Positions 1 to 64,000 of a DNA stretch of 64,000 nt are shown one piece after another. Both the position numbers and the translations under genes were made by a program. The notes under the pieces were generated by a model. That model ran no database searches. It was not told the DNA's origin and was given only the letters and a program-made list of their open reading frames with translations. The first letter of the stretch is position 1. Each line of letters opens with the position of its first letter. The stretch lies in contig JBGARZ010000010.1 in the NCBI GenBank assembly GCA_044229975.1, forward strand, positions 32,001-96,000. Reading direction: 5' to 3'. This DNA comes from Polyangiales bacterium. GTDB lineage: Bacteria > Myxococcota_A > Polyangia > Polyangiales > Ga0077539.

Positions 1-236
1 CCACGACGACCGAGCACAGCGCCATCTCCAACGGCGTGTGGGTCGACTTCGTCGGCGGGACCTACGCGCTCGTCCACGACACTCGGGCGCTCGCGGTCGA
101 CGTCTACGGGCGGATGCTGCTCGCCGTGGGAGACGACGCGGTCGACGGGTGGGGCATGCGGCGGGGGCCGCTCGTGTGGCGGCGGCCGGTGTTCACGCCG
201 CTGCGCTTCGGGTGGACGTCGGGCATGGTGCCATGA
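1..236 (+). CDS. 3' end of a hypothetical protein entering from the left edge
   Basis: The frame of ORF 36..236 stays open back to base 3 (TTTEHSAISNGVWVDF...GPLVWRRP...). Third codon positions are GC-rich. TGA at 234-236. Confidence 0.55.
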   Translation, partial: TTTEHSAISNGVWVDFVGGTYALVHDTRALAVDVYGRMLLAVGDDAVDGWGMRRGPLVWRRPVFTPLRFGWTSGMVP

Positions 237-314
237 GCCCTAACACCGGCGTGGTGTTCAGGTTGGAGGGACCGGCATTCGTGATAGACCGTCGCGGTCG
301 ACGAGCACGGCCGG

Positions 315-557
315 GTGATGGATGTGCCCGCGGTGATGGCGCGGCTCAGGGACCGGCCGCTGCGGGAGCAGGCGCAGTGGCGCTACCAGTTGATGGCGGG
401 ACGCGGTCGGCCCGCGCGGCTGCTGGAGGTGCGCCGCTGTGGCGGGCGGTTGCTCGTGCGGGTGGCGGGATGGGGGACGAGGTACAGCGATCTGATGGAC
501 TTCGACACGGGCGCGGTGACGCGTCTTCGGGACGAGGAGGAGCCAGATTGCCAGTAG
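315..557 (+). CDS. short hypothetical protein, possibly the distal part of a frameshifted gene starting at ATG 233
   Basis: Protein-like composition and G/C third positions, but it overlaps the tail of the minus-strand ORF 346..1665. Confidence 0.3.
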   Translation: MMDVPAVMARLRDRPLREQAQWRYQLMAGRGRPARLLEVRRCGGRLLVRVAGWGTRYSDLMDFDTGAVTRLRDEEEPDCQ

Positions 558-1665
558 CGGTTGGGGGCGCCGATCGATCGCAGCAACCGTGTTCGCAGCT
601 CCGCCAGGTCACCTGTTGGGCTTCGGTGGTTGGCACTCCGAGCAGGTGGACGTCCTCGATGCGGAGGAAGGCGTGCCCCTGAAACGACCCGATCATCACG
701 GGCGTTCGGCAGTCGTCTTCGACCGTCGATGCGTTGATGAGCTCGGCCCACGCACTGCCGCGGCGCACGAGGACGCGCCCAACGGCTCGCCCGCGCACCG
801 TCGCCCACGGGAGTGATCCGCGCTCGGCGTAGACCGTCGCGCCGTCGACGAGATCGGCCCTTCCGTAGAAGTCGCCGGGCGCGAGCCCGATCTGCCCGGA
901 TCCCGTCCCGCTGCCGTGGCCCGAGGTCCCGGTGTTTCCCATGCCGATCGAGTCCACCGATCGCAGCAGTCGACTCGGCAACCACCCGACCACGCGGACG
1001 CCCGACGCGTCGTCGTAGGCCGTCATCCGCCACCACGCGCCGCGACGCGCGACACGTTGCAGGCTGGTGATGTCACTGACGCGCACCGCTCGACCCGAAG
1101 CCGGGTGCTCGCGAAACCAGACGAAGCGGGTTCGCGTGATCCACATGCCTTCGTCGGTGATCAGGGGCGCTGGCGTCTCGGGCGTTTGTTCGTCGCTCGC
1201 GGCGCGCGGGAGCGGACCCTCGCTGAGCTCGAGCGCGTCGCACGGGATCGGCAGGTCATACAGCGTCATCGTCGGGAGACCGAGGTCCATCCGCACCGCT
1301 CCGCCGATGACCCGTCGTCGCGTCAGGTGTTGATGCGCTGGCAGGCGGACCATTCCCCCGTAGAGCTCGATGTCTTCCCGGCTACCGAACGCATCATCAG
1401 CGAACTCCCCGACGCCACGGAACGCGATCGGCCCCGTCGCCGTCACCGCCATGCGATCGCGACTCGCCATCGTCACGACGATCGGCGCGCCGCACATCCA
1501 GACGTCGAATGGCGGCTGCCGCGGGGCCGGAGCCACCTCGATGAAGCCGCGAAAGACGGCGGGTACTTCGCAGACCTGCGCGGCGGCTGTTCGGGGGACG
1601 AGCGCGATCGAGAGGGCGGTGAGCGTGAGACGGAAGACTCCGTGGAACGACGATCGTGCGGGCAC
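346..1665 (-). CDS. secreted hypothetical protein
   Basis: Signal peptide RLTLTALSIALVPRTAAA-Q and SH3b-like segments (RRGAWWRMTA...VVGWLP). The last ~70 aa look low-complexity, so the true end is uncertain. Confidence 0.6.
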   Translation of the reverse strand: MPARSSFHGVFRLTLTALSIALVPRTAAAQVCEVPAVFRGFIEVAPAPRQPPFDVWMCGAPIVVTMASRDRMAVTATGPIAFRGVGEFADDAFGSREDIELYGGMVRLPAHQHLTRRRVIGGAVRMDLGLPTMTLYDLPIPCDALELSEGPLPRAASDEQTPETPAPLITDEGMWITRTRFVWFREHPASGRAVRVSDITSLQRVARRGAWWRMTAYDDASGVRVVGWLPSRLLRSVDSIGMGNTGTSGHGSGTGSGQIGLAPGDFYGRADLVDGATVYAERGSLPWATVRGRAVGRVLVRRGSAWAELINASTVEDDCRTPVMIGSFQGHAFLRIEDVHLLGVPTTEAQQVTWRSCEHGCCDRSAPPTATGNLAPPRPEDASPRPCRSPSDRCTSSPIPPPARATARHSGAPPAAARADRVPPSTGSATAPAPAAAGP

Positions 1666-1747
1666 TGTGACGACAACGCGGCGGCGACCACGGGCGTGAC
1701 CCGCTCGTCGCGCGAGCGCCTATGATCGCGGCGACGCTGACGCCGAC

Positions 1748-2896
1748 ATGCCGCTCCCGCTGCCCACCGAGATCTTCTACCGCCTCTGCCTCTTCGCGGC
1801 GCTGCTCGCGCTCGTCGCGGTCCGCGTCTTCCTGCCCGACCTCTGGCGAACCCGCGCGGGTCGACTCGCGCTCGCGGCCTTCGTGCTCGTCCTCGCGGCC
1901 GGTGCGATCGGTGTCGCCACGGGCGGTGAGTCCCACGCGTGGCCGCGCATGCTCGCCACGATGATCGTGCTCGCGGTGGCGTTGCCGGCGCTGCTCGCGC
2001 TCCCGCTCTCGGCGCTGGTGCGTCGTGTCGGTCGTCGGTCGTCGCCTCCCGACTCGCCTTCGCGACGGGCCATCGTCGGGTGTGCGGCGGCCGCGATCCC
2101 GGTGGGCTGCGCCTCGCTCTCCGCGCGGGCCATTCACGTCGCGCGAGAGACCCCGGAGGTCCCCCGTCTGCGCTTCGCATTGCCCAATCTACCGCCTGCG
2201 TTGGATGGGCTCCGCGTCCTCCAGCTCACCGACCTCCACCTGGGCCTCGATCGAACGCTCCACGACCTCGAAGCCCTCCTCCGCCGCGCCGAGCGCGAGC
2301 GGCCCGACCTCGTCGTCATCACCGGCGACCTCGCCGACGACGTGACCCTCGTCGAGCCCGCGGTCCACCTCGTCGCACAGCTCCGTCCGCGCCTCGGGGT
2401 GTTCGCGATCCTCGGCAACCACGAGTACCACCCGGGCATCCGACGCACCCTGCGCGCCTTCGATCGCAGCCCCGCGCGGCTCCTCGTCGACGCGTCGGCC
2501 GTCGTCCCGGTCGGCGACGTGCGCCTTGCGCTGCTGGGCATCGACGACCCGCTGCGCTCGCGCGGGGCCGATGGGTTCTTCCGTGAGCGCATCGACCGCG
2601 CGCAAGATGGTGTTCCGAGCGACGCGCTGCGGGTGCTGCTCAGCCATCGACCCGAAGCCTTCGACGCGGCGGCCAACACAGGCGTCGCGCTCACGCTCGC
2701 GGGCCACACCCACGGCGGACAGCTCGCGGTCGGCGGTCGCGCCCTCGTCGAGCGGGCGGGCATCTCGCGCTACCCCTACGGGCGCTACACGAAGGGCGCG
2801 AGCCAGCTCTACACGAGCGCGGGCTTCGGGCATTGGTTTCCGTGGCGCGCGGGGTGTCCCGCGGAGGCGCCGCTCGTCGTGCTGGCGCGGGGCTGA
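1748..2896 (+). CDS. membrane-anchored metallophosphoesterase (YkuE-like calcineurin-type)
   Basis: Motifs DLH, GDL, GNHE, LSH and GHTHGGQ. Three N-terminal TM helices. Confidence 0.92.
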   Translation: MPLPLPTEIFYRLCLFAALLALVAVRVFLPDLWRTRAGRLALAAFVLVLAAGAIGVATGGESHAWPRMLATMIVLAVALPALLALPLSALVRRVGRRSSPPDSPSRRAIVGCAAAAIPVGCASLSARAIHVARETPEVPRLRFALPNLPPALDGLRVLQLTDLHLGLDRTLHDLEALLRRAERERPDLVVITGDLADDVTLVEPAVHLVAQLRPRLGVFAILGNHEYHPGIRRTLRAFDRSPARLLVDASAVVPVGDVRLALLGIDDPLRSRGADGFFRERIDRAQDGVPSDALRVLLSHRPEAFDAAANTGVALTLAGHTHGGQLAVGGRALVERAGISRYPYGRYTKGASQLYTSAGFGHWFPWRAGCPAEAPLVVLARG

Positions 2897-2927
2897 CCGA
2901 CGGTTCGGCAGAACGGGCAACAGTGGT

Positions 2928-3305
2928 TCAAGCGCAGAGGGACAGCGAACGCTGAATCTTGCGGAGCGCCTCAATGAACTCGGTGCCATCGAAGATCGTG
3001 CAGAAGCCGGAGCTGACCAGGTTGCTGGCGCCGCTGGCGACGAGGTGGCGTTCGAGGGCGGCGAGCTCGCTCGCGAAGGCGGCGCGCTCGGCGGCGGGAA
3101 CTGCGAGGCGAACGGCGTCGACGCCGAAGTCGAACGCCTCCAGACCGCAGCACTCCGCGACGCAAGCCCGCTCCATCGCCTGCCAGATGTCCCAGCGGTC
3201 GTGGAGGAGGTCGTCGATCGCGAGGGAGTCGGTGGGGTCGAGCGCGGTGGCTGCGGTCATCACCCAGGCGTCGGGGCCGTCATCGCTGCGATCGTCGTCA
3301 CCCAT
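2928..3305 (-). CDS. hypothetical protein with a CVAECCG motif (DUF6331-like)
   Basis: ERACVAECCGLEAFDF motif. ATG at 3305. Confidence 0.6.
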   Translation of the reverse strand: MGDDDRSDDGPDAWVMTAATALDPTDSLAIDDLLHDRWDIWQAMERACVAECCGLEAFDFGVDAVRLAVPAAERAAFASELAALERHLVASGASNLVSSGFCTIFDGTEFIEALRKIQRSLSLCA

Positions 3306-3342
3306 GATCAATGCGCGCTCCTTTGCCTGGACGAGCAAACAG

Positions 3343-3627
3343 CTACCAGCGCCAGAGCGTCGCGAGGTCGAGCTCCACCGCGTCGAAGGGCTCCGCGCGC
3401 ACCACGTCGTCGCCGCTGACAGCGAGGACGAGCAGCCACCCGTCCGTCACTGTCAGCACCCAACCGCCCGGCCCGCCGCGGCCTCGGTCGAAGGGTCCGC
3501 GCAGCTCGCCGTGGAGCTCACCGCCCGCTCGCTGATGCACAGGGCGTGGCCTCCGCATGGTGTGCAGCGTCCCCGCGATGATCTCCGCGAGCACATCTGC
3601 AGGTGCGTTGCGGTACCCGGCGACCAC
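3343..3627 (-). pseudogene. Uma2/DUF820 endonuclease remnant with the catalytic core deleted
   Basis: The N-terminal AEIIAGTL..RP..H..GPFDRGRGGPGGW is joined directly to the C-terminal VRAEPFDAVELDLATLW. The PD...EVLSPS core is absent. Confidence 0.75.
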
Positions 3628-3792
3628 CTCCGCGGAGAGGCCCGGAAACTCCGGGTCGAGCGAGCGTGGAGGGTCCGATGCGCGTTGGTACCACGGGCGG
3701 TGTGTCCTGATCGGGGACTGGAGGTCGGCCGTCGCTCCCCTCCGCTTCGCTCCGGGTGAGGCGGTGACTGGAGACGTGGCCGGGCGCTCCCG

Positions 3793-6700
3793 TTACAGGT
3801 GCGTCGCCGTCTCCTTCGCGCTCTCGCCCGGCGCGTCCGTCGTCGGCGCACCCGCCAGCGGCGGCTCGTCGATGTCGCTCGGGACGCTGGGCGCCTCGTG
3901 CTCACCGCGCACGGGATTCCGCGCCAGCTCGACGAAGCGCGCCATCGCCTGCACCGACATCGAGAAGTCCGCCGCGCGGAAGCGCGCGCGCCCGATGAGG
4001 AAGAACACCTCGGGGTGACGCTCGGTCCACGCGGGCTCCTCCACAACCAGCGACTCCAGCGTCTCGGCGGCGTCCTCGAAGCGGCTGTCGCGGTCCTGCA
4101 ACAGCGCCGCGCGGTACAGCAGATACCCGTAGAGCAGCCGCATCCCCGGGCCCGAGCGGTCGCGCACCGTCACGGGCAGCGCGGCCAGCGCCTCCAGCGC
4201 CTGCTCGTAGCGGCCGTTGTCCACCGCGCGACGCGCGTCGCCGAAGGTCTGCTCCAACTGCCGCGCGCCCTCTTGCGACATGTCGGGCCCCGGCGTCGGT
4301 GGCTCCAGCCGGATGGTCGGCTCGCGCGGCGTCGTGGTCGCGTCCCAGATGCTCGCGGCGCGGCTCAGCTCGGGAATGTCCACGGCCCCGCCCGGCGCGT
4401 GGGAAGCGGCCTCGACGGCCTCGTGCAGCACCGCATCGGAGCGGCGCGGACGGCCCGCGGCGAGCAACGACACCGCGAGGTTGGCGAGGTGCCGCGCACG
4501 GGCAGGCGCGTCGAGGTTGGACGGCAGCTCGTTTTCGACGCGGCCGTAGGTCCAGTCGTCGCTGTACATGGTCTCGACGTAGCCCGAAAACGCGTCGAAC
4601 CCGATGAGGTCGCGCGGCGCCGCGAACTCGATGAGCGCGTTGTCGTCGGTGTTGAGCGGAGCGGGGATGCGGCGGCAGGTCGGCAGCGCGCACTCACCCA
4701 GACCGTTGGAGCGCAGGTCGGTGCGCCAGCTCCCGCGTTCGAGGCGCTCGTCGAGGTGGGCGAAGCGCTGCACCTCCTCGCGGCTGGCGAAGAGCATGCG
4801 CGCGAGAAGATCGGAGGCCGACGTGGCGTGCGAGGGCTCGATGGCCGCGCGGATGGTGGGATTCTGGAGCTGCCGGTCGATGTGCGCGGGGTCGAGGGGG
4901 ATGGGCCGGAAGGAGCCCAGCATGATGGTGTCGGAGCTGTACGCATCCGCCGCAAACACCCGCACGTACGGGAACACCGACGCGAAGGTCCGGTAGATGG
5001 TCTTGATGTTGTTGGGCGACATCTCGTAGAGCTGCACCCACTGCACGAAGATGCCGTCCGGGGTGAGCGACTGCGTCGCCGCGCGGAAGTGGTCGGCGGT
5101 GAAGAGGTTGGAGACGCCGGTGATCCACGGGTTGGACGGCTCGGAGATCACCACGTGGTACCGGCGGTCGGTGCCCGCGAGGTAGTTGCGGCCGTCGTTG
5201 TTGATGAGGTTGAGCCGCGGCATCTCCACGAAGGGAAACTGGCGCTCGCGGGTGAACGTGAGGTGGTTGACGTCGGCGAAGTAGCGCGCGGCGTCGGGGA
5301 TCCAGCGCTCCAGCTCCACGTCGTCCACGCGCCGCACCGGAAACTGCAACGTCGTCCCGATGGTCACGCCCGAGCCGAAGCCGACGATGGCGACGTCGAG
5401 GTTCTCGGGCCCGCGCGGATGCAGCAGCAGCGGATAGCCCGCGACGAGCACCTGCGTCGGCATGTCGTCACCGTTGGAGGCGTCGACCTTGCCGTTGTTC
5501 TTGAGCGCGAAGTGCACGCGGTCGGCGCCGAGGGACCAGCGCTCGACGGTGACCGTCGTCGTGACGCCGTCGCGGTAGTAGATGGGGTTGTCGCTGCCGA
5601 GGTGGGTGGCGCGGTCGCCGGCGCCCTGCTCGATGCAGCGTCCGTCGCGGCGCTGGATCATCCCGTCGGCGAGCGAGAGGCGGAAGACGCCGGTGGTCAT
5701 CTCGGCCTGGTCCCACGGGCGGGGGAAGATGCGGAGCGTTCCGCGCGAGCGGGCGAGGCGACCCTCGCGGCCGAGCGTGGCGCCGACGGTGGTGACCGCG
5801 AGCAGCACCGCGCACAGCGGGACGAGGAGGTACTTCACGGGCTCCTCGCCGGGGGAGGCGAGCAGCAGCGCGAGGGCGAGCGCGAGGTTGACCGCGACGG
5901 CGATGTACATGGCCGTCTCCATGCCGACCCACGGCATGATGACGAAGCCCGTGAGCAGCGACCCGAGGATCGATCCGATGGTGTTGACCGTGTAGACCGA
6001 CGAGGTGTCCTGGCCGACCTTGTCGCGGCTCGCGGCGTAGGCGCGCACGCCCAGCGGGAACGCCGCGCCCATGCCGACGGCAGCAGGCAACGCGCAGAGC
6101 AGGGCGGTGACGAAGGAGAGCCACTGGATGGCGCCGACGTGTTCGGAGAAGCGCACCGTCTCGTGGGCGTCGCAGTTGGTCGTCGACGACAGCGCCAGGT
6201 AGACGAACATGCGCGGGATGCGGTCCTGGAAGAAGTACGTGACGATGGCGCCCGAGGCGATGAGGAGCTGCGTGATGGAGAGCGCCAGGGTGGGGCGACG
6301 CCACGCGGCGGAGATGGCGGTGCCGAGGAGCACGACGAGGGTGGCGATGACCCAGATGAGCCGCGACACGCTGGTCTGGTAGACGACGAACTGGAGCAGC
6401 GCGACGGCCTCGATGGACCCGGCGATGGCGAGCGTGACCATGGGGGAGGGGCGCGCGCGGAGGATGGCGGAAGCGAGGCCGGCGCCGCCGCCGATGCCGA
6501 TGAGGAAGCCCATCAGGATGATGGTGAACGAGTAGATCGACGACCCGATGACCATGTCGAGCGCGCGGGAGAGGATCACCTCGTAGGCGAGCGCGGCGAA
6601 GCCGGAGCCCGCGGCGGCGAGCAGCACCACGATGCGGGTGGTGCGGGTTGCCGTCTCTTCGAGGAGGTCGTCCTCATCGGCGACGGCCTCGGGCGCGTCG

Positions 6701-7470
6701 GGCAGATCGTCGGCGGTGGTCTCGGCGGGCGCGTCGGGGAGGGCCTCGCGCTGCGGGAGGAGCTCGCGCCACGAGGCGGGCCACGCGTTGCCGAGGAGCT
6801 GCTTGCGGAAGACGACGATGAGGGCGGCGAGGGCGAGGTTGGTGCAGGCCGCGGCGGCGTTGGTGAACGAGAGGCCCATGTTGGGCAGGAGGAAGAAGCC
6901 GGCGAGGAAGGTTCCGGCGACGGCGCCGAAGGTGTTGGTGGCGTAGAGGGCGCCGACGCGCTGGCCGATGCCGCCGCCCTGGCGGATGAAGTGCTTGGCG
7001 AGCAGCGGGAGGGTGGCGCCCATGAGGGTGGTGGGCGGCAGGAGCACGAGCGCGACGACGACGAAGCGCAGGAGGGTGAAGACGTCGAAGCGGTTGCCGC
7101 CGTGGTTGGTGACCCAGTGCGAGAACGGGGGGTAGACGCCGCGGATGACGAAGGGGATGACGAGCGCGAGGACGCCGACGCCGGCCTCCATCGCGGCGTA
7201 GGTGAGGATCGGGTACTTGAGCCGGTCGGTGAAGCGCCCGAAGATGAAGGAGCCGAGCGCAAGGCCTCCCATGAACGCGCTGAGCACCGTGCTGATCGCC
7301 GGCGTGGAGGCGCCGAAGACGAGGGTGAGCATGCGGGTCCAGATGACCTCGAAGACGAGGCCCGAGGCGCCCGACAGGAAGAAGCAGAGGAAGGGCACCA
7401 CGAGCGCGCCGAGCCCGAGCGGGCGAGCGGTGGTGGCGGGCGAGGACGGAGGCGGCGGGGGGGTCGACAC
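3793..7470 (-). CDS. fused multi-pass membrane / spermidine-synthase-like protein with a helical (TPR-like) C-terminus
   Basis: FFLSGASGLVFEVIWTRML TM repeats. Methyltransferase-fold motifs NGKVDAS, VGFGSGVT, VELE, NDGRNYL and ISEPSNPW. Confidence 0.9.
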   Translation of the reverse strand: MSTPPPPPSSPATTARPLGLGALVVPFLCFFLSGASGLVFEVIWTRMLTLVFGASTPAISTVLSAFMGGLALGSFIFGRFTDRLKYPILTYAAMEAGVGVLALVIPFVIRGVYPPFSHWVTNHGGNRFDVFTLLRFVVVALVLLPPTTLMGATLPLLAKHFIRQGGGIGQRVGALYATNTFGAVAGTFLAGFFLLPNMGLSFTNAAAACTNLALAALIVVFRKQLLGNAWPASWRELLPQREALPDAPAETTADDLPDAPEAVADEDDLLEETATRTTRIVVLLAAAGSGFAALAYEVILSRALDMVIGSSIYSFTIILMGFLIGIGGGAGLASAILRARPSPMVTLAIAGSIEAVALLQFVVYQTSVSRLIWVIATLVVLLGTAISAAWRRPTLALSITQLLIASGAIVTYFFQDRIPRMFVYLALSSTTNCDAHETVRFSEHVGAIQWLSFVTALLCALPAAVGMGAAFPLGVRAYAASRDKVGQDTSSVYTVNTIGSILGSLLTGFVIMPWVGMETAMYIAVAVNLALALALLLASPGEEPVKYLLVPLCAVLLAVTTVGATLGREGRLARSRGTLRIFPRPWDQAEMTTGVFRLSLADGMIQRRDGRCIEQGAGDRATHLGSDNPIYYRDGVTTTVTVERWSLGADRVHFALKNNGKVDASNGDDMPTQVLVAGYPLLLHPRGPENLDVAIVGFGSGVTIGTTLQFPVRRVDDVELERWIPDAARYFADVNHLTFTRERQFPFVEMPRLNLINNDGRNYLAGTDRRYHVVISEPSNPWITGVSNLFTADHFRAATQSLTPDGIFVQWVQLYEMSPNNIKTIYRTFASVFPYVRVFAADAYSSDTIMLGSFRPIPLDPAHIDRQLQNPTIRAAIEPSHATSASDLLARMLFASREEVQRFAHLDERLERGSWRTDLRSNGLGECALPTCRRIPAPLNTDDNALIEFAAPRDLIGFDAFSGYVETMYSDDWTYGRVENELPSNLDAPARARHLANLAVSLLAAGRPRRSDAVLHEAVEAASHAPGGAVDIPELSRAASIWDATTTPREPTIRLEPPTPGPDMSQEGARQLEQTFGDARRAVDNGRYEQALEALAALPVTVRDRSGPGMRLLYGYLLYRAALLQDRDSRFEDAAETLESLVVEEPAWTERHPEVFFLIGRARFRAADFSMSVQAMARFVELARNPVRGEHEAPSVPSDIDEPPLAGAPTTDAPGESAKETATHL

Positions 7471-7540
7471 GGCGGGCGACGGACTAACGCGAATGGGCGG
7501 AGAGCGCCATATCCCGGGGGAAGTGGCGATACGGACGCGA

Positions 7541-8456
7541 TCAGCGGGCGTCGGCGTCGGCGAGCCAGGCGGCGAGCGCGGCGGGGTCGAGGTCGATCAC
7601 GACATCGCCCAGGCGCTCTGGCCCGAGGGTGTGCAACCGCTCGCGCAACCGCAGCTCTTCGTGCGGGGCGATCGGGTGCGCGAGCCAGCGTTCGAACAGA
7701 TGAACGATGGCCGCGACGCCCCGTGCTTCACCCCGCGCTTCACCTCGCGCTTCACCTCGCGCTTCACCCCGCCGGTAGGGCCACGAACGCTCGATCAGTC
7801 CTTCGTCCACGATACCCATGAGCCACTCCCTGATGTTCGGCTGCGCTGCCGTCGATTCTGCCACGACCGTCATGGCCGTCACCACCTCGACGAGCTCGCT
7901 CGTGTCCCGCGCCCGCGCTCGCACAGCGTCCAGGGCCTGCGGCAACGTCGCGGGCGAGGCGTCGCGCACCAACGGCGCGAACACCAGCCACAACAGACTC
8001 CCGCGCGCCACCAACTCGGCGACCGTCAACTGATAGACCGGGTCGATGCGGAAGCGGTGCCCCCGAGAAGCGCTCCCCACGCGGCGACACCCGGTACCTC
8101 CCCCACGCCGGCCACGGCGCCGCGCGCCCCGACAGCAGCACCACCGTGCTGGCGATGGGCGACCTCTCCAGCGCGTTGTGGGGGTCGCGTTGCGCCAGGG
8201 TGAGCAGCGCCTGGTACTCGTAGACCCGCGCTGCCGTCTCCCGCGTCCACTCCCACTCCCACTCGACGTGCAGCCAGCGCCGCCGCCCGTCGATGCGCAC
8301 CGACAGAACCCGGTCGAGGCGTCGCTCGCTCGCGGCCACCTGCGTGTCCTGCCAGCCCTCCACCTCGAAAGTCGCGCGAGCGCCCAGGACGCCCTGCGCG
8401 TAAGCGTCCGGCATGCGTTGGGCGACGTGACGAAGCGTGATGTCGAGATCTCCCAT
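7541..8456 (-). pseudogene. Rpn/DUF4351-like PD-(D/E)XK protein, frameshifted
   Basis: The N-part (MGDLDITLR..ERRLDRVL..LHVEW..RVYEY) is in one frame. The C-part (HRFRIDPVYQ..GEARGEARGEARGEARG) is in another. One extra base lies near the G5 run at 8060-8064. Confidence 0.75.
7723..7770 (-). repeat. 12-bp tandem repeat (about 4 units) encoding GEAR
   Basis: Plus strand cttcacc(c/t)cgcg repeated. Confidence 0.85.
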
Positions 8457-8683
8457 CGCAGTCTCCAAGGGTGCCAAGACGTCCGTGCGACCGAGCACAT
8501 CGCAAGCGGAGGGCCAGCGGGATGGGGCGCGGAATCACCCTATTTTCTCGACGAACGTCGACACGCTCCGAGGTGGCGGCGGTGGCGGCGGGGGTGGCGG
8601 CGAGGGTGGCGGCCAACGCGGCATCGCCAGGCGCACACGACTCAACCACCACCAGAGCGCCGTGATACTCCCAGCGCCCCGCC

Positions 8684-9541
8684 GTGCGCAGAGACGTCTC
8701 CCTCTCCCTCGTCGCCCTCGTCGCCGCGATGGTGTCCGTCCAGTTCGGCGCCTCGCTCGCCAAGGGACTCTTCCCTGCGCTCGGCCCCGAGGGGACCACC
8801 ATCTGCCGCTGCGGCCTCGCCGCCGTGATGCTGCTCGCCCTGCGCCGCCCGTGGCGCCAATCACTCTCCCGCCCGGCCCTCGTCGCCGTCGGCCTCTACG
8901 GGGCCTCGCTCGGCCTCATGAACCTCCTCTTCTACCTCTCCATCGCGCGCATCCCGCTGGGCGTCGCCGTCGCGCTGGAGTTCACCGGGCCGCTCTCCGT
9001 CGCCCTCTTGGCGTCGCGCCGCGCGCGTGACCTTGCGTGGGTCGTTCTGGCGGCGGTCGGCATCGCGCTCATCCTCCCGCGCGCCGATGCGCCGCGACGC
9101 CTCGACCCGGTGGGCGTCGCGCTCGCGATCGGAGCGGGCGCCTGCTGGGCGCTCTACATCGTCCTCGGGCAGCGCGCGGGGAAGGCCGTTCCCGGTGGAG
9201 CTGCGAGCGCCCTCGGGATGTCCGTCGCGGCACTCGTCGTCGCGCCTTTCGGCATCGCTCGCGCGGGCAGCCGGCTACTCACACCGTCGCTGTGGCCGCT
9301 GGCGCTCGCCGTCGCGGTGTTCTCCAGCGCGCTGCCGTACTCGCTGGAAATGCACGCGCTGCGACGGCTGCCCGCGCGCACCTTCGGCGTGCTGATGAGC
9401 CTGGAGCCCGCGCTCGCCGCCCTCGCGGGCCTCGTCGTGCTGCGCGAGCACCTGACCGTCGCACAGGGGGCAGCCATCGCCTGCATCATGGCCGCCTCGC
9501 TCGGCAGCGCGGCCTCTGTCGGTCGCAGCGCCGAGTCGTAG
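8684..9541 (+). CDS. rhtA: EamA/DMT transporter, RhtA-like threonine/homoserine exporter
   Basis: SVQFGASLAKGLFP, RIPLGVAVALEFTGPL, SALPYSLEM and FGVLMSLEPA. Confidence 0.85.
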   Translation: MRRDVSLSLVALVAAMVSVQFGASLAKGLFPALGPEGTTICRCGLAAVMLLALRRPWRQSLSRPALVAVGLYGASLGLMNLLFYLSIARIPLGVAVALEFTGPLSVALLASRRARDLAWVVLAAVGIALILPRADAPRRLDPVGVALAIGAGACWALYIVLGQRAGKAVPGGAASALGMSVAALVVAPFGIARAGSRLLTPSLWPLALAVAVFSSALPYSLEMHALRRLPARTFGVLMSLEPALAALAGLVVLREHLTVAQGAAIACIMAASLGSAASVGRSAES

Positions 9542-9551
9542 CGTCGGTCGC

Positions 9552-10262
9552 TCAGCCCTTCGTCAGCGTCTCCAGCTCGCGCAGGTCGAGCCCCACGATG
9601 TCGAACTCCGCGGGCGCCCCACGGCTCATCGCGCGCGCCGTCACCGTCGCCGCGATGCCCTGGTGGTGCAGCCGCTTCGCCGCCGCCTCGGCCGCCGCAC
9701 GCTCCGCCGGGCCCGCGTCGCTGTGCGCGCCGCCCAGCGCCTTCGCCCTCGCCCGCACCAGCCGGGCGTGCTCGGCGATCTTCTCCGTCGGCGTGCGGGC
9801 GACGTCGACCCGCGGACCGTCGTCCCACAGCCGCACCACCTCGCCGCTCAGGATCGCCACCGTGTCGTCGGCCTCCGTCGCCGTCGCGAGGTCGAGCAGC
9901 GCGTTGACCCGCTGCGGGCCCATCGCCGTGAAGGTCTCCGCGGTGACCTGCCCCGCCGCGCGCACGAGCCGGTCGGCCGTTGTCGGGTGCAGCTCGAACT
10001 CCTTCGCGCAGAGCGCGCCGAAGTCCGGGTGCCCCGCGGCCTCGCTCATGCCGGGCTGCCGCAGCACCGCGAGCGCCTTGCCGAGCTCGTACATGCTCCG
10101 CGAGGTCGCGCGAAACGCCCCGCGCGCCTTGTCGAGCGCCGCCTGCGCCGCGGCGGTGAGCTCCGTGTCACCGACCGCGACCGGCGCCTCGATGATCTCG
10201 TAGCGGGGGGTCTTCGTAGGGGACTTCTTCGCCGGGGCGGCGGTCTTCTTGGTGCGGGCCAT
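9552..10262 (-). CDS. hypothetical protein (DUF3102-like helical region)
   Basis: [30 protein letters not shown] pattern and a basic N-terminus. ATG at 10262. Confidence 0.6.
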
Positions 10263-10332
10263 GGCGTCAACTTGCAGACGTGCCGGTCGAAGCGTCAATG
10301 GTTCTCCGTGCGACTTCCGGCACGGACTCGCG

Positions 10333-10830
10333 TCACCGACGGCGGCGAGGCCCGTCGTAGAGGGTCGAGACCAGCGCCTCGGCGAAGCGCTCGGAGCCGT
10401 AGGCGCAGGTGGCGATGCGCGCCCGCGCCGACTGCCACGTCAGGCCGCCCTGCTGGGTCACGGTGCTCGACGTCGAGGACGCGGTGACCTCCTCGCCGTG
10501 GGGGAGCAGCTCGTCGGAGGTGCCGGAGAAGTCGGCCGTCGCGAGGGTCTCGCGGTCGGCGCTGAGGGAGACCTGATCCCAGAAGGAGACGTGCACACGG
10601 AGGCGCGGCCCGCCGCCCTGGAGGACGAAGCCGTGGCGCTCCAGCGAGCGGGTGAGCGAGCGCTCACAGCTCGTGGTGACCTCGGGGTCGAGGTCTTCGG
10701 CGCCGGCGAAATCGAGCTGCAACCCCGGGCGGTCGGGCGCGATGGTCGGTGCCACGGGCGGGGTCATGGTGGCGCACCCGCAGAGGGTGGCGAGGAGAGC
10801 CGCGAGCGCGAGGGGGGCAGGAGCGTTCAT
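10333..10830 (-). CDS. hypothetical lipoprotein
   Basis: [19 protein letters not shown] lipobox-type signal. Confidence 0.7.
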
Positions 10831-10920
10831 GACACGGCCTCCGATGCGTGGGCGGGCGTGGACGTTCGCGCCCCGTCCGCGACTCTGGCGGCGTTGGCGT
10901 CGACGTGTCAATCGACGCGC

Positions 10921-11505
10921 CTACTCCGCGTCCTCCGCCAGCGCCCGCTCGCCCATGCGCCGCGCCGCCCGCAAGAACTCATCGCTCAACGGCGTCCCGC
11001 CCACCGCGCGCGACAGCGACAGCGCCCCGTACATCAGCGCGATGAGCCCGAGCGCCTCTTCGCGCCGCGCGCTGCCTTCGCCCAGCAGCCCCGCGAGCGA
11101 GCCCACGAAGCCGTTGAGCTCGGCTTCCAGCGCGCTGCGGTACGGCTCTCCCTCGCGCGCGATCTCGGGCGCCGCGTTGGGCAGCAGGCACCCCGCCTCG
11201 ACGTTGTCGCGGTGCGCCCGCGACAGGTACCGCTTCACAACACCCAGCGCCTTCTCGCGCCCCGTCGCGCCCTTGGTGGTGGCGAGCATGCGGTCCCACA
11301 TCGTGCTGGCGGCGCAGCGGATGGTCTCGGCGAAGAGGTGCTCCTTCGAGTCGAAGTGCCCGTAGAACCCCCCGACGGTGAGCCCCGCGCCCTTCATCAC
11401 GTCGCCCACCGAGCTCGCCTTGATGCCGCGCTCCCGCAGCAGCGCCGCGGCCGACGCGAGGATGGCTTCGTGCGACCGCTGCTTCTGCTCGGCCTTCTGG
11501 TTCAC
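10921..11505 (-). CDS. TetR/AcrR family transcriptional regulator
   Basis: [29 protein letters not shown]. The GTG start overlaps the thiolase stop (GTGA). Confidence 0.93.
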
Positions 11506-12737
11506 AACCGCTCGATGATGGTGGCGATGCCCTGTCCGCCGCCGATGCACATGGTCACCAGCGCGGTGGCCTTGCCGGTGCGCTCCAGCTCGTCGAGCGC
11601 CGTGCCCAGCAACATCGCGCCCGTCGCGCCGAGCGGGTGCCCGAGGGCGATGGCGCCGCCGTTGACGTTGACCCGCTCGGGGTCGATGCCGAGCGCCCGC
11701 GTGGTCTGCAACACGACCCCCGCAAAGGCCTCGTTGATCTCCCAGAGGTCGATGTCACGGGCGTTCATCCCGGCGGCGCGCAGGGCCTTCTCGCTCGCGG
11801 GCGCCGGGGCCGTCAGCATGATGAGCGGCTCACTGCCCACCGTCGCCATCGCACGGATGCGGGCGCGCGGCTTCACGCCGTGCTCGCGGACGTAGCGCTC
11901 GGAGGCGACGAGCACCGCCCCAGCGCCGTCGGCGATGCCGCTGGAGTTGCCCGCCGTGTGCAGGTGGCGGATCGCACCGGCGCGGGGGTACGCGGCGAGG
12001 GCGATCTGGTCGAGCGTCTCGCCGTCGGGGCCGACGGCCATCTCGCCGAGCGCCGTGAACGCAGGCTTGAGCGACGCGAGGCCCTCGGCCGTGGTGTCAG
12101 GCCGCGGAAACTCGTCGCGGGAGAGAGCGACCGCGCCGGTGGCCGGGTCGAGGACGTCGAAGAGCGAGCGGTTGAAGCGACCCTGCTCCATGGCCGTCGC
12201 GGCGTTGCGCTGCGAGCGAAGGGCGACGCCATCGATCTCCTCGCGGGAGAAGCCTTCGAGGCTCGCGATGAGGTCGGCGCTGATGCCCTGCGGAACCTGG
12301 AACACCCGATCCCGCAGCCGCACGTTGCCGCCATCCTGGCCGCCGCCGTCGGAGCCCATGGGGACGCGCGACATGCTCTCGACGCCTCCCCCGACGGCGA
12401 GGTCGAGCGCGCCCGAGCCGACACCCATGGCGGCGAAGTTCACGGCCTGGAGGCCGGAGCCGCAGAAGCGGTTGAGCGACACGGCGGACACGGCGTCGGG
12501 CCAACCCGAGGCAAGGACGGCGTTGCGGGCGATGTTGGCGCCCTGCTCGCCGACCTGCGAGACGGCGCCGACCATCACGTCGTCGACCGTGGCGGGGTCG
12601 AAGCCGCCGCGACGCTGGAGGGCGCGCAGGGTCTGGGCGAAGAGTTCTTGCGGGTGGAGGTTGGAGAGGGCGCCCTTGCCGGCGCGGCCGCGGCCCCGGG
12701 GAGTGCGGACGGCGTCGAGGATGTATGCGTGGTTCAT
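11502..12737 (-). CDS. acetyl-CoA C-acyltransferase (thiolase)
   Basis: [36 protein letters not shown] and CIGGGQG. AAGGAG RBS upstream. Confidence 0.96.
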
Positions 12738-12756
12738 GGTCTCGCTCCTTCGGATG

Positions 12757-12793
12757 ACGGCCATGATATTATGGCCGTACTCCGTCGGGTCAA
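12757..12793 (-). promoter_or_regulatory. candidate sigma70 promoter and TetR operator for the thiolase-tetR operon
   Basis: Palindrome ACGGCCAT-N6-ATGGCCGT (12757-12778) overlaps minus-strand TTGACC-N16-TAATAT. Confidence 0.55.
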
Positions 12794-14325
12794 GGGGTGC
12801 GATCGAGGTCGAGGTCGACGCGCCATGCTCCGCGGCGGCGGTCGTCCCAGACGGAGAGCGTTCCGGCGCGCGAGTCCATGGACATGGCAGGGTCGTGGTC
12901 GGCCCGGCTGGTCGCCGAGTCGCTGCCCACCACGGAGCCCGCCTCGCGGTCGAAGGTGCACGCGAAGTACCCGTGGGTGTCGCTGCCGTACAGCCGCGCC
13001 TCGCCGCAGCGGGCGTCCATCTGGCAGCGGTAGCCCACCGGCGTCGGGCGCCGCGCCACCCGCAACGAACACCTCGCGCCCACCGCCACCGGCGCGTGCC
13101 CGGTGATCGCGCGCACCCTCGCGCTGAAGACCATCGACGGCGCCGCGCGTCGCCGCACCATGCGCTCCGACCACGGCCACCCGAGCGCCCCGGCGTGCAC
13201 GAACACCGTCATCACGTCGCCCTCGTGGAGCCCGTGAAAGGTGGCCGCCGACACCTCCAGCTCGACCTCGTCGTGGTGGTCGTCCCACCACGGGATGTAG
13301 AGGTAGCGGTGGTCGGACTTGCGCGTCGCCGTCCGTCGCCGCGCGATGGTCACGTCGTGCGGGGTCGCGGTGCTGCGGTCGAAGAGCGCGTTGACGAGGA
13401 AGAGCGTCTCGGTGCCCAGCACCACCAGCGGGAAGAAGCCCAGCATCGCGACGCCGAGGAAGTTGCGAAACGAGCGCGAGTGGCCGCGCACCCACAGCCA
13501 CGTCGCGGGGACGAGCAGCAGCCAGACGCCGAAGGTCCACGCCCGCGCGGTGTGCTGGTCGGAGGGGAGCAGCGGCGAGCGGTAGTCGGTGTACCCGACG
13601 GGCAGCGCGAACATCGCGAAGAGCGACACCACGAAGGCCACCGCCGACACGAAGGCCATCACGTCGCCCCGCATGCGCCGCGGCGCGGGGACGTCCGCCG
13701 GGTCGATGGAGGGGATGGTCTCCGCGAGGGCCGAGAGCCCTTCGAGCGCGTGATCGATGTCGTCCTTGTGCGGGGGTGTTCCGTCGTCGCGGCCGAGGCG
13801 CACGGCGACTGCACCGGGGCCGAGGCGCGCGTTGGGGTGCTCTCCCGCGAGCAGGACTTCGACGGCGGCGCGGGTGGCGGGCGTGGCGAAGGCGCGCTTC
13901 ACCAGGGCCTCGGCCTCGTCGGTCTCCAGGTACACGCGGCCGTCGAAGCCCGCGTCGCCGGTCTGCACCTCGCGGTTGAGCCCGAGGCGCTTGCCCAGCC
14001 GGTCGACGGAGGTCTCGCGGCGGGCGTGGATGCGCGGCATCGTCACGTCGCACAGCAGCAGCAGCCAGCCGAGGTCGTAGCGCCCTTCAGGGCACACCAC
14101 GAAGGCCGCGCGCTTGCCCCGCCACGCGAACTCCACGCCCCGCTGCGGCGACGCCCACCAGGGCACCGCGACGTCGCGCGGACCTTCGGCGCCGAGGGTG
14201 TGGGCGAGGGCCGTGAGGTGCTTGTCCCGGCGTCGCCGACGCACACGGTTGGTCAGTGGCATCACCACCACGAACACGAGCGCCAGGGTGACGAGCAGGA
14301 TGGCGGCGATGACCGGGACGTCCAT
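12790..14325 (-). CDS. hypothetical membrane protein
   Basis: N-terminal TM helix, three central TM helices and a Cys-containing C-terminal domain. ATG at 14325. Confidence 0.75.
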
Positions 14326-14393
14326 GGCGGCCGACGACCATAACGCCTCTTGACCCGCGCGTGCGCGGCGCTTCACCTTCCCGCCCCACTGCC

Positions 14394-14822
14394 ATGGACG
14401 CGCTGATCATCAACGCCTCGATCACGATCCCCGCCGAGGCGCTCGCCATGACGGCGGTGCGCGCCAGCGGCCCCGGCGGGCAGAACGTCAACAAGGTCTC
14501 CTCGAAGGTCGAGCTCCGCTTCGACCTGGCGGGCAGCACCGCGCTCGCCGACGACGTGAAGGAGCGGCTGCGCGCCCTCGCGGGCAAGCGCGTCGACCAG
14601 GAGGGAACGCTGCTGCTCACGAGCCAGAAGACGCGCGACCAGGTGCGCAACCTCGACGACGCGCGGCTGCGGCTGAAGGTGATGGTGCTCCAGGCGCTGG
14701 AGGTTCCGAAGCCGCGGAAGGCCACCGCGCCGTCGCGTCGGGCGAAGCAGCGACGGCTCACCGCCAAGCACGTCACCAGCGACCGCAAGAAGACCCGCGC
14801 CCGCCCCGCCTCGGACGAGTGA
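14394..14822 (+). CDS. arfB: alternative ribosome rescue peptidyl-tRNA hydrolase ArfB
   Basis: RASGPGGQNVNKVSSKVELRFD (GGQ motif) and a basic C-terminal tail. Confidence 0.95.
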   Translation: MDALIINASITIPAEALAMTAVRASGPGGQNVNKVSSKVELRFDLAGSTALADDVKERLRALAGKRVDQEGTLLLTSQKTRDQVRNLDDARLRLKVMVLQALEVPKPRKATAPSRRAKQRRLTAKHVTSDRKKTRARPASDE

Positions 14823-14872
14823 GCGGTCAGTAACTGGCCGACGCCCCCGCGGTGGTGCTAGCGCCCACGACC

Positions 14873-16654
14873 GTGAAGCGTCGCCTACGAAGCTGGTCCA
14901 TCGGGGTGTTCGTCGTGTCGTGCGCCGCGTCCGCTGGTGCGCAGACCCCACCGTCGCCGTCCTCGCAGCCCACCGCGCGCGTCGCCGTCCCCACGCGCAC
15001 CACCGCGCCCGAACCTCGCCCCGTCGACGCCATCCTCGGCACCGTCGAGACACCATCTCTCGCGGCGCTTCGTGAGGCCGAGCGCGCCGCCGAGCTCCCG
15101 CGCGAGACCTCCGACACCCTCGCCACCGCGGCCCAGCGCGACGGCGCCACGCTCGACGAGAGCAGCCTCCCGGCCGACCTCGCGGGTCGCCTCCAGATGC
15201 CCGCGCTGCCCTTTCGGATGACCACCCGCATCGCCCGCGAGATCGGTCTCTTCCGCACCGACTCGCGCGCCCGCCGCCTCGCCCAGCGCTGGACCGCCGC
15301 CGCCGGTCGCTACCGCACGCGCCTCCAGCAATCACTCGTCGCCGAGGGCATGCCCACGTCGCTGCTCTGGCTCGCCGCCGCCGAGAGCGGCTTCGACCCG
15401 CGCGTCGAGTCGAGCGCTGGCGCCGTCGGGCTGTGGCAGTTCATGCCCGACACGGCGCGGTCGTTCGGGCTGCGCGTGGACACCTGGGTCGACGAGCGCC
15501 GCGACCCCGAGCACAGCACCCGCGCGGCCGTGCGCTACCTCCGCGACCTGCACGAACGCCTCGGCTCCTGGGAGCTGGCGTTTGCGGCCTACAACATGGG
15601 GTACACCAACCTCCTGCGGTCGATTCGCAAGTACAACACCAACGACTTCGACACCCTCTGCGCGCTCGAAGCGGGGCTCCCCTGGGAGACCATGCATTAC
15701 GTTCCGCGCATCCTGTCACTCGCGGTCGCGGCGCATAACCCGGGCGTCTTCGACATCGCGACGGAGCCCGCCGAGGCGCCGGTGCAATGGGAGGACGTCG
15801 AGCTGCCGCGCTCGCTCCCGCTCAACGCCATCGCCCGCGAGGCGCAGGTCTCCGAGACGGCGCTGCGCAACCTCAACCCCGCGCTGCTCCGCACCCGAAC
15901 GCCCCCGCCCGGCGCGCAGACGCCCTTCGTGCTGCACGTCCCGCAAGGGAGAGGCGCCGCGGTGCGCGCCGTCATCGCCAGCATCGAGACGCCCGCCACG
16001 CGCTCGTACGTGCTGCGCCACGGCGAGACCCTCGACGAGGTCGCCACGCGCTTCGGAACGCGCCCTCCGCAGGTGCTCGCCCTGTCGGGCCTCGCGGCCG
16101 ATCACTCCGTCCGCCCGGGCACGCTGCTGCTCGTCCCCGACCGCGCGCCCGCGGCGGAGACGGTGACGGCGCCGATGACGGTTCCGTTTGATGGAGCGCT
16201 GTCGGCGATGGCCGCGCCGGACGGAACCCACCGCGTCTGGATGCGCCTCGCCGCGGGCGATACGCTCGCTGCCGTGGCCCGCGCGCTCACCGTCGCGCCC
16301 GACGACCTCGCCCGCTGGAACGCCCTCGACCCCAACGCCCGCCTCCACGGCGAGATGTGGTTGCAGGCCTTCGTGACCCGCGCGCCCGACGACACCGCGC
16401 GCACCTTCGCCGAGTCCGACGTGACCGTCGACGACCGCCTCGCCGACGCCTTCCACGACCGCGCGGTCAGCGCCGCGGGCCAGGTCCGGCTGCGCGTGAC
16501 GGTCGCCCGCGACGACACCTTCGCCAGCATCGCGACGCGCTACGGCACCACCCCGTCGCGCCTGGAGCGCATCAACCACCGCGGCCAGCGCGACCCGCTG
16601 ACGGCGGGCGAGACCGTCGTCGTGTACGCGGACCGCGCCCGCGCCTCGCAGTAG
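14873..16654 (+). CDS. mltD: lytic murein transglycosylase (MltD-like SLT domain plus LysM domains)
   Basis: AESGF, GAVGLWQFMP, AAYNMG and ETMHYVPRI, followed by several LysM repeats. Signal peptide present. Start could be 14852. Confidence 0.9.
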   Translation: MKRRLRSWSIGVFVVSCAASAGAQTPPSPSSQPTARVAVPTRTTAPEPRPVDAILGTVETPSLAALREAERAAELPRETSDTLATAAQRDGATLDESSLPADLAGRLQMPALPFRMTTRIAREIGLFRTDSRARRLAQRWTAAAGRYRTRLQQSLVAEGMPTSLLWLAAAESGFDPRVESSAGAVGLWQFMPDTARSFGLRVDTWVDERRDPEHSTRAAVRYLRDLHERLGSWELAFAAYNMGYTNLLRSIRKYNTNDFDTLCALEAGLPWETMHYVPRILSLAVAAHNPGVFDIATEPAEAPVQWEDVELPRSLPLNAIAREAQVSETALRNLNPALLRTRTPPPGAQTPFVLHVPQGRGAAVRAVIASIETPATRSYVLRHGETLDEVATRFGTRPPQVLALSGLAADHSVRPGTLLLVPDRAPAAETVTAPMTVPFDGALSAMAAPDGTHRVWMRLAAGDTLAAVARALTVAPDDLARWNALDPNARLHGEMWLQAFVTRAPDDTARTFAESDVTVDDRLADAFHDRAVSAAGQVRLRVTVARDDTFASIATRYGTTPSRLERINHRGQRDPLTAGETVVVYADRARASQ

Positions 16655-16661
16655 GTCCGCC

Positions 16662-18278
16662 GTGGGTCTGCTCCGTCGGGTCGTCGCCCTCGCCGCGCTG
16701 CTGCTGGCGGGATCATCCGCCGTCGCGCAGCAGTTGCCGCCGAGCGTTCGCGCGCAGTTCGCACAGCCCGCGGCGACGGCCGCGCCCGCGGAGGAGCCCG
16801 ACGAGCGCGTCGACCCGGAGTCCCCGCGCGCGTCGTTGCAGCGCTTCGCCGACCTGACGCAACGCGGTCGCTGGGAGGAGGCAGCGCGCTTCCTCGACCT
16901 CGTGGGTCGCCCGCCGGAGGACGGCGTGAGGCTCGTGCGCGAGCTGCGCGAGGTGCTCGACCGGTACACGGGTGTTGATCCGTCGGTGATGTCCTCGGAG
17001 CCCTCGGGCGACCCCGACGACGGGTTGCCGCTGCGGGTGGACGAGCTCGGTCGCGTCCCGGGGACGACGGCGGCGGGCGAGCCGGTGCGCCTGGCGCGAC
17101 GGGATTTTCCTGACGGTGTCCGGTGGGTGTTTACGCGCGCGACGGTGCGTCGCATCGACGACTGGTACGCGCACCTCGAAGGCCGCTGGGTCCGAACGCA
17201 CCTGCCTCGCTGGTGGTTGCAGTCGGGCGCGCGCGGCGTGCAGCGGTGGCAGTGGCTGGCGCTGGGGCTGGGCTTCGCGCTGGCGATGGCGCTGGGGCAG
17301 TTGCTCGCGGGGCTGACGCTGGCGGTGAGCGGGCCGGTGCTGCGCCGGGTGGTGGGCGTTCGCGACGAGTCGCTGACGACACACGCGCGCGGGCCGCTCG
17401 CGTGGTTGTGGGCAGTGGGTCTCGTGTCGCTGTCGGTCGGGTATCTCGACCTGACCCGCGCGGGGTCGAGCTTCGTGCAGGACCTCCTGCGCGCACTGCT
17501 CTTCGCGGGGTTGTTCTGGGCGCTGTGGCGCACCATCGCGCTGCTGGCGCGGGCCTTTCAGGAGTCCGTCTGGGCGCGGGCGCACCCGGGCTCGGTGACG
17601 GTGGTTCCGCTGCTGGTGCGGGCCGCGCGGGTGGTGCTGGCGGCGGTGAGCGTGGTCGCGGTGATCTCCGCGCTGGGCTACCCCGTGGCGAGCCTGCTGG
17701 CGGGCCTCGGGTTGGGTGGTCTCGCGCTGGCGCTCGCGGCGCAGAAGACGATGGAACACCTGCTGGGCAGCGTCGCCATCGGGCTCGACCAGCCCTTCAG
17801 GGTGGGCGACGTGGTGAAGCTCGACGAGCACACCGGCACCATCGAGAGCGTGGGGTTGCGCTCGACGCGGGTGCGAACGTCCGACCGGACGCTGGTGACG
17901 ATCCCCAACGGGAAGATCGCCGAGCTGCGGGTGGAGAACTACACGCAGCGCGATCGGCTGCGGTTGTTGACGACGCTGTCGCTCGACCTGGAGACGCCGG
18001 CGGCGCGGGTGAAGGCGGTGCTCGCGGCGGTGGAGGCGGTGCTACGGGCGCACCCGAAGCTGTGGACGGCGGAGGTCTACGTGCTGCTGAAGGGCGTTCG
18101 GTCGGACGCGCTGGAGGTGGAGGTGATGGCGTGGTTCGAGACGAGCTCGCTGGAGGAATTCTGGGGGTACCGGCAGGAGGTGCTGCTGGGCTTTCTTGAG
18201 GCGCTGGAGGGGTTGGGGGTGAAGCTGGCGCGGCCGTCGCAGACGCTGCATTGGGCCGGAGTTCGCGTGCCCCCATGA
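16662..18278 (+). CDS. mscS: small-conductance mechanosensitive channel (MscS family) with a periplasmic N-domain
   Basis: LLAGLGLGGLALALAAQKT, DQPFRVGD, GLRSTRVRT and IPNG. Confidence 0.92.
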   Translation: MGLLRRVVALAALLLAGSSAVAQQLPPSVRAQFAQPAATAAPAEEPDERVDPESPRASLQRFADLTQRGRWEEAARFLDLVGRPPEDGVRLVRELREVLDRYTGVDPSVMSSEPSGDPDDGLPLRVDELGRVPGTTAAGEPVRLARRDFPDGVRWVFTRATVRRIDDWYAHLEGRWVRTHLPRWWLQSGARGVQRWQWLALGLGFALAMALGQLLAGLTLAVSGPVLRRVVGVRDESLTTHARGPLAWLWAVGLVSLSVGYLDLTRAGSSFVQDLLRALLFAGLFWALWRTIALLARAFQESVWARAHPGSVTVVPLLVRAARVVLAAVSVVAVISALGYPVASLLAGLGLGGLALALAAQKTMEHLLGSVAIGLDQPFRVGDVVKLDEHTGTIESVGLRSTRVRTSDRTLVTIPNGKIAELRVENYTQRDRLRLLTTLSLDLETPAARVKAVLAAVEAVLRAHPKLWTAEVYVLLKGVRSDALEVEVMAWFETSSLEEFWGYRQEVLLGFLEALEGLGVKLARPSQTLHWAGVRVPP

Positions 18279-18477
18279 GCCGGGGTGCAGTCGCTCACTC
18301 CGGGCTATTTCACGTGGTCACCTCGCTGCGCGAGGTTGCAACACTGGTTTCAACGAACATCCCATCGACCACTCATCGGCAATCGTGAGCCGTTGCAACC
18401 TCGCGCAGCGAGGTGACCACGTGAAATAGCCCGGAGTGAGCGACTGCACCCCGGCTCATGGGGGCACGCGAACTCCG
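18257..18477. repeat. perfect 86-bp inverted repeat with a 49-bp spacer
   Basis: 18257-18342 is the exact reverse complement of 18392-18477. Confidence 0.95.
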
Positions 18478-18480
18478 CCC

Positions 18481-19650
18481 TCACCCGTGCTGCACCAGGA
18501 AGTAGATGATCAGTCCGAAGACCGAGACCATCACGGCGGTCTCCAGCTTGCTCACCATGCCGTCGTCGCTGATGGACTTCCACAGCACCAGCAGCGTCGG
18601 AAACGACAGCAGCAGCACGCTCGTGGTCTCCATGTCGATGGCCAGCACCCCGCCGTGCGGCAGCCGCGGAATCACCCCGACGTTGGCAAACGTCGCCATC
18701 ATGATGAGCGTGAGCGGCAGCACCACGAAGGGCATCTGCGTCACCGCGCCCGACACGTTGGACAGCGCCAGGTCGGTCTTCTTCTTGAAGTGCGCGCTCG
18801 CGATCATCAGGTAGCTCGCGATGCCTGAAAACAAGCTCACGATGATGGCCCCGACCATCTCCGAGTAGCCGCGGTGGCTCAGCGCGTCGACCAGCGCGTC
18901 GGCGAAATCACCCACCGCATGCCCGCCCAGAAACGAGCCCGCCATGCCGATGGTTCCGTAGAGCACGATGGGCCCGAGCGGCTGCGACGCCTCCTCCTCC
19001 TTCGCCGCGTGCGCCGGGTCGGCGTCGGCCGCGGAGAAGCGCGCCAGCAGCTCGCGCACCGACACCACCTGAACGCCCAACAGCGCGATGCCGATGGCGT
19101 ACAGGTCACCCGCCCCGAGGCCCTCGCCGCGGTGATCGCCCGCGTCGAAGACCTTCAGCGTCAGCATCAACGCGCCCAGCGCCAGAAACACCCCCGCCGC
19201 GCACGCGAGCAGGTCGGCGCCGAGCTTGGTGATGGCCGGAGGGAGCAGCGCGTGGCCGGTCTCGTTCTTGGGGAGGAGCGCGGAGTACCCGCCGAAGATG
19301 AGCGCGTTGACGTGCAGCGTGAGGCAGGTGACCACGAAGGCCACGCGCGGCGCGGCAGCGACGACGAAGCCGAGCATGATGATCTCGGGGACGTTGGACG
19401 CGAGGCCCGCCATGGTGCCGGCGACGAAGTCGTTCCAGCGTTGGCGGCGGCCGAGGGCCTCGACGCACTTGATCATCGACTCGCAGGAGCCGAAGACGAG
19501 CGCGAGGCCGCCGAGGCCCAGCAGCACCGGCGCCAGGAAGCCTGGTCCGACGTGCGCGCGATGCATCCAGGTGCCGACGCCGCAGACGGCCGTGCCGACC
19601 GCCAGCGCGTACTTCCAAAGGGGTGAGTCTCCGCCGCCTCCGCCTGACAT
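18481..19650 (-). CDS. Ca2+/cation antiporter (CaCA/CAX-like)
   Basis: Alpha-repeat-like MAGLASNVPE and ALSNVSGAVTQ..FVVLP. About 11 TM segments. Confidence 0.75.
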   Translation of the reverse strand: MSGGGGGDSPLWKYALAVGTAVCGVGTWMHRAHVGPGFLAPVLLGLGGLALVFGSCESMIKCVEALGRRQRWNDFVAGTMAGLASNVPEIIMLGFVVAAAPRVAFVVTCLTLHVNALIFGGYSALLPKNETGHALLPPAITKLGADLLACAAGVFLALGALMLTLKVFDAGDHRGEGLGAGDLYAIGIALLGVQVVSVRELLARFSAADADPAHAAKEEEASQPLGPIVLYGTIGMAGSFLGGHAVGDFADALVDALSHRGYSEMVGAIIVSLFSGIASYLMIASAHFKKKTDLALSNVSGAVTQMPFVVLPLTLIMMATFANVGVIPRLPHGGVLAIDMETTSVLLLSFPTLLVLWKSISDDGMVSKLETAVMVSVFGLIIYFLVQHG

Positions 19651-19775
19651 GATCGCTCGGGAATAACACCACCCGCCTCCGAGTCGCCACGCCGACGTTG
19701 CTTGCTGTCGCGGTCGCTTCGGGTTTAGAAGCCACACCGGGTCTTCGCTGGAGAGGTCTTTTGCGATCGCGTGAC

Positions 19776-22151
19776 GTGTCGACTCCCCGCGCCGTGTTGC
19801 ATCGTGCGCTCGCCTTCGCGCTCTTCGCGCTGAGCCTCCTCGCGCTCGGCTGCAACAGCCCCGGCGAGCAGTACGACCTCCGCGGCGACGTGCGCCTCAC
19901 GCTGCTGCACACGGCCGACTGGCACTCGCGGCTCTTCCCCTACTTCCAGCAGGTCAACCAGACCGACCTCAACCTCGGCCTCGACCCCGCCAAGGCCCCC
20001 TTCGGCGGCGCCGCCCGGATGAACTACCTCATCCAGCGCGAGCGCCGACACGCCGACCGCGTGCTCCACCTCGACTCGGGCGACTGCTTCCAGGGCGCGC
20101 CGATCTTCAACTACTTCAACGGCGAGGCCGAGGTGCGAGCGCTCGCCCACACCGGCGTCGACGCGGTCGTCATCGGCAACCACGAGTTCGACCGCGGCGC
20201 GCTCAACTTCGCCCGCCAGTTCACCCGCTGGGGAACCTTCGAGACCCTCGCCGCCAACTACCTCTTCGACGACCCGTCGACTCCGGGATCATCCGAGCTC
20301 GGTCGGCTCGCGCACCCCTACGCGTTCTTCAACCTCCGCGGGCTCAAGGTCGGCGTCATCGGGATGGGCAACCTCTCGTCCATCACCTCGGTCTTCGACC
20401 AGCCCAACCGCCTCGGCATCGTCCCCCTCAACACCGTCGAGACGGCCCAGCACTACATCGACCTCGTCCGCTCGCAGGGCGCCGACGTCATCGTGATGGT
20501 CAGCCACATCGGCCTCGAAGACGACATCCACACGCTGGAGTTCACCACCGGCGTCGACGTCGTCCTCGGCGGCCACCTCCACATCGTGCTCAACCCCACG
20601 CAGGAGGTCACCGACTGCCGTCCCTTCGACGCGCAGGGCAACCACTTCGTCCCCGCCCTCAGCGACGTGGTGCAGCGCACCAACACCACCGCCACCTGCG
20701 GCGCCGATGAGTGCTGTGCCCCCGGCGGCGCCTGCCCCCCCGCCGGGACGCGCAACTACTGGACCCTCGCCCGCGGCTACCGCGCTCGCGCCTGTCGCCC
20801 GCGTCGCGCGATCCTCCAGCACTCCGGCGCGTTCATGAAGTACCTCGGGCGCCTCGACTCGGTGCTCTCCAACGACCCCGCGCGCATCTACCCGGGCCAC
20901 CCCCAGGACTACGACGCCCGCGACCGCTGGGAGGTCGTCTCGCACCGCTTCACGCTCTTCCCGGTCGACAGCACCGTGCCCGAAGAGCCCACGATGAAAA
21001 ACCTCCTGGAGCCCTACGCCCGCGCGCTCGACTCCCTCGCCAACCTCGACAACATCGTCGGCTACGCCCCCGCGGACATCACCCGCACGCCCGACAACGG
21101 CGGCGACTCCGCGCTCGGCAACCTCGTCTCCACCAGCATGTGGCTCCGCCTCGGCGTGCAGTCCGACTTCTCGCTCACCAACACCCTGGGCATCCGCGAC
21201 AACATCCCCACCGGGCCGGTCACCCTCGACCAGCTCTTCAACGTCTTCCCCTTCGACAACTCCATCACGACCATGAACCTCTCGGGTCGCGAGGTGCAGG
21301 AAGTCTTCGACTTCGTCGCGCGCCGCTCCGCCGGCCGCGGCTGCAACTCGCAGGCGCAGATCGCCGGGGCCCGCGTGGTCATCGTGTGCGGCGCCTGCAA
21401 CGGCCGCCTCGACGGCCAGGGCGCGCCCCTCGTCAACTGCGCCGAGACCATCAACATCGGCCTCACCGACCGCGCCTGCAACAACGACGACGAGTGCAAC
21501 ACCCCGCGCGGCTTCGAGGCGACCCCGCCCGCCGAGCGATCGCTCTGCGAGCCCAACGCCCACCGCTGCATGTCCCCGCTCTCGCTCAACGCGTCGTACG
21601 CGGCCGCGGTCAACAACTACATCGCGGGCGGCGGTTCGGGCTTCTTCGTGCTCCAGCGCAACACCACGCAGGTCGACACCCGCGTCGAGCAGCGCGACGC
21701 CGTCGTCGACCTCGTGCGCAACGCCCGCCCCTGCGGCTACGACGTCAACGTCACCATCGACCGCAACCGCCGCGCCGGCGTGACCGACCGCGCGTTGCAG
21801 TCCATCCCCGCGCACCCCGACGACGGCCTCGCCGACTGCCGCTCCGACTCCGACTGCGGCGGCGCGCAGATCTGCGCCTGCGAGGGTCGCCAGACCTACG
21901 ACGCCGAGACGCTCACCTGCGGCGCCGTCTCGACCTGCGCCGCGGGCGCTGGTCGCTGCGTGCTGCGCCAGTGCCGCGACGACATCGAGGCCCTCGTGCG
22001 CCGCACCTGCCCGTCGCTCCCGGCCGCTGCGGCCCGCGCCTGCATCTGCACGGCGTCCACCCGCGCGGCGCTCTCGTGCCGCATCCTCTCGTGCATCAAC
22101 GACGACACCGGCGCCCGCGTCGACGGCCGCTTGAGGATGGTGAGCCGATGA
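19776..22151 (+). CDS. 5'-nucleotidase / bifunctional metallophosphatase lipoprotein with Cys-rich inserts
   Basis: Lipobox LALGC. Motifs HTADWHS, DSGDCFQG, GNHEFD, SHIG and GGHLH. C-domain DSALGNLV, N.LGIR, FPFDN and NNYIAGGGSGF. Confidence 0.92.
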   Translation: MSTPRAVLHRALAFALFALSLLALGCNSPGEQYDLRGDVRLTLLHTADWHSRLFPYFQQVNQTDLNLGLDPAKAPFGGAARMNYLIQRERRHADRVLHLDSGDCFQGAPIFNYFNGEAEVRALAHTGVDAVVIGNHEFDRGALNFARQFTRWGTFETLAANYLFDDPSTPGSSELGRLAHPYAFFNLRGLKVGVIGMGNLSSITSVFDQPNRLGIVPLNTVETAQHYIDLVRSQGADVIVMVSHIGLEDDIHTLEFTTGVDVVLGGHLHIVLNPTQEVTDCRPFDAQGNHFVPALSDVVQRTNTTATCGADECCAPGGACPPAGTRNYWTLARGYRARACRPRRAILQHSGAFMKYLGRLDSVLSNDPARIYPGHPQDYDARDRWEVVSHRFTLFPVDSTVPEEPTMKNLLEPYARALDSLANLDNIVGYAPADITRTPDNGGDSALGNLVSTSMWLRLGVQSDFSLTNTLGIRDNIPTGPVTLDQLFNVFPFDNSITTMNLSGREVQEVFDFVARRSAGRGCNSQAQIAGARVVIVCGACNGRLDGQGAPLVNCAETINIGLTDRACNNDDECNTPRGFEATPPAERSLCEPNAHRCMSPLSLNASYAAAVNNYIAGGGSGFFVLQRNTTQVDTRVEQRDAVVDLVRNARPCGYDVNVTIDRNRRAGVTDRALQSIPAHPDDGLADCRSDSDCGGAQICACEGRQTYDAETLTCGAVSTCAAGAGRCVLRQCRDDIEALVRRTCPSLPAAAARACICTASTRAALSCRILSCINDDTGARVDGRLRMVSR

Positions 22152-23740
22152 GAAGGCCCACACAGACCTGCTGCGCCCCCGGATCTAGCGGTCGGGCGCG
22201 CTCGAAATACCCCGCGTATGTCTCGCGCGCCCTCCCTCGTCTCCGGGTGCTCGCGACGGTCTGTGCGGGCCTTCTGACATCCAGTGTCCTGGCAAGCTGC
22301 GGCGGCACCATCGACGACCTTGCCCAGGACGACCGCGCCGGCAACGTCGCCGCCGTCCGCATCAGCACCACCGGCAACCGCGGGACGCCCGACGCTCCGC
22401 TGCCGTTCTCCAGCGACGGCGTGGCGTTGCAGGCGCAGATCGAGGTGCGCGCCCGCGACAACCGCCGCGTCACCACCTTCAACGGCTGGGTCGCGCTCTC
22501 CATGGCGCCTGGACAGTTCCGCTCGGTGACGGGCCCCGAAGGCACCGTGCTCGGCAACATGGTGCGCCTCACCGCGGGCGCGGCCGAGGGGCTCACCATC
22601 ACCGTCGCGCGCGGCTACGGCGAGTCGCGCATCTGGGCCGAGGAGCAGGGCTACTCGCCCGTCGACCCGCGCCGCAACCCGCCGCCCGCGTGCGCCAACG
22701 GCCGCGACGACGACGGCGACGGCTTCGTCGACTTCCCGGCCGACCTCGGCTGCGCCGCCGCCAACGACGACACCGAGCGCGCCGGCTCGTACGCGGTCGG
22801 CACCAGCGAGCCGATGTTCTTCGAGCTGCCCAACATCGTCGACGTGCAGGGGCGCAGCGCCCTCACGCCGCTGCTCGGCGAGCGCGTCACCATGCGCGGC
22901 CGCGTCACCCCCGACGCCCCCGCGGCCACCGACCGGCGCCACCGCATGGTCGTCACGCAGACCGACAACTCGGGCTTCTTCATCACCGACATCGACGACC
23001 GGTCGTGCGACGGCGCGCCCTGTTACAACAGCCTGTATTCGTTCAACTTCCGATCGCCCGACGGGATGCGCCCGTGCGACCTCATCGACACCCTCACCGG
23101 GTCCGTCGCGGAGTTCGTCAGCACCACGCAGCTCGCGCAGCCCGGCTACCAGATCGGCCTCGCGTGGCGCCCCAACGACATGGCCGCGGGGCAGTGCCTC
23201 ATCCCCGACCCGGTGGAGATCACCCCGACCACGCTCGCGATGGACGTGCTCATGGAGCGCCACGAGTCGTCGCTCACCCGCGTGCGCGACGTGCAGCTCC
23301 CGACGCTCATCGGCCCCGCGCTCGCGCCCAACGGCATCCCGTCGCCCGGCGCCACCAACTGCGACCTCAACGGCGACGGCCGCATCGACTTCGACGGGGG
23401 CGCGGAAAACCAGTGCTACGACGCCTGCGCCGCGGACATCACCTGCTCCGAGTGGAGCAACTGGAACCGCTACGGCCAGATCGTCGTCACGCTCCCCGCG
23501 TCGGGCATGGGCGCTCGGGCTCGCATGGCCATCGCGCCGCGCATCGTGAACCCCGGCTTCGACCCGCAGCGACTGCGCGGCCCCGTCGCGACGGTCACCG
23601 GCACGCTCCGCCAGGTGGGGCCCAACTGGATCATCCAGCCGCGCTGCGGCTCGGACTTCGTGGTGCAGGGCGACGGACAGACGCTCTGTGAGCACCCACG
23701 CGACTGCTGCCTCCACGAACGATCGATCGCCGAAGAGTAG
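22148..23740 (+). CDS. lipoprotein with OB-fold-like and EF-hand-like (DxDGDG) motifs
   Basis: The ATG overlaps the upstream stop (ATGA). Lipobox VLASC at codon 51. CANGRDDDGDGFVD, CDLNGDGRIDF, IVDVQG and VTGTLRQ..WII.PR. Confidence 0.8.
   Translation: MRRPTQTCCAPGSSGRARSKYPAYVSRALPRLRVLATVCAGLLTSSVLASCGGTIDDLAQDDRAGNVAAVRISTTGNRGTPDAPLPFSSDGVALQAQIEVRARDNRRVTTFNGWVALSMAPGQFRSVTGPEGTVLGNMVRLTAGAAEGLTITVARGYGESRIWAEEQGYSPVDPRRNPPPACANGRDDDGDGFVDFPADLGCAAANDDTERAGSYAVGTSEPMFFELPNIVDVQGRSALTPLLGERVTMRGRVTPDAPAATDRRHRMVVTQTDNSGFFITDIDDRSCDGAPCYNSLYSFNFRSPDGMRPCDLIDTLTGSVAEFVSTTQLAQPGYQIGLAWRPNDMAAGQCLIPDPVEITPTTLAMDVLMERHESSLTRVRDVQLPTLIGPALAPNGIPSPGATNCDLNGDGRIDFDGGAENQCYDACAADITCSEWSNWNRYGQIVVTLPASGMGARARMAIAPRIVNPGFDPQRLRGPVATVTGTLRQVGPNWIIQPRCGSDFVVQGDGQTLCEHPRDCCLHERSIAEE
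22151..22275 (+). repeat. ~125-bp structured repeat (MITE/REP-like), copy 1
   Basis: Terminal stem AGAAGGCCCACACAGACC / GGTCTGTGCGGGCCTTCT. Core shared with the copies at 28406 and 60305. Confidence 0.92.
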
Positions 23741-23769
23741 ACGTGACGACAGAGGGTGAAAGGGTACCG

Positions 23770-25551
23770 ATGAACCGCCGTTCGATCGCGAGGCGCAGCG
23801 CGCTGGCCGCCGTGTTGTTGGCAACCCCCGCCGCGTGGGCCCAGCAGCAACAACCGCAGCCGCCCAACCCCCTCACGCCTCCGCCGCCCGCGCCGCAACC
23901 GCTGCTCGCGCCGTCGCCCACGCCGCCGCCGCCGTCGTCCCCACCGGCGATGACCCAGCCCGACCCGCCGCCGCCGCCGCCCGTGCGACCGCAAGGTCTC
24001 GCGCCCGCCGAGCGCCTCGCCATGCCCGGCACCGCCGCGGGCGACCAGGGCCGCGCCGCCCCGCGCACCAGCCACGACTTCATCGACACCCGCATCACCT
24101 GGACCTTCGGCGACGACGACCTCCTCGCCGACACCGGCCAGCGCGTGCCCGTCTCGCCGCTGCCCCGCATCGGCGACCGCTCGCAGTACCAGCTCTTCTT
24201 CGACGCCCTCAACAGCCGCTTCGCCGGCCGCGAGAACCTCACCCACCTCGCGATGTACGCCCGCGCGCCGGGCTTCATCCCGCGGCTCAACACCGAGGCC
24301 GCGCTGGTGTTGCGCGTCGACCTCAGCCAGCTCTCCAGCGGGTCGGGCAACCTCAACCAGGCCTTCTACGACGCGGGCACCTACCTCCGCGTGTCGTACG
24401 CGCTCGGTGAGGGCGCGAACAACCGCGACAACTTCTCGATCACGTTCTTCCCCTTCGACACCGACCGCTTCCGCCTCGGGTACCTCTGGGACCTCTCGTG
24501 GGGCGGCAACTCCGTCTTCCCGCGCCGCGTCGGCCCCGCGCCCGGTGTGAAGCTCTCCATCGACGTCGGCGCCCTCTCGCTCTGGGCCGGCTTCAAGACC
24601 GCCGGCATCGTGGTGCCGTTGGAGGTCGTCACCTCGTCGCGCGACATCGAGATCGTGCGCGTCGAGGAGACCCAGTACGCGCTCCTCGCGGGCCTCGGCA
24701 TCCGCGGCGGCGACAGCTTCCGCTTCGACCTGTCGGGCGGCTGGTTTCAGCAGGGCCGCTTCGACTTCGCGGGCGTCCGCGGACAGCAGGTCTACATCTT
24801 CGGCGCCTCGGCGCGCGCCGTGTACTCGGCGGGTCTGCGCACCACGCAGTCGCTCGACATGATGCTCTACCGCAACGACCCGACGGCCCCGTTCGTCGCG
24901 TTTGCGCCCGAGACCTTCACGCCCGGAACCATCCAGGGTGCCATCTCCGCCGAGCTCACCGCGACGGCGCAAAACCTCGCGGACATCAACTTCCCCGGGC
25001 GCACCGCCATCCAGCCGGGCTTCGCGGGCGCGCTCCAGGGCCGCATCAAGGCCGGGTACTTCGGGGCGAGCGTGACGGGTCTCTTCCGTGACGTGCCCTT
25101 CCTGCTGCGCGACGTGCCGAGCTTCATTCCGTTCCAGACGCTGCCGAGCGACGCGACGGTGCAGCCCGAGCTCTTCTTCGCCGCGCAGATCGACTACACC
25201 CTCGCGCGCCTCCACATGACCCCGAGCCTCATCGTGGGCGTGCAGCTCCCGGCGACGTTCAGCTCCACGGTGCGCGAGGGCTCGCTGCTCTCGTCGCGCA
25301 CGCTGGTCATCCGCCGCGCGGGCAACTTCTCCATCCTGCCGCCGGGCGAAGACCGCGTGCCCATCGTCTCCGCGCGCGCCTCCTTCCGCTGGGACCTCTC
25401 CACCATCATGGCCGGCATCTTCTGGGTGCAGTACGTGCTCGATCAAAACAGCACGCTCCTCCAGGTCGACGCCTCAGGAACGCGACAGGTCCGCGTGTTC
25501 CAGTCGCCCAACCAGCTCGGGTTCGGCATCACGGCGCAGGCGCGCTTCTAG
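23770..25551 (+). CDS. outer-membrane beta-barrel protein
   Basis: Signal peptide ..PAAWA-Q, Pro-rich linker, alternating beta-strand pattern and C-terminal ITAQARF. Confidence 0.8.
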   Translation: MNRRSIARRSALAAVLLATPAAWAQQQQPQPPNPLTPPPPAPQPLLAPSPTPPPPSSPPAMTQPDPPPPPPVRPQGLAPAERLAMPGTAAGDQGRAAPRTSHDFIDTRITWTFGDDDLLADTGQRVPVSPLPRIGDRSQYQLFFDALNSRFAGRENLTHLAMYARAPGFIPRLNTEAALVLRVDLSQLSSGSGNLNQAFYDAGTYLRVSYALGEGANNRDNFSITFFPFDTDRFRLGYLWDLSWGGNSVFPRRVGPAPGVKLSIDVGALSLWAGFKTAGIVVPLEVVTSSRDIEIVRVEETQYALLAGLGIRGGDSFRFDLSGGWFQQGRFDFAGVRGQQVYIFGASARAVYSAGLRTTQSLDMMLYRNDPTAPFVAFAPETFTPGTIQGAISAELTATAQNLADINFPGRTAIQPGFAGALQGRIKAGYFGASVTGLFRDVPFLLRDVPSFIPFQTLPSDATVQPELFFAAQIDYTLARLHMTPSLIVGVQLPATFSSTVREGSLLSSRTLVIRRAGNFSILPPGEDRVPIVSARASFRWDLSTIMAGIFWVQYVLDQNSTLLQVDASGTRQVRVFQSPNQLGFGITAQARF

Positions 25552-25605
25552 CGGCCGGCGCCATTGGCGCGCGCGGGGCGCAGTTGGTAGGGTTCGCGAC
25601 GCGCG

Positions 25606-27543
25606 ATGGGATTGTTCAAGGTCCGGCCGTCTCGGGGTTCGTGGGCCTTCTTCGTCATCATCACCGTGACCACCATCACCAGATGGCGATGGGGCATCCA
25701 CGAGCAGACGGTCACCCGCAGCGACGCGCCCGCCGCCGAGAGCGCCCGCGCCTTCGCCACCTGCCTCTTCGGCTCCAACATCACCTGGGTTCTCCGCGAC
25801 GATGACCCCGAGGCCCGCCCCGCCATCGCGGGGGCCGCCATCCCGCCGCTGACGCCCGAAGCGCGCAAGGCACTCTGGGCGCAGAACATCAACGCGTGGC
25901 TCCGGCCGCACGCCGCGAGCTGGCTCGAACAGTCGTGGCCCCTGTCGCGCGATGCCGTCGAGCGCCCCGACGTCACGTGGCCCGCCCGCTGCGTCGCGCC
26001 GCTCAACGAGCTCGACCAGCGGCGCCGGAGCGCCACGGAGCACTCGGCGCGCCTCGGGGGCACCATCGTCGCCGTGCGCCAGATGCTCCAGCAGACACAG
26101 ACGAGCAACCGCAGCGCGCGCGTCGCGACCCTCACCGAGCTGCTCAAGATCGTCGACGACGGCAGCCTCGCGGGGCAGCTCGCGCTGCTCTTCACCGACG
26201 TGCGCGAGCTCTCCCTCGGCACCCGCAACCGGTGGGAGCCAACACCACTGCGGGCGGAGCTGTACCCCGCGTTCGCCGACCCGGAGGTGCCGCGCTGGCA
26301 GAGCGTTCATCCGGGGCAGGAGCAGGTCGTGCTGGCCTCGCCGTCGGTGTACTTCTACCGATCGTCCTGGGATGGGCGCACGCACCGGGTGGACTTCGAC
26401 CGCCACCCACACCTCGACAACCCGGTGAGCGACGCGGTGCTCTGGCGCGAGACCCCACGCGGCGGCGTGCTGCGGGCATCGACGGAGCAGGGCGGCGCGG
26501 TGGTCACCACCCAGCACGCCGTACAGATGGTGGCGCTGCCCGACGAGCCGGGCGTGGCGCGCCATGGGCCGTACTTCGACTGGCAGGCCGCGACCAACGA
26601 TCGGGGCATGGCGTGGGTGACGACCACCGACGGGACGGTGCGGCTGCGGTCGCGTCGCTGGACCGCCGCGACACGGTGGAGCGACGCCGTGGTGCTCGGT
26701 GTTCCGCAGGGCTACCAAGGGTCGGTGGTGTCGCGGGAGCCGCTCGACAACACGCGTTGGCGGGTCACCGCGGTGCGGCCGCCTGCGGTCGACGTGGTGA
26801 TGGAGCAGTACGTGGTGACCACGGCCGACGACGCCGCGCCGGTGGTGACGCCCGGCGCGCGGGCCGTGGTGGAGGAGTTTCCGCTGGTGCGGAAGACGCT
26901 GACGTGCGGCGCCGAGGCGGTGCAGTACGTGGCGCTGCTGGCGGACACGACGGCCGCGGTCGTGCGCGTCGAGGGCGATCGCATCACGGTGGTGCCCGCG
27001 GTGGTGTCGGGCGAGCGGACGATCCCGTGGGGCGACGCGCCGACGCTGCGCTGCGACGTGGGGCGGGCGCTGCTGGTGACCGATCCCGATCAGCCCGTGA
27101 TGGACGCGCCGGCCTGGGTGGTGACCTTCCCGGTGGCGGGCGTCCCGAGGGTGTCGCCGGTGGGGCCGCTGCCGTATGCCACTGGAAGCCTGCCGCGTCA
27201 GCTGCTGCTGGTGGACGACGGGCTGGTGGCGGTGGCGGCCCACGCGTCGGCGCTGCGGGCGTGGCGGCGGCCGTTGCAGTCGACGGACTGGGAGCCGGTC
27301 GGCTTCCTGGCGGCGCTCACGCTCTCGGCGCAGGTGACGCGCGCGGTGCGCTCGCTGCGCGCGGTGTCGCAGGGGTCTTCGCTGGCGGTGTGGGTCGAGG
27401 GCGACACGGTCACGCGGCGCACGGAGGCGGTGCCCGCGACGGAGTCGGGCGGTGAGGCGACGACGCGGGTGACGGAGACCCGGGTGCCCTACCGGGTGCT
27501 GATGATGTCCAACGACAGCGGGCGCAGCTTCGCGGGGCTGTGA
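25606..27543 (+). CDS. membrane-anchored hypothetical protein
   Basis: N-terminal hydrophobic segment, then helical and beta-rich regions. High GC3. GTGA overlap with the next gene. Confidence 0.75.
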   Translation: MGLFKVRPSRGSWAFFVIITVTTITRWRWGIHEQTVTRSDAPAAESARAFATCLFGSNITWVLRDDDPEARPAIAGAAIPPLTPEARKALWAQNINAWLRPHAASWLEQSWPLSRDAVERPDVTWPARCVAPLNELDQRRRSATEHSARLGGTIVAVRQMLQQTQTSNRSARVATLTELLKIVDDGSLAGQLALLFTDVRELSLGTRNRWEPTPLRAELYPAFADPEVPRWQSVHPGQEQVVLASPSVYFYRSSWDGRTHRVDFDRHPHLDNPVSDAVLWRETPRGGVLRASTEQGGAVVTTQHAVQMVALPDEPGVARHGPYFDWQAATNDRGMAWVTTTDGTVRLRSRRWTAATRWSDAVVLGVPQGYQGSVVSREPLDNTRWRVTAVRPPAVDVVMEQYVVTTADDAAPVVTPGARAVVEEFPLVRKTLTCGAEAVQYVALLADTTAAVVRVEGDRITVVPAVVSGERTIPWGDAPTLRCDVGRALLVTDPDQPVMDAPAWVVTFPVAGVPRVSPVGPLPYATGSLPRQLLLVDDGLVAVAAHASALRAWRRPLQSTDWEPVGFLAALTLSAQVTRAVRSLRAVSQGSSLAVWVEGDTVTRRTEAVPATESGGEATTRVTETRVPYRVLMMSNDSGRSFAGL

Positions 27544-28406
27544 CGGAACCGTCGACGGACAGCGGCAACGGTTGCGAGGTCGTCACGCTGCCCAACGGGC
27601 TGCGCGCGATTCGCGAGCGGGCGAGCGGCGAGGTGATGCACCCGGGCGATGGTCCGCGGGTCGAGGCCGAGTCGGTGTACGTCGCCCCGTCGCGGCTGGG
27701 CGAGCGCTTGCGGGAGGGCGGGGACGAGGCGCTGGTGCTCTACGACGTGGGCCTCGGCGCGGCGACCAACGCCATCACGGCATGGAAGGTGTCGGAGGCG
27801 CAGTCGTCGACGGCGCGGCGCCTGGAGATCGTGAGCTTCGAGCACGACCTCGACGCGCTCAGGCTGGCGCTGCACCCCGACAACGCCGACGCCCTGGGGC
27901 TCACGCGCGACGGCGCCTACGAGGCCGCGAGCGCCCTGCTCCAGTACGGCCACCACGAGACGCCGAGGACGCTCTGGCGCCTCGTCCTGGGGGACTTCCG
28001 CGCGACGCTGGCGCGCATGCCCGAGGCGTACGCCGACGTCGTGTACTGGGATCTGTACTCGCCGCGGACGGCGCCTGCTGTGTGGACGGTGTCGATGTTC
28101 GAGGCGGTGCGGCGCGGCTGCGCGGAGGGCGCGACGCTGCACACGTACAGCGCGTCGACGTCGACGCGGTCGGGCCTCCTGCTGGGAGGTTTCGCCGTTG
28201 GGGTGGGCGAGCGCACGGGCAGCCGCGACGAGACCACCATGGCCGCCACGCGCGTGGGCGACCTGACGCGACCGCTCGGCGCGACGTGGTTCGGTCGGCT
28301 CATGCGCTCGTCGGTTCCGTTTCCGAATGACGTCCCCGATGAGCCGGGCGCGCGGGCCGCGGCGCTGGCGCGGGTGCGTGCGTGCCCGCAGTTCATCGAC
28401 GTCTGA
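27540..28406 (+). CDS. MnmC/MnmD-like tRNA mnm5s2U34 methyltransferase domain protein
   Basis: DVGLGAATN, VSFE, YWDLYSPRTAPAVWT and TYSAS..R.GLL.GGF. Confidence 0.85.
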   Translation: MTEPSTDSGNGCEVVTLPNGLRAIRERASGEVMHPGDGPRVEAESVYVAPSRLGERLREGGDEALVLYDVGLGAATNAITAWKVSEAQSSTARRLEIVSFEHDLDALRLALHPDNADALGLTRDGAYEAASALLQYGHHETPRTLWRLVLGDFRATLARMPEAYADVVYWDLYSPRTAPAVWTVSMFEAVRRGCAEGATLHTYSASTSTRSGLLLGGFAVGVGERTGSRDETTMAATRVGDLTRPLGATWFGRLMRSSVPFPNDVPDEPGARAAALARVRACPQFIDV

Positions 28407-28531
28407 GAAGGTCAGCACAGACCTGCTGCGCCCCTCTGATCCAGCGGTCGGCCGCGCTCGAAATACCCCGCGTATGTCTCGCGCGGCCTCCCTCGTCCCG
28501 GGGTGCTCGCGACCGTCTGTGCTGACCTTCT
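28406..28531 (+). repeat. ~125-bp structured repeat, copy 2
   Basis: Perfect 17-bp terminal stem AGAAGGTCAGCACAGAC / GTCTGTGCTGACCTTCT and the shared core. Confidence 0.92.
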
Positions 28532-28666
28532 GACTGTCTGACCCTTGCGACCCCTGCGCCCTTGCGGCTCCCACCCTCACGCCTGACGCGTGTCTCCACA
28601 GCCCGTGGAGAGACGACCACGGCCTCCTCGAATCCTGCGATGATCGCCGACGGAGCCACTGCCCCC

Positions 28667-30523
28667 ATGCGCCATCCGAAGACCCACGCCCTCGCTCGCC
28701 CGCTCACGCTCGTGGTCGCGCTCACTGCCTGCTCGGCAGCCCTCAATCCCGGGGCAGACCTCGATGGCGCCATCGCGACCAATGACTCGGGCACTCCCCC
28801 CGCCGACGTCGGCACTCCCCCCATCGACGTCGGCACCCTCCCCGTCGACGCGCCCGCGCCGGGCGATGTCCCCGCGACGCCCACCGATACCCCCGTCACG
28901 CCGCCCGATGTCCCGGTGCCCACCGACGTGCCTGCTGCGCGCGACGTCCCGACACCCATCGACGTCCAGGTCCCGCGCGATGTGCCCACACCCATCGACG
29001 TGCCCACTGCTCGCGATGTCCCGACGCCCATCGATGTCCCGACGCCCATCGACGTTCCCACGCCCGTCGACGCCGGAACCCCCTCCGCCGGTGTCTCCGT
29101 CACGACCTTCCAGTACGACCGCGCTCGCTCCGGAGCCAACCGCGCCGAGACGCGCCTCACGCCCGCCACCGTGCGCGCGGGCTTCGGTCGCGTGACCGCC
29201 TTCGCGCCGAGCCTCGACGGCGACGTCTACGCCCAGCCGCTCTACCTCCCGGGTGTCGCCATCGGCAGCGCGCGTCGCGACCTGCTCTTCGTCGCCACGC
29301 AGTCCAACTCGATGTACGCGCTCGACGCCGCCACCGGCGCCCAGGTCTGGCGCACCGCGCTCGGGACGCCCGCCCAGCGCTCGATGCAGTCGTGCGGCAA
29401 CATCGGCGGCAACATCGGCGTCGTCAGCACGGGCGTCATCGACCCCGCGACCAACACCCTCTACGCCGTCGCGTTCACCAACACGGGCGGGCTCCAGTTT
29501 CGCCTCAACGCGCTCGACGTCACCACCGGCGCGCAGCGCGCGGGCTACCCCGCCAACATCAATCCCCCCGCCGTGGGCGCGTCGAGCTTCGATGCCCGCG
29601 CGACCGGCCAGCGCGCCGCGCTCCAGCTCATCGACGGCCGCGTGTATGTCCCCTTCGGCGGCCTCTACGGCGACTGCGGCATCTACCACGGCTGGATCGT
29701 CGGCATCGACCCCGCCGACCCCGCGCGGCAGGTGGCCTTCGCGACGCCGGGTCGCGGCTCGGGCATCTGGGCCGTCGGGGGTTCGTCCGTCGACGACACG
29801 GGTCGCATCTTCGTCGCGACGGGCAACAGCACCCCGCTCGGCGGGCACACCCCGGGCTCCATGGGCGAGCGCGTGATTCGCCTCGGTAGTGGCGCCACGG
29901 GCCCCACCGCGTCGACCGCCGCGGACTCGTACTTCGAGCCCAGCGACGCCCGCATGCTCGACCTCCAGGACCTCGACATTGGCTCCGTCAGCCCGATGCT
30001 CATCGCTCCCATCGCGGGCGCGCCGCGGCTCATCTGGCAGGGCGGCAAGGCCGGCGTCAGCTACCTCCTCAACGGCGACAACCTCGGCGGGTCCACCGCC
30101 ACCATCACGCAGGCGCGCTTCTTCTCGGGCGGCAACTACGGGGCGGCGGCGACGTGGTCCAACGGGACGGATACCTTCGCGTTCGTCCCGGGGCGCGGGA
30201 CGCGCGCGGGGTGCAGCGGCTCCGGCGGCGTGATGGCCGTGCGCATCACCGCGGGCGCCATGGCCACCGCGTGGTGCAGCGCGACCGTGAGCAACCCCAA
30301 CCCGCCCGCCGTCTCGTCCAACGGCAACAGCAACGGCATCCTCTGGGTCGCCGGGGCGGGCAACGGGTCCGGCGCGTCGCTGCGCGCCATCGACGTGTCG
30401 ACGGGGGCGGAGATCTTCTCCGACGCGCCCCCGAGCGTGCGGCAGTGGACGCCCGTGGTCGTCGCCGACGGCAGGGTCTACGTCACCGGCTCGGCGACGG
30501 TGTCGCTTTACACCACCCGATAA
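28667..30523 (+). CDS. PQQ-like beta-propeller lipoprotein with a DVP-repeat linker
   Basis: Lipobox LTAC. TFQYDRARSGAN..E, LDGDVYAQPL, YALDAATGAQVW and STGVID. Confidence 0.85.
   Translation: MRHPKTHALARPLTLVVALTACSAALNPGADLDGAIATNDSGTPPADVGTPPIDVGTLPVDAPAPGDVPATPTDTPVTPPDVPVPTDVPAARDVPTPIDVQVPRDVPTPIDVPTARDVPTPIDVPTPIDVPTPVDAGTPSAGVSVTTFQYDRARSGANRAETRLTPATVRAGFGRVTAFAPSLDGDVYAQPLYLPGVAIGSARRDLLFVATQSNSMYALDAATGAQVWRTALGTPAQRSMQSCGNIGGNIGVVSTGVIDPATNTLYAVAFTNTGGLQFRLNALDVTTGAQRAGYPANINPPAVGASSFDARATGQRAALQLIDGRVYVPFGGLYGDCGIYHGWIVGIDPADPARQVAFATPGRGSGIWAVGGSSVDDTGRIFVATGNSTPLGGHTPGSMGERVIRLGSGATGPTASTAADSYFEPSDARMLDLQDLDIGSVSPMLIAPIAGAPRLIWQGGKAGVSYLLNGDNLGGSTATITQARFFSGGNYGAAATWSNGTDTFAFVPGRGTRAGCSGSGGVMAVRITAGAMATAWCSATVSNPNPPAVSSNGNSNGILWVAGAGNGSGASLRAIDVSTGAEIFSDAPPSVRQWTPVVVADGRVYVTGSATVSLYTTR
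28905..29075 (+). repeat. 18-bp coding tandem repeats (DVPTPI-like)
   Basis: DVPTPIDVQVPRDVPTPIDVPTARDVPTPIDVPTPIDVPTPVD. Confidence 0.8.
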
Positions 30524-30539
30524 TGGTAGGGACGCCGCG

Positions 30540-30827
30540 ATGACCCAATCGCGCGTCGTGTATGAGTCGATGGAGTCGCTGCTCGCGGGCCTGGAGGCGG
30601 CCGGCGTTCGCGCGGTGGGCGTTCGTGCGGTGAGCGAGGTGCGACCGACGCCGACCCCCACGGGGACGGGCATCGTGGTCGGTCACCAGCGGTGGGTCGA
30701 CGTCACGGGCTACCGATCGGGCGTGGTGCACTCGCTGCGGCTCGTCGACGCACTGCCCGAGCCCATCGAGGCCGAGCTGAAGGCGCGCGGGTTCACCGTG
30801 CGAACGGGCAGCGACAATCTGATGTGA
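30540..30827 (+). CDS. small hypothetical protein
   Basis: 95-aa ORF with high GC3 filling the gap between genes. Confidence 0.7.
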   Translation: MTQSRVVYESMESLLAGLEAAGVRAVGVRAVSEVRPTPTPTGTGIVVGHQRWVDVTGYRSGVVHSLRLVDALPEPIEAELKARGFTVRTGSDNLM

Positions 30828-30831
30828 GGCA

Positions 30832-32112
30832 TCAAGCGCTGCGAAGCTGCTTGAGCAGGTCGCCCAGCACCGGCGGGAGCGGCGCCGCGCCCGAGAGCGC
30901 CGCCGCGGTCAGTTGGAAGTCTTCGCCCACCGGGCACCAGCGCGCCCGCACCAGCGCGCCGAAGCGCCCCGACAGCGCGCCCACCATGCCCTCGGCCTGC
31001 GCCTGCACCGCCTCGGGTGCTCCCTCCGACGCCTGCAACGCGAACCAGAACTGCCCCCCGAACACAAACGCCCGCCCGCTCGCGGCGAGCTCCGACAGGA
31101 AGCGACGATCCTCCGGGTGACCCAGGCGCGACGGCGGCAGACGCGCACCCACCAGCCACGTCGAGCGGATGCCCGACGCCATGGTCTGTTGCAGGGCCTC
31201 CTCGCGCGGGACCTGAACCACCGTGGGCGCCTGCACCGGCGGCGCGTACGCGGGCGGCGGCGGTCGGTTGGACAGCACTGACTCCCGCAGCAGCCCGAAG
31301 AAGGCCTTGGCTGAATCGGGCCGCTGGTTGGGGTCGACCCGCAGCGCGGCCATCACCGCGAGCGACAGCGCCTCGGGGATGGGGGGTAGACCCGCGGGCG
31401 CCACCGGCGGCGGAATGGGCAGGTTGGCCCGCTTGAACACGCAGGCCATGATGTTGGCCTCGTTGGCGAAGGGGATCGTCCCGGTGAGGATCTCGTACAG
31501 GATCAGCGCCGCCGCATAGACGTCACTGCGCGAGTCCACGGTGCCGCCCATGAACTGCTCCGGGGGCATGTACGCGGGCGTCCCGACGATCATCCCGGTG
31601 CTCGTGAAGCGCGTCACCACGCCCTCCTCGACGGGGCGCGCGATGCCGAAATCGATGAGCTTCGGCGTCTCCGGCGTGCCCGGCGCGATCACCACGTTGG
31701 AGGGCTTCAGGTCGCGGTGCACCAGGCCCTGCTCGTGGATCGCCCCGAGGCCCCGCAGCAGTCCGCGAAACACCTCCAAGCCCACGCTCCACGGCTGCAC
31801 CCCGCGCGCGATGCGGTGCTCCAGCGACTCCCCCTGAACAAACTCCATCACGATGCACGGCGACCCGTCGTCGAGCATCCCGTAGTCGAGCACCGACACC
31901 ACGTTGGGGTGCCGCACCTTCGCCATGAGCTGCGCCTCGCGCTTGAAGCGCCCGAGCGAGACCGCGTCGCGCTCGCCGAGCAGCACCTTGAGCGCGACCG
32001 TCATCCCGAGGTCGGCGTGCTCACCGCGCCAGACCTGTCCCATGCCGCCTTCGCCCAGGAGGGTTCCGACGGTGTAGCGCCCGAGCGCCCGCTCTCCGGT
32101 CTGCAAGCTCAT
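30832..32112 (-). CDS. Hanks-type Ser/Thr protein kinase
   Basis: LGEGGMGQV, VALK, HRDLKPSN, DFG, GTPAYMPPE and SDVY. Confidence 0.96.
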   Translation of the reverse strand: MSLQTGERALGRYTVGTLLGEGGMGQVWRGEHADLGMTVALKVLLGERDAVSLGRFKREAQLMAKVRHPNVVSVLDYGMLDDGSPCIVMEFVQGESLEHRIARGVQPWSVGLEVFRGLLRGLGAIHEQGLVHRDLKPSNVVIAPGTPETPKLIDFGIARPVEEGVVTRFTSTGMIVGTPAYMPPEQFMGGTVDSRSDVYAAALILYEILTGTIPFANEANIMACVFKRANLPIPPPVAPAGLPPIPEALSLAVMAALRVDPNQRPDSAKAFFGLLRESVLSNRPPPPAYAPPVQAPTVVQVPREEALQQTMASGIRSTWLVGARLPPSRLGHPEDRRFLSELAASGRAFVFGGQFWFALQASEGAPEAVQAQAEGMVGALSGRFGALVRARWCPVGEDFQLTAAALSGAAPLPPVLGDLLKQLRSA

Positions 32113-32116
32113 GGCG

Positions 32117-33385
32117 TCAGTTCACCGTGGGCACCAGCCGCACGGGCTGCGTCGGCTCGATGGTTTCTCCGTCGACCAGCACCTTCGGGCGCATCGGGTC
32201 GCCCTCGTCGCCGGGCTCCAGCGCCATGCCCACGCGACCGTCGGCCAGCCGCACCGTCGCGCCCGGCGGAATCTGCCCGCACTGCGTCACCAGCGAGCGC
32301 ACCCACCGCGCGTCGAACTCGCCGTCCATGCCCGACGCGGCGTGCGCGAGCAGGTCGACCCGCGCCAGCACGAAGCTCACGCCACCCGGGCAGCGGTGCC
32401 GCTCCAACGCGTACGCGAGCTCGATGAGGGCCATCGCGCCCGTCCAGTTGGCGGGGTCGTCGGAGCGTGTGCAGATGCCGTGCACCAGCGCGAGCGTTCG
32501 CAGCCGGTGCGGCTCGACGCCCGTGCGCGCGGGCAGCGGCGCGTCGAGCATCTTGCGCAGCGCCTGGTGGGCGGCCACCTGGAAGTCGGCGCCGTCGCGG
32601 TCTTCGAGGCCGTGCATCGCGATCACCACCGCGGCGTGACCGATGGCGCGACGGGTCGAGGCGACCACCTTCAGCTCCGTCAGCGCCGTCATCACGTGGT
32701 GACACGCCACCAGCGCGCGCCGCGCGACGGTCCATTCGCCGGGCGCCGTGTCGAGGGCGCGCATCGTCGCCGGGGCGCTCGCTTCCATCGCGCGCTCCAG
32801 GCGTCGCAGGAGACCGACGCCCGCCGACCACGGCCACGGACCTTCGCGCTTCGCGAAGATCACCTCGGCGTCGTGGATGGCCAGCGCCACCTGCGCGATG
32901 GTGAACATCTCCGGGTCGACGCGGGTCGAGTCGGTGCCCCAGCGCGCGGCCGGAATCTCGCGGAAACGAAGACCGGGAAGGTGCGCGCGTTCGAGGTCGT
33001 CGCTGGGGCCCTGCGCGCCGCGGGCGAGCACGACACCGAGCGTCGCGAGGGTCTCCGCGGTAGGCGCGACCTCGACGGCCATCTCGTGCACGCCGAGGTT
33101 GGAGAGCACGGCCGCGAGGTGCTTTCCGCGGGTGAAGTTCTCGGCGTCCATCGGGACGAGCACGCGGTCACGAAACACCCCCTGGCCCACGAACTGGAGC
33201 GCGTACGGCGGCCCCGCGGCGGCCATGCTGTGCGCGAGCGCGGCGACGGTCTGGTCGACGAGCGGGTGTCGCGGGCCGTGCATCAGCACCACGCGCGACA
33301 GCACGAACATGCGCTCGACGATGGCGCGCGAGTGCGCCGCGCCGGCGGCTTCGTCGATGACGGGGGCGGGCATGGAGTCGTTCAT
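32117..33385 (-). CDS. degenerate HD-GYP-like protein
   Basis: C-terminal FDARWV..LV..CGQIPPGATVRLADGRVG...RPKV resembles HD-GYP tails. No HD or GYP residues seen. ATGA overlap with the upstream gene. Confidence 0.6.
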   Translation of the reverse strand: MNDSMPAPVIDEAAGAAHSRAIVERMFVLSRVVLMHGPRHPLVDQTVAALAHSMAAAGPPYALQFVGQGVFRDRVLVPMDAENFTRGKHLAAVLSNLGVHEMAVEVAPTAETLATLGVVLARGAQGPSDDLERAHLPGLRFREIPAARWGTDSTRVDPEMFTIAQVALAIHDAEVIFAKREGPWPWSAGVGLLRRLERAMEASAPATMRALDTAPGEWTVARRALVACHHVMTALTELKVVASTRRAIGHAAVVIAMHGLEDRDGADFQVAAHQALRKMLDAPLPARTGVEPHRLRTLALVHGICTRSDDPANWTGAMALIELAYALERHRCPGGVSFVLARVDLLAHAASGMDGEFDARWVRSLVTQCGQIPPGATVRLADGRVGMALEPGDEGDPMRPKVLVDGETIEPTQPVRLVPTVN

Positions 33386-35103
33386 GAGTGGGCTCCCTTC
33401 TCGGTGCGGGCGGCCTTGAGCTGCTTGCGCATCTCCTGGAGTCGGGCGCGGACTTCGGGCGGCTCGATGAGCTCGGAGAAGCTCCAGCGCGACGACTCCT
33501 CCACGAGCGCGAGGTCGGTCGAGAGCGTGCGGAGCGCCAGCAGGCGCACCCTGGGCTCGGCCTTCGACGCGCGCGCCACCGGGAGGAGAAACTGGCGACC
33601 GAGGCCCTTCGCGAGGAGGTAGGCGCAGGAGGTGTGCAGGGCCCGCGTGCTCCACCCGACGCCGAGGGTGCGCTGGAGGCACTGGCCGACGAGGGTTCCA
33701 GACTCGGGGAGGTCGGCCTCGACGAGGGCAGGGACGAGGACGTTGACCGCGTCGGCTTCGGCCTTCGCCAGCAGCGTCGCGGTGAAGTCGACCATCTGCC
33801 GGAAGCGCAGCGGCGGGAGCTTCACCACCATGGCCGCAGCGACGCGCGGGGGAAGGATCTTGAAGAGCTCGACGAGCATCTCGCGGGTGCAGTCGGTGCT
33901 CAGGACGAGCTCCAGCACCGTGGGCGCGACCTCCTCGCGGACGCCGTGCGAAAGCAGGTGCTGCATGAACGCTGGAACACCGAGATCGAGCGCCACGCCG
34001 CGCACCCACGGAAACACCTCGGGCGACCGCTTCGCCCGCTCGACGAGCCCGGTCGCGAGGCCGATGGCGACCTTCGGCGAGCAAACGCCGAAGAACTTCC
34101 GGATGGCGAGCGCGGACTTCGCGTTGGGCGTCGCGCGACCCGCGAGGCTCTCGCCGAGGGACGGGTCGTCGAGGGCTTCCGCGAGGGCGCGCACGTAGGG
34201 GTCTTCGCGGCTGCCGAGGGAGGCGAGCAGGTCGAGCGCGCGGTCGTCGAGGGCCTCGCTGAGCTGCTGGGTGATGAGACGCGCGAGGCGCTGCGGCGTG
34301 ATGGCGCTGCGCATCTCGGGGTGGCCGAGGGTCAGGGCGATCTCGATGCGGGTCCAGCCGTAGCTGTTCTCGCAGCCGTCGGCGAGGGCCGCGGCGTCGT
34401 CGGGGTCGAGGCGCAGGGCGTCGCGGGCGACCTTGCGGGTGAAGAGTTCGAGCGGGACGTTGAACTCGTCGCGCAGCGCCGCGACGTCGAGCTCGTGCGA
34501 GGCGATGAGCTGTGCGTCGACGCCGAAGGACGTGACCGACTCGCCGCGGAAGGCCATCAGCGCGTCGTGGTGGGTGTCGTCGGAGACGGCGGCGTCCATC
34601 ACTTCCATGAAGCTCATGTGGAGCTCGACCTCGAAGCCCTCGGCGCCGTCCGACCAGATCCAGTCGCGGAAGCGGGCGAGCGCGTCGGCCTCGGGGCGCA
34701 GCGTGCGGAGCTCATCGGTGAGCGTTCGCATGTCGGATGGACGGCACGTCGACAGGATGCGGATGGTTCGCACGCCGGCCATGAACGCGGGCAGCAGCCA
34801 CGGCCCCTGCCCGCTCTCGTAGGAGAGCAGCACCTGACCGCCGCCGAGGAGCTCGGTGCCCTTCACCTCCAGCGCCCCGCCGCCCATCTCGGACCACTGC
34901 TGCACGGCGCGTTCGGCGATGAGGTCGAGCGCCGCGGGGCTCGTGCGGTTGGCCTGCACGAGCGCGTCGATGGCGGTCGCGATGCCCTTCCACGCCATGG
35001 CATCACCGCGCACCAGCGCCGCGGGCGCGACCGATCCGAGCGCGGGCGGCGGCACCGAGGCGCCGGGAGTGTATGGCCCTGGTGGTGACGAGCGGGTGGT
35101 CAT
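33382..35103 (-). CDS. all-helical (HEAT/ARM-like) hypothetical protein
   Basis: ATG at 35103. Helical C-terminal half ending ..PRVRLLALRTL..PPEVR. Confidence 0.7.
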   Translation of the reverse strand: MTTRSSPPGPYTPGASVPPPALGSVAPAALVRGDAMAWKGIATAIDALVQANRTSPAALDLIAERAVQQWSEMGGGALEVKGTELLGGGQVLLSYESGQGPWLLPAFMAGVRTIRILSTCRPSDMRTLTDELRTLRPEADALARFRDWIWSDGAEGFEVELHMSFMEVMDAAVSDDTHHDALMAFRGESVTSFGVDAQLIASHELDVAALRDEFNVPLELFTRKVARDALRLDPDDAAALADGCENSYGWTRIEIALTLGHPEMRSAITPQRLARLITQQLSEALDDRALDLLASLGSREDPYVRALAEALDDPSLGESLAGRATPNAKSALAIRKFFGVCSPKVAIGLATGLVERAKRSPEVFPWVRGVALDLGVPAFMQHLLSHGVREEVAPTVLELVLSTDCTREMLVELFKILPPRVAAAMVVKLPPLRFRQMVDFTATLLAKAEADAVNVLVPALVEADLPESGTLVGQCLQRTLGVGWSTRALHTSCAYLLAKGLGRQFLLPVARASKAEPRVRLLALRTLSTDLALVEESSRWSFSELIEPPEVRARLQEMRKQLKAARTEKGAHS

Positions 35104-35323
35104 GGCATCGGCCCCGGTGGTGGTGATGGCGTAGGGGAATGCACGGAGCGCCTTGCGAGGGCGTCGCCCGATGAAGTCCCCAACGAGGTGGCGCGCGACG
35201 CCAGGAGCGCCGTGCGTCACAACCATGACAGCGAATCCCAGCGCTGCCGATGGCAGCCCGGTGGCAACAGAATGGAAACGGGGGACACGAGCGCAACTCC
35301 ATCCTCTGGTACCGTCGGCACCC

Positions 35324-35680
35324 ATGGACCGTCGCATCGACCCCGATCGGCTCGCTCGTCTCCGCGCCCGTGTGCTCGTCATCACCGGCGCCGCCGTCAC
35401 GGCCGTCGCGTGCAACCGCCCGCCGGAGCCGCCGGTCAACCAACCCGTCGAGACCGTCAACCGACCCGCCGATCCGCCGCCCAACCCGCCGCCGCCTCCG
35501 CCGCCGCCCGATGTGCCACTGGAGACGCCCACCATCAACCCGCCGCCCACCAATCCGCCGATGCCGCCGCCGATGCCGACGGTCAACCCGCCGCCGCCGC
35601 CTCCGCCCACGCACCGGCCCCCGACGCCCAACGCGCCGGCGCATCCGCCGCGCCCGGTGATGCCGCCCGGCAACGGCTGA
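35324..35680 (+). CDS. small proline-rich lipoprotein
   Basis: RARVLVITGAAVTAVAC followed by (T/V)VNPPPP repeats. Confidence 0.65.
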   Translation: MDRRIDPDRLARLRARVLVITGAAVTAVACNRPPEPPVNQPVETVNRPADPPPNPPPPPPPPDVPLETPTINPPPTNPPMPPPMPTVNPPPPPPPTHRPPTPNAPAHPPRPVMPPGNG

Positions 35681-35705
35681 TCAAGCGTGCGATGATCCCG
35701 TCGCC

Positions 35706-37349
35706 ATGGCGCGCACGGGATTTCAGTCGCGGTTCCTCTTCGGGCGGCGCGGCACCGGTTTCATCTACCGCTTCCTCCTGACCTTCTTCGTGCTGGGCAT
35801 CGGGGCCGCCTTCGCGGCGGTCGGCGTGGGCCTCGCGTTCCAGGGGCTGCGCGAGGCGCTCGACCCCACCGCCGCGATGTACCGGCTCCGGCACGTCACG
35901 CCCGAGACGCAGACCGCGGGCGCGTTTCGTCGCGCCGTGCGGGCGAGGGTGAGGCCGGGCGAGGCGCTGCCCGTCTGCGCGGTCGTCCACGAGCACTACG
36001 TCTCGGGGAAGAACGGCGGGTGGCGCAGCGACGGTTCGTGGACGCGCTCCATGGGCATCGGCCTCGACGATCGCGCGGGCATCGAGTCCAACGAGCCCGT
36101 GGTCTTCGACCCGCTCGACCCCATCGTGGTGGGCGGCGAGCAGGAGGAGATGCTCCGCGCGGTGATCCCCGAGATGCAGTCGGGCGGCCGGGTGCGCGCC
36201 CACTGCGTCGCCGACGGGGAGCCCATTTTCGTCGAGGGCTGCGTCCGCAGCAACGGCGTCTGGAGCCAGGTCGTCGGCTGCGGCGATCAACCCATCACCA
36301 TCACCACCGGCGACGGCACCGCGCAGCCCCGCATCGACGCCCACGCCTCCGACGTCGCGGGCAAGCTCTCGGCGGGCGCCCTCGCGCTCCTCTCGGCGCT
36401 CGCCTACCTCTGGTACACGCTGCGCGCCCGGCCGCTCACCGACGCGCTCATCCGCCGCGCGGGACCAGTGCCGACCTTCACGGCATGGCGACCCATCATC
36501 GCCGTGGCGGGCACGGCGTGGCTCATCGCGATCGCCCAGGGCCTCGTGGCGTGGACGGCCCCCGACGGCAGCGCCCTCTCGCGCGTGCGCCCGGGCTACT
36601 TCGCGGGGCTCTTCGCCGTCGCCGTCGCGGCGGTGCTCGCCGTGGTGGTGCGCCATCGTCGCAACAACCTCGATCGCGCGCTGGCCCCGGTGCTGGAGGC
36701 GCCGACGGTGTCGTTGCGCGACGCGCGCGGCGGCGTGGTCGAGCTCGCCGTGGTGGTGCGCGACGACGGGCCGACGGTGCAGGGCGTCCTCGACGGGCAG
36801 CCGCACGCCTGGGTCGACGTCCGCGTGGAGGAGATGCGGCAGCAGGGCAAGCAGCAGATCGTCGACCTCCGCAAGCGGGCGTGCTGGCCGGGGAGGGTTC
36901 CGGTGAAGGACGAGAGCGGCGACGGGTGGCTCGACCTCACGCACGCCGAGCTCGACCTGCGATCGACGGTGAAGTCCTACCGGCAGGGCCACGACGTGCC
37001 TCTCGCGACGGCGCTCGAAGCGAGCGCGGTGGGGACGATCCGTCCCGACCCGGCGCACGTCCGCTGGATCGTCGAGCAGAGCGTGCTCGACCCCGGCGAG
37101 CGGCTCTACGTGCTGGGTCAGTGCAAGCGCGTGGACAACCCCAAGGCCGACGGTGGCTACCGCGCCGACGCGACCGTCCCCGTGGTGGGCGGATCGGCCG
37201 ACGCGCGGCTCATCGTGCATGCGGGCACCGAGCGCTCGCTGCTGCGTTCGATCGGGCTGGAGCGCGGGTACCTCGACCTGCTCACCGCGGTGCTCGTGGG
37301 CGTGGCGGTGTCCGTGGTCGCGACGATGATCGCCCTCGCATCGCTTTGA
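35706..37349 (+). CDS. membrane protein with GIDE-like domain(s)
   Basis: TM helices flanking beta domains. EQSVLDPGERLYVLG motif followed by a C-terminal TM helix. Confidence 0.65.
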   Translation: MARTGFQSRFLFGRRGTGFIYRFLLTFFVLGIGAAFAAVGVGLAFQGLREALDPTAAMYRLRHVTPETQTAGAFRRAVRARVRPGEALPVCAVVHEHYVSGKNGGWRSDGSWTRSMGIGLDDRAGIESNEPVVFDPLDPIVVGGEQEEMLRAVIPEMQSGGRVRAHCVADGEPIFVEGCVRSNGVWSQVVGCGDQPITITTGDGTAQPRIDAHASDVAGKLSAGALALLSALAYLWYTLRARPLTDALIRRAGPVPTFTAWRPIIAVAGTAWLIAIAQGLVAWTAPDGSALSRVRPGYFAGLFAVAVAAVLAVVVRHRRNNLDRALAPVLEAPTVSLRDARGGVVELAVVVRDDGPTVQGVLDGQPHAWVDVRVEEMRQQGKQQIVDLRKRACWPGRVPVKDESGDGWLDLTHAELDLRSTVKSYRQGHDVPLATALEASAVGTIRPDPAHVRWIVEQSVLDPGERLYVLGQCKRVDNPKADGGYRADATVPVVGGSADARLIVHAGTERSLLRSIGLERGYLDLLTAVLVGVAVSVVATMIALASL

Positions 37350-37375
37350 GGGCTGTACTAGGCTCCCGCGCCACG

Positions 37376-37759
37376 ATGCGGACAGAACAGGACGTCGAGC
37401 AGTACCTCCGGGATTTCAACATCCCCTATCAGGGTCTCGGGGATGGGCTCTTCGTGGTGACCGACGAGTCGTCGGGCCTGCGCAACCTGGCCATCAAGGT
37501 CGAGTCGCCCGTGGTGGTGTTTCGCCTGCGCGTGCTCGACGCGCCCGTCCCCGGCACGCAGGGCCGCGAAGCCCTCTTCGAGCGCCTGCTGCGCCTCAAC
37601 GGATCAGGGCTGCTGCACAGCGCGTTTGGTCTGCAGGACGACGGCATCTACCTGACGGCGGCGCTGCCGCTCGACAACCTCGACCCCAACGAGCTTCAGG
37701 CGGTGGTCGACGATCTGGGCATCGCGGCGTCGCAGCACGTCGCGGCGCTGCGCGGATAA
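37376..37759 (+). CDS. CesT/YbjN-like chaperone-fold protein
   Basis: REALFERLLRLNG..LLHSAFGL..LDNLDPNELQAVVD. ATG at 37376. Confidence 0.8.
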   Translation: MRTEQDVEQYLRDFNIPYQGLGDGLFVVTDESSGLRNLAIKVESPVVVFRLRVLDAPVPGTQGREALFERLLRLNGSGLLHSAFGLQDDGIYLTAALPLDNLDPNELQAVVDDLGIAASQHVAALRG

Positions 37760-37817
37760 AGGCCCTCTCTCAAGAGAACTCCTCCCCTCCCAACACCCGA
37801 TCGGACAGAGAGCCTCC

Positions 37818-38627
<810 letters not shown>

Positions 38628-38665
38628 CGGTCGCGCCGCGGCGGATTACCCGTCCGGCCACTCCA

Positions 38666-39043
38666 ATGCCTACCTACTCCTATCAGTGCAGCGCCTGCGG
38701 TCACGCCTTCGAGCAGGTTCAGCGCATGAGCGACGACCCGACGAAGGTGTGTCCCTCGTGCGGGGTCGAGGCGGTGCGGCGGCTCATCAACTCCGCCAAC
38801 TTCATCCTCAAGGGCTCCGGCTGGTACGCCGACCTTTACAGCGGCGGCTCCAACAAGAAGAGCGAGAGCAGCGGCAGCAAGGTCGGCTCCAACGTCGCGA
38901 CGCCCGCCACGGGTGACGCGTCGAGCTCGTCATCGAGCGGCGACGGTGCGGCGAGCAGCACGAGCAGCAGTGACAGCAGCAGCGCGGGGTCGAGCACCAC
39001 GGCCGCAGCCCCCCCTCCTCCCTCCACCACCAAGACGAGCTGA
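38666..39043 (+). CDS. FmdB family zinc-ribbon protein
   Basis: MPTYSYQCSACGH..CPSCG..RRLI..FILKGSGWYADLY, then a Ser-rich tail. Confidence 0.92.
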   Translation: MPTYSYQCSACGHAFEQVQRMSDDPTKVCPSCGVEAVRRLINSANFILKGSGWYADLYSGGSNKKSESSGSKVGSNVATPATGDASSSSSSGDGAASSTSSSDSSSAGSSTTAAAPPPPSTTKTS

Positions 39044-39051
39044 GACCTCAC

Positions 39052-39369
39052 ATGGCGATTCTCAACGAGGAATGGCAGCAGCTTCTCGCGGACTACCGCG
39101 AGTACCACGACGACTTCATCTGCGAGGCGACGCACCTCGTGGGCATCCCGATGATCATGGCGTCGATCCCCGCGATGATCATTCCCCCGGTGGGCATCGG
39201 CCTCTTCGCCGCGGGGTGGACGCTCCAGGGCATCGGGCACGTGTCCAAGGGCAATCCGCCGAAGTTCTTCGGCGACAAGCGCAACCTGCTGGTGGGCGCC
39301 ATCTGGTGGTTCGACACCGTGCTGCGCCCGGTGGGCCTCGGCGAGCCGCTCTTCGGCAAGCGTGCGTAG
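39052..39369 (+). CDS. DUF962 / Mpo1-like protein
   Basis: YREYH..THLVGIP..WTLQGIGH..GNPPKF..LLVG. Confidence 0.85.
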   Translation: MAILNEEWQQLLADYREYHDDFICEATHLVGIPMIMASIPAMIIPPVGIGLFAAGWTLQGIGHVSKGNPPKFFGDKRNLLVGAIWWFDTVLRPVGLGEPLFGKRA

Positions 39370-39574
39370 TCTCTCGTCGCTCCGCTGTCGTATGGCGGGT
39401 GTCCGTCGTCGTCGGAGGCACTCCGCCGCGCGCGTCGTCAACGCCAAAACCCGTCAGGCCGCGGTGACGTCGCTCGTCCAACCAACGTCACAAACACCCT
39501 GAATTCTCGCGGCCCCGGAATCGCATGGGTCGGCGGTTCGCCGTCGACATCCACCCCTGCATTTCGGAACCGCG

Positions 39575-42500
39575 ATGACCCACGCCTCACACTCGCTCGT
39601 CGCCGAGCGCGAGACTCCGCTCGCCCCGTGGCCCAACCACAACGACCTCGTCTCCGCTCTCGCCGAGCACGTCACACGCTACGGGAGCGTCTTTCGCCTC
39701 CCCGCCTTTCGCCCGACGTACGTGCTCAGCGGAGCAGAGGGCATGCGGGTGATGGACGACCTCCAGCACGTCGAACGCACGCTCGTCGTGATGCCGCCCG
39801 ACGCGCACCTGCTGCTCGCCAACGACGGCATCGGTCCGCTCAGCTCCACCGACGGCGCGGAGCACTTCCGCCGGCTCTCCGCGTGGGTCTCGCCCGACGC
39901 GCTCGACCCCGCGGGGCTCGCGGCGTCGTTTCAACGCATCCAACGCAGCGTCGACGACATCCTCTCGGGATGGGAGCGCCTCGGGCTCTTCTCGCTCGCG
40001 CTGGAGGTGCAGCGGGCGACGTGGCGCCTCTCGACGATGCTCCTGCTCGGGCGCGAGGCCGAAGGTCACCGGCTGGTCGACGTCGACACCCGCTCGAAGT
40101 CGACGCAGGCGTCCGAGCGTGAGGCCGCCAAGGCGCGGCTGCTCGCGTGGCTCGATGGTGAGGCCGCGGAGTTCGAGGGTGGCAGCGCCCGCGCGCCGTG
40201 GTGCCTGGGCGCGAAGCTCGCCGCCGCCGGAACGCTGTCGCGCGCTGAGCTCGTCAACGAGATCAACCACGGGCTGACCGCGGGGATGTTCGGGTGCGTT
40301 CCGACCACCGAGGCGTTGCACCGACTCTGCCGCGACCGCGAGCTGCTGGCCGAGCTCCGCGCCGAGCACCGCGCCCTCGGCGGTGACATTTCACTCGCAG
40401 CCCTGCGCCGCACGCCGAAGCTCCTCAAGCTCATCGACGAATCGCTGCGCCTCACTACGCCGGTTCCGCTGCTCTACGCCCGCGCGAAGCACGACTTCCT
40501 CATCGACGGCGTGCTCATCCCGGCGGGCGCGACGCTGCTCGGCGCCGCCCAAGCGACCAACCAGGACGCCGGCTTCGTGTCGACCGCGCACGACAAACAC
40601 GTCGCGTCGCCCGCGGCCAACATCGCCTTCGGCATCGGCCGCCACTGGTGCCCCGCGGCCAACGTCGCGACCGTCTCCATGTGGCTGCTCGCGACGAAGC
40701 TCCTCGCTTCGTACGACCTGCGCGCCCTCGACGAGACCGACATCCCGGTGCGCCGGGCGAGCGGACTCTCCGCGCCGCGGGGCGCCTGGGTGCGCTTCGG
40801 CCGCGGAACCCTCGATGGCCCCATGCACGCCGCCGCGAAGCGCGCCCCCACGCTGCCGACGCCCGCGGCGGACGACGCGTCGCCGCCGCCCGACCTCGAC
40901 GCGCGCATCGCGATCGTGGGCGCGGGCATCACCGGGCTCACCGTCGCGCATGAGCTGCGCAAGCGGGGCTTTCGGCACGTCACGGTGTTCGAGGGGGCGC
41001 CCTCGGTGGGCGGCAAGGCGGATACGGTTCACGTCGATGGGCGGCCGTACAACCTGGGCGCGCACCTCTGCCACGGCAGCCTCGGCGTCGCGGCGCTCGC
41101 GAAGGACGTCGGCGTCGCGATGGAGCGAACGACCTCCTACGCGCTCTGGGACATCGACCACAACCGCGCGGTGCCGCGCCGTTATCAAGACCTCGCGGAG
41201 TTCGACAAGCTGCGTCGGTGGATCGCCGCGCGCCCCGAGCTGACCCGCGAGGCGGGCTTCGCGGCCGAGGCCGAGACCTACCCCGTGGTCGACCGCTGGC
41301 TCGCCGCCAACGACCTCGGGGGATTGCGCGAGGTGGGGCCGTTCTTCACCGGCGCGGGCTATGGCTTCATGGACGAGGACGTGCCGGCGGCGTTCTTCCT
41401 GAAGTTTGCGCAGCACATGGCCGAGGAGGGGTGGACCCCGTCGGGCGGCTACAAGCACCTGCTGGAGACCGTGAGCCGCGGGCTCGATGTGCGCTGCGCG
41501 ACGACGGTCGAGCGCGTCGTGCGAACGAAGGGCGAGGGCGTCCGGCTGACGACGCGCGCTGCCGGAGAAGAGGCGCGGACGGAGACCTTCGACCGGCTGG
41601 TGCTCACCGGGCCGCTGGAGCACGCGCACCGCTACCTCGATCAGAGCGACGAGGAGTCGGCGCTGTTTTCGCGGGTTCGTTCGGACGAGTACTACACGGT
41701 GCTCGCCACGCTCGACGTCGCGTCGCCCCACGCGGCGGGGCTCTACATCGTGCCCGGCAACACCGCGACGCGGGGCGAAGGCGGTCGCACCACGGCCTTC
41801 GTCCGCATGTACGACGAGAGCCGCGTCTATCACTTCTTCGGCTACGGCGTGCCTGGTCAGAGCGACGAGTCCATCCTCGAACGGGTGCGCGCCGACGCCC
41901 GCTCGCTCGGCGGCGAGATCACCGAGGTGCACGTATTCCGCAAGTGGGCCTATGCGCCGCGCGTCTCGCCGCACGACATGGCGCTCGGCTTCCACGCGAA
42001 GCTCGATCGCCTCCAGGGGCGCGCGGGCACCTACTACGCGGGGAGCCTCCTGGCCTTCGAGCTCACCGACCACAACGTGCTCTTCGCGCAGAGCCTCGTC
42101 GCGCGCTTCTTCTCCCCCGACGCCGCGCGCCCCGCGGTCGACGCGCCCGTCGCCAGTGACCCGCTGTGCCGGGTACCCGAGCGCGGAACGTCGTCCATCC
42201 TCGACGTGCTCCGCGAGCGCTACGAGCGCACGCCCGACGCGCCGGTGACCACCTTCCTCGACGCCAGGGGCAAGGAGGTGCGCACGCTCACGTACCGCGG
42301 TCTCGTCGAGCGCGCGACGGCCTGCGCGGTGGCCCTCGGCGATGCGAGCGTGCGGGACGGCGACCGCGTCGCGCTGGTGTACCCGCCCGACACCGATGAG
42401 TTTCTCGTGGGCTTCTTCGGGTGCCTGTTGGCGGGCGCCGTGGCGGTGCCCATCGCGTCGCCCGACCCGCGCGCGCTCGACGTCGAGGTGCCGCGCTTCG

Positions 42501-45028
42501 CCCACCTCATCGGCGACTGCGGCTGCCGCGTGGCGCTCACCACCCGGCTCTACTACGGCGCCGCGCTCGTCGGCCGCGCGTGGCACCGCCTCACCGGCCG
42601 CGCCGCGGCGACGCCCGCGAAGTGGCCCGACCTCACCTGGATTCGCACCGACGGCCTGTCGCCCATCGCGCCGACCGCGCGCCGACCCATCCCCTCGGCG
42701 CCGGCCGACAAGCTCGCGTACCTGCAATACACGTCCGGATCGACCTCCGCGCCGAAGGGCGTGATGATCCGCCACGGCAACATCCTCCACAACGTCGAGG
42801 CCATCCGCCGCCAGGCGCACATGACCGCGCGCTCGGTGCTGGTCGGGTGGGTTCCGCTCTTCCACGACATGGGCCTCGTGGGCGGACCGCTCAACGCCAT
42901 CTACACGGGCGCGCACCTCATCTACTTCTCGCCGATGAGCTTCCTCCAGAACCCGCGGCTCTGGCTCGAAGCCATGAGCCGCTACCGCGCGACGCACACC
43001 GAGAGCCCCAACTTCGGGTACGAGTTTCTGCTGCGGCGCATCGAGGGTGATCCCCTCGACGGCATCGACCTCTCGCGCGTGACGCACGCCCTCTTCGGCG
43101 GCGAGGTGATGCGCCCCCGAACCGTCGAGCGGGTGGCCGAACGACTGCACAAGACCGGCTTCCGCCCGTCGGCGATGATCAACATCTTCGGCGCCGCGGA
43201 GGCCACGCTCTTCCTCGCGGGCGGCGGCGACGGCGAGACCCCGCTGCTGTCCGTCGTGACGCAGCCGCTCCAGGCGCAGCGCCGCGCGGTGCCGTGCGCG
43301 CCCGATGCGTTCTCCTCCACCACGCTCGTCGGGTGCCGTGTCCCGCCCGACGCGTGCGACCTGCGCGTAGTCGACCCCGAGAGCACGCGTCTCCTGCCCG
43401 ACCGCGAGGTGGGCGAGGTGTGGCTCTCCTCGCCCTCGGTCGCCGAAGGCTACTGGGGCCGCTCGCGCGAGGACAACGACCGCACCTTCCGCGCACGCGT
43501 CGCAGGCGACCCATCTCCGGCTCGAACCTACCTCCGCACGGGCGACCTGGGCTTCATCGACCGCGGCGTCGTCTACCTCTGCGGGCGCTTCAAGGAGATG
43601 ATGATCTTCGAGGGCCGCAACATCTATCCCATGGACGTCGAGGCGAGCGTGATGAACGCCCACCCCGCCATCCGCCAGGGCTGCGTCGCGGCGTTCTCGG
43701 TGGAGGAGGGCGAGCAGGAGAAGCTGGTCATCGTCGCCGAGCTCAAGGCCAACGGCGCCGCCCACTCCGCCGCCGCGGCGTCGGCGATCGCGCTCACCGT
43801 CGCGACGCAGCACCGCCTCACCTGCAAGGCCGTGCTGCTCGTGAAGACCAACTCCCTGCCGAAGACCAGCAGCGGCAAGCTCCAGCGCTACAAGGCCCGC
43901 GAGCTCTACCTCGCACGCCTCCTCGACGTCCTGCACACGCAGTCCGCCGACGCCGTCGTCGCTCCCTCCGACGCACCCATGGAGACGGTCGTCGACGACC
44001 TCAAGAGCCCTGTCTTCGCAGGCGACGTGGGCGACACCCGCCGCTGGCTGCAACGGCTCGTCGCCTCGGCGCTGCACGTCCCCGCCGAGGAAATCGACCC
44101 GACGGTCGCGCTCTCGCTCTACGGCGTCGAGTCGGCGCAGGCGCTGTCGATGGTGGTGAAGCTCTCGGAGTACGTCGGCCGGGACGTCGCGCCGTCGGTG
44201 CTGTTCGAGCACCAGACCGTCGACGAGCTCGCGGCCTACCTCTGCGGCGAGGAGCGGCCCTTGAGTCGCGTGCTCGTCCCGCTGCAACGCGGCGAGCCGG
44301 GGCGTTCGCGGACGCTGTTCTGCGTGCACCCGGTGGGCGGCAGCGCGATGGCCTACCTCGGGCTGGTGAAGCACCTGCCCGAGCACGTCCCCGTGTACGC
44401 CTTCGACAGCGACGGGGCGGAGGTTCCGTGCGACGACCTCGTGGAGATGGCGCGGCGCTACGTCGCGGAGATGCAGGTGGTGCAGCCCGATGGGCCGTAC
44501 ACCCTCGTCGGCTACTCCTTCGGCGGAACCGTCGCCTTCGAGATGGCCCGCCAGATGATCGCGGCGGGCCTCACGGTGGAGGGGCTCTTCATGATCGACG
44601 CGCCCGCGCCGCTCGCCGCCGAGGGCGCGGTCGAGTCGGCGCCGCACCCGCAGGAGGCCGAGACCTACGCGCGCTTCCTGGCGTCGGCGATGCTCAACCG
44701 CATCGTCTCCGACGAGCTCGACGACGACGCGCGCGACCGGCTGCGCGAGCGCGTCGAGCAGAACCACCAGGCCCACGCCCGCTACCGCGTGGGGCGGGGC
44801 GAGCGCGGGTCGTCGCCGGAGATCACGTTCTTCCGCGCGGCGGACGAAGCACCCAACCTGCGTGACCACCTGCGGCACCCGGCCTTCGACGCGCCCGACT
44901 TCGGCTGGTCGCAGGTCTCGCCCGACGCCCCGGTGCGCGTCGCCACGGTGCCCGGTGATCACTTCAGCGTGATGCGCGAACCCGCCGCGCTCGCGTCGCT
45001 GCTGGCCGAGGCGATCGGCCCGTCGTGA
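39575..45028 (+). CDS. multidomain enzyme: cytochrome P450 - FAD oxidoreductase/isomerase - fatty acyl-AMP ligase - ACP - thioesterase
   Basis: P450: ESLR and FGIGRHWC. FAD domain: IVGAGITG..E..VGGK. FAAL: YLQYTSGSTSAPKGV, PLFHDMGL, RTGDLGF and PKTSSGK. ACP: GVES. TE: HPVGG, GYSFGG and GDHF. Confidence 0.93.
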   Translation: MTHASHSLVAERETPLAPWPNHNDLVSALAEHVTRYGSVFRLPAFRPTYVLSGAEGMRVMDDLQHVERTLVVMPPDAHLLLANDGIGPLSSTDGAEHFRRLSAWVSPDALDPAGLAASFQRIQRSVDDILSGWERLGLFSLALEVQRATWRLSTMLLLGREAEGHRLVDVDTRSKSTQASEREAAKARLLAWLDGEAAEFEGGSARAPWCLGAKLAAAGTLSRAELVNEINHGLTAGMFGCVPTTEALHRLCRDRELLAELRAEHRALGGDISLAALRRTPKLLKLIDESLRLTTPVPLLYARAKHDFLIDGVLIPAGATLLGAAQATNQDAGFVSTAHDKHVASPAANIAFGIGRHWCPAANVATVSMWLLATKLLASYDLRALDETDIPVRRASGLSAPRGAWVRFGRGTLDGPMHAAAKRAPTLPTPAADDASPPPDLDARIAIVGAGITGLTVAHELRKRGFRHVTVFEGAPSVGGKADTVHVDGRPYNLGAHLCHGSLGVAALAKDVGVAMERTTSYALWDIDHNRAVPRRYQDLAEFDKLRRWIAARPELTREAGFAAEAETYPVVDRWLAANDLGGLREVGPFFTGAGYGFMDEDVPAAFFLKFAQHMAEEGWTPSGGYKHLLETVSRGLDVRCATTVERVVRTKGEGVRLTTRAAGEEARTETFDRLVLTGPLEHAHRYLDQSDEESALFSRVRSDEYYTVLATLDVASPHAAGLYIVPGNTATRGEGGRTTAFVRMYDESRVYHFFGYGVPGQSDESILERVRADARSLGGEITEVHVFRKWAYAPRVSPHDMALGFHAKLDRLQGRAGTYYAGSLLAFELTDHNVLFAQSLVARFFSPDAARPAVDAPVASDPLCRVPERGTSSILDVLRERYERTPDAPVTTFLDARGKEVRTLTYRGLVERATACAVALGDASVRDGDRVALVYPPDTDEFLVGFFGCLLAGAVAVPIASPDPRALDVEVPRFAHLIGDCGCRVALTTRLYYGAALVGRAWHRLTGRAAATPAKWPDLTWIRTDGLSPIAPTARRPIPSAPADKLAYLQYTSGSTSAPKGVMIRHGNILHNVEAIRRQAHMTARSVLVGWVPLFHDMGLVGGPLNAIYTGAHLIYFSPMSFLQNPRLWLEAMSRYRATHTESPNFGYEFLLRRIEGDPLDGIDLSRVTHALFGGEVMRPRTVERVAERLHKTGFRPSAMINIFGAAEATLFLAGGGDGETPLLSVVTQPLQAQRRAVPCAPDAFSSTTLVGCRVPPDACDLRVVDPESTRLLPDREVGEVWLSSPSVAEGYWGRSREDNDRTFRARVAGDPSPARTYLRTGDLGFIDRGVVYLCGRFKEMMIFEGRNIYPMDVEASVMNAHPAIRQGCVAAFSVEEGEQEKLVIVAELKANGAAHSAAAASAIALTVATQHRLTCKAVLLVKTNSLPKTSSGKLQRYKARELYLARLLDVLHTQSADAVVAPSDAPMETVVDDLKSPVFAGDVGDTRRWLQRLVASALHVPAEEIDPTVALSLYGVESAQALSMVVKLSEYVGRDVAPSVLFEHQTVDELAAYLCGEERPLSRVLVPLQRGEPGRSRTLFCVHPVGGSAMAYLGLVKHLPEHVPVYAFDSDGAEVPCDDLVEMARRYVAEMQVVQPDGPYTLVGYSFGGTVAFEMARQMIAAGLTVEGLFMIDAPAPLAAEGAVESAPHPQEAETYARFLASAMLNRIVSDELDDDARDRLRERVEQNHQAHARYRVGRGERGSSPEITFFRAADEAPNLRDHLRHPAFDAPDFGWSQVSPDAPVRVATVPGDHFSVMREPAALASLLAEAIGPS

Positions 45029-46423
45029 GCGGCGCACCCGCCACCCTCGCGCGCATCGCCGACCTGCCGGGACCGCGGCCGCTGCCGCTCGTGGGCAACG
45101 TCCTCCAGGTCTCGGTGCCGCGCATCCACCAACACCTGGAGGCGTGGGCCCGCGAGTACGGCGACCGCTACGCCTTCCGCCTCGGGCCGCGCGCCTTCGC
45201 GGTCGTCTCCGACCCGGAGACCGTGCAGCTCACCCTGCGCAACCGACCGCGCGGCTTCAACAAGTCGGGCGCCGAGCGCATCTGCGAGGAGCTCGGCATC
45301 CCAGGGCCCATCTCCGCCGAGGGCAGGCAGTGGCAGCGGCAGCGTCGGCTGGTGACGGCCGCGCTCTCGCACGAGCACCTCGGCGCCTTCTACGCGACGC
45401 TGGCGGGCGCGACGGCGACGCCTCGTCGAGCGGCTCAGGGCGCGCGCGGGCGAGACCATCGACGTGCAGGCCGAGCTCATGCGGCTGCTGGTGGAGGCCA
45501 CGACGGCGCTCGCCTTCGGCCGCGAGCTCGGCGACGTCGGGGGCGACGCGATACAGCGGCACCTCGATCGGGTGTTCACGAAGCTGATGAGCCGGCTGAC
45601 GGCCCCGGCGCCGTACTGGCGGCTCGTGCGGCTGCCCTCCGACCGCGCGGTCGACGACGCCGTCGCGCAGCTTCGCGGGATGTTCGAGGGGCTCATCGCG
45701 GAGGAGCGCGCGTGGCTCGCGGGCGAGGGGAAGGGCGCCGCGCCGCGCAGCTTCATGGCGGCCATGCTCGCCGCGCGCGACGAGGACGGCGCGGCCTTCG
45801 ACGAGCCGGTGATCTTCGGCAACCTCGTGCAGATCTTGATGGCGGGCGAGGACACCACCGCCAACACCATCTCGTGGGCCGTGCACCACCTCTGCGACGC
45901 GCCGGACGACGTCACCGCGTTGCGCGCCGAGGCCGAGCGGGTGCTGGGGGACGCGAGGGTTCCGCCGACGCTGGAGGCCGCCCAGGCGCTGGCCTACGCC
46001 GGGGCGTGCGCCAACGAGGCGATGCGGCTGCGCCCGGTGCTCCCGGTGCACTTCTTCACGGCCAACGAGGGCGCCGACCTGCCGGGGCTGCGCGTCGAGG
46101 CGGGCGAGCACCTCATCGTGCTGACCCGACCGGCGGGTCTCGATCCGCGCGACGTGGCGCGGCCGATGGAGTTCGCGCCGGAACGCTGGTCCGACCTGGG
46201 CGTCGCGGCGGAGTGGCAGAAGCGAGGGGTGTACGTCCCCTTCGGGTCGGGCGCGCGCCTCTGCGCCGGGCGCACGCTCGCGCTGCTGGAGATGCGCGTC
46301 GTGCTGGGCGCGCTCTACCGCAACTTCCACGTCGAGCGCGTCGGCCGCAGCGAGGACGTCAGCGAAGAACTCCAGATGACGATGCGCCCGGTGGGCCTGC
46401 GCGTGCGGCTGCGACCGCACTGA
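45025..46423 (+). pseudogene. cytochrome P450, split by a +1 frameshift at about 45415 (real or sequencing error)
   Basis: N-part LPGPRPLPLVGN..AEGRQWQRQRR is in the frame of 45025. C-part AGEDTT, EAMR, PERW and FGSGARLCAG is in the frame of 45464. Confidence 0.88.
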
Positions 46424-46439
46424 GCCCGCTCGTCGCCGA

Positions 46440-47504
46440 TCACTCCGTCCGTAGGTCCACCGGCGGCGCCTGGCGCGCCCACTCCAGCAGCACGTCGACG
46501 TCGCTCGGTGCGCCCGCCGCGCAGCGTCGACCGCCCGCCCGCAGCGCCCGCGCGCCCGCCTCCACCCGTCGCCGAACCGCCTCCGCCCCGACGCCCCACA
46601 GCCGCGCGCACACCACCCGCTCGAAGGTCGCGGCCACGTCCGCCGCGCCGTCGCGCGTCGTCGCCACCACGTCGCTCGCGCTCGTCATCCGCGGGCACCG
46701 CTCGCGGTCCGATCGCTTCGCCGCCGCGTCGTCGAGTCGAAAGCCGCCGCCCGTGACCGAGTGCACCGCCAGCAACGGCCCCACCGCGGTGTGCGGTGCC
46801 TCCCCGCACGGCCCCGGCGCCTCGCTCACGTAGCGCTCGTGCGTGAGCAGGTCGGGCCGCCCGTCGCCGTCGACGTCGCGCACCGCGGCCACCACCCACG
46901 CGCGCGACGGGGCGTACACGTCCACCGCGCCCTCGCGGAAGGACCACACGCGACCGTGGGCGGTGCTCGCCGCGCCGTGCCGCTCCGTCGCCACCCTCAC
47001 GAACACCTCGGGCTCCCCATCGCTGTCGTAGTCGAAGGTCGACAGCGTTCCGACGGAGACGCACTCGTCGCCCGCGGCGCACACGAGGTTGCCCTCGGGG
47101 CCCGTGACTCCATCGCTCCACGGGCGCACCGACGTTCGTGTCCCGTTCGCGGCCACGTGCACCAGCGAGAACGTCCCCGTCAGCGTCTCCGCCCGCGTGT
47201 CGGGGTCGCGCTCCACGGCGAGCGCGTCGACGTGCAGCGCCCACGCGCCCGTCGGGGTCGTCACGCACTGATCGAGCGCCGCGAGCGTCGGCCACGTCGT
47301 CGCGGGGCGCGCGCCGAGGGCTCGCGCGACGGTGGCCCGCGACTCGGCCTGGAGGGCATCGCACCGCGCCGTCGACGGAGCGGCGGGGCGACGACGACGG
47401 CGTCGGCGACGGGCGACGGTGGCCTCGGCGTTCGGGTCCGCCGGGGTCGGGGCGGCGGCGCATCCGACGAGGGCGAGCGCGATGAGGCAGCGAGCGAGGA
47501 GCAC
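46440..47504 (-). CDS. lipoprotein with FG-GAP-like DxDGDG motifs
   Basis: Lipobox LVGC. DYDSDGEPE and DVDGDGRPDL. Confidence 0.75.
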   Translation of the reverse strand: MLLARCLIALALVGCAAAPTPADPNAEATVARRRRRRRRPAAPSTARCDALQAESRATVARALGARPATTWPTLAALDQCVTTPTGAWALHVDALAVERDPDTRAETLTGTFSLVHVAANGTRTSVRPWSDGVTGPEGNLVCAAGDECVSVGTLSTFDYDSDGEPEVFVRVATERHGAASTAHGRVWSFREGAVDVYAPSRAWVVAAVRDVDGDGRPDLLTHERYVSEAPGPCGEAPHTAVGPLLAVHSVTGGGFRLDDAAAKRSDRERCPRMTSASDVVATTRDGAADVAATFERVVCARLWGVGAEAVRRRVEAGARALRAGGRRCAAGAPSDVDVLLEWARQAPPVDLRTE

Positions 47505-47570
47505 GGCGGCGGGCGCGGACTCTACCGCAACGGCTTATGCGCTAGCGCGAGAGGCGGTAGGGTCGACTCG

Positions 47571-47942
47571 ATGAACCCCAACGAGCCGCCCCGCAGTCGC
47601 CTCGCCGTGTCCTTCGCGGGCGCGGCGTTTCTCGCCGTGTTCATGGGCCTGGCGTGGACCATCGTGACCATCCTCGCGGCGCAGCGCGGCGTCGATCGCA
47701 CCCAGCAGGAGAGCGTCGGGCTGTTGATGATCTTCACGGGTCCGGCCGGGGCCTTCGGGGGCGCCATCGCGGGCTTCGTCGCGGGCGTCGTCGGCGACCC
47801 GACTCGCTGGCTCCGCCGCTGGGTCATCGTCGGCGTCGTGGGCACCCTGCTCGCGGTGGTCTTCAACGCGTGGATGCTCCACGAGTCGGCGCCCGAGAAC
47901 CGCCGCCCACCGCCCGCGCGCAGCGCACCCGCCGCTCAGTAG
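47571..47942 (+). CDS. small membrane protein (3 TM)
   Basis: ATG at 47571. Three hydrophobic segments. Confidence 0.7.
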   Translation: MNPNEPPRSRLAVSFAGAAFLAVFMGLAWTIVTILAAQRGVDRTQQESVGLLMIFTGPAGAFGGAIAGFVAGVVGDPTRWLRRWVIVGVVGTLLAVVFNAWMLHESAPENRRPPPARSAPAAQ

Positions 47943-47946
47943 CCGG

Positions 47947-48453
47947 TCACTCCACCTTCGCCCGCGCGAACTTCCGCCACGCCTCGGGCAGCCGCATCCC
48001 CATCACCTTCTCGGTTCCGGCCTCGTCGAGCACCACGAACGAGAACATCCCCCGGTACACCTCCGCGCCCGACTGCCGCAGGCGCACGTCGATCTTCAGT
48101 GTTCGTCGGTTCTCTTCGACGATGGTGGCCCTGCCCTCGACCTCGACCCCGATGCGCACCGGCTTGAGCAGCCGCGCCTCGATGGCCCCGGTGAACCCGA
48201 ACTGCTTCCGCACGCCGATGACCACCCAGCCCGCGAGCTCGTCGGCGAGCGTCGTCACGAGGCCGCCGTGCATCACCCCCGCGGGCCCCTGGAATTCCGG
48301 CGGCGCGGTGTACTTCACCGTCACCTCGCGGCCCTCGCGCACCGGCTTCAGCTTCATGCCGAAGGGGTTGCTCGGCGAGCACCCGAAGCACGGCTGCCCA
48401 TCACCGAAGATCGCCCCGTCGAGCGCCTCCACGTCGTCGTGGTCGTGACTCAT
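47947..48453 (-). CDS. PaaI-family hotdog thioesterase
   Basis: CFGC..NPFG and QGPAGVMHGGLVTTLADE. Confidence 0.9.
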   Translation of the reverse strand: MSHDHDDVEALDGAIFGDGQPCFGCSPSNPFGMKLKPVREGREVTVKYTAPPEFQGPAGVMHGGLVTTLADELAGWVVIGVRKQFGFTGAIEARLLKPVRIGVEVEGRATIVEENRRTLKIDVRLRQSGAEVYRGMFSFVVLDEAGTEKVMGMRLPEAWRKFARAKVE

Positions 48454-48520
48454 CCGATCAACTCTCTCCCCCCTGTGGGTGCCTTCTCGAAACCATCGCG
48501 CCCGTCTGCCGCGACGGCCC

Positions 48521-50500
48521 TCACAGCCTCAACACCAGCTCCGCGATCGCCCCCTGAAACAGAGGGACGTCGCGACACACGCCGCCCGAACACACGCGCC
48601 CGCCCGGCGTCATGCCGCCGAACACCCGCACGAAGTTGTTGATGGTGAAGTTCCATCGCACTTCGAGCGAGGGGTACAGCACCGGCAGCAGCGGAACGCC
48701 CGCGTTGGCGAGGCCCCACGCCTGGTCGTCGAAGCTCCGCTGCCCGACCGAGCGCTTGGTGTTGTCCCAGCGCAGCGCCGCGCTCACCACCAGCGGCAGG
48801 CCGTGCGACCACGACAGCGCCACGCCGCCGCGCGACCCGGTGAGCAGCTCGTCCCAGCTAAACCCACGGATCGCGTCGAAGGTGTAGTTGCGCTCGAAGC
48901 GATGGTCGATGCGCAGCTCGATGGAGTCGTTGGCCCCTACCGGGAACGCGATGTCGAAGTCCGCCTGCACGCTGTCGTGCTTCACGTCCCCGGCCTGCCA
49001 CTGCGGCGGACCGCCGCCTTCCGCGCGGTCGGTCGCCACATAGAACTCGCGCCGATACCCCACGCTCGCCACCAGGTTGAAGTCGCCGCGCGCGACGCGC
49101 GTCACGCCCGCTCCGCCCATGCCCGCCGCACCGGGCTGCACGCCGCCCGCGCCCGCCGTCGCCGCTGCCGCCGCGGCGTTGTCTCTCGCCGGGGCGTTCG
49201 GATCGGCCGCCGACGGCGCCGCGGGCCTCGCCACGGGGCGCGACCGGCGACGGATCGCGAAGTACGTGTGCGTGGTGAGCAGACCGTGTGACGGGTCCCA
49301 CGGGTCGAGGAGGTTGCCGAGGCTGTCGGCGGTGTCCGCCCAGCCGTACATCACCGAGTTGAGGGTGAAGATCCACGGCGACGGCGCGACCGTGTAGTCG
49401 ATGCGGATGCGCCCGCCGCGCACGTTGGAGTTGGTGAAGATGCGCTGGTCGTCGCGCTCCAGCGACGGCGCGGCGCTGTACACGCGGGCGACGTCACGCG
49501 GCGCGCTGTTGGCGGCCTCGGTCGGAGCGATGAGGTAGTGGGTGTAGTCCTTCCACTCGGCGAGCACGGTGAAGCGCCCGCGCGTGAGCTGCGCGGCGAG
49601 GTACAGCGCGTGGCCGTTGGTGGTGCGCGACACGGGCGAGTCGGGGTCGAGCGAGGCGCGGCCGGTGCGCGACGCGCGGCGCAGGATGTCGAGCTCACCG
49701 TAGAGGGTGAGGGCCCCGTCGAAGAGCGAAGGAAACTCCACGCGCCACCCGGCGACGTCGACGGTGTCCTGCCGCTGGGCGTCGGCGAGCCGCTCGAAGT
49801 CGGCGTGGACGACGTGCCCCGACACCTCGATGTCCTCGTCGGGGCCGACGCGCGCGGCGAGCGAGGCGCCGCCGAGGAAGTCCGTGGGGTCTTCGAAGAT
49901 GGAGAGGGAGATGGGGTCGAGGTTTTGCGGGTTGGCGTTGCCCGCGAAGCCGCGGAGCGTGAAGCGCCCGTGATCGATTTCGAGGCGGCCGCCGCGCAGC
50001 GTGGTGTCGAGCCCGATGGGGTCGACCTTGCGAAACGCCAGCGAGAGGCCGCGCCCGAAGACCTGGTAGTAGTCGCCGCCCTCGGCCGTGATGTCGCCGC
50101 GGTGGTAGCGCAGCGAGAGGCGCTCGGGCAGCGAGCTGCCGAGGGAGTCGTAGCTGCCGAAGCGGTAGTTGGAGCGGAGGTAGCAGAGCGCCGCTTCGTC
50201 CGAGCTGCACGACGTGTCGTGGTTGAAGGGCGAGAAGCCGTCGACGCGCATGTAGAGGCGCCACGGGGCCGACGTCGCCGACAGGTCGAGGCGCTCGGTG
50301 AAGGACCCGAAGTGGTCGTCGTGGCGGTTGAACTCGAAGTTCGAGCCGCGGTAGCGCAGCAGGCTGGTGTTGGTGATGGTGAACGCCGTCGGCCCGAGCC
50401 CTGGCAGGCGCGCCACGAGGCCCTGCGCGGATGCTGTGCGGGAGATCGACGGGAGGAGGGCGGAGAGGGCGACGGCGAGCGCCGCAGAGCGGAGGTGCAC
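48521..50500 (-). CDS. outer-membrane beta-barrel protein, DUF6029-like
   Basis: Signal peptide. GDYYQVFGRGLSL..D.TLRGG, EWKDY and C-terminal GGRVCSGGVCR.VP.FQG..ELVLRL. Confidence 0.78.
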   Translation of the reverse strand: MHLRSAALAVALSALLPSISRTASAQGLVARLPGLGPTAFTITNTSLLRYRGSNFEFNRHDDHFGSFTERLDLSATSAPWRLYMRVDGFSPFNHDTSCSSDEAALCYLRSNYRFGSYDSLGSSLPERLSLRYHRGDITAEGGDYYQVFGRGLSLAFRKVDPIGLDTTLRGGRLEIDHGRFTLRGFAGNANPQNLDPISLSIFEDPTDFLGGASLAARVGPDEDIEVSGHVVHADFERLADAQRQDTVDVAGWRVEFPSLFDGALTLYGELDILRRASRTGRASLDPDSPVSRTTNGHALYLAAQLTRGRFTVLAEWKDYTHYLIAPTEAANSAPRDVARVYSAAPSLERDDQRIFTNSNVRGGRIRIDYTVAPSPWIFTLNSVMYGWADTADSLGNLLDPWDPSHGLLTTHTYFAIRRRSRPVARPAAPSAADPNAPARDNAAAAAATAGAGGVQPGAAGMGGAGVTRVARGDFNLVASVGYRREFYVATDRAEGGGPPQWQAGDVKHDSVQADFDIAFPVGANDSIELRIDHRFERNYTFDAIRGFSWDELLTGSRGGVALSWSHGLPLVVSAALRWDNTKRSVGQRSFDDQAWGLANAGVPLLPVLYPSLEVRWNFTINNFVRVFGGMTPGGRVCSGGVCRDVPLFQGAIAELVLRL

Positions 50501-50515
50501 GGGAGTGCGCGGAGA

Positions 50516-51232
50516 TTAGTCGCTGGTCGGGCAGGCCGGGTAGGCCGGATGCGCGAGCACGTCGTCGATGGCGGTGCGGATGGACGTGAGGCCCGTGTCC
50601 GAGCCGTACTCACGCCACCGGATGCGGCCGCAGCGGTCGACGATGATGTTGCCCGGGAAGGCCGTGTTGGGGACGAAGGGCTGCGTGATGAACATCGGGT
50701 CCATCAGCTGCGGGGTGCTGATGTTGTAGCGGGTCGCCCAGGTGCGACACGAGGCGGGCGAGATGGCCGAGTAGTCGGCGTTTTGCACCAGGAGCTGCAC
50801 GAAGCGAACGCGCATGCCGGCGTAGCGCTCGATGATCTCCGTCTGGATCTGCCCCGACTCGCGCTGGCAGGGCACGCACCACACGGCGGCGATGGAGATG
50901 ACCGTGAGGTCGCTCTCGTAGAAGTCGGGGCCGTCGAAGCGCCAGGTGGCTTCGTCGCCGGTGCGGTTGCACGCGGTGAGGGTGAAGGGCCGGAAGAGCG
51001 CGCCGACGCGTGAGCCGTAGGGGCCCGCGGGGTACGTCTCGGCGGCGCCCGCGTCGACCGGAGCGGTGGTGCCGGTGTCCGTCTCGACCACGCCCGCGTC
51101 GGTGCCTGCGGTGGTGCCGCTGTCGATGACGGTGCCTGCGTCGGGCGTCGGCGTCGTGGCGGTAGTGCCGCTGTCGCCGCAGCCGGCGAGGGCGAGGGTG
51201 GAGAGGGCGAAGGCATACGCTAGGGTCTTCAT
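50516..51232 (-). CDS. TlpA-like thioredoxin-fold lipoprotein
   Basis: Lipobox LAGC. YPAGPYG, AVWCVPCQRE and FP.NIIVD. Confidence 0.88.
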   Translation of the reverse strand: MKTLAYAFALSTLALAGCGDSGTTATTPTPDAGTVIDSGTTAGTDAGVVETDTGTTAPVDAGAAETYPAGPYGSRVGALFRPFTLTACNRTGDEATWRFDGPDFYESDLTVISIAAVWCVPCQRESGQIQTEIIERYAGMRVRFVQLLVQNADYSAISPASCRTWATRYNISTPQLMDPMFITQPFVPNTAFPGNIIVDRCGRIRWREYGSDTGLTSIRTAIDDVLAHPAYPACPTSD

Positions 51233-51290
51233 GGGGCTCCTCGAAGGGTGACGGCGGGTGTCGGGCGGTGGGGCCCGCGGATGTTCACAC

Positions 51291-52406
51291 TCAAGTCGTG
51301 GGAAGGCAACGGCTGGTGGTCGTGGTGCCGCTCGTCCGGGTGACGCACGAGTAGCCCGACGGGCAGGTGCGGTTGACGCCCGCGTCAGCCGTGACTCCAC
51401 CGTCACTGGGGGCCACGCAGTCGATGGGCGCGCAGTAGCCGCGGGTGAAGGTGCGCGTGCGGGTCGCCGACACGCGGAACGTCCGCCGGCAGCCATAACC
51501 CTCGCTCACGCGGCAGTCGCTGTCCTGTGTGCAGCCGGGCTGGCAGAGGCCCATGTCGCCCTCGGCGTAGGTGCGGTACAGGAAGCACACGCCGCCTTCG
51601 GGGCAGTTGGACTGCGGCAGCTCGGGGTCGGTCCAGAGGTTGGAGGAGTTGTACCCCTGCGGGAGGATGCAGCGGCCGATGCAGTTGCCGCCGTTGTCGC
51701 CGGTCTGCACCGGGTTGCCGGCGGAGTCGCGGACGATCTGCGGGTTGCAGAGCCCCGACTGGCAGACCGTGGCCGGGGTCATGGTCGTGTCGCTGGTGGC
51801 GACGCAGGACTGCCCGAGGGTGCGGCCCGTGAGCGGCGGCGCGTCGGCGGGGCGGCAGCGGCCCGTCTCGTGGTTGCAGACGGTGCCGTCGATGCAGCTC
51901 GTCTCGGTGCACACCGGGATGCAGATGTTGACCGCCCGGATGGTGCCCTGGTTGATGCCGAAGCAGGTGTAGCCGTCGCGCTCGCAGTCGATGCCGTTGG
52001 CGCAGACGCGGCCGCAGTAGCGGTGGCCCGCGGCGTCGGCGGCCTGGCAGAAGCCGTCGACGGGCTTGGCGCCGCCGGAGCTGAAGAGCACGCAGTCGTC
52101 GTCGCGGGTGCACTCGCGGTTGCACTGCCCGCCGGGGTAGCCCGTGTCGGCGGCGCGGCGGCAGGTCATCTCGTCGCGGCACTCACTGTCGCTGTCGCAG
52201 GGGCCGTAGAGGGGCTGCGGGTTGCGGGGCGGCCTTCCCATGTCGACGGGGACGTCGGCGACCTGCACGTCGGGCGTCTGCACGTCGTTGATGGTCTGCA
52301 CGTCGACGGGGTTGCCCGCGTCGGGGGTGACCGCGGGGTCGGAGGAGCAGCCGAGGGCGATGAGGGCGGAGGGGAGCAACCAGGTGCAAGCGCGGACAGA
52401 AGCCAT
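51291..52406 (-). CDS. cysteine-rich lipoprotein
   Basis: Lipobox ALGC. I count 32 further Cys, in CxxxC / CxxDxDC patterns. Confidence 0.85.
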   Translation of the reverse strand: MASVRACTWLLPSALIALGCSSDPAVTPDAGNPVDVQTINDVQTPDVQVADVPVDMGRPPRNPQPLYGPCDSDSECRDEMTCRRAADTGYPGGQCNRECTRDDDCVLFSSGGAKPVDGFCQAADAAGHRYCGRVCANGIDCERDGYTCFGINQGTIRAVNICIPVCTETSCIDGTVCNHETGRCRPADAPPLTGRTLGQSCVATSDTTMTPATVCQSGLCNPQIVRDSAGNPVQTGDNGGNCIGRCILPQGYNSSNLWTDPELPQSNCPEGGVCFLYRTYAEGDMGLCQPGCTQDSDCRVSEGYGCRRTFRVSATRTRTFTRGYCAPIDCVAPSDGGVTADAGVNRTCPSGYSCVTRTSGTTTTSRCLPTT

Positions 52407-52471
52407 GGTCCGCGTCGCATATCCCAAGCGCGCCCGCGTGGCAACGACGCGACAGGGGCGCGGACAGGGTT

Positions 52472-53560
52472 TCAGCTGTTGTGGGGAGCGCCGCAGTTGG
52501 GGCAGGTGCTGAGCTCGGCGGCGAAGACGGTCTTGCAGTAGGCGCAGGCGCGGCGCGGGACGCGGGCGTCGGGCGAGAGCGGCTTGAGGCTCTGGAAGAC
52601 CTGCGCCATCTCGGCGGAGGACATCACGTCGTTGGCGTCGCTGGGCTGCCAGATGACCTCCATCGCGTTGAGGTTGGCGTCGCCCTGGAGAACAGTCTGG
52701 ATGCCCTGCGCGAGGCTCGCGCGGTCGTTGGGGATGCGGAACCCGAAGTACCCGCCGCGCCGCGCGGTGACGAGCGTGACGACGACGAAGCCGCCGCCCT
52801 CTTCGGCGCGCGCGGTGCTCCTGGGGCCTTCGATCTTGCGCACGCCGCCGGCGTCGTTGCGGACGGTCTCGACGATGAAGCGCCCGCGCTCGGTGCTGAC
52901 GGCGGTGTCGAAGTACTGCTGGGCCATCTGCATGGAGATGCCCTCGCTCAGCACGGGGTCGACCATGTACGCCGCGTCGAGGTGCTGCGAGAGCATCTGG
53001 GCGGTCTCCTGGGCGGCGCCGCCGAGGCCGTTGCCGCTCATGTTGCTGCGCTCGGCGATCTGGGCGAGGGCCGCCTGGATCTGCGCGCGAGCCCGCGAGT
53101 CGAAGGCGATGGAGAGCTTGGCGACGGCGAAGGTGTCCGTCCCTCCGCCGGGCGGGAACGGCATCGGGCCGCCCATCGGGGGGTAGTTGGCCATGGCGCG
53201 CCCGCCGCCGGCCTTCTTCTGCATGACGGCGACCACGATGACGATGACGAGGATGACGAGGGCGATGCAGCACAGGGCGCCGAGGCCGCCGCCAGAGCTG
53301 GAGCCGTAGGAGGTTCCACCGTAGGAGGTGCCGCCGTAGGAGGTGCGGCCGTAGGAGGTGCTGCTGCCGGTGCTGTACGAGGGTCGGCTGTATGAGGGCC
53401 GGCTGTACGAGGTGCCCGACGAGGACGGGCGGGAGCTGCCAGAGCCCCAGCGGGAGCTACCGAAGGAGCCGCCGCTGTGCTGCGAGAGCGCCGCGAGGGG
53501 GGAGAGAAAGAGAGCCGCGAGGAGGAGAACCAGCAGCGCCCACCAGCGTTGTTTCGTCAT
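52472..53560 (-). CDS. DUF1517-like membrane protein with a C-terminal zinc ribbon
   Basis: SGGSFG plus SY-rich repeats, a TM helix, VAKL..A..IQ, EVIWQP..D.MSSAEM...F..L and CAYC..CPNCGA. Confidence 0.78.
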   Translation of the reverse strand: MTKQRWWALLVLLLAALFLSPLAALSQHSGGSFGSSRWGSGSSRPSSSGTSYSRPSYSRPSYSTGSSTSYGRTSYGGTSYGGTSYGSSSGGGLGALCCIALVILVIVIVVAVMQKKAGGGRAMANYPPMGGPMPFPPGGGTDTFAVAKLSIAFDSRARAQIQAALAQIAERSNMSGNGLGGAAQETAQMLSQHLDAAYMVDPVLSEGISMQMAQQYFDTAVSTERGRFIVETVRNDAGGVRKIEGPRSTARAEEGGGFVVVTLVTARRGGYFGFRIPNDRASLAQGIQTVLQGDANLNAMEVIWQPSDANDVMSSAEMAQVFQSLKPLSPDARVPRRACAYCKTVFAAELSTCPNCGAPHNS

Positions 53561-53615
53561 CGTGCTGCGAGACTACGCCGGGAGTGCGGTGGGGTTCCAG
53601 CGGGTCTAAGGGTAC

Positions 53616-54968
53616 TCAGCCCGCGCCGCCGCCCTCCGGGAGCACCGCGCGCGTGAGGTTGTCCACCCCGCTCCCACCCGGTGCCGTGCCCGTCACCACC
53701 AGGTCGTCCTCGATGCGAATCCCACCGAACGGCGCCAGCGCATCCACCAGCTTCCAGTCGACACGCGCGCTCCCGGCGCCCTCGCGCAGCGGCCGCAGCA
53801 GCGCGTCGATGAAGTACAGCCCCGGCTCGATGGTGAACACCTGCCCCGCCTCGATGACCCGCGTGTTGCGCAGGAAGGGATTGTCCGCCCTCGGCTTCAA
53901 CAGCGCGCACCCGACGTCGTGCGTCTGCAAGCCCAGCGAGTGTCCGAGCCCGTGCGGGAAGAACGCCCGCGTCACCCCCGACGACACCGCCTCCGCCCCC
54001 GAGCACGTCACCACGCCCGTCGCCGCGAGCAGCGCGCCCACCTCGTCGTGCGCCCGATCGTGCAGCGCCTCGTACGGCATCCCCACCGTCACCGCGTCGC
54101 ACAACCGCTGCTGCAACGACTCGACCCCGTCTACCAATCCGCGAAACGCCGCCGACGTCGCGTCGCCGCCGTCGCGCATCCACGTCCGCGTGATGTCCGA
54201 TCCGTACCCGAGGCACGTCGCGCCTGCATCGAGCAGCAGCGTCTTCGGACCACCATTGCCCGGCGCACGCCGCGCGTACGCCACGTGGTGCAGTGTTGCG
54301 GCGTTGGCGTCGTAGGCCACGATGTTCTTGTAGGGCGTCTCGGGGTCGTCCTGCTGGGTCGCCGCGAGGTACGCGAGGTGAAGCTCCAGCTCCGACCCCG
54401 CGCCCGCGAAGAACGCCTTCCGCAACGCCGCATGTCCCGCCGCCGCCCGCCGATTGGCCTCCGCCAGACACGCGCACTCGTACGGCGTCTTCAGCACCCT
54501 GAGCGCGTCGAGCGCGGCCACCAGCTCCTTCGGGTTGACCGCCTCGACGCCCCAGCGCGCCGCGATCGAGACGTCGTCTCCGATGAAGGCCACGCGCCCG
54601 GTCGGGAGGTGCGCCTTCGCGTCGTCGGCCGAGGCCAGGCCGACGTGCTCGAAGTGCTCGACGAAGTGTTCGCTCTCGGGCGCGACGGCGTGCTCCCAGA
54701 AGTCCACCGTGGTCACGCGCAGCAGCGTCGGCCGACGACCCGCGCGCACCACCAGCACGGCGCCCGGCTCGGTGAGCGCGACCCAATGGTGGAAGTGCGG
54801 CGTCGCCCGCAGCGGCCACCACTGGTCGTCGACGTCGCTTCGCTTCTTCGCCACGCCGCCGTGGATGACCACCGCGTCGAAGCCGTGCGCCGCGAGCGTC
54901 GCCTCGTAGGCGAGCTGCAACCCGCGAACGTGCGCGGGGTAGAGCTTCGTGATGGGCGCGAGGCTCAC
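53616..54968 (-). CDS. pepQ: Xaa-Pro dipeptidase (prolidase)
   Basis: LKTPYE, AATLH, LLDAGA..YGSDITRT, FPHGLGH.LGLQTHDVG, TIEPGLYF and GGIRIEDD. Confidence 0.93.
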   Translation of the reverse strand: MSLAPITKLYPAHVRGLQLAYEATLAAHGFDAVVIHGGVAKKRSDVDDQWWPLRATPHFHHWVALTEPGAVLVVRAGRRPTLLRVTTVDFWEHAVAPESEHFVEHFEHVGLASADDAKAHLPTGRVAFIGDDVSIAARWGVEAVNPKELVAALDALRVLKTPYECACLAEANRRAAAGHAALRKAFFAGAGSELELHLAYLAATQQDDPETPYKNIVAYDANAATLHHVAYARRAPGNGGPKTLLLDAGATCLGYGSDITRTWMRDGGDATSAAFRGLVDGVESLQQRLCDAVTVGMPYEALHDRAHDEVGALLAATGVVTCSGAEAVSSGVTRAFFPHGLGHSLGLQTHDVGCALLKPRADNPFLRNTRVIEAGQVFTIEPGLYFIDALLRPLREGAGSARVDWKLVDALAPFGGIRIEDDLVVTGTAPGGSGVDNLTRAVLPEGGGAG

Positions 54969-55996
54969 AGGCTCACCTCCGCGTCGTGCAAACGCCCGCT
55001 CGACCGCCGCTGCCGCGACTCCTCCAGCAGGTCGAAGCACGCCGCCATGGTGTCGGTGACCACCAGCCGCTGCCGCAAGATGGCCGCGCCCGGCAGGCCC
55101 TTGAGGTAGCCCGTGAGGTGGCGCCGCGTGACGGCCACGCCGTGCTTCTCGCCGCGCTCGGCGACGTTGGCGGCGAGGTGCTCCTTGCACAGGTCGATGC
55201 GCTCATCCCAGGTCGGTGGAGCGCACTCCACGCCCGTGTCGAGCAGCGTGCGCGCCTCGCGAAACACCCACGGGTGCTCGATGGCCCGACGACCCACCAT
55301 CACGCCCGCGCAGCCCGTCTCGGCGAGCGCCCGCTTCGCGTCGTCGGCGCACTTGATGTCGCCGTTGACCACCACCGGGATGCTCACCACCTCGCGGGCC
55401 TTGCGCGCCCAGTCCCAGTCGGCCGCGCCCGAGTGGCCCATCTGCGCCGTGCGGCAATGCACCGTCAGCGCCTGAACCCCGACGTCCTCCAGCCGGCGCG
55501 CGAGGTCGACGATGGGCATGTCGCTCTCGGGGCCGTACCCGATGCGGGTCTTCACCGTCACAGGCAACGCCACGCGGCCGACCACCATCTTCGCCATCTC
55601 GACCATCGCCGACGGGTTGCGCAGCCACCCCGCACCCGCGCCGCGCCCCGCGATCTTCGGAACCCAGCACCCGCAGTTGATGTCGATGGCCGTCGGGTTG
55701 GCGGCCTCGGCGACGGTTGCTGCTTCGGCGAGGCGCTCGGGGTCGCTGCCGTAGATCTGTATCACCGTCGGCGTGTCGTCGGCCGTGATGCGCACCTTGC
55801 GCGCGGCCGTCTTGCAGCCGCGGAGGAGCCCCTCGACGTTGACGAACTCCGTCACGCAGAAGTGCGCGCCGACGGTGCGGCAGAGCCGACGGAAGACCAC
55901 GTCGGTGACGTCCTCCATGGGGGCGAGGATCACCGGTCGCGTGGCGTAGAGCGCCCGAAGCGTGTCGAAGGAGTTCATGGTGTGGGGATGGGCCAT
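54965..55996 (-). CDS. dusB: tRNA-dihydrouridine synthase
   Basis: LAPMEDVTD, QIYG, IDINCGC, VTVKTRIG, HCRT, NGDI and GVMVGR. Confidence 0.93.
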   Translation of the reverse strand: MAHPHTMNSFDTLRALYATRPVILAPMEDVTDVVFRRLCRTVGAHFCVTEFVNVEGLLRGCKTAARKVRITADDTPTVIQIYGSDPERLAEAATVAEAANPTAIDINCGCWVPKIAGRGAGAGWLRNPSAMVEMAKMVVGRVALPVTVKTRIGYGPESDMPIVDLARRLEDVGVQALTVHCRTAQMGHSGAADWDWARKAREVVSIPVVVNGDIKCADDAKRALAETGCAGVMVGRRAIEHPWVFREARTLLDTGVECAPPTWDERIDLCKEHLAANVAERGEKHGVAVTRRHLTGYLKGLPGAAILRQRLVVTDTMAACFDLLEESRQRRSSGRLHDAEVSL

Positions 55997-56071
55997 CGGT
56001 TACCGCATCAAAGCCGTGGAGGCCAGCGGGGGAAGGGCGGTACCATCGGCGCCGTTGAGGGAGCGGAGCGG

Positions 56072-57127
56072 TTGATCAAGTACCTCGGGTCGAAGCGCAC
56101 CCTCATCCCCGTGATCTTCGAGGCGATGCAGCGGTCGGCTGGCGTTCGGTCGGTCATCGACCTCTTCTCCGGGACGTCTCGTGTCGGCCACGCCCTCAAG
56201 GGCGCGGGCTATCGCGTGCTCTCCAACGACCACAACGCCTACGCCGCGGCCCTCGCGCGCTGCTACGTGCAGGCCGACGCCGAGGCCGTCACCCGCGACG
56301 CCGAGCAGCTCGTGAGGGAGTTCAATCTGCTCGCCGGGTCGCCGGGGTACTTCACCGAGACCTTCTGCGAGCGCTCGCGCTTCTTCCAACCCAAGAACGG
56401 CGCGCGCGTCGACGCCATCCGCGAGGCCATCGCCGCCAAGTGCCTGGAGCCCGAGCTCGAAGCCGTGATGCTCACGTCGCTGATGGAAGCCGCCGACCGG
56501 GTGGACTCCACCACCGGGCTCCAGATGGCCTACCTGAAAGCGTGGGCCCCACGCGCCTCGCATGACCTCGAGCTGCGCGTCCCCAACGTGCTGCCGCGCG
56601 CAACCCACGGGAAGGCGGAGGCCCACCAGCTCGATGCGTTCGAGGCGGCCGCGCGGCTCGACGCCGACCTCGCGTACATCGACCCGCCGTACAACCAGCA
56701 CTCGTACCTCGGCAACTACCACGTGTGGGAGTCGCTGGTTCGCTGGGACAAGCCCGAGGTCTACGGCGTCGCGTGCAAGCGCGTCGACGTGCGCGAGCGG
56801 AAGAGCGCGTTCAATTCGCGGAAGGAGTTTGCGGGGGCGATGCGGCGGTTGTTGGGCGCGGTGCGGGCGCCGGTGATCGTGGTGTCGTTCAGCAACGAGG
56901 GGTACATGGATCGCGCCGAGATGGAGGCGATGCTCTCGTCGCTGTGGGGCGGCGGCGCGCGGGTCACCACCATCGAGACCGACTTCAAGCGCTACGTCGG
57001 CGCGCAGATCGGCATCTACAACCCGAGCGGCCGCAAGGTCGGCCGGGTCGGCCACCTCAAGAACAAGGAGTACCTCTACGTCGTGTCCCGCGAGGCGGCG
57101 GCTCCGGTACTCTCCGCCTCCCCATGA
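56072..57127 (+). CDS. DNA adenine methyltransferase (D12 class)
   Basis: IKYLGSK, DLFSGT..V, ND and YIDPPYN. TTG start inferred. Confidence 0.9.
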   Translation: MIKYLGSKRTLIPVIFEAMQRSAGVRSVIDLFSGTSRVGHALKGAGYRVLSNDHNAYAAALARCYVQADAEAVTRDAEQLVREFNLLAGSPGYFTETFCERSRFFQPKNGARVDAIREAIAAKCLEPELEAVMLTSLMEAADRVDSTTGLQMAYLKAWAPRASHDLELRVPNVLPRATHGKAEAHQLDAFEAAARLDADLAYIDPPYNQHSYLGNYHVWESLVRWDKPEVYGVACKRVDVRERKSAFNSRKEFAGAMRRLLGAVRAPVIVVSFSNEGYMDRAEMEAMLSSLWGGGARVTTIETDFKRYVGAQIGIYNPSGRKVGRVGHLKNKEYLYVVSREAAAPVLSASP

Positions 57128-58323
57128 CCTTCGCGCCGCTCGAAGCCCGCCTCGGTGACCGCTCGCTCTTCCTCGACCTGGAAGCCCGCGCCTACCTCGC
57201 CCACGCCGCCATCTCGCCGCCGTCGCTCGTCGCTCGTCGCGCTGTCCTCGGCATCCTCGGTGACTACGCCCGCCGCGGATCCAACGCCTTCGGCGTCGCC
57301 ATCGACCAGCGCCAACGCCTGCGCGCGAAGCTCGCCGCGCTCATCAACGCGAAGCCCTCCGAGGTCGCCCTCGTCCCCAACACCACCCTCGGCGTCACCC
57401 AGGTCGCCGTTGGGTTTCCCTTCGAGCGCGGCGATCGCGTGCTCTGCTTTCGCGGCGAGTTTCCCGCCAACGTCACGCCGTGGCAGCGCGCCGCCGAGCT
57501 CTTCGGACTCGACATCGCCTGGGTCGACGCCGACCTCGCGCGCACCGACCCCACCCGCTTCCTCGCCGAGGTCGATGCTGTCTGCGCGAAGGGCGTCCGA
57601 CTCGTCGCGGTGAGCGCCGTGCAGTTTCAGACCGGCCTCCGCATGCCCCTGCGCGAGCTCTCCGACCGCGCCCACGCCGTCGGCGGTGTGCTCTTCGTCG
57701 ACGCCATCCAGGCGTGCGGATCGACCCCCATCGACGTCGAGGCCGACGGCATCGACGCGCTCGCGTGCGGCGGCCACAAGTGGCTGATGGGACTCGAAGG
57801 CGCCGGGATGCTCTACCTCCGCGACGCCGTGTCGCGCGCGATGAAGACCCACCTCGCGGGCTGGATCTCGCACGAGGATGCCTTCTCCTTCCTCATCAAC
57901 GGTCCAGGGCTCTTGCGCTACGACCGACCCTTCCGCGGCGACGCGGGGCTCGTCGAGGGCGGGGCCTTCAGCACCGTCGGGTGCGTGGCGCTGGAGGCCA
58001 GCGTCGATGTGCTCGCGGGCATCGGCGTCGCCAACGTCCATGCGCACGTCAACCGCTACCTCGACGTGCTGGAGCGAGCGCTGGTCGAGCGGGGCTTTCG
58101 TAGCCTGCGCGCGTCGGACGCGGCGGGGCGCTCGTGCATTCTCGGTGTGCTGCCGCCGGAGGGCAGGGACGCGCCGTGGTGGTCGAAGGCGCTGGGTGAG
58201 CGGTCGGTGGTGACGTCGTGCCCGGATGGTGTTCTGCGGTTTGCGCCGCACTGGCCCAATGACATCGAGCGCGAGCTCGGTGTCATCACCGACGCATTGG
58301 ACGACGCGAGGAGGCAGTCATGA
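57124..58323 (+). CDS. PLP-dependent aminotransferase class V (cysteine desulfurase-like)
   Basis: YLAHAAISP, NTT.G, EFPAN, DAIQACG, GGHKWLMG.EG.G and RFAPH. Confidence 0.9.
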   Translation: MTFAPLEARLGDRSLFLDLEARAYLAHAAISPPSLVARRAVLGILGDYARRGSNAFGVAIDQRQRLRAKLAALINAKPSEVALVPNTTLGVTQVAVGFPFERGDRVLCFRGEFPANVTPWQRAAELFGLDIAWVDADLARTDPTRFLAEVDAVCAKGVRLVAVSAVQFQTGLRMPLRELSDRAHAVGGVLFVDAIQACGSTPIDVEADGIDALACGGHKWLMGLEGAGMLYLRDAVSRAMKTHLAGWISHEDAFSFLINGPGLLRYDRPFRGDAGLVEGGAFSTVGCVALEASVDVLAGIGVANVHAHVNRYLDVLERALVERGFRSLRASDAAGRSCILGVLPPEGRDAPWWSKALGERSVVTSCPDGVLRFAPHWPNDIERELGVITDALDDARRQS

Positions 58324-59279
58324 CGGACGAGGGCGACGCGCTGACGGCGGCCATCGGGAGCGACGAGGCCGTGGTCATCACCGGCGTGGTGGGGCGCCTG
58401 GGCAAGCACGTGTGCCGGCTGCTGCACCGGATGGTGAAGGTCATCGGGGTCGACCGGCGGGAGTTTCCCGATCGGCCGAAGGACGTCACGCACCTGCGCA
58501 TCGACATCAGGCGCAAGAAGCTGCGCGACGTGTTTCGCAGCGGGAAGGTGAGGGCGGTGGTTCACCTCGGGGTGATGCACGACCCCCGCGCGTCGACGAG
58601 CGATCACCACTCCTGGAACGTCGTCGGCTTCGGCAAGATGCTCGAATCGATGGCGCAGTTCGGGGTGCGCAAGCTGGTGGTTCTCTCCAGCGCCAACGTG
58701 TACGGGCCGCGCCCCGACAACCCGCAGTTTCTCGCGGAAGAAGCGCCGCTGCTGGGCAGCCAGGACTTCAGCGAGATTCGCGACCTCATCGAGGTCGACA
58801 TGCTCGCGCAGAGCTTCTTCTGGCGTCACCCGAGCTGCGAGACGGTGATCCTCCGCCCGACGCACATCCTCGGCGCCGTGAAAAACGCCCCCAGCAACTA
58901 CCTCCGCCTCCCGGTGACGCCGACGCTGATGGGCTTCGACCCGATGATCCAGGTGATCCACTACGACGACGTGGCGCGCGCCATCGCGCTCGCGCTGCGC
59001 CCCGGCGTGCGCGGCATCTTCAACCTCGCGGGGCCCGAACCGCTGCCCCTCTCGCGCATCCTGAAGATGCTGGAGCGCACGCGGCTGCCGGTGCCCCACG
59101 GGGCCGCGCGCTCGATGCTCACGCAGCTCTTCCGCTACCGCCTGTCGAGCTTCCCCGCGCCGGAGCTCGACCACATCCGCTACGTCTGCATGGTCGACGA
59201 CCGCCGCGCCCGCGACGCGCTCGGGTATGCGCCGCGCCACGGCGTCAGGGACACCGTCTTCGCCGTCGACAACGGCTGA
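58320..59279 (+). CDS. NAD-dependent epimerase/dehydratase (extended SDR)
   Basis: ITGVVGRLG, VVHLG, SSANVYG and QVIHYDDVARA. Confidence 0.88.
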   Translation: MTDEGDALTAAIGSDEAVVITGVVGRLGKHVCRLLHRMVKVIGVDRREFPDRPKDVTHLRIDIRRKKLRDVFRSGKVRAVVHLGVMHDPRASTSDHHSWNVVGFGKMLESMAQFGVRKLVVLSSANVYGPRPDNPQFLAEEAPLLGSQDFSEIRDLIEVDMLAQSFFWRHPSCETVILRPTHILGAVKNAPSNYLRLPVTPTLMGFDPMIQVIHYDDVARAIALALRPGVRGIFNLAGPEPLPLSRILKMLERTRLPVPHGAARSMLTQLFRYRLSSFPAPELDHIRYVCMVDDRRARDALGYAPRHGVRDTVFAVDNG

Positions 59280-59368
59280 GCGGGTGGGGACGGTCTCAGC
59301 TTTTCAAGTTGTGACGATTGGGCGGAACGTCACAACTTGAAAAGTTGAAACCGTCCCCACCCCCGCTC
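59278..59368. repeat. imperfect ~40-bp-arm hairpin (GGGGACGGT...ACCGTCCCC), REP-like or terminator
   Basis: 59278-59316 pairs with 59328-59368 around an 11-nt loop. Confidence 0.85.
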
Positions 59369-59386
59369 GGGTACCTTCCCCCTCCC

Positions 59387-60295
59387 ATGACCGACGCGCT
59401 CTCCTCCATCGCCGGTGTCGTCGACGTCGACCTGCTCCGCGGCACCGCCGCCTCCCCCATCGCCCCGCCCGACCTCGTCATCGAGATCCCCCACGGCGCC
59501 ACCACCACCGCCGACTTCACGTCGCTCGCCGCCGAGCTCCGCAGCCCGCTGCCCGAAGCGCTCGTCGACTTCTTCCACGTCAACACCGACGCGGGCGCCC
59601 CCGAGCTCGCCGTCGCCGTCGCGCGTCGCCTCGTCGCGCTCGACCCGTCGCGCACGGTGGCCATCTTCCGTTGCCGCGTTCCGCGCACCTTCATCGACTG
59701 CAACCGCCGCATCGACGCATCGCCCGCTGACTTCAAGGCCGGTAAGGTCACCCCCGGGCTCATGCCCTGGATCACGCACCCCGACGACCGCGCCCTCCTG
59801 CGCGCCCGCTACGACGCCTACGTCGCCGCCGTCCGTCGCGCCGTCGCGCTCGCTCTCCCCAGTGGCGCCGTGCTGATGCTGCACACCTACGCGCCACGCT
59901 CCGTCGACGTCGAGGTCGACGCGGACATCGTGACCAACCTCCGTCGGGCCTATCAGCCCGAGGTCGAGCCCACGTGGCCGCTGCGCCCCGAGGTCGACGT
60001 CATCGGCCGCGGCCTCGACGGGACCTCGTACGCGCCCGCCGCCGTGGTCGACGCGCTACGCAGCAACATGGCCGCGGTGGGCGTCACCGTCGCCGACGGC
60101 GAGACCTACCCGATGCACCCCAGCACGATGGCGTGGGAGCACGCCAACGCCTGGCCGGGCCGCACGCTCTGTGTCGAAGTGCGGCGCGACCTCGTGGCCG
60201 ATCCCTTCGACCCCTTCGCTCAGATGAACATCGGCGACGCCAAGATCGCTCGCCTCGCAGGCCCGATGGCTGAAGCCCTCCGCGCCTGGTGGTGA
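59387..60295 (+). CDS. N-formylglutamate amidohydrolase-like protein
   Basis: EIPHG, TDAGA, RTFIDCNR, MLHTY and CVEVRRDL. Confidence 0.8.
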   Translation: MTDALSSIAGVVDVDLLRGTAASPIAPPDLVIEIPHGATTTADFTSLAAELRSPLPEALVDFFHVNTDAGAPELAVAVARRLVALDPSRTVAIFRCRVPRTFIDCNRRIDASPADFKAGKVTPGLMPWITHPDDRALLRARYDAYVAAVRRAVALALPSGAVLMLHTYAPRSVDVEVDADIVTNLRRAYQPEVEPTWPLRPEVDVIGRGLDGTSYAPAAVVDALRSNMAAVGVTVADGETYPMHPSTMAWEHANAWPGRTLCVEVRRDLVADPFDPFAQMNIGDAKIARLAGPMAEALRAWW

Positions 60296-60304
60296 GTTCA
60301 GCGT

Positions 60305-60429
60305 AGAAGGTCATCTCAACCCGTCGCGAGCACCCCGAGACGAGGGAGGCCGCGCGAGACATACGCGGGGTATTTCGAGCGCGGCCGACCGCTGTATCGG
60401 GGGGCGCAGCAGGGTTGTGATGACCTTCT
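60305..60429 (-). repeat. ~125-bp structured repeat, copy 3 (reverse orientation)
   Basis: Minus-strand stem AGAAGGTCATCACAACCC / GGGTTGAGATGACCTTCT and the shared core. Confidence 0.92.
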
Positions 60430-61646
60430 CACTCCGCGTACATCTTGATGCCCGTCGCCGCCGCGAAGCTCAACCGATACGCCTCGTCCCAGTCGGGGTG
60501 CCGCACCATCAGGTGACCGTCCGACAGCAGCGTCTGCTTCCAGTTGCGGCGGTGCATCCCCGGTCGCAGCAGCTCCTCCTCCACCGCCCAGTGGCCCGCC
60601 TCGCGCAGCCAATTCCCCAACCCCTCGATGCGCGTGATGCGGCCCTGTCCCTGCGCCCGCTTGAAGATGATGCCCGCGTTGTACTTGCGCGTGGCGTCGG
60701 CCTTGAAGCTGTTCCAGCAGGCGACGCGCGCCCACTCGCGGAAGAGGTCGATGTCCGAGGTGTAGTTCATCTGGTCGACGATGTGCCCGCCGCCCGGCCT
60801 GCACCCGATCTCCCCAAACACCGCCTCGCCCTTCGGCGTCAGGAACCACTCCATGTGCGTGAAGCCCGTCCCCATCCCGAGCGCGCCCAGCACGTTGCGA
60901 CCAAGCTCCACGCCCGGCATCAACCGCGGCTGATACATGTCGCGCACCGTGATGATCACCGGGCTGATCCATTCGAGCGAGCGCATCTCGATGGGCTTCG
61001 GCAGGTACGACGCGACGTTTTCGTAGACCGGCTGTCCCTCGACGCACACCGTGTCGAAGGTGAACTCCTCGCCCTCGACGTACTCCTCGCAGCTCGCCTC
61101 GTGCACGCCGCGCATCAGCGGAATCACCCGGTCGAGCTCCTTCGCGTCGCCCACCCGATAGGTGTCCGCGCTCCCTGCTCCGGCGATGGGCTTCAAGATC
61201 AGCGGGTACCCGATGAACTCCGCCGCCTCGCGCATCTCCTTCTCCGTCCGCACCCGCCGCGAGCGCGGAACCCGCAGCCCCGCCGCGCGCACGCGCTCCT
61301 TCATGAGCTCCTTGTCGCGGAAGCCGTTGACGGCATCGACGCTCATGCCGGGCATCCCCCACCGCTCGCGAATGCGCGCCGCCAGGATCACCAGCGGCTC
61401 CCAGTTGGCGAGCACGCGGTCGACCTCCCTGCCGCGCATCCAGTTCGTCACCCGCTCGATGACGTCGTCCTCGTCCATGATGCGAGGAACCTGGAGGTAG
61501 TCGTGGAGGTACTGCTTCACCTCCCATGGCAGCGACTCGCGCGAGGCGTCGCCGACGCCAAACACGGTGGCCCCCACCTCCGCGAGCCCGCGGGTGTACT
61601 GGATCATCTCAGGGGGAAACGACGGAGCCAGGAAGACGACGCGCAT
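60429..61646 (-). CDS. ATP-grasp domain protein
   Basis: FRDKELMK, GYPLILKP.AGAGS, EEYVEGEE, HMEWF and EIGCRPGG. Confidence 0.92.
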   Translation of the reverse strand: MRVVFLAPSFPPEMIQYTRGLAEVGATVFGVGDASRESLPWEVKQYLHDYLQVPRIMDEDDVIERVTNWMRGREVDRVLANWEPLVILAARIRERWGMPGMSVDAVNGFRDKELMKERVRAAGLRVPRSRRVRTEKEMREAAEFIGYPLILKPIAGAGSADTYRVGDAKELDRVIPLMRGVHEASCEEYVEGEEFTFDTVCVEGQPVYENVASYLPKPIEMRSLEWISPVIITVRDMYQPRLMPGVELGRNVLGALGMGTGFTHMEWFLTPKGEAVFGEIGCRPGGGHIVDQMNYTSDIDLFREWARVACWNSFKADATRKYNAGIIFKRAQGQGRITRIEGLGNWLREAGHWAVEEELLRPGMHRRNWKQTLLSDGHLMVRHPDWDEAYRLSFAAATGIKMYAE

Positions 61647-61740
61647 GGCCGCGGACGCTATCACCACCCGGGTAACGATCGTGTGAGGGATTACCGTCAC
61701 CGTTGACCCTCGCGCGGCCGGTCCGCCATCCTCGCGCCCG

Positions 61741-62958
61741 ATGCCCCGCAACGTCGTCTTCGTCGCCCCGTTTCCCGCTGAAGTCACCATGCGCTTCGTG
61801 CGCGCCGCCTCACGCATCCCCGACGTGCGGCTGCTCGGCGTCGTGCACACGCCCCCCGGCGGCGCCGACGCCAACGTCTATCACGACATGGTGCGCGTCA
61901 CCGAGCCGCTCTCCGTGCGCGACATCATCGACGGCGTCGAGGTGCTCCGCCGCCGCCACGGGCAGCCCTTCCGCATCGTCGGCATCCTCGAATCGATCAT
62001 GGTGCAGCTCGCGCAAGCGCGGGCGCACTTCGGCGTCCCCGGCACACCACCGCGCGTCGCCGAACTCTTCCGCGACAAGTCGTTGATGAAGGCCGCGCTC
62101 CGCGAGGCGGGCCTGCCCGTCGCGCGCAGCCGCGTCATCCGCACCGAGGCCGACGCCCGCGGCTTCGCGGACGAAGTGGGCTTTCCCATGGTGCTCAAGC
62201 CCCCGTCGGGCATGGGCGGCAAGTCCACCTACCGGGTCAACTCCTACGAAGAACTCCTGCGCGCCGCCAGGGGCATGGGCGCTAGCGAGAACAACCCCGT
62301 GCTGGCAGAGGAGTTTCTGCGAGGGAGGGAGTTCAGCTACGAGACCATCACCACGGGCGGAGCGGTGCGCGCGCAGTCCATCTCGCACTACCTGCCAGGT
62401 TGCCTGGAGGCGATCGAGAACCCGTGGATCCAATGGACCTGCCTGCTCCCGCGCGACATTTCGGGCGCCGAGTACAACGGCGCCAAGGCCATGGGTCAGG
62501 CCACCGTGAAGGCGCTCGGACTCGATGACGGCATGACCCACATGGAGTGGTTTCAGCGCGCCGACGAGAGCCTCGTCATCGGCGAGATCGCGCAGCGCCC
62601 GCCGGGCGCCAACATCAGCCTGATGACGGGCCTCGCGCACGACGTCGACCTGTACGCCGCGTGGGCGCGCGCCGTGATCGACGGGGACTTCCACGGGCCC
62701 TGGGAGCGCAAGTACGCGGTGGGCAGCGCCTTCCTACGCGGCATGGGTCACGGCCGCGTGGCTGCGGTGCACGGCATCCACGAGACCTGGGAGGCCATTG
62801 GGAAGTGGGTGGTCGAGGCCAACCTGCCGACGGTGGGCGCGCCCAAGAGCGACAGCTACGAGGGTGACGGCTACGTGGTGGTGCGCGACCCCAACACTGA
62901 GGTCGTGAAGAAGGTGCTCAAGACCATCATCGAGACCATCCGCGTGCAGTACGCATGA
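61741..62958 (+). CDS. ATP-grasp domain protein (paralogue of 60429..61646)
   Basis: FRDKSLMK, GFPMVLKP.SGMG, EEFLRGRE, HMEWF and EIAQRPPG. Confidence 0.92.
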   Translation: MPRNVVFVAPFPAEVTMRFVRAASRIPDVRLLGVVHTPPGGADANVYHDMVRVTEPLSVRDIIDGVEVLRRRHGQPFRIVGILESIMVQLAQARAHFGVPGTPPRVAELFRDKSLMKAALREAGLPVARSRVIRTEADARGFADEVGFPMVLKPPSGMGGKSTYRVNSYEELLRAARGMGASENNPVLAEEFLRGREFSYETITTGGAVRAQSISHYLPGCLEAIENPWIQWTCLLPRDISGAEYNGAKAMGQATVKALGLDDGMTHMEWFQRADESLVIGEIAQRPPGANISLMTGLAHDVDLYAAWARAVIDGDFHGPWERKYAVGSAFLRGMGHGRVAAVHGIHETWEAIGKWVVEANLPTVGAPKSDSYEGDGYVVVRDPNTEVVKKVLKTIIETIRVQYA

Positions 62959-64000
62959 CCCGCGGGGTGTCGGTCGTCGTCGCGCTCGCCGCGCTGTGTG
63001 GCTGTGCCCGACCCGTCGTCCTCGCACCCGTTACGCGATCGCCGTCTCCGCCACCGACTCCGCCACCGATCGAAGCACCGACCGAGACAGCGGTCGAAGC
63101 GCCGCCTCCACCGCCGTGGCCCATCGACGATCTGCCCGCGGCCACCGCCACCACGCAGACGACGCTGGGTCGACCCGGTCCCGCGACGCCCGTGTGGATG
63201 AGCGCCAACGGGCGCTTCGTCGTGGTCTACCGGTGGAACCCGGACGACGTGGACTACCGCGCGTTTGGTCCGCTGTCGGTCGACCTTCATGACGTCCACA
63301 CGCGCACGACCACCCGCATCGACGAGGTGATCGCCTTCGACCAGACGCGGCGCTGGTGCCTCTACCGGCGCAACGGTCACCTCGTGCTGCTCGACGGCGC
63401 GGACGGCACGCGACTCGACCCGGAGCGCGAAGGAGTGCTCACCGAAGACAACGGCTACCTGCTGCTGACCCGCATCGTCTCCTTCAGCTTCGATGGCCTG
63501 CGCGCTCTCTTCCCACTGCGCGATGGCAGCGGCTTCGTCGAGTTCGATCTCGCCACCCGCACGGCCCGCCGCACCGTTGTTCCTGGTGGCGTCTGGTATG
63601 TGGAGGCGCTCGCGCTCCCGCAGGGCCACCGCATCCTCCAATGGCCGGCCGGGAGCCCTTTGCCCCGCGGGTTTCAGGGGTTGAGCAGCGGCTACATCGC
63701 GCGCCCGATCGAGTCGCGGGATCACCCTCCGTTTCGTCGGCACGCTCCGCCGGAGGCCGACGCGCGCCTCGTCGTGACGCCCAGCGGAACCCACCGACTG
63801 CCAACCGCCGCGCCCGCGAGTGGGGGGACGGTGATGTTTGAGTCGACGCCGGTGACCACGCTCGATGAACTGGAGCTGTTCCACCCCGGGATCACCGCGC
63901 TCCTCCCGCCCGAGACGCGCTTCCACCCGACTCCCGGGGAGGCAGCCGGCTTCGTGTGGCGGAGTGAAGAGGTCAGGCTCTACGCCGACACACCCGACGG
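62955..64000 (+). CDS. lipoprotein, runs off the right edge (absent from the ORF track)
   Basis: ATGA overlap with the ATP-grasp stop. MTRGVSVVVALAALCGC, a Pro-rich linker, then beta-propeller-like sequence (WMSANGRFVVVYR..SFSFDG). Confidence 0.75.
   Translation, partial: MTRGVSVVVALAALCGCARPVVLAPVTRSPSPPPTPPPIEAPTETAVEAPPPPPWPIDDLPAATATTQTTLGRPGPATPVWMSANGRFVVVYRWNPDDVDYRAFGPLSVDLHDVHTRTTTRIDEVIAFDQTRRWCLYRRNGHLVLLDGADGTRLDPEREGVLTEDNGYLLLTRIVSFSFDGLRALFPLRDGSGFVEFDLATRTARRTVVPGGVWYVEALALPQGHRILQWPAGSPLPRGFQGLSSGYIARPIESRDHPPFRRHAPPEADARLVVTPSGTHRLPTAAPASGGTVMFESTPVTTLDELELFHPGITALLPPETRFHPTPGEAAGFVWRSEEVRLYADTPD

Follow-up and report, generated by a model that had tools for sequence, protein, structure and literature searches.

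Judged from its sequence, P0001, the product of one gene in the window (the whole 64,000-nucleotide stretch of DNA that was analysed), is a candidate ketosynthase-free enzyme that would load an unsaturated fatty acid, shift or conjugate its double bonds at a flavin domain and free the modified acid, with a P450-fold domain serving as a peroxide-type accessory. We hold this reading at about even confidence. The more telling fact, overlooked in the earlier note on this DNA, is a sister family in which a catalase-like domain takes the place of the P450 fold. The P0001 gene is a single uninterrupted open reading frame, and Pfam placed all five domains in the order first claimed for them: P450 (residues 220–392, 49 bits, the C-terminal half of the family alone), Amino_oxidase (452–792), AMP-binding (880–1294) followed by PF23024 (1341–1452), PP-binding (1490–1556) and Thioesterase (1579–1808). 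The FGIGRHWC motif, of which the last residue is the heme cysteine, the codon of the carrier serine and the GTGA overlap with a second P450 gene (45025–45028) are all where they had been reported (Table 1). Ketosynthase matches were absent from the window and condensation-domain matches from the whole genome, which is 93% complete; for the window, the earlier note had said the same.

Table 1 Features of the P0001 locus, with positions in the window.
Feature	Position	Strand	Basis or characteristic residues
Five-domain gene, 1817 aa (P0001)	39575..45028	+	ORF, Pfam, 10 full-length homologues
Divergent P450-fold domain, aa 20-412	39632..40810	+	heme Cys359 at 40649-40651; fold model; alignments
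PAI-like FAD domain, aa 441-848	40895..42118	+	sequence and profile match to PAI structure
FAAL adenylation domain, aa 870-1455	42182..43939	+	W1092, P1094, M1099, P1127, F1147
ACP, Ser1520 (44132-44134)	44033..44248	+	motif GVES here, mostly GIDS in homologues
Type I thioesterase, Ser1648-Asp1675-His1796	44306..45010	+	Pfam, triad alignment
Second P450, N-terminal piece	45025..45405	+	start overlaps stop of five-domain gene
Second P450, C-terminal piece	45446..46423	+	ordinary AGEDT, ExxR, Cys motifs
Mpo1-like small gene, 205 bp upstream	39052..39369	+	Pfam

In assemblies from NCBI, ENA and Logan, ten other proteins align to 98–99% of the P0001 chain with identities of 52–71%, and all five domains are fused in every one of them. 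These full-length homologues rule out mis-assembly of the fusion. At both homologue loci that were inspected, the chain is one open reading frame. Of 47 loci from an alignment-based scan of genome contigs, two are full length; a scan of metagenomes gave 18, none of full length, and the single N-terminal half of the chain gave no match as a query against genome contigs. The contigs listed for four public runs are 151–348 bases long and span neither a domain junction nor the frame change in the second P450 described below. The ESM Atlas returned generic P450 and amine-oxidase clusters alone, and no promoter or terminator consensus was found upstream of the gene. Our literature searches gave no paper on an enzyme of such a five-domain build, in line with the earlier statement that no characterised enzyme with this domain order was known.

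The reading frame of the second P450 shifts in this assembly, somewhere between about 45405 and 45446: Pfam positions 2–114 are in frame from 45025, and positions 145–456 are in the frame ending at 46423. All seven of its homologues tested are one unbroken chain, and the background of frame switches is one in 89 orthologues (about 33,500 residues); the change may be an assembly error or the mark of a pseudogene. No second P450 lies beside the five-domain homologues at either of the two loci with context. The coupling of this P450 to the five-domain protein proposed previously is therefore not retained, since the gene is frameshifted here and missing there; it is a local neighbour and not a conserved part of the system. 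The Mpo1-like gene is probably unrelated as well, because it was not seen next to homologues of the five-domain gene. The window ORFs include no rubredoxin and no desaturase (zero desaturase matches).

The adenylation domain is of the FAAL type. Its eleven best matches among solved structures have E-values from 4e-100 to 1e-61, compared to about 1e-19 for FadD13; 8hd4, 5ey9, 5hm3 and 3pbk are among the eleven and are labelled acyl-AMP or acyl-adenylate ligases, and the remaining ones we take to be FAALs. Residues about 1225–1248, presumably the site of the FAAL-specific insertion, align to 7r7f and 3kxw with gaps of one or two residues. In the EcFAAL study, W224, P226, M231, P259 and F279 are given as FAAL residue marks, and the bulky residues with the proline (W224, P226, M231, F279) are said to block the CoA pocket (PMC8460268). 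All five marks are found in P0001 at a constant offset of 868 (Table 1) and are invariant in 14 of 14 aligned rows. The FAAL-specific helix (EcFAAL 251–259) corresponds to P1120–P1127, collinear with 7r7f and 3kxw by sequence alone. The structure matches and the residue marks (PMC8460268) thus bear out the earlier assignment of a FAAL-type domain, not a CoA ligase, and the domain reaches none of the named FAAL family cut-offs. The ACP and the GxSxG thioesterase were also identified correctly: the carrier serine and the catalytic sites are intact, and Ser1520 and the Ser-Asp-His triad are invariant in 14 of 14 rows. The usual carrier motif is GxDS, from which GVES of P0001 departs.

PAI is a stand-alone enzyme that acts on free acids, and it is the only solved structure that matches the entire flavin domain (E-value 4e-28 with the single domain and 6e-72 with a profile; next structure 3.5e-20). 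The label "FAD isomerase" used in the earlier note remains the best one because PAI is the sole full-length structural relative. Arg88 and Phe193 presumably form the carboxylate gate of PAI; Arg517 of P0001 aligns pairwise to Arg88 and is an arginine in ten of eleven orthologues but varies across the wider family, and the stretch around Phe193 is deleted in P0001, so that the gate is only partly kept. Glu829, near the flavin-binding end, is found in 24 of 25 rows, and PAI has glycine there. The domain also matches HemY models weakly. Enzymes with the PAI fold are not all isomerases: CpaO, for which PAI (PDB 2B9W) is the nearest structure, is an H2O2-forming oxidase (PMC13003489).

The genome that encodes P0001 also encodes a paralogue, P0018, in which a catalase-like domain directly precedes the same type of flavin domain, and five further proteins share this arrangement. 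The order of FAAL and ACP, the position of the FAAL and its ancestry differ between the P450-type and the catalase-type chains. Nevertheless, the flavin domain is immediately preceded by a heme domain in all 14 P450-type chains that are whole or nearly so and in all six catalase-type chains. P0074 is a flavin-FAAL-ACP chain lacking the heme domain. One tree row (L085), labelled heme-less, in fact opens with the end of a catalase-like domain, and the P450-type clade is unaffected. The release end of the wider family is a thioesterase, an acyltransferase or a PKS module.

The occupation of this slot by two unrelated peroxide-type heme folds, despite the different FAALs, raises the alternative that O2 is the oxidant when the flavin domain acts on the tethered chain, and that the H2O2 formed fuels oxygenation of the same chain by the adjacent heme domain. 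The proteins would then be an undescribed one-chain class that arose at least twice: a PAI-like flavin oxidase would act on a carrier-bound fatty acid and supply H2O2 to a threonine-less P450 or a catalase-like domain next to it. The precedent of CpaO, the conserved Glu829 in place of the glycine of PAI, and the failure to find a redox partner among the window ORFs are consistent with such a cascade. However, the flavin domain is far closer to PAI, which is a redox-neutral isomerase, than to CpaO (6e-72 against 2e-17 in the same profile search), and the heme domain is decaying in the P450-type clade, which is unexpected for a required second step. We consider the cascade unlikely, and the proposal of a flavin-oxidase class is equally tentative.

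The N-terminal domain has the fold and the heme cysteine of a P450, but it is not a normal monooxygenase. Its predicted structure contains the whole P450 fold (pLDDT 77.5, Z 31.5, rmsd 4.3 over 376 aligned residues); a single-sequence fold of residues 1–852 had a pLDDT of 35 and was unusable. The I-helix reads A236-G237-M238-F239-G240 and lacks the acid/Thr pair. Among eleven aligned P450-type chains, none has an acid at position 239 and one has threonine at the threonine position. Instead, P0001 contains the conserved E229 and H232 of an E-x-x-H motif. The earlier idea of a heme-thiolate P450 oxidising the tethered chain is therefore weakened: fold and heme cysteine are present, but the acid/Thr pair, the meander and a redox partner in the window are missing, and constraint on the domain is relaxed. 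The best solved-structure match of less-decayed fused relatives is to CYP152 peroxygenases (E-value 2e-24), with which they share a similar K-helix and HRCP heme loop and the lack of the acid/Thr pair; CYP120A1 and ancestral CYP11A1 score within 100-fold and are tied by fold. The fold search did not separate CYP152 from CYP120, CYP725, CYP46 and BM3. The hallmark of CYP152 is an Arg-Pro pair in the I-helix, seen as LRP in the CYP152 row of the alignment. Neither P0001 and its orthologues nor the distant fusions have it; they show E-x-x-H instead, and P0001 also differs in lacking the meander. Stand-alone relatives of the domain were found by a profile search, after a word-based search had given one weak match. 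The domain may have its origin close to CYP152, in a threonine-less group that is uncharacterised; this lead is thin.

The P450-fold domain is under relaxed constraint, as its sequence indicates, evolving two to four times faster than the FAAL, and in this clade it could be a relic that is dead or dying, or serve as a scaffold for lipid binding, in an enzyme that just loads, isomerises and releases. Its mean pairwise identity is 46%, compared to 71–74% for the flavin and FAAL domains, and one close pair has 16 differences in 391 P450 positions and 9 in the 1236 positions of the rest of the chain (p 2e-5). The meander is lost from all eleven chains, P0001 included. The glutamate of ExxR is kept in four of the eleven (E289-R292 is present in P0001), tyrosine replaces the heme cysteine in P0002, the fragment P0124 lacks the Cys loop, and P0001 has leucine at the position of the helix-C arginine. 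On the other hand, the domain is full length and in frame in all eleven chains, down to 35% identity, and Glu229 and His357 are each kept in 11 of 11 and Cys359 in 10 of 11. We consider a relic or scaffold rather improbable.

The rival nearest to the idea in the earlier note, where the product was suggested to be an oxylipin-like signal or toxin, is an oxylipin route, in which a lipoxygenase-made hydroperoxide is captured and rearranged by the heme domain as in CYP74 or coral allene oxide synthases. Both heme folds are known for such parallel fatty-acid peroxide chemistry (PMC10813956, PMC13049297, PMC5617202). The best structure for the catalase-like sister domain is coral allene oxide synthase (E-value 1e-25), lipoxygenase matches occur in four frames of the P0001 host, and the axial-Asn (Thr) position, a glycine in P0001, is asparagine in three of the eleven chains. 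Some CYP74-type enzymes have a non-polar residue at that site (PMC13049297). However, the known systems are lipoxygenase-fed, and lipoxygenase matches were absent from two homologue genomes, of which the completeness is not given, and from one of three catalase-type hosts. The nine-residue heme-loop insertion described for the CYP74 clan (PMC10813956) is absent from FGIGRHWC of P0001, and CYP74 is missing from the 60 best P450-domain matches listed. The fold matches listed include no CYP74 row either, an absence that carries no weight. Of the heme residues given for the catalase-type allene oxide synthase (PMC5617202), P0018 keeps R64, H67, R102 and Y353, but Phe replaces the distal Thr66, as in all five catalase-type domains aligned there, and Thr replaces Asn137. 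The oxylipin route is therefore very doubtful. Slighter still is the chance that the substrate is something other than an ordinary fatty acid, or that tailoring takes place on free molecules and the fusion serves only to co-localise the domains: the flavin domain does belong to a broad amine-oxidase Pfam family and the FAAL cut-offs are not reached, but the nearest characterised relative of every domain handles acyl chains, and variable release ends are expected for a tethered acyl product.

Based on these comparisons, a sequence of reactions can be proposed for the load, isomerise and release reading that we prefer. The FAAL, with its residues in place, would form an acyl-AMP and pass the acyl chain to the phosphopantetheine on Ser1520, as general knowledge of FAALs suggests. 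By analogy to PAI, to which the flavin domain is similar over its full length, FAD would abstract a hydride from the tethered chain, at an allylic or bis-allylic carbon, and give it back elsewhere. The adjacent heme domain, partly decayed in this clade, may use or remove peroxide and perhaps add oxygen, to judge from its motifs. The thioesterase, with its complete triad, would presumably hydrolyse the product. The P0001 host contains a pfa PUFA synthase and two PPTase-family genes, and three hosts that were checked have 13, 14 and 14 desaturase matches. Since the two gammaproteobacterial hosts had no pfaD above the cut-off, not all hosts would make a PUFA substrate of their own. Counting against the best explanation are the poorly kept PAI gate residues, the heme-less P0074, the thin CYP152 lead and the GVES carrier motif, as well as CpaO being an oxidase on the PAI fold and the gammaproteobacterial hosts without pfaD.

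The logic of loading, modifying and releasing is already known from polyyne pathways; the new elements, in the literature searched, are the one-chain build and the catalase-type sister family. The Cay and Pgn pathways comprise a FAAL, an ACP, three desaturases, a thioesterase and the P450 CayG (PMC9828172). As proposed for P0001, they load a dedicated ACP with a fatty acid in the absence of a ketosynthase, modify the chain while it is tethered and free it with a thioesterase, but they consist of separate proteins and use desaturases with rubredoxin, whereas P0001 combines a P450 fold that lacks the threonine with a PAI-like flavin domain. In plants, FAALs occur fused to "HemY" and catalase domains; these proteins are conserved, and their function is described as unknown (PMC8460268). 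From this published description, they are likely made of the same parts (flavin domain, FAAL and heme domain). The bacterial sisters carry a catalase-like domain, and the flavin domain of P0001 is weakly HemY-like; P0001 differs in its P450 fold, thioesterase end and domain order.

If the proposal is true, a complete line for fatty-acid remodelling resides in one soluble protein, so that a single expression construct tried with a panel of fatty acids could reveal its reaction. It would be the first case, in the literature searched, in which PAI-like flavin chemistry acts on a chain bound to a carrier, and a way to conjugated or oxygenated fatty acids that needs no reductase would be of biocatalytic use. 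If instead the flavin-oxidase and heme class is real, no reductase would be needed, the bacterial proteins would be the counterpart of the plant HemY-FAAL-catalase proteins, and a function would be indicated for the uncharacterised E-x-x-H group of P450s. The swap of two unrelated heme folds in one slot is a natural experiment on the role of the heme. With catalase-like sisters in the same slot, it would also offer a handle on the conserved and unexplained plant proteins (PMC8460268), and a bacterial model in which they could be tested.

The five domains of P0001 lie in one reading frame of 1817 residues, with third-position GC of 0.91–0.96 per domain, in a window of about 72% GC from a 10-Mb genome. 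With the pfa cluster, this size and GC content would suit a myxobacterium-like host. Pfam places them in the order P450, amine-oxidase-type FAD domain, AMP-binding domain, ACP and thioesterase, as the earlier note had read them, and its motifs and ACP serine codon are correctly positioned. Ten of the 592 matches found span 98–99% of the chain (52–71% identity), and three others are partial. The fusion is therefore genuine, and mis-assembly, which the note had named as a possible refutation, is excluded. The genome contains 13 ketosynthase matches, all of them outside the window, and a genome-wide search found no condensation domain, in agreement with the note's claim that the window lacks both. 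The gene is rare and patchily distributed. Thirty genomes from the host's family gave two weak partial P450 matches but no orthologue, and neither 60 relatives nor 400 sampled genomes from the phylum had a flavin-domain match above 41% identity. The two homologues seen in genomic context belong to a Moraxellaceae MAG and a Pseudomonadota MAG. The gene has likely spread horizontally.

The adenylation domain has named acyl-AMP ligases among its best structure matches (E 4e-100 to 1e-61), and FAAL models of NCBIfam rank first, with scores under their whole-protein cut-offs. The CoA-blocking residues of EcFAAL, as listed in PMC8460268, map with a single constant offset to W1092, P1094, M1099, P1127 and F1147, all invariant, which supports the proposed FAAL type. 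Ser1520 of the ACP and the Ser-Asp-His triad of the thioesterase do not vary across all 14 aligned rows. The three parts look fully maintained.

The flavin domain aligns over its whole length with PDB 2B9W (E 4e-28), and a profile of eight such domains finds this structure at 6e-72, the next at 3.5e-20. According to PMC13003489, 2B9W is the polyunsaturated fatty acid isomerase of P. acnes (PAI), which is also the nearest structure to the H2O2-forming oxidase CpaO; the fold thus allows both isomerase and oxidase chemistry. The isomerase label of the earlier note holds in that PAI is a much closer relative than the oxidase. Alignments show only partial conservation of the PAI gate residues. Their partial loss would fit a thioester substrate.

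We propose, at roughly even confidence, that a fatty acid would be loaded onto the carrier, the flavin domain would shift a double bond while the chain is tethered, and the thioesterase would free the product; the heme domain would serve as an accessory of peroxide type. Alternatively, the flavin domain may be an oxidase whose peroxide feeds the heme domain, which the fold permits; given the closeness to PAI, we consider this rather unlikely.

The model of the heme domain is a complete P450 fold with Cys359 (residues 330–358 are of low confidence), so the fold recognised in the earlier note stands. However, F239-G240 occupy the acid/threonine positions, the meander is missing, and the helix-C arginine position is Leu. 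Mean identity within the clade is 46% for the heme domain as against 71–74% for the flavin and FAAL domains. The heme-to-FAAL distance ratio is 1.9–4.3 in five pairs versus 1.3–1.45 in two distant pairs, in which saturation may lower it. The excess change is significant in both close pairs tested, and in one homologue Tyr replaces the heme Cys. Constraint on the domain is thus relaxed within the clade. With these features missing and constraint relaxed, the domain cannot be classed as a normal monooxygenase. Either it is driven by peroxide or it is decaying, and both may apply. A dead heme domain in P0001, which relaxed constraint would suit and the retained Cys359 would not, is unlikely.

A profile search with the P450 domain gave 68 matches at 1e-10, among them three more distant fusions. 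P0126 and P0129 start like P0001; P0128 (3739 aa) continues from P450-flavin-FAAL-ACP into a full reducing PKS module, KS-AT-DH-ER-KR-ACP-thioesterase, and its P450 domain retains ExxR and the meander. ExxR, the meander and an HRCP loop are all present in the distant fusions, whose best matches are, by a narrow margin, CYP152 peroxygenases, although the Arg-Pro pair of these is lacking. Stand-alone P450s were also found. The 22 top-ranked ones aligned all lack the threonine, and most have E-x-H-H in the I helix; a crude pattern count of 46 full-length matches gave 24 of E-x-H-H type, 7 ordinary and 15 unclassified. These groups cluster away from four ordinary P450s, with no clear order among themselves. 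P0130–P0151 form an uncharacterised stand-alone group with E-x-H-H, no I-helix threonine and a peroxygenase-like heme loop; their nearest structures are CYP120A1, CYP725A4, CYP51 and CYP152.

Substrate supply in the host is plausible: desaturases, lipoxygenases, PPTase-family genes and a pfa cluster are all encoded in its genome. In the two gammaproteobacterial hosts (completeness not given) desaturases are likewise numerous, but neither lipoxygenase nor pfaD gave a match above cut-off, which counts against home-made PUFA as a requirement. It also counts against rearrangement of a lipoxygenase-made hydroperoxide, which is improbable. A non-fatty or untethered substrate is the least probable alternative.

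A host paralogue, P0018, would transfer the modified acyl group to a lipid. Its catalase-like part has no Pfam match; among structures it is closest to coral allene oxide synthase (E 1e-25), and the heme residues listed in PMC5617202 are kept, except Thr66. Five other chains have the catalase-like domain immediately before the flavin domain and end in a thioesterase, acyltransferase, hydrolase or nothing recognised, while P0074 is a flavin-FAAL-ACP chain without a heme domain. A well-supported branch (99/98) sets the flavin domains of the 16 P450-type rows apart on one side, and in a quick unrooted tree unrelated FAALs separate those of the two chain types. The same parts list thus recurs with two domain orders and two heme folds that are unrelated, a pattern suggesting that a peroxide-type heme next to a PAI-like flavin domain has been selected for. 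Plant FAALs of unknown function between HemY and catalase domains, as described in PMC8460268, are probably a third arrangement.

The second P450, proposed as coupled to the fusion, does overlap its stop, but its frame shifts between about 45405 and 45446 in this assembly. Seven of seven homologues tested, from 70 found, are continuous. Third-position GC is still high in both pieces, which makes the lesion either a recent one or an error of assembly. Neither this gene nor the Mpo1-like gene (family annotation, 2-hydroxy-palmitic acid dioxygenase) adjoins the two homologues with context, although at one of them, L002, only 97 bases are visible upstream. The second P450 is a neighbour outside the conserved system.

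Features of the P0001 region and of related loci (G000, host; C, contig)
Feature	Location	Strand	Remarks
Mpo1-like gene	window 39052-39369	+	205 bp upstream of fusion; not beside homologues
P0001	window 39575-45028	+	five-domain fusion
Second P450	window 45025-46423	+	two frames
Hot-dog thioesterase	window 47947-48453	-	30% identical gene ~1 kb downstream of catalase-type chain in L127; recurrence may be chance
pfa-type PUFA synthase	L132:1581-18440, = G000:C10	+	three genes
P0018	L081:9788-15166, = G000:C13	-	FAAL, catalase-like, PAI-like, ACP, acyltransferase; HAD-family gene head to head
Membrane protein	L133:4338-6245, = G000:C19	-	catalase-like domain directly before lipoxygenase match in following gene; resembles allene oxide synthase-lipoxygenase pair
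Frame switch	G000:C29 about 101,900		another in host assembly; orthologue in genome G001 intact
Fatty-acid desaturase	L082:8617-9687	-	two genes from catalase-type chain in genome G012
Tandem PAI-like matches	G004:C62 about 90800-94950		two
Tandem PAI-like matches	L129:5008-8010		two; another genome
Three-gene run	L002:6675-10506	+	by eye: putative START-fold protein, KAS III-like enzyme, thiamine-dependent enzyme; AraC-like regulator adjoining

A literature search with most subscription journals outside its scope found no paper on the P0001 architecture. By their marks, P0001 is a member of neither CYP152 nor CYP74. In its way of working it resembles the polyyne FAAL-ACP-thioesterase pathways (PMC9828172), but it lacks their desaturase triad and so is not one of them. 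P0001 is a real, rare and uncharacterised variant of thiotemplated fatty-acid tailoring, in which the heme-swapped sisters are of greater interest than the neighbouring P450.
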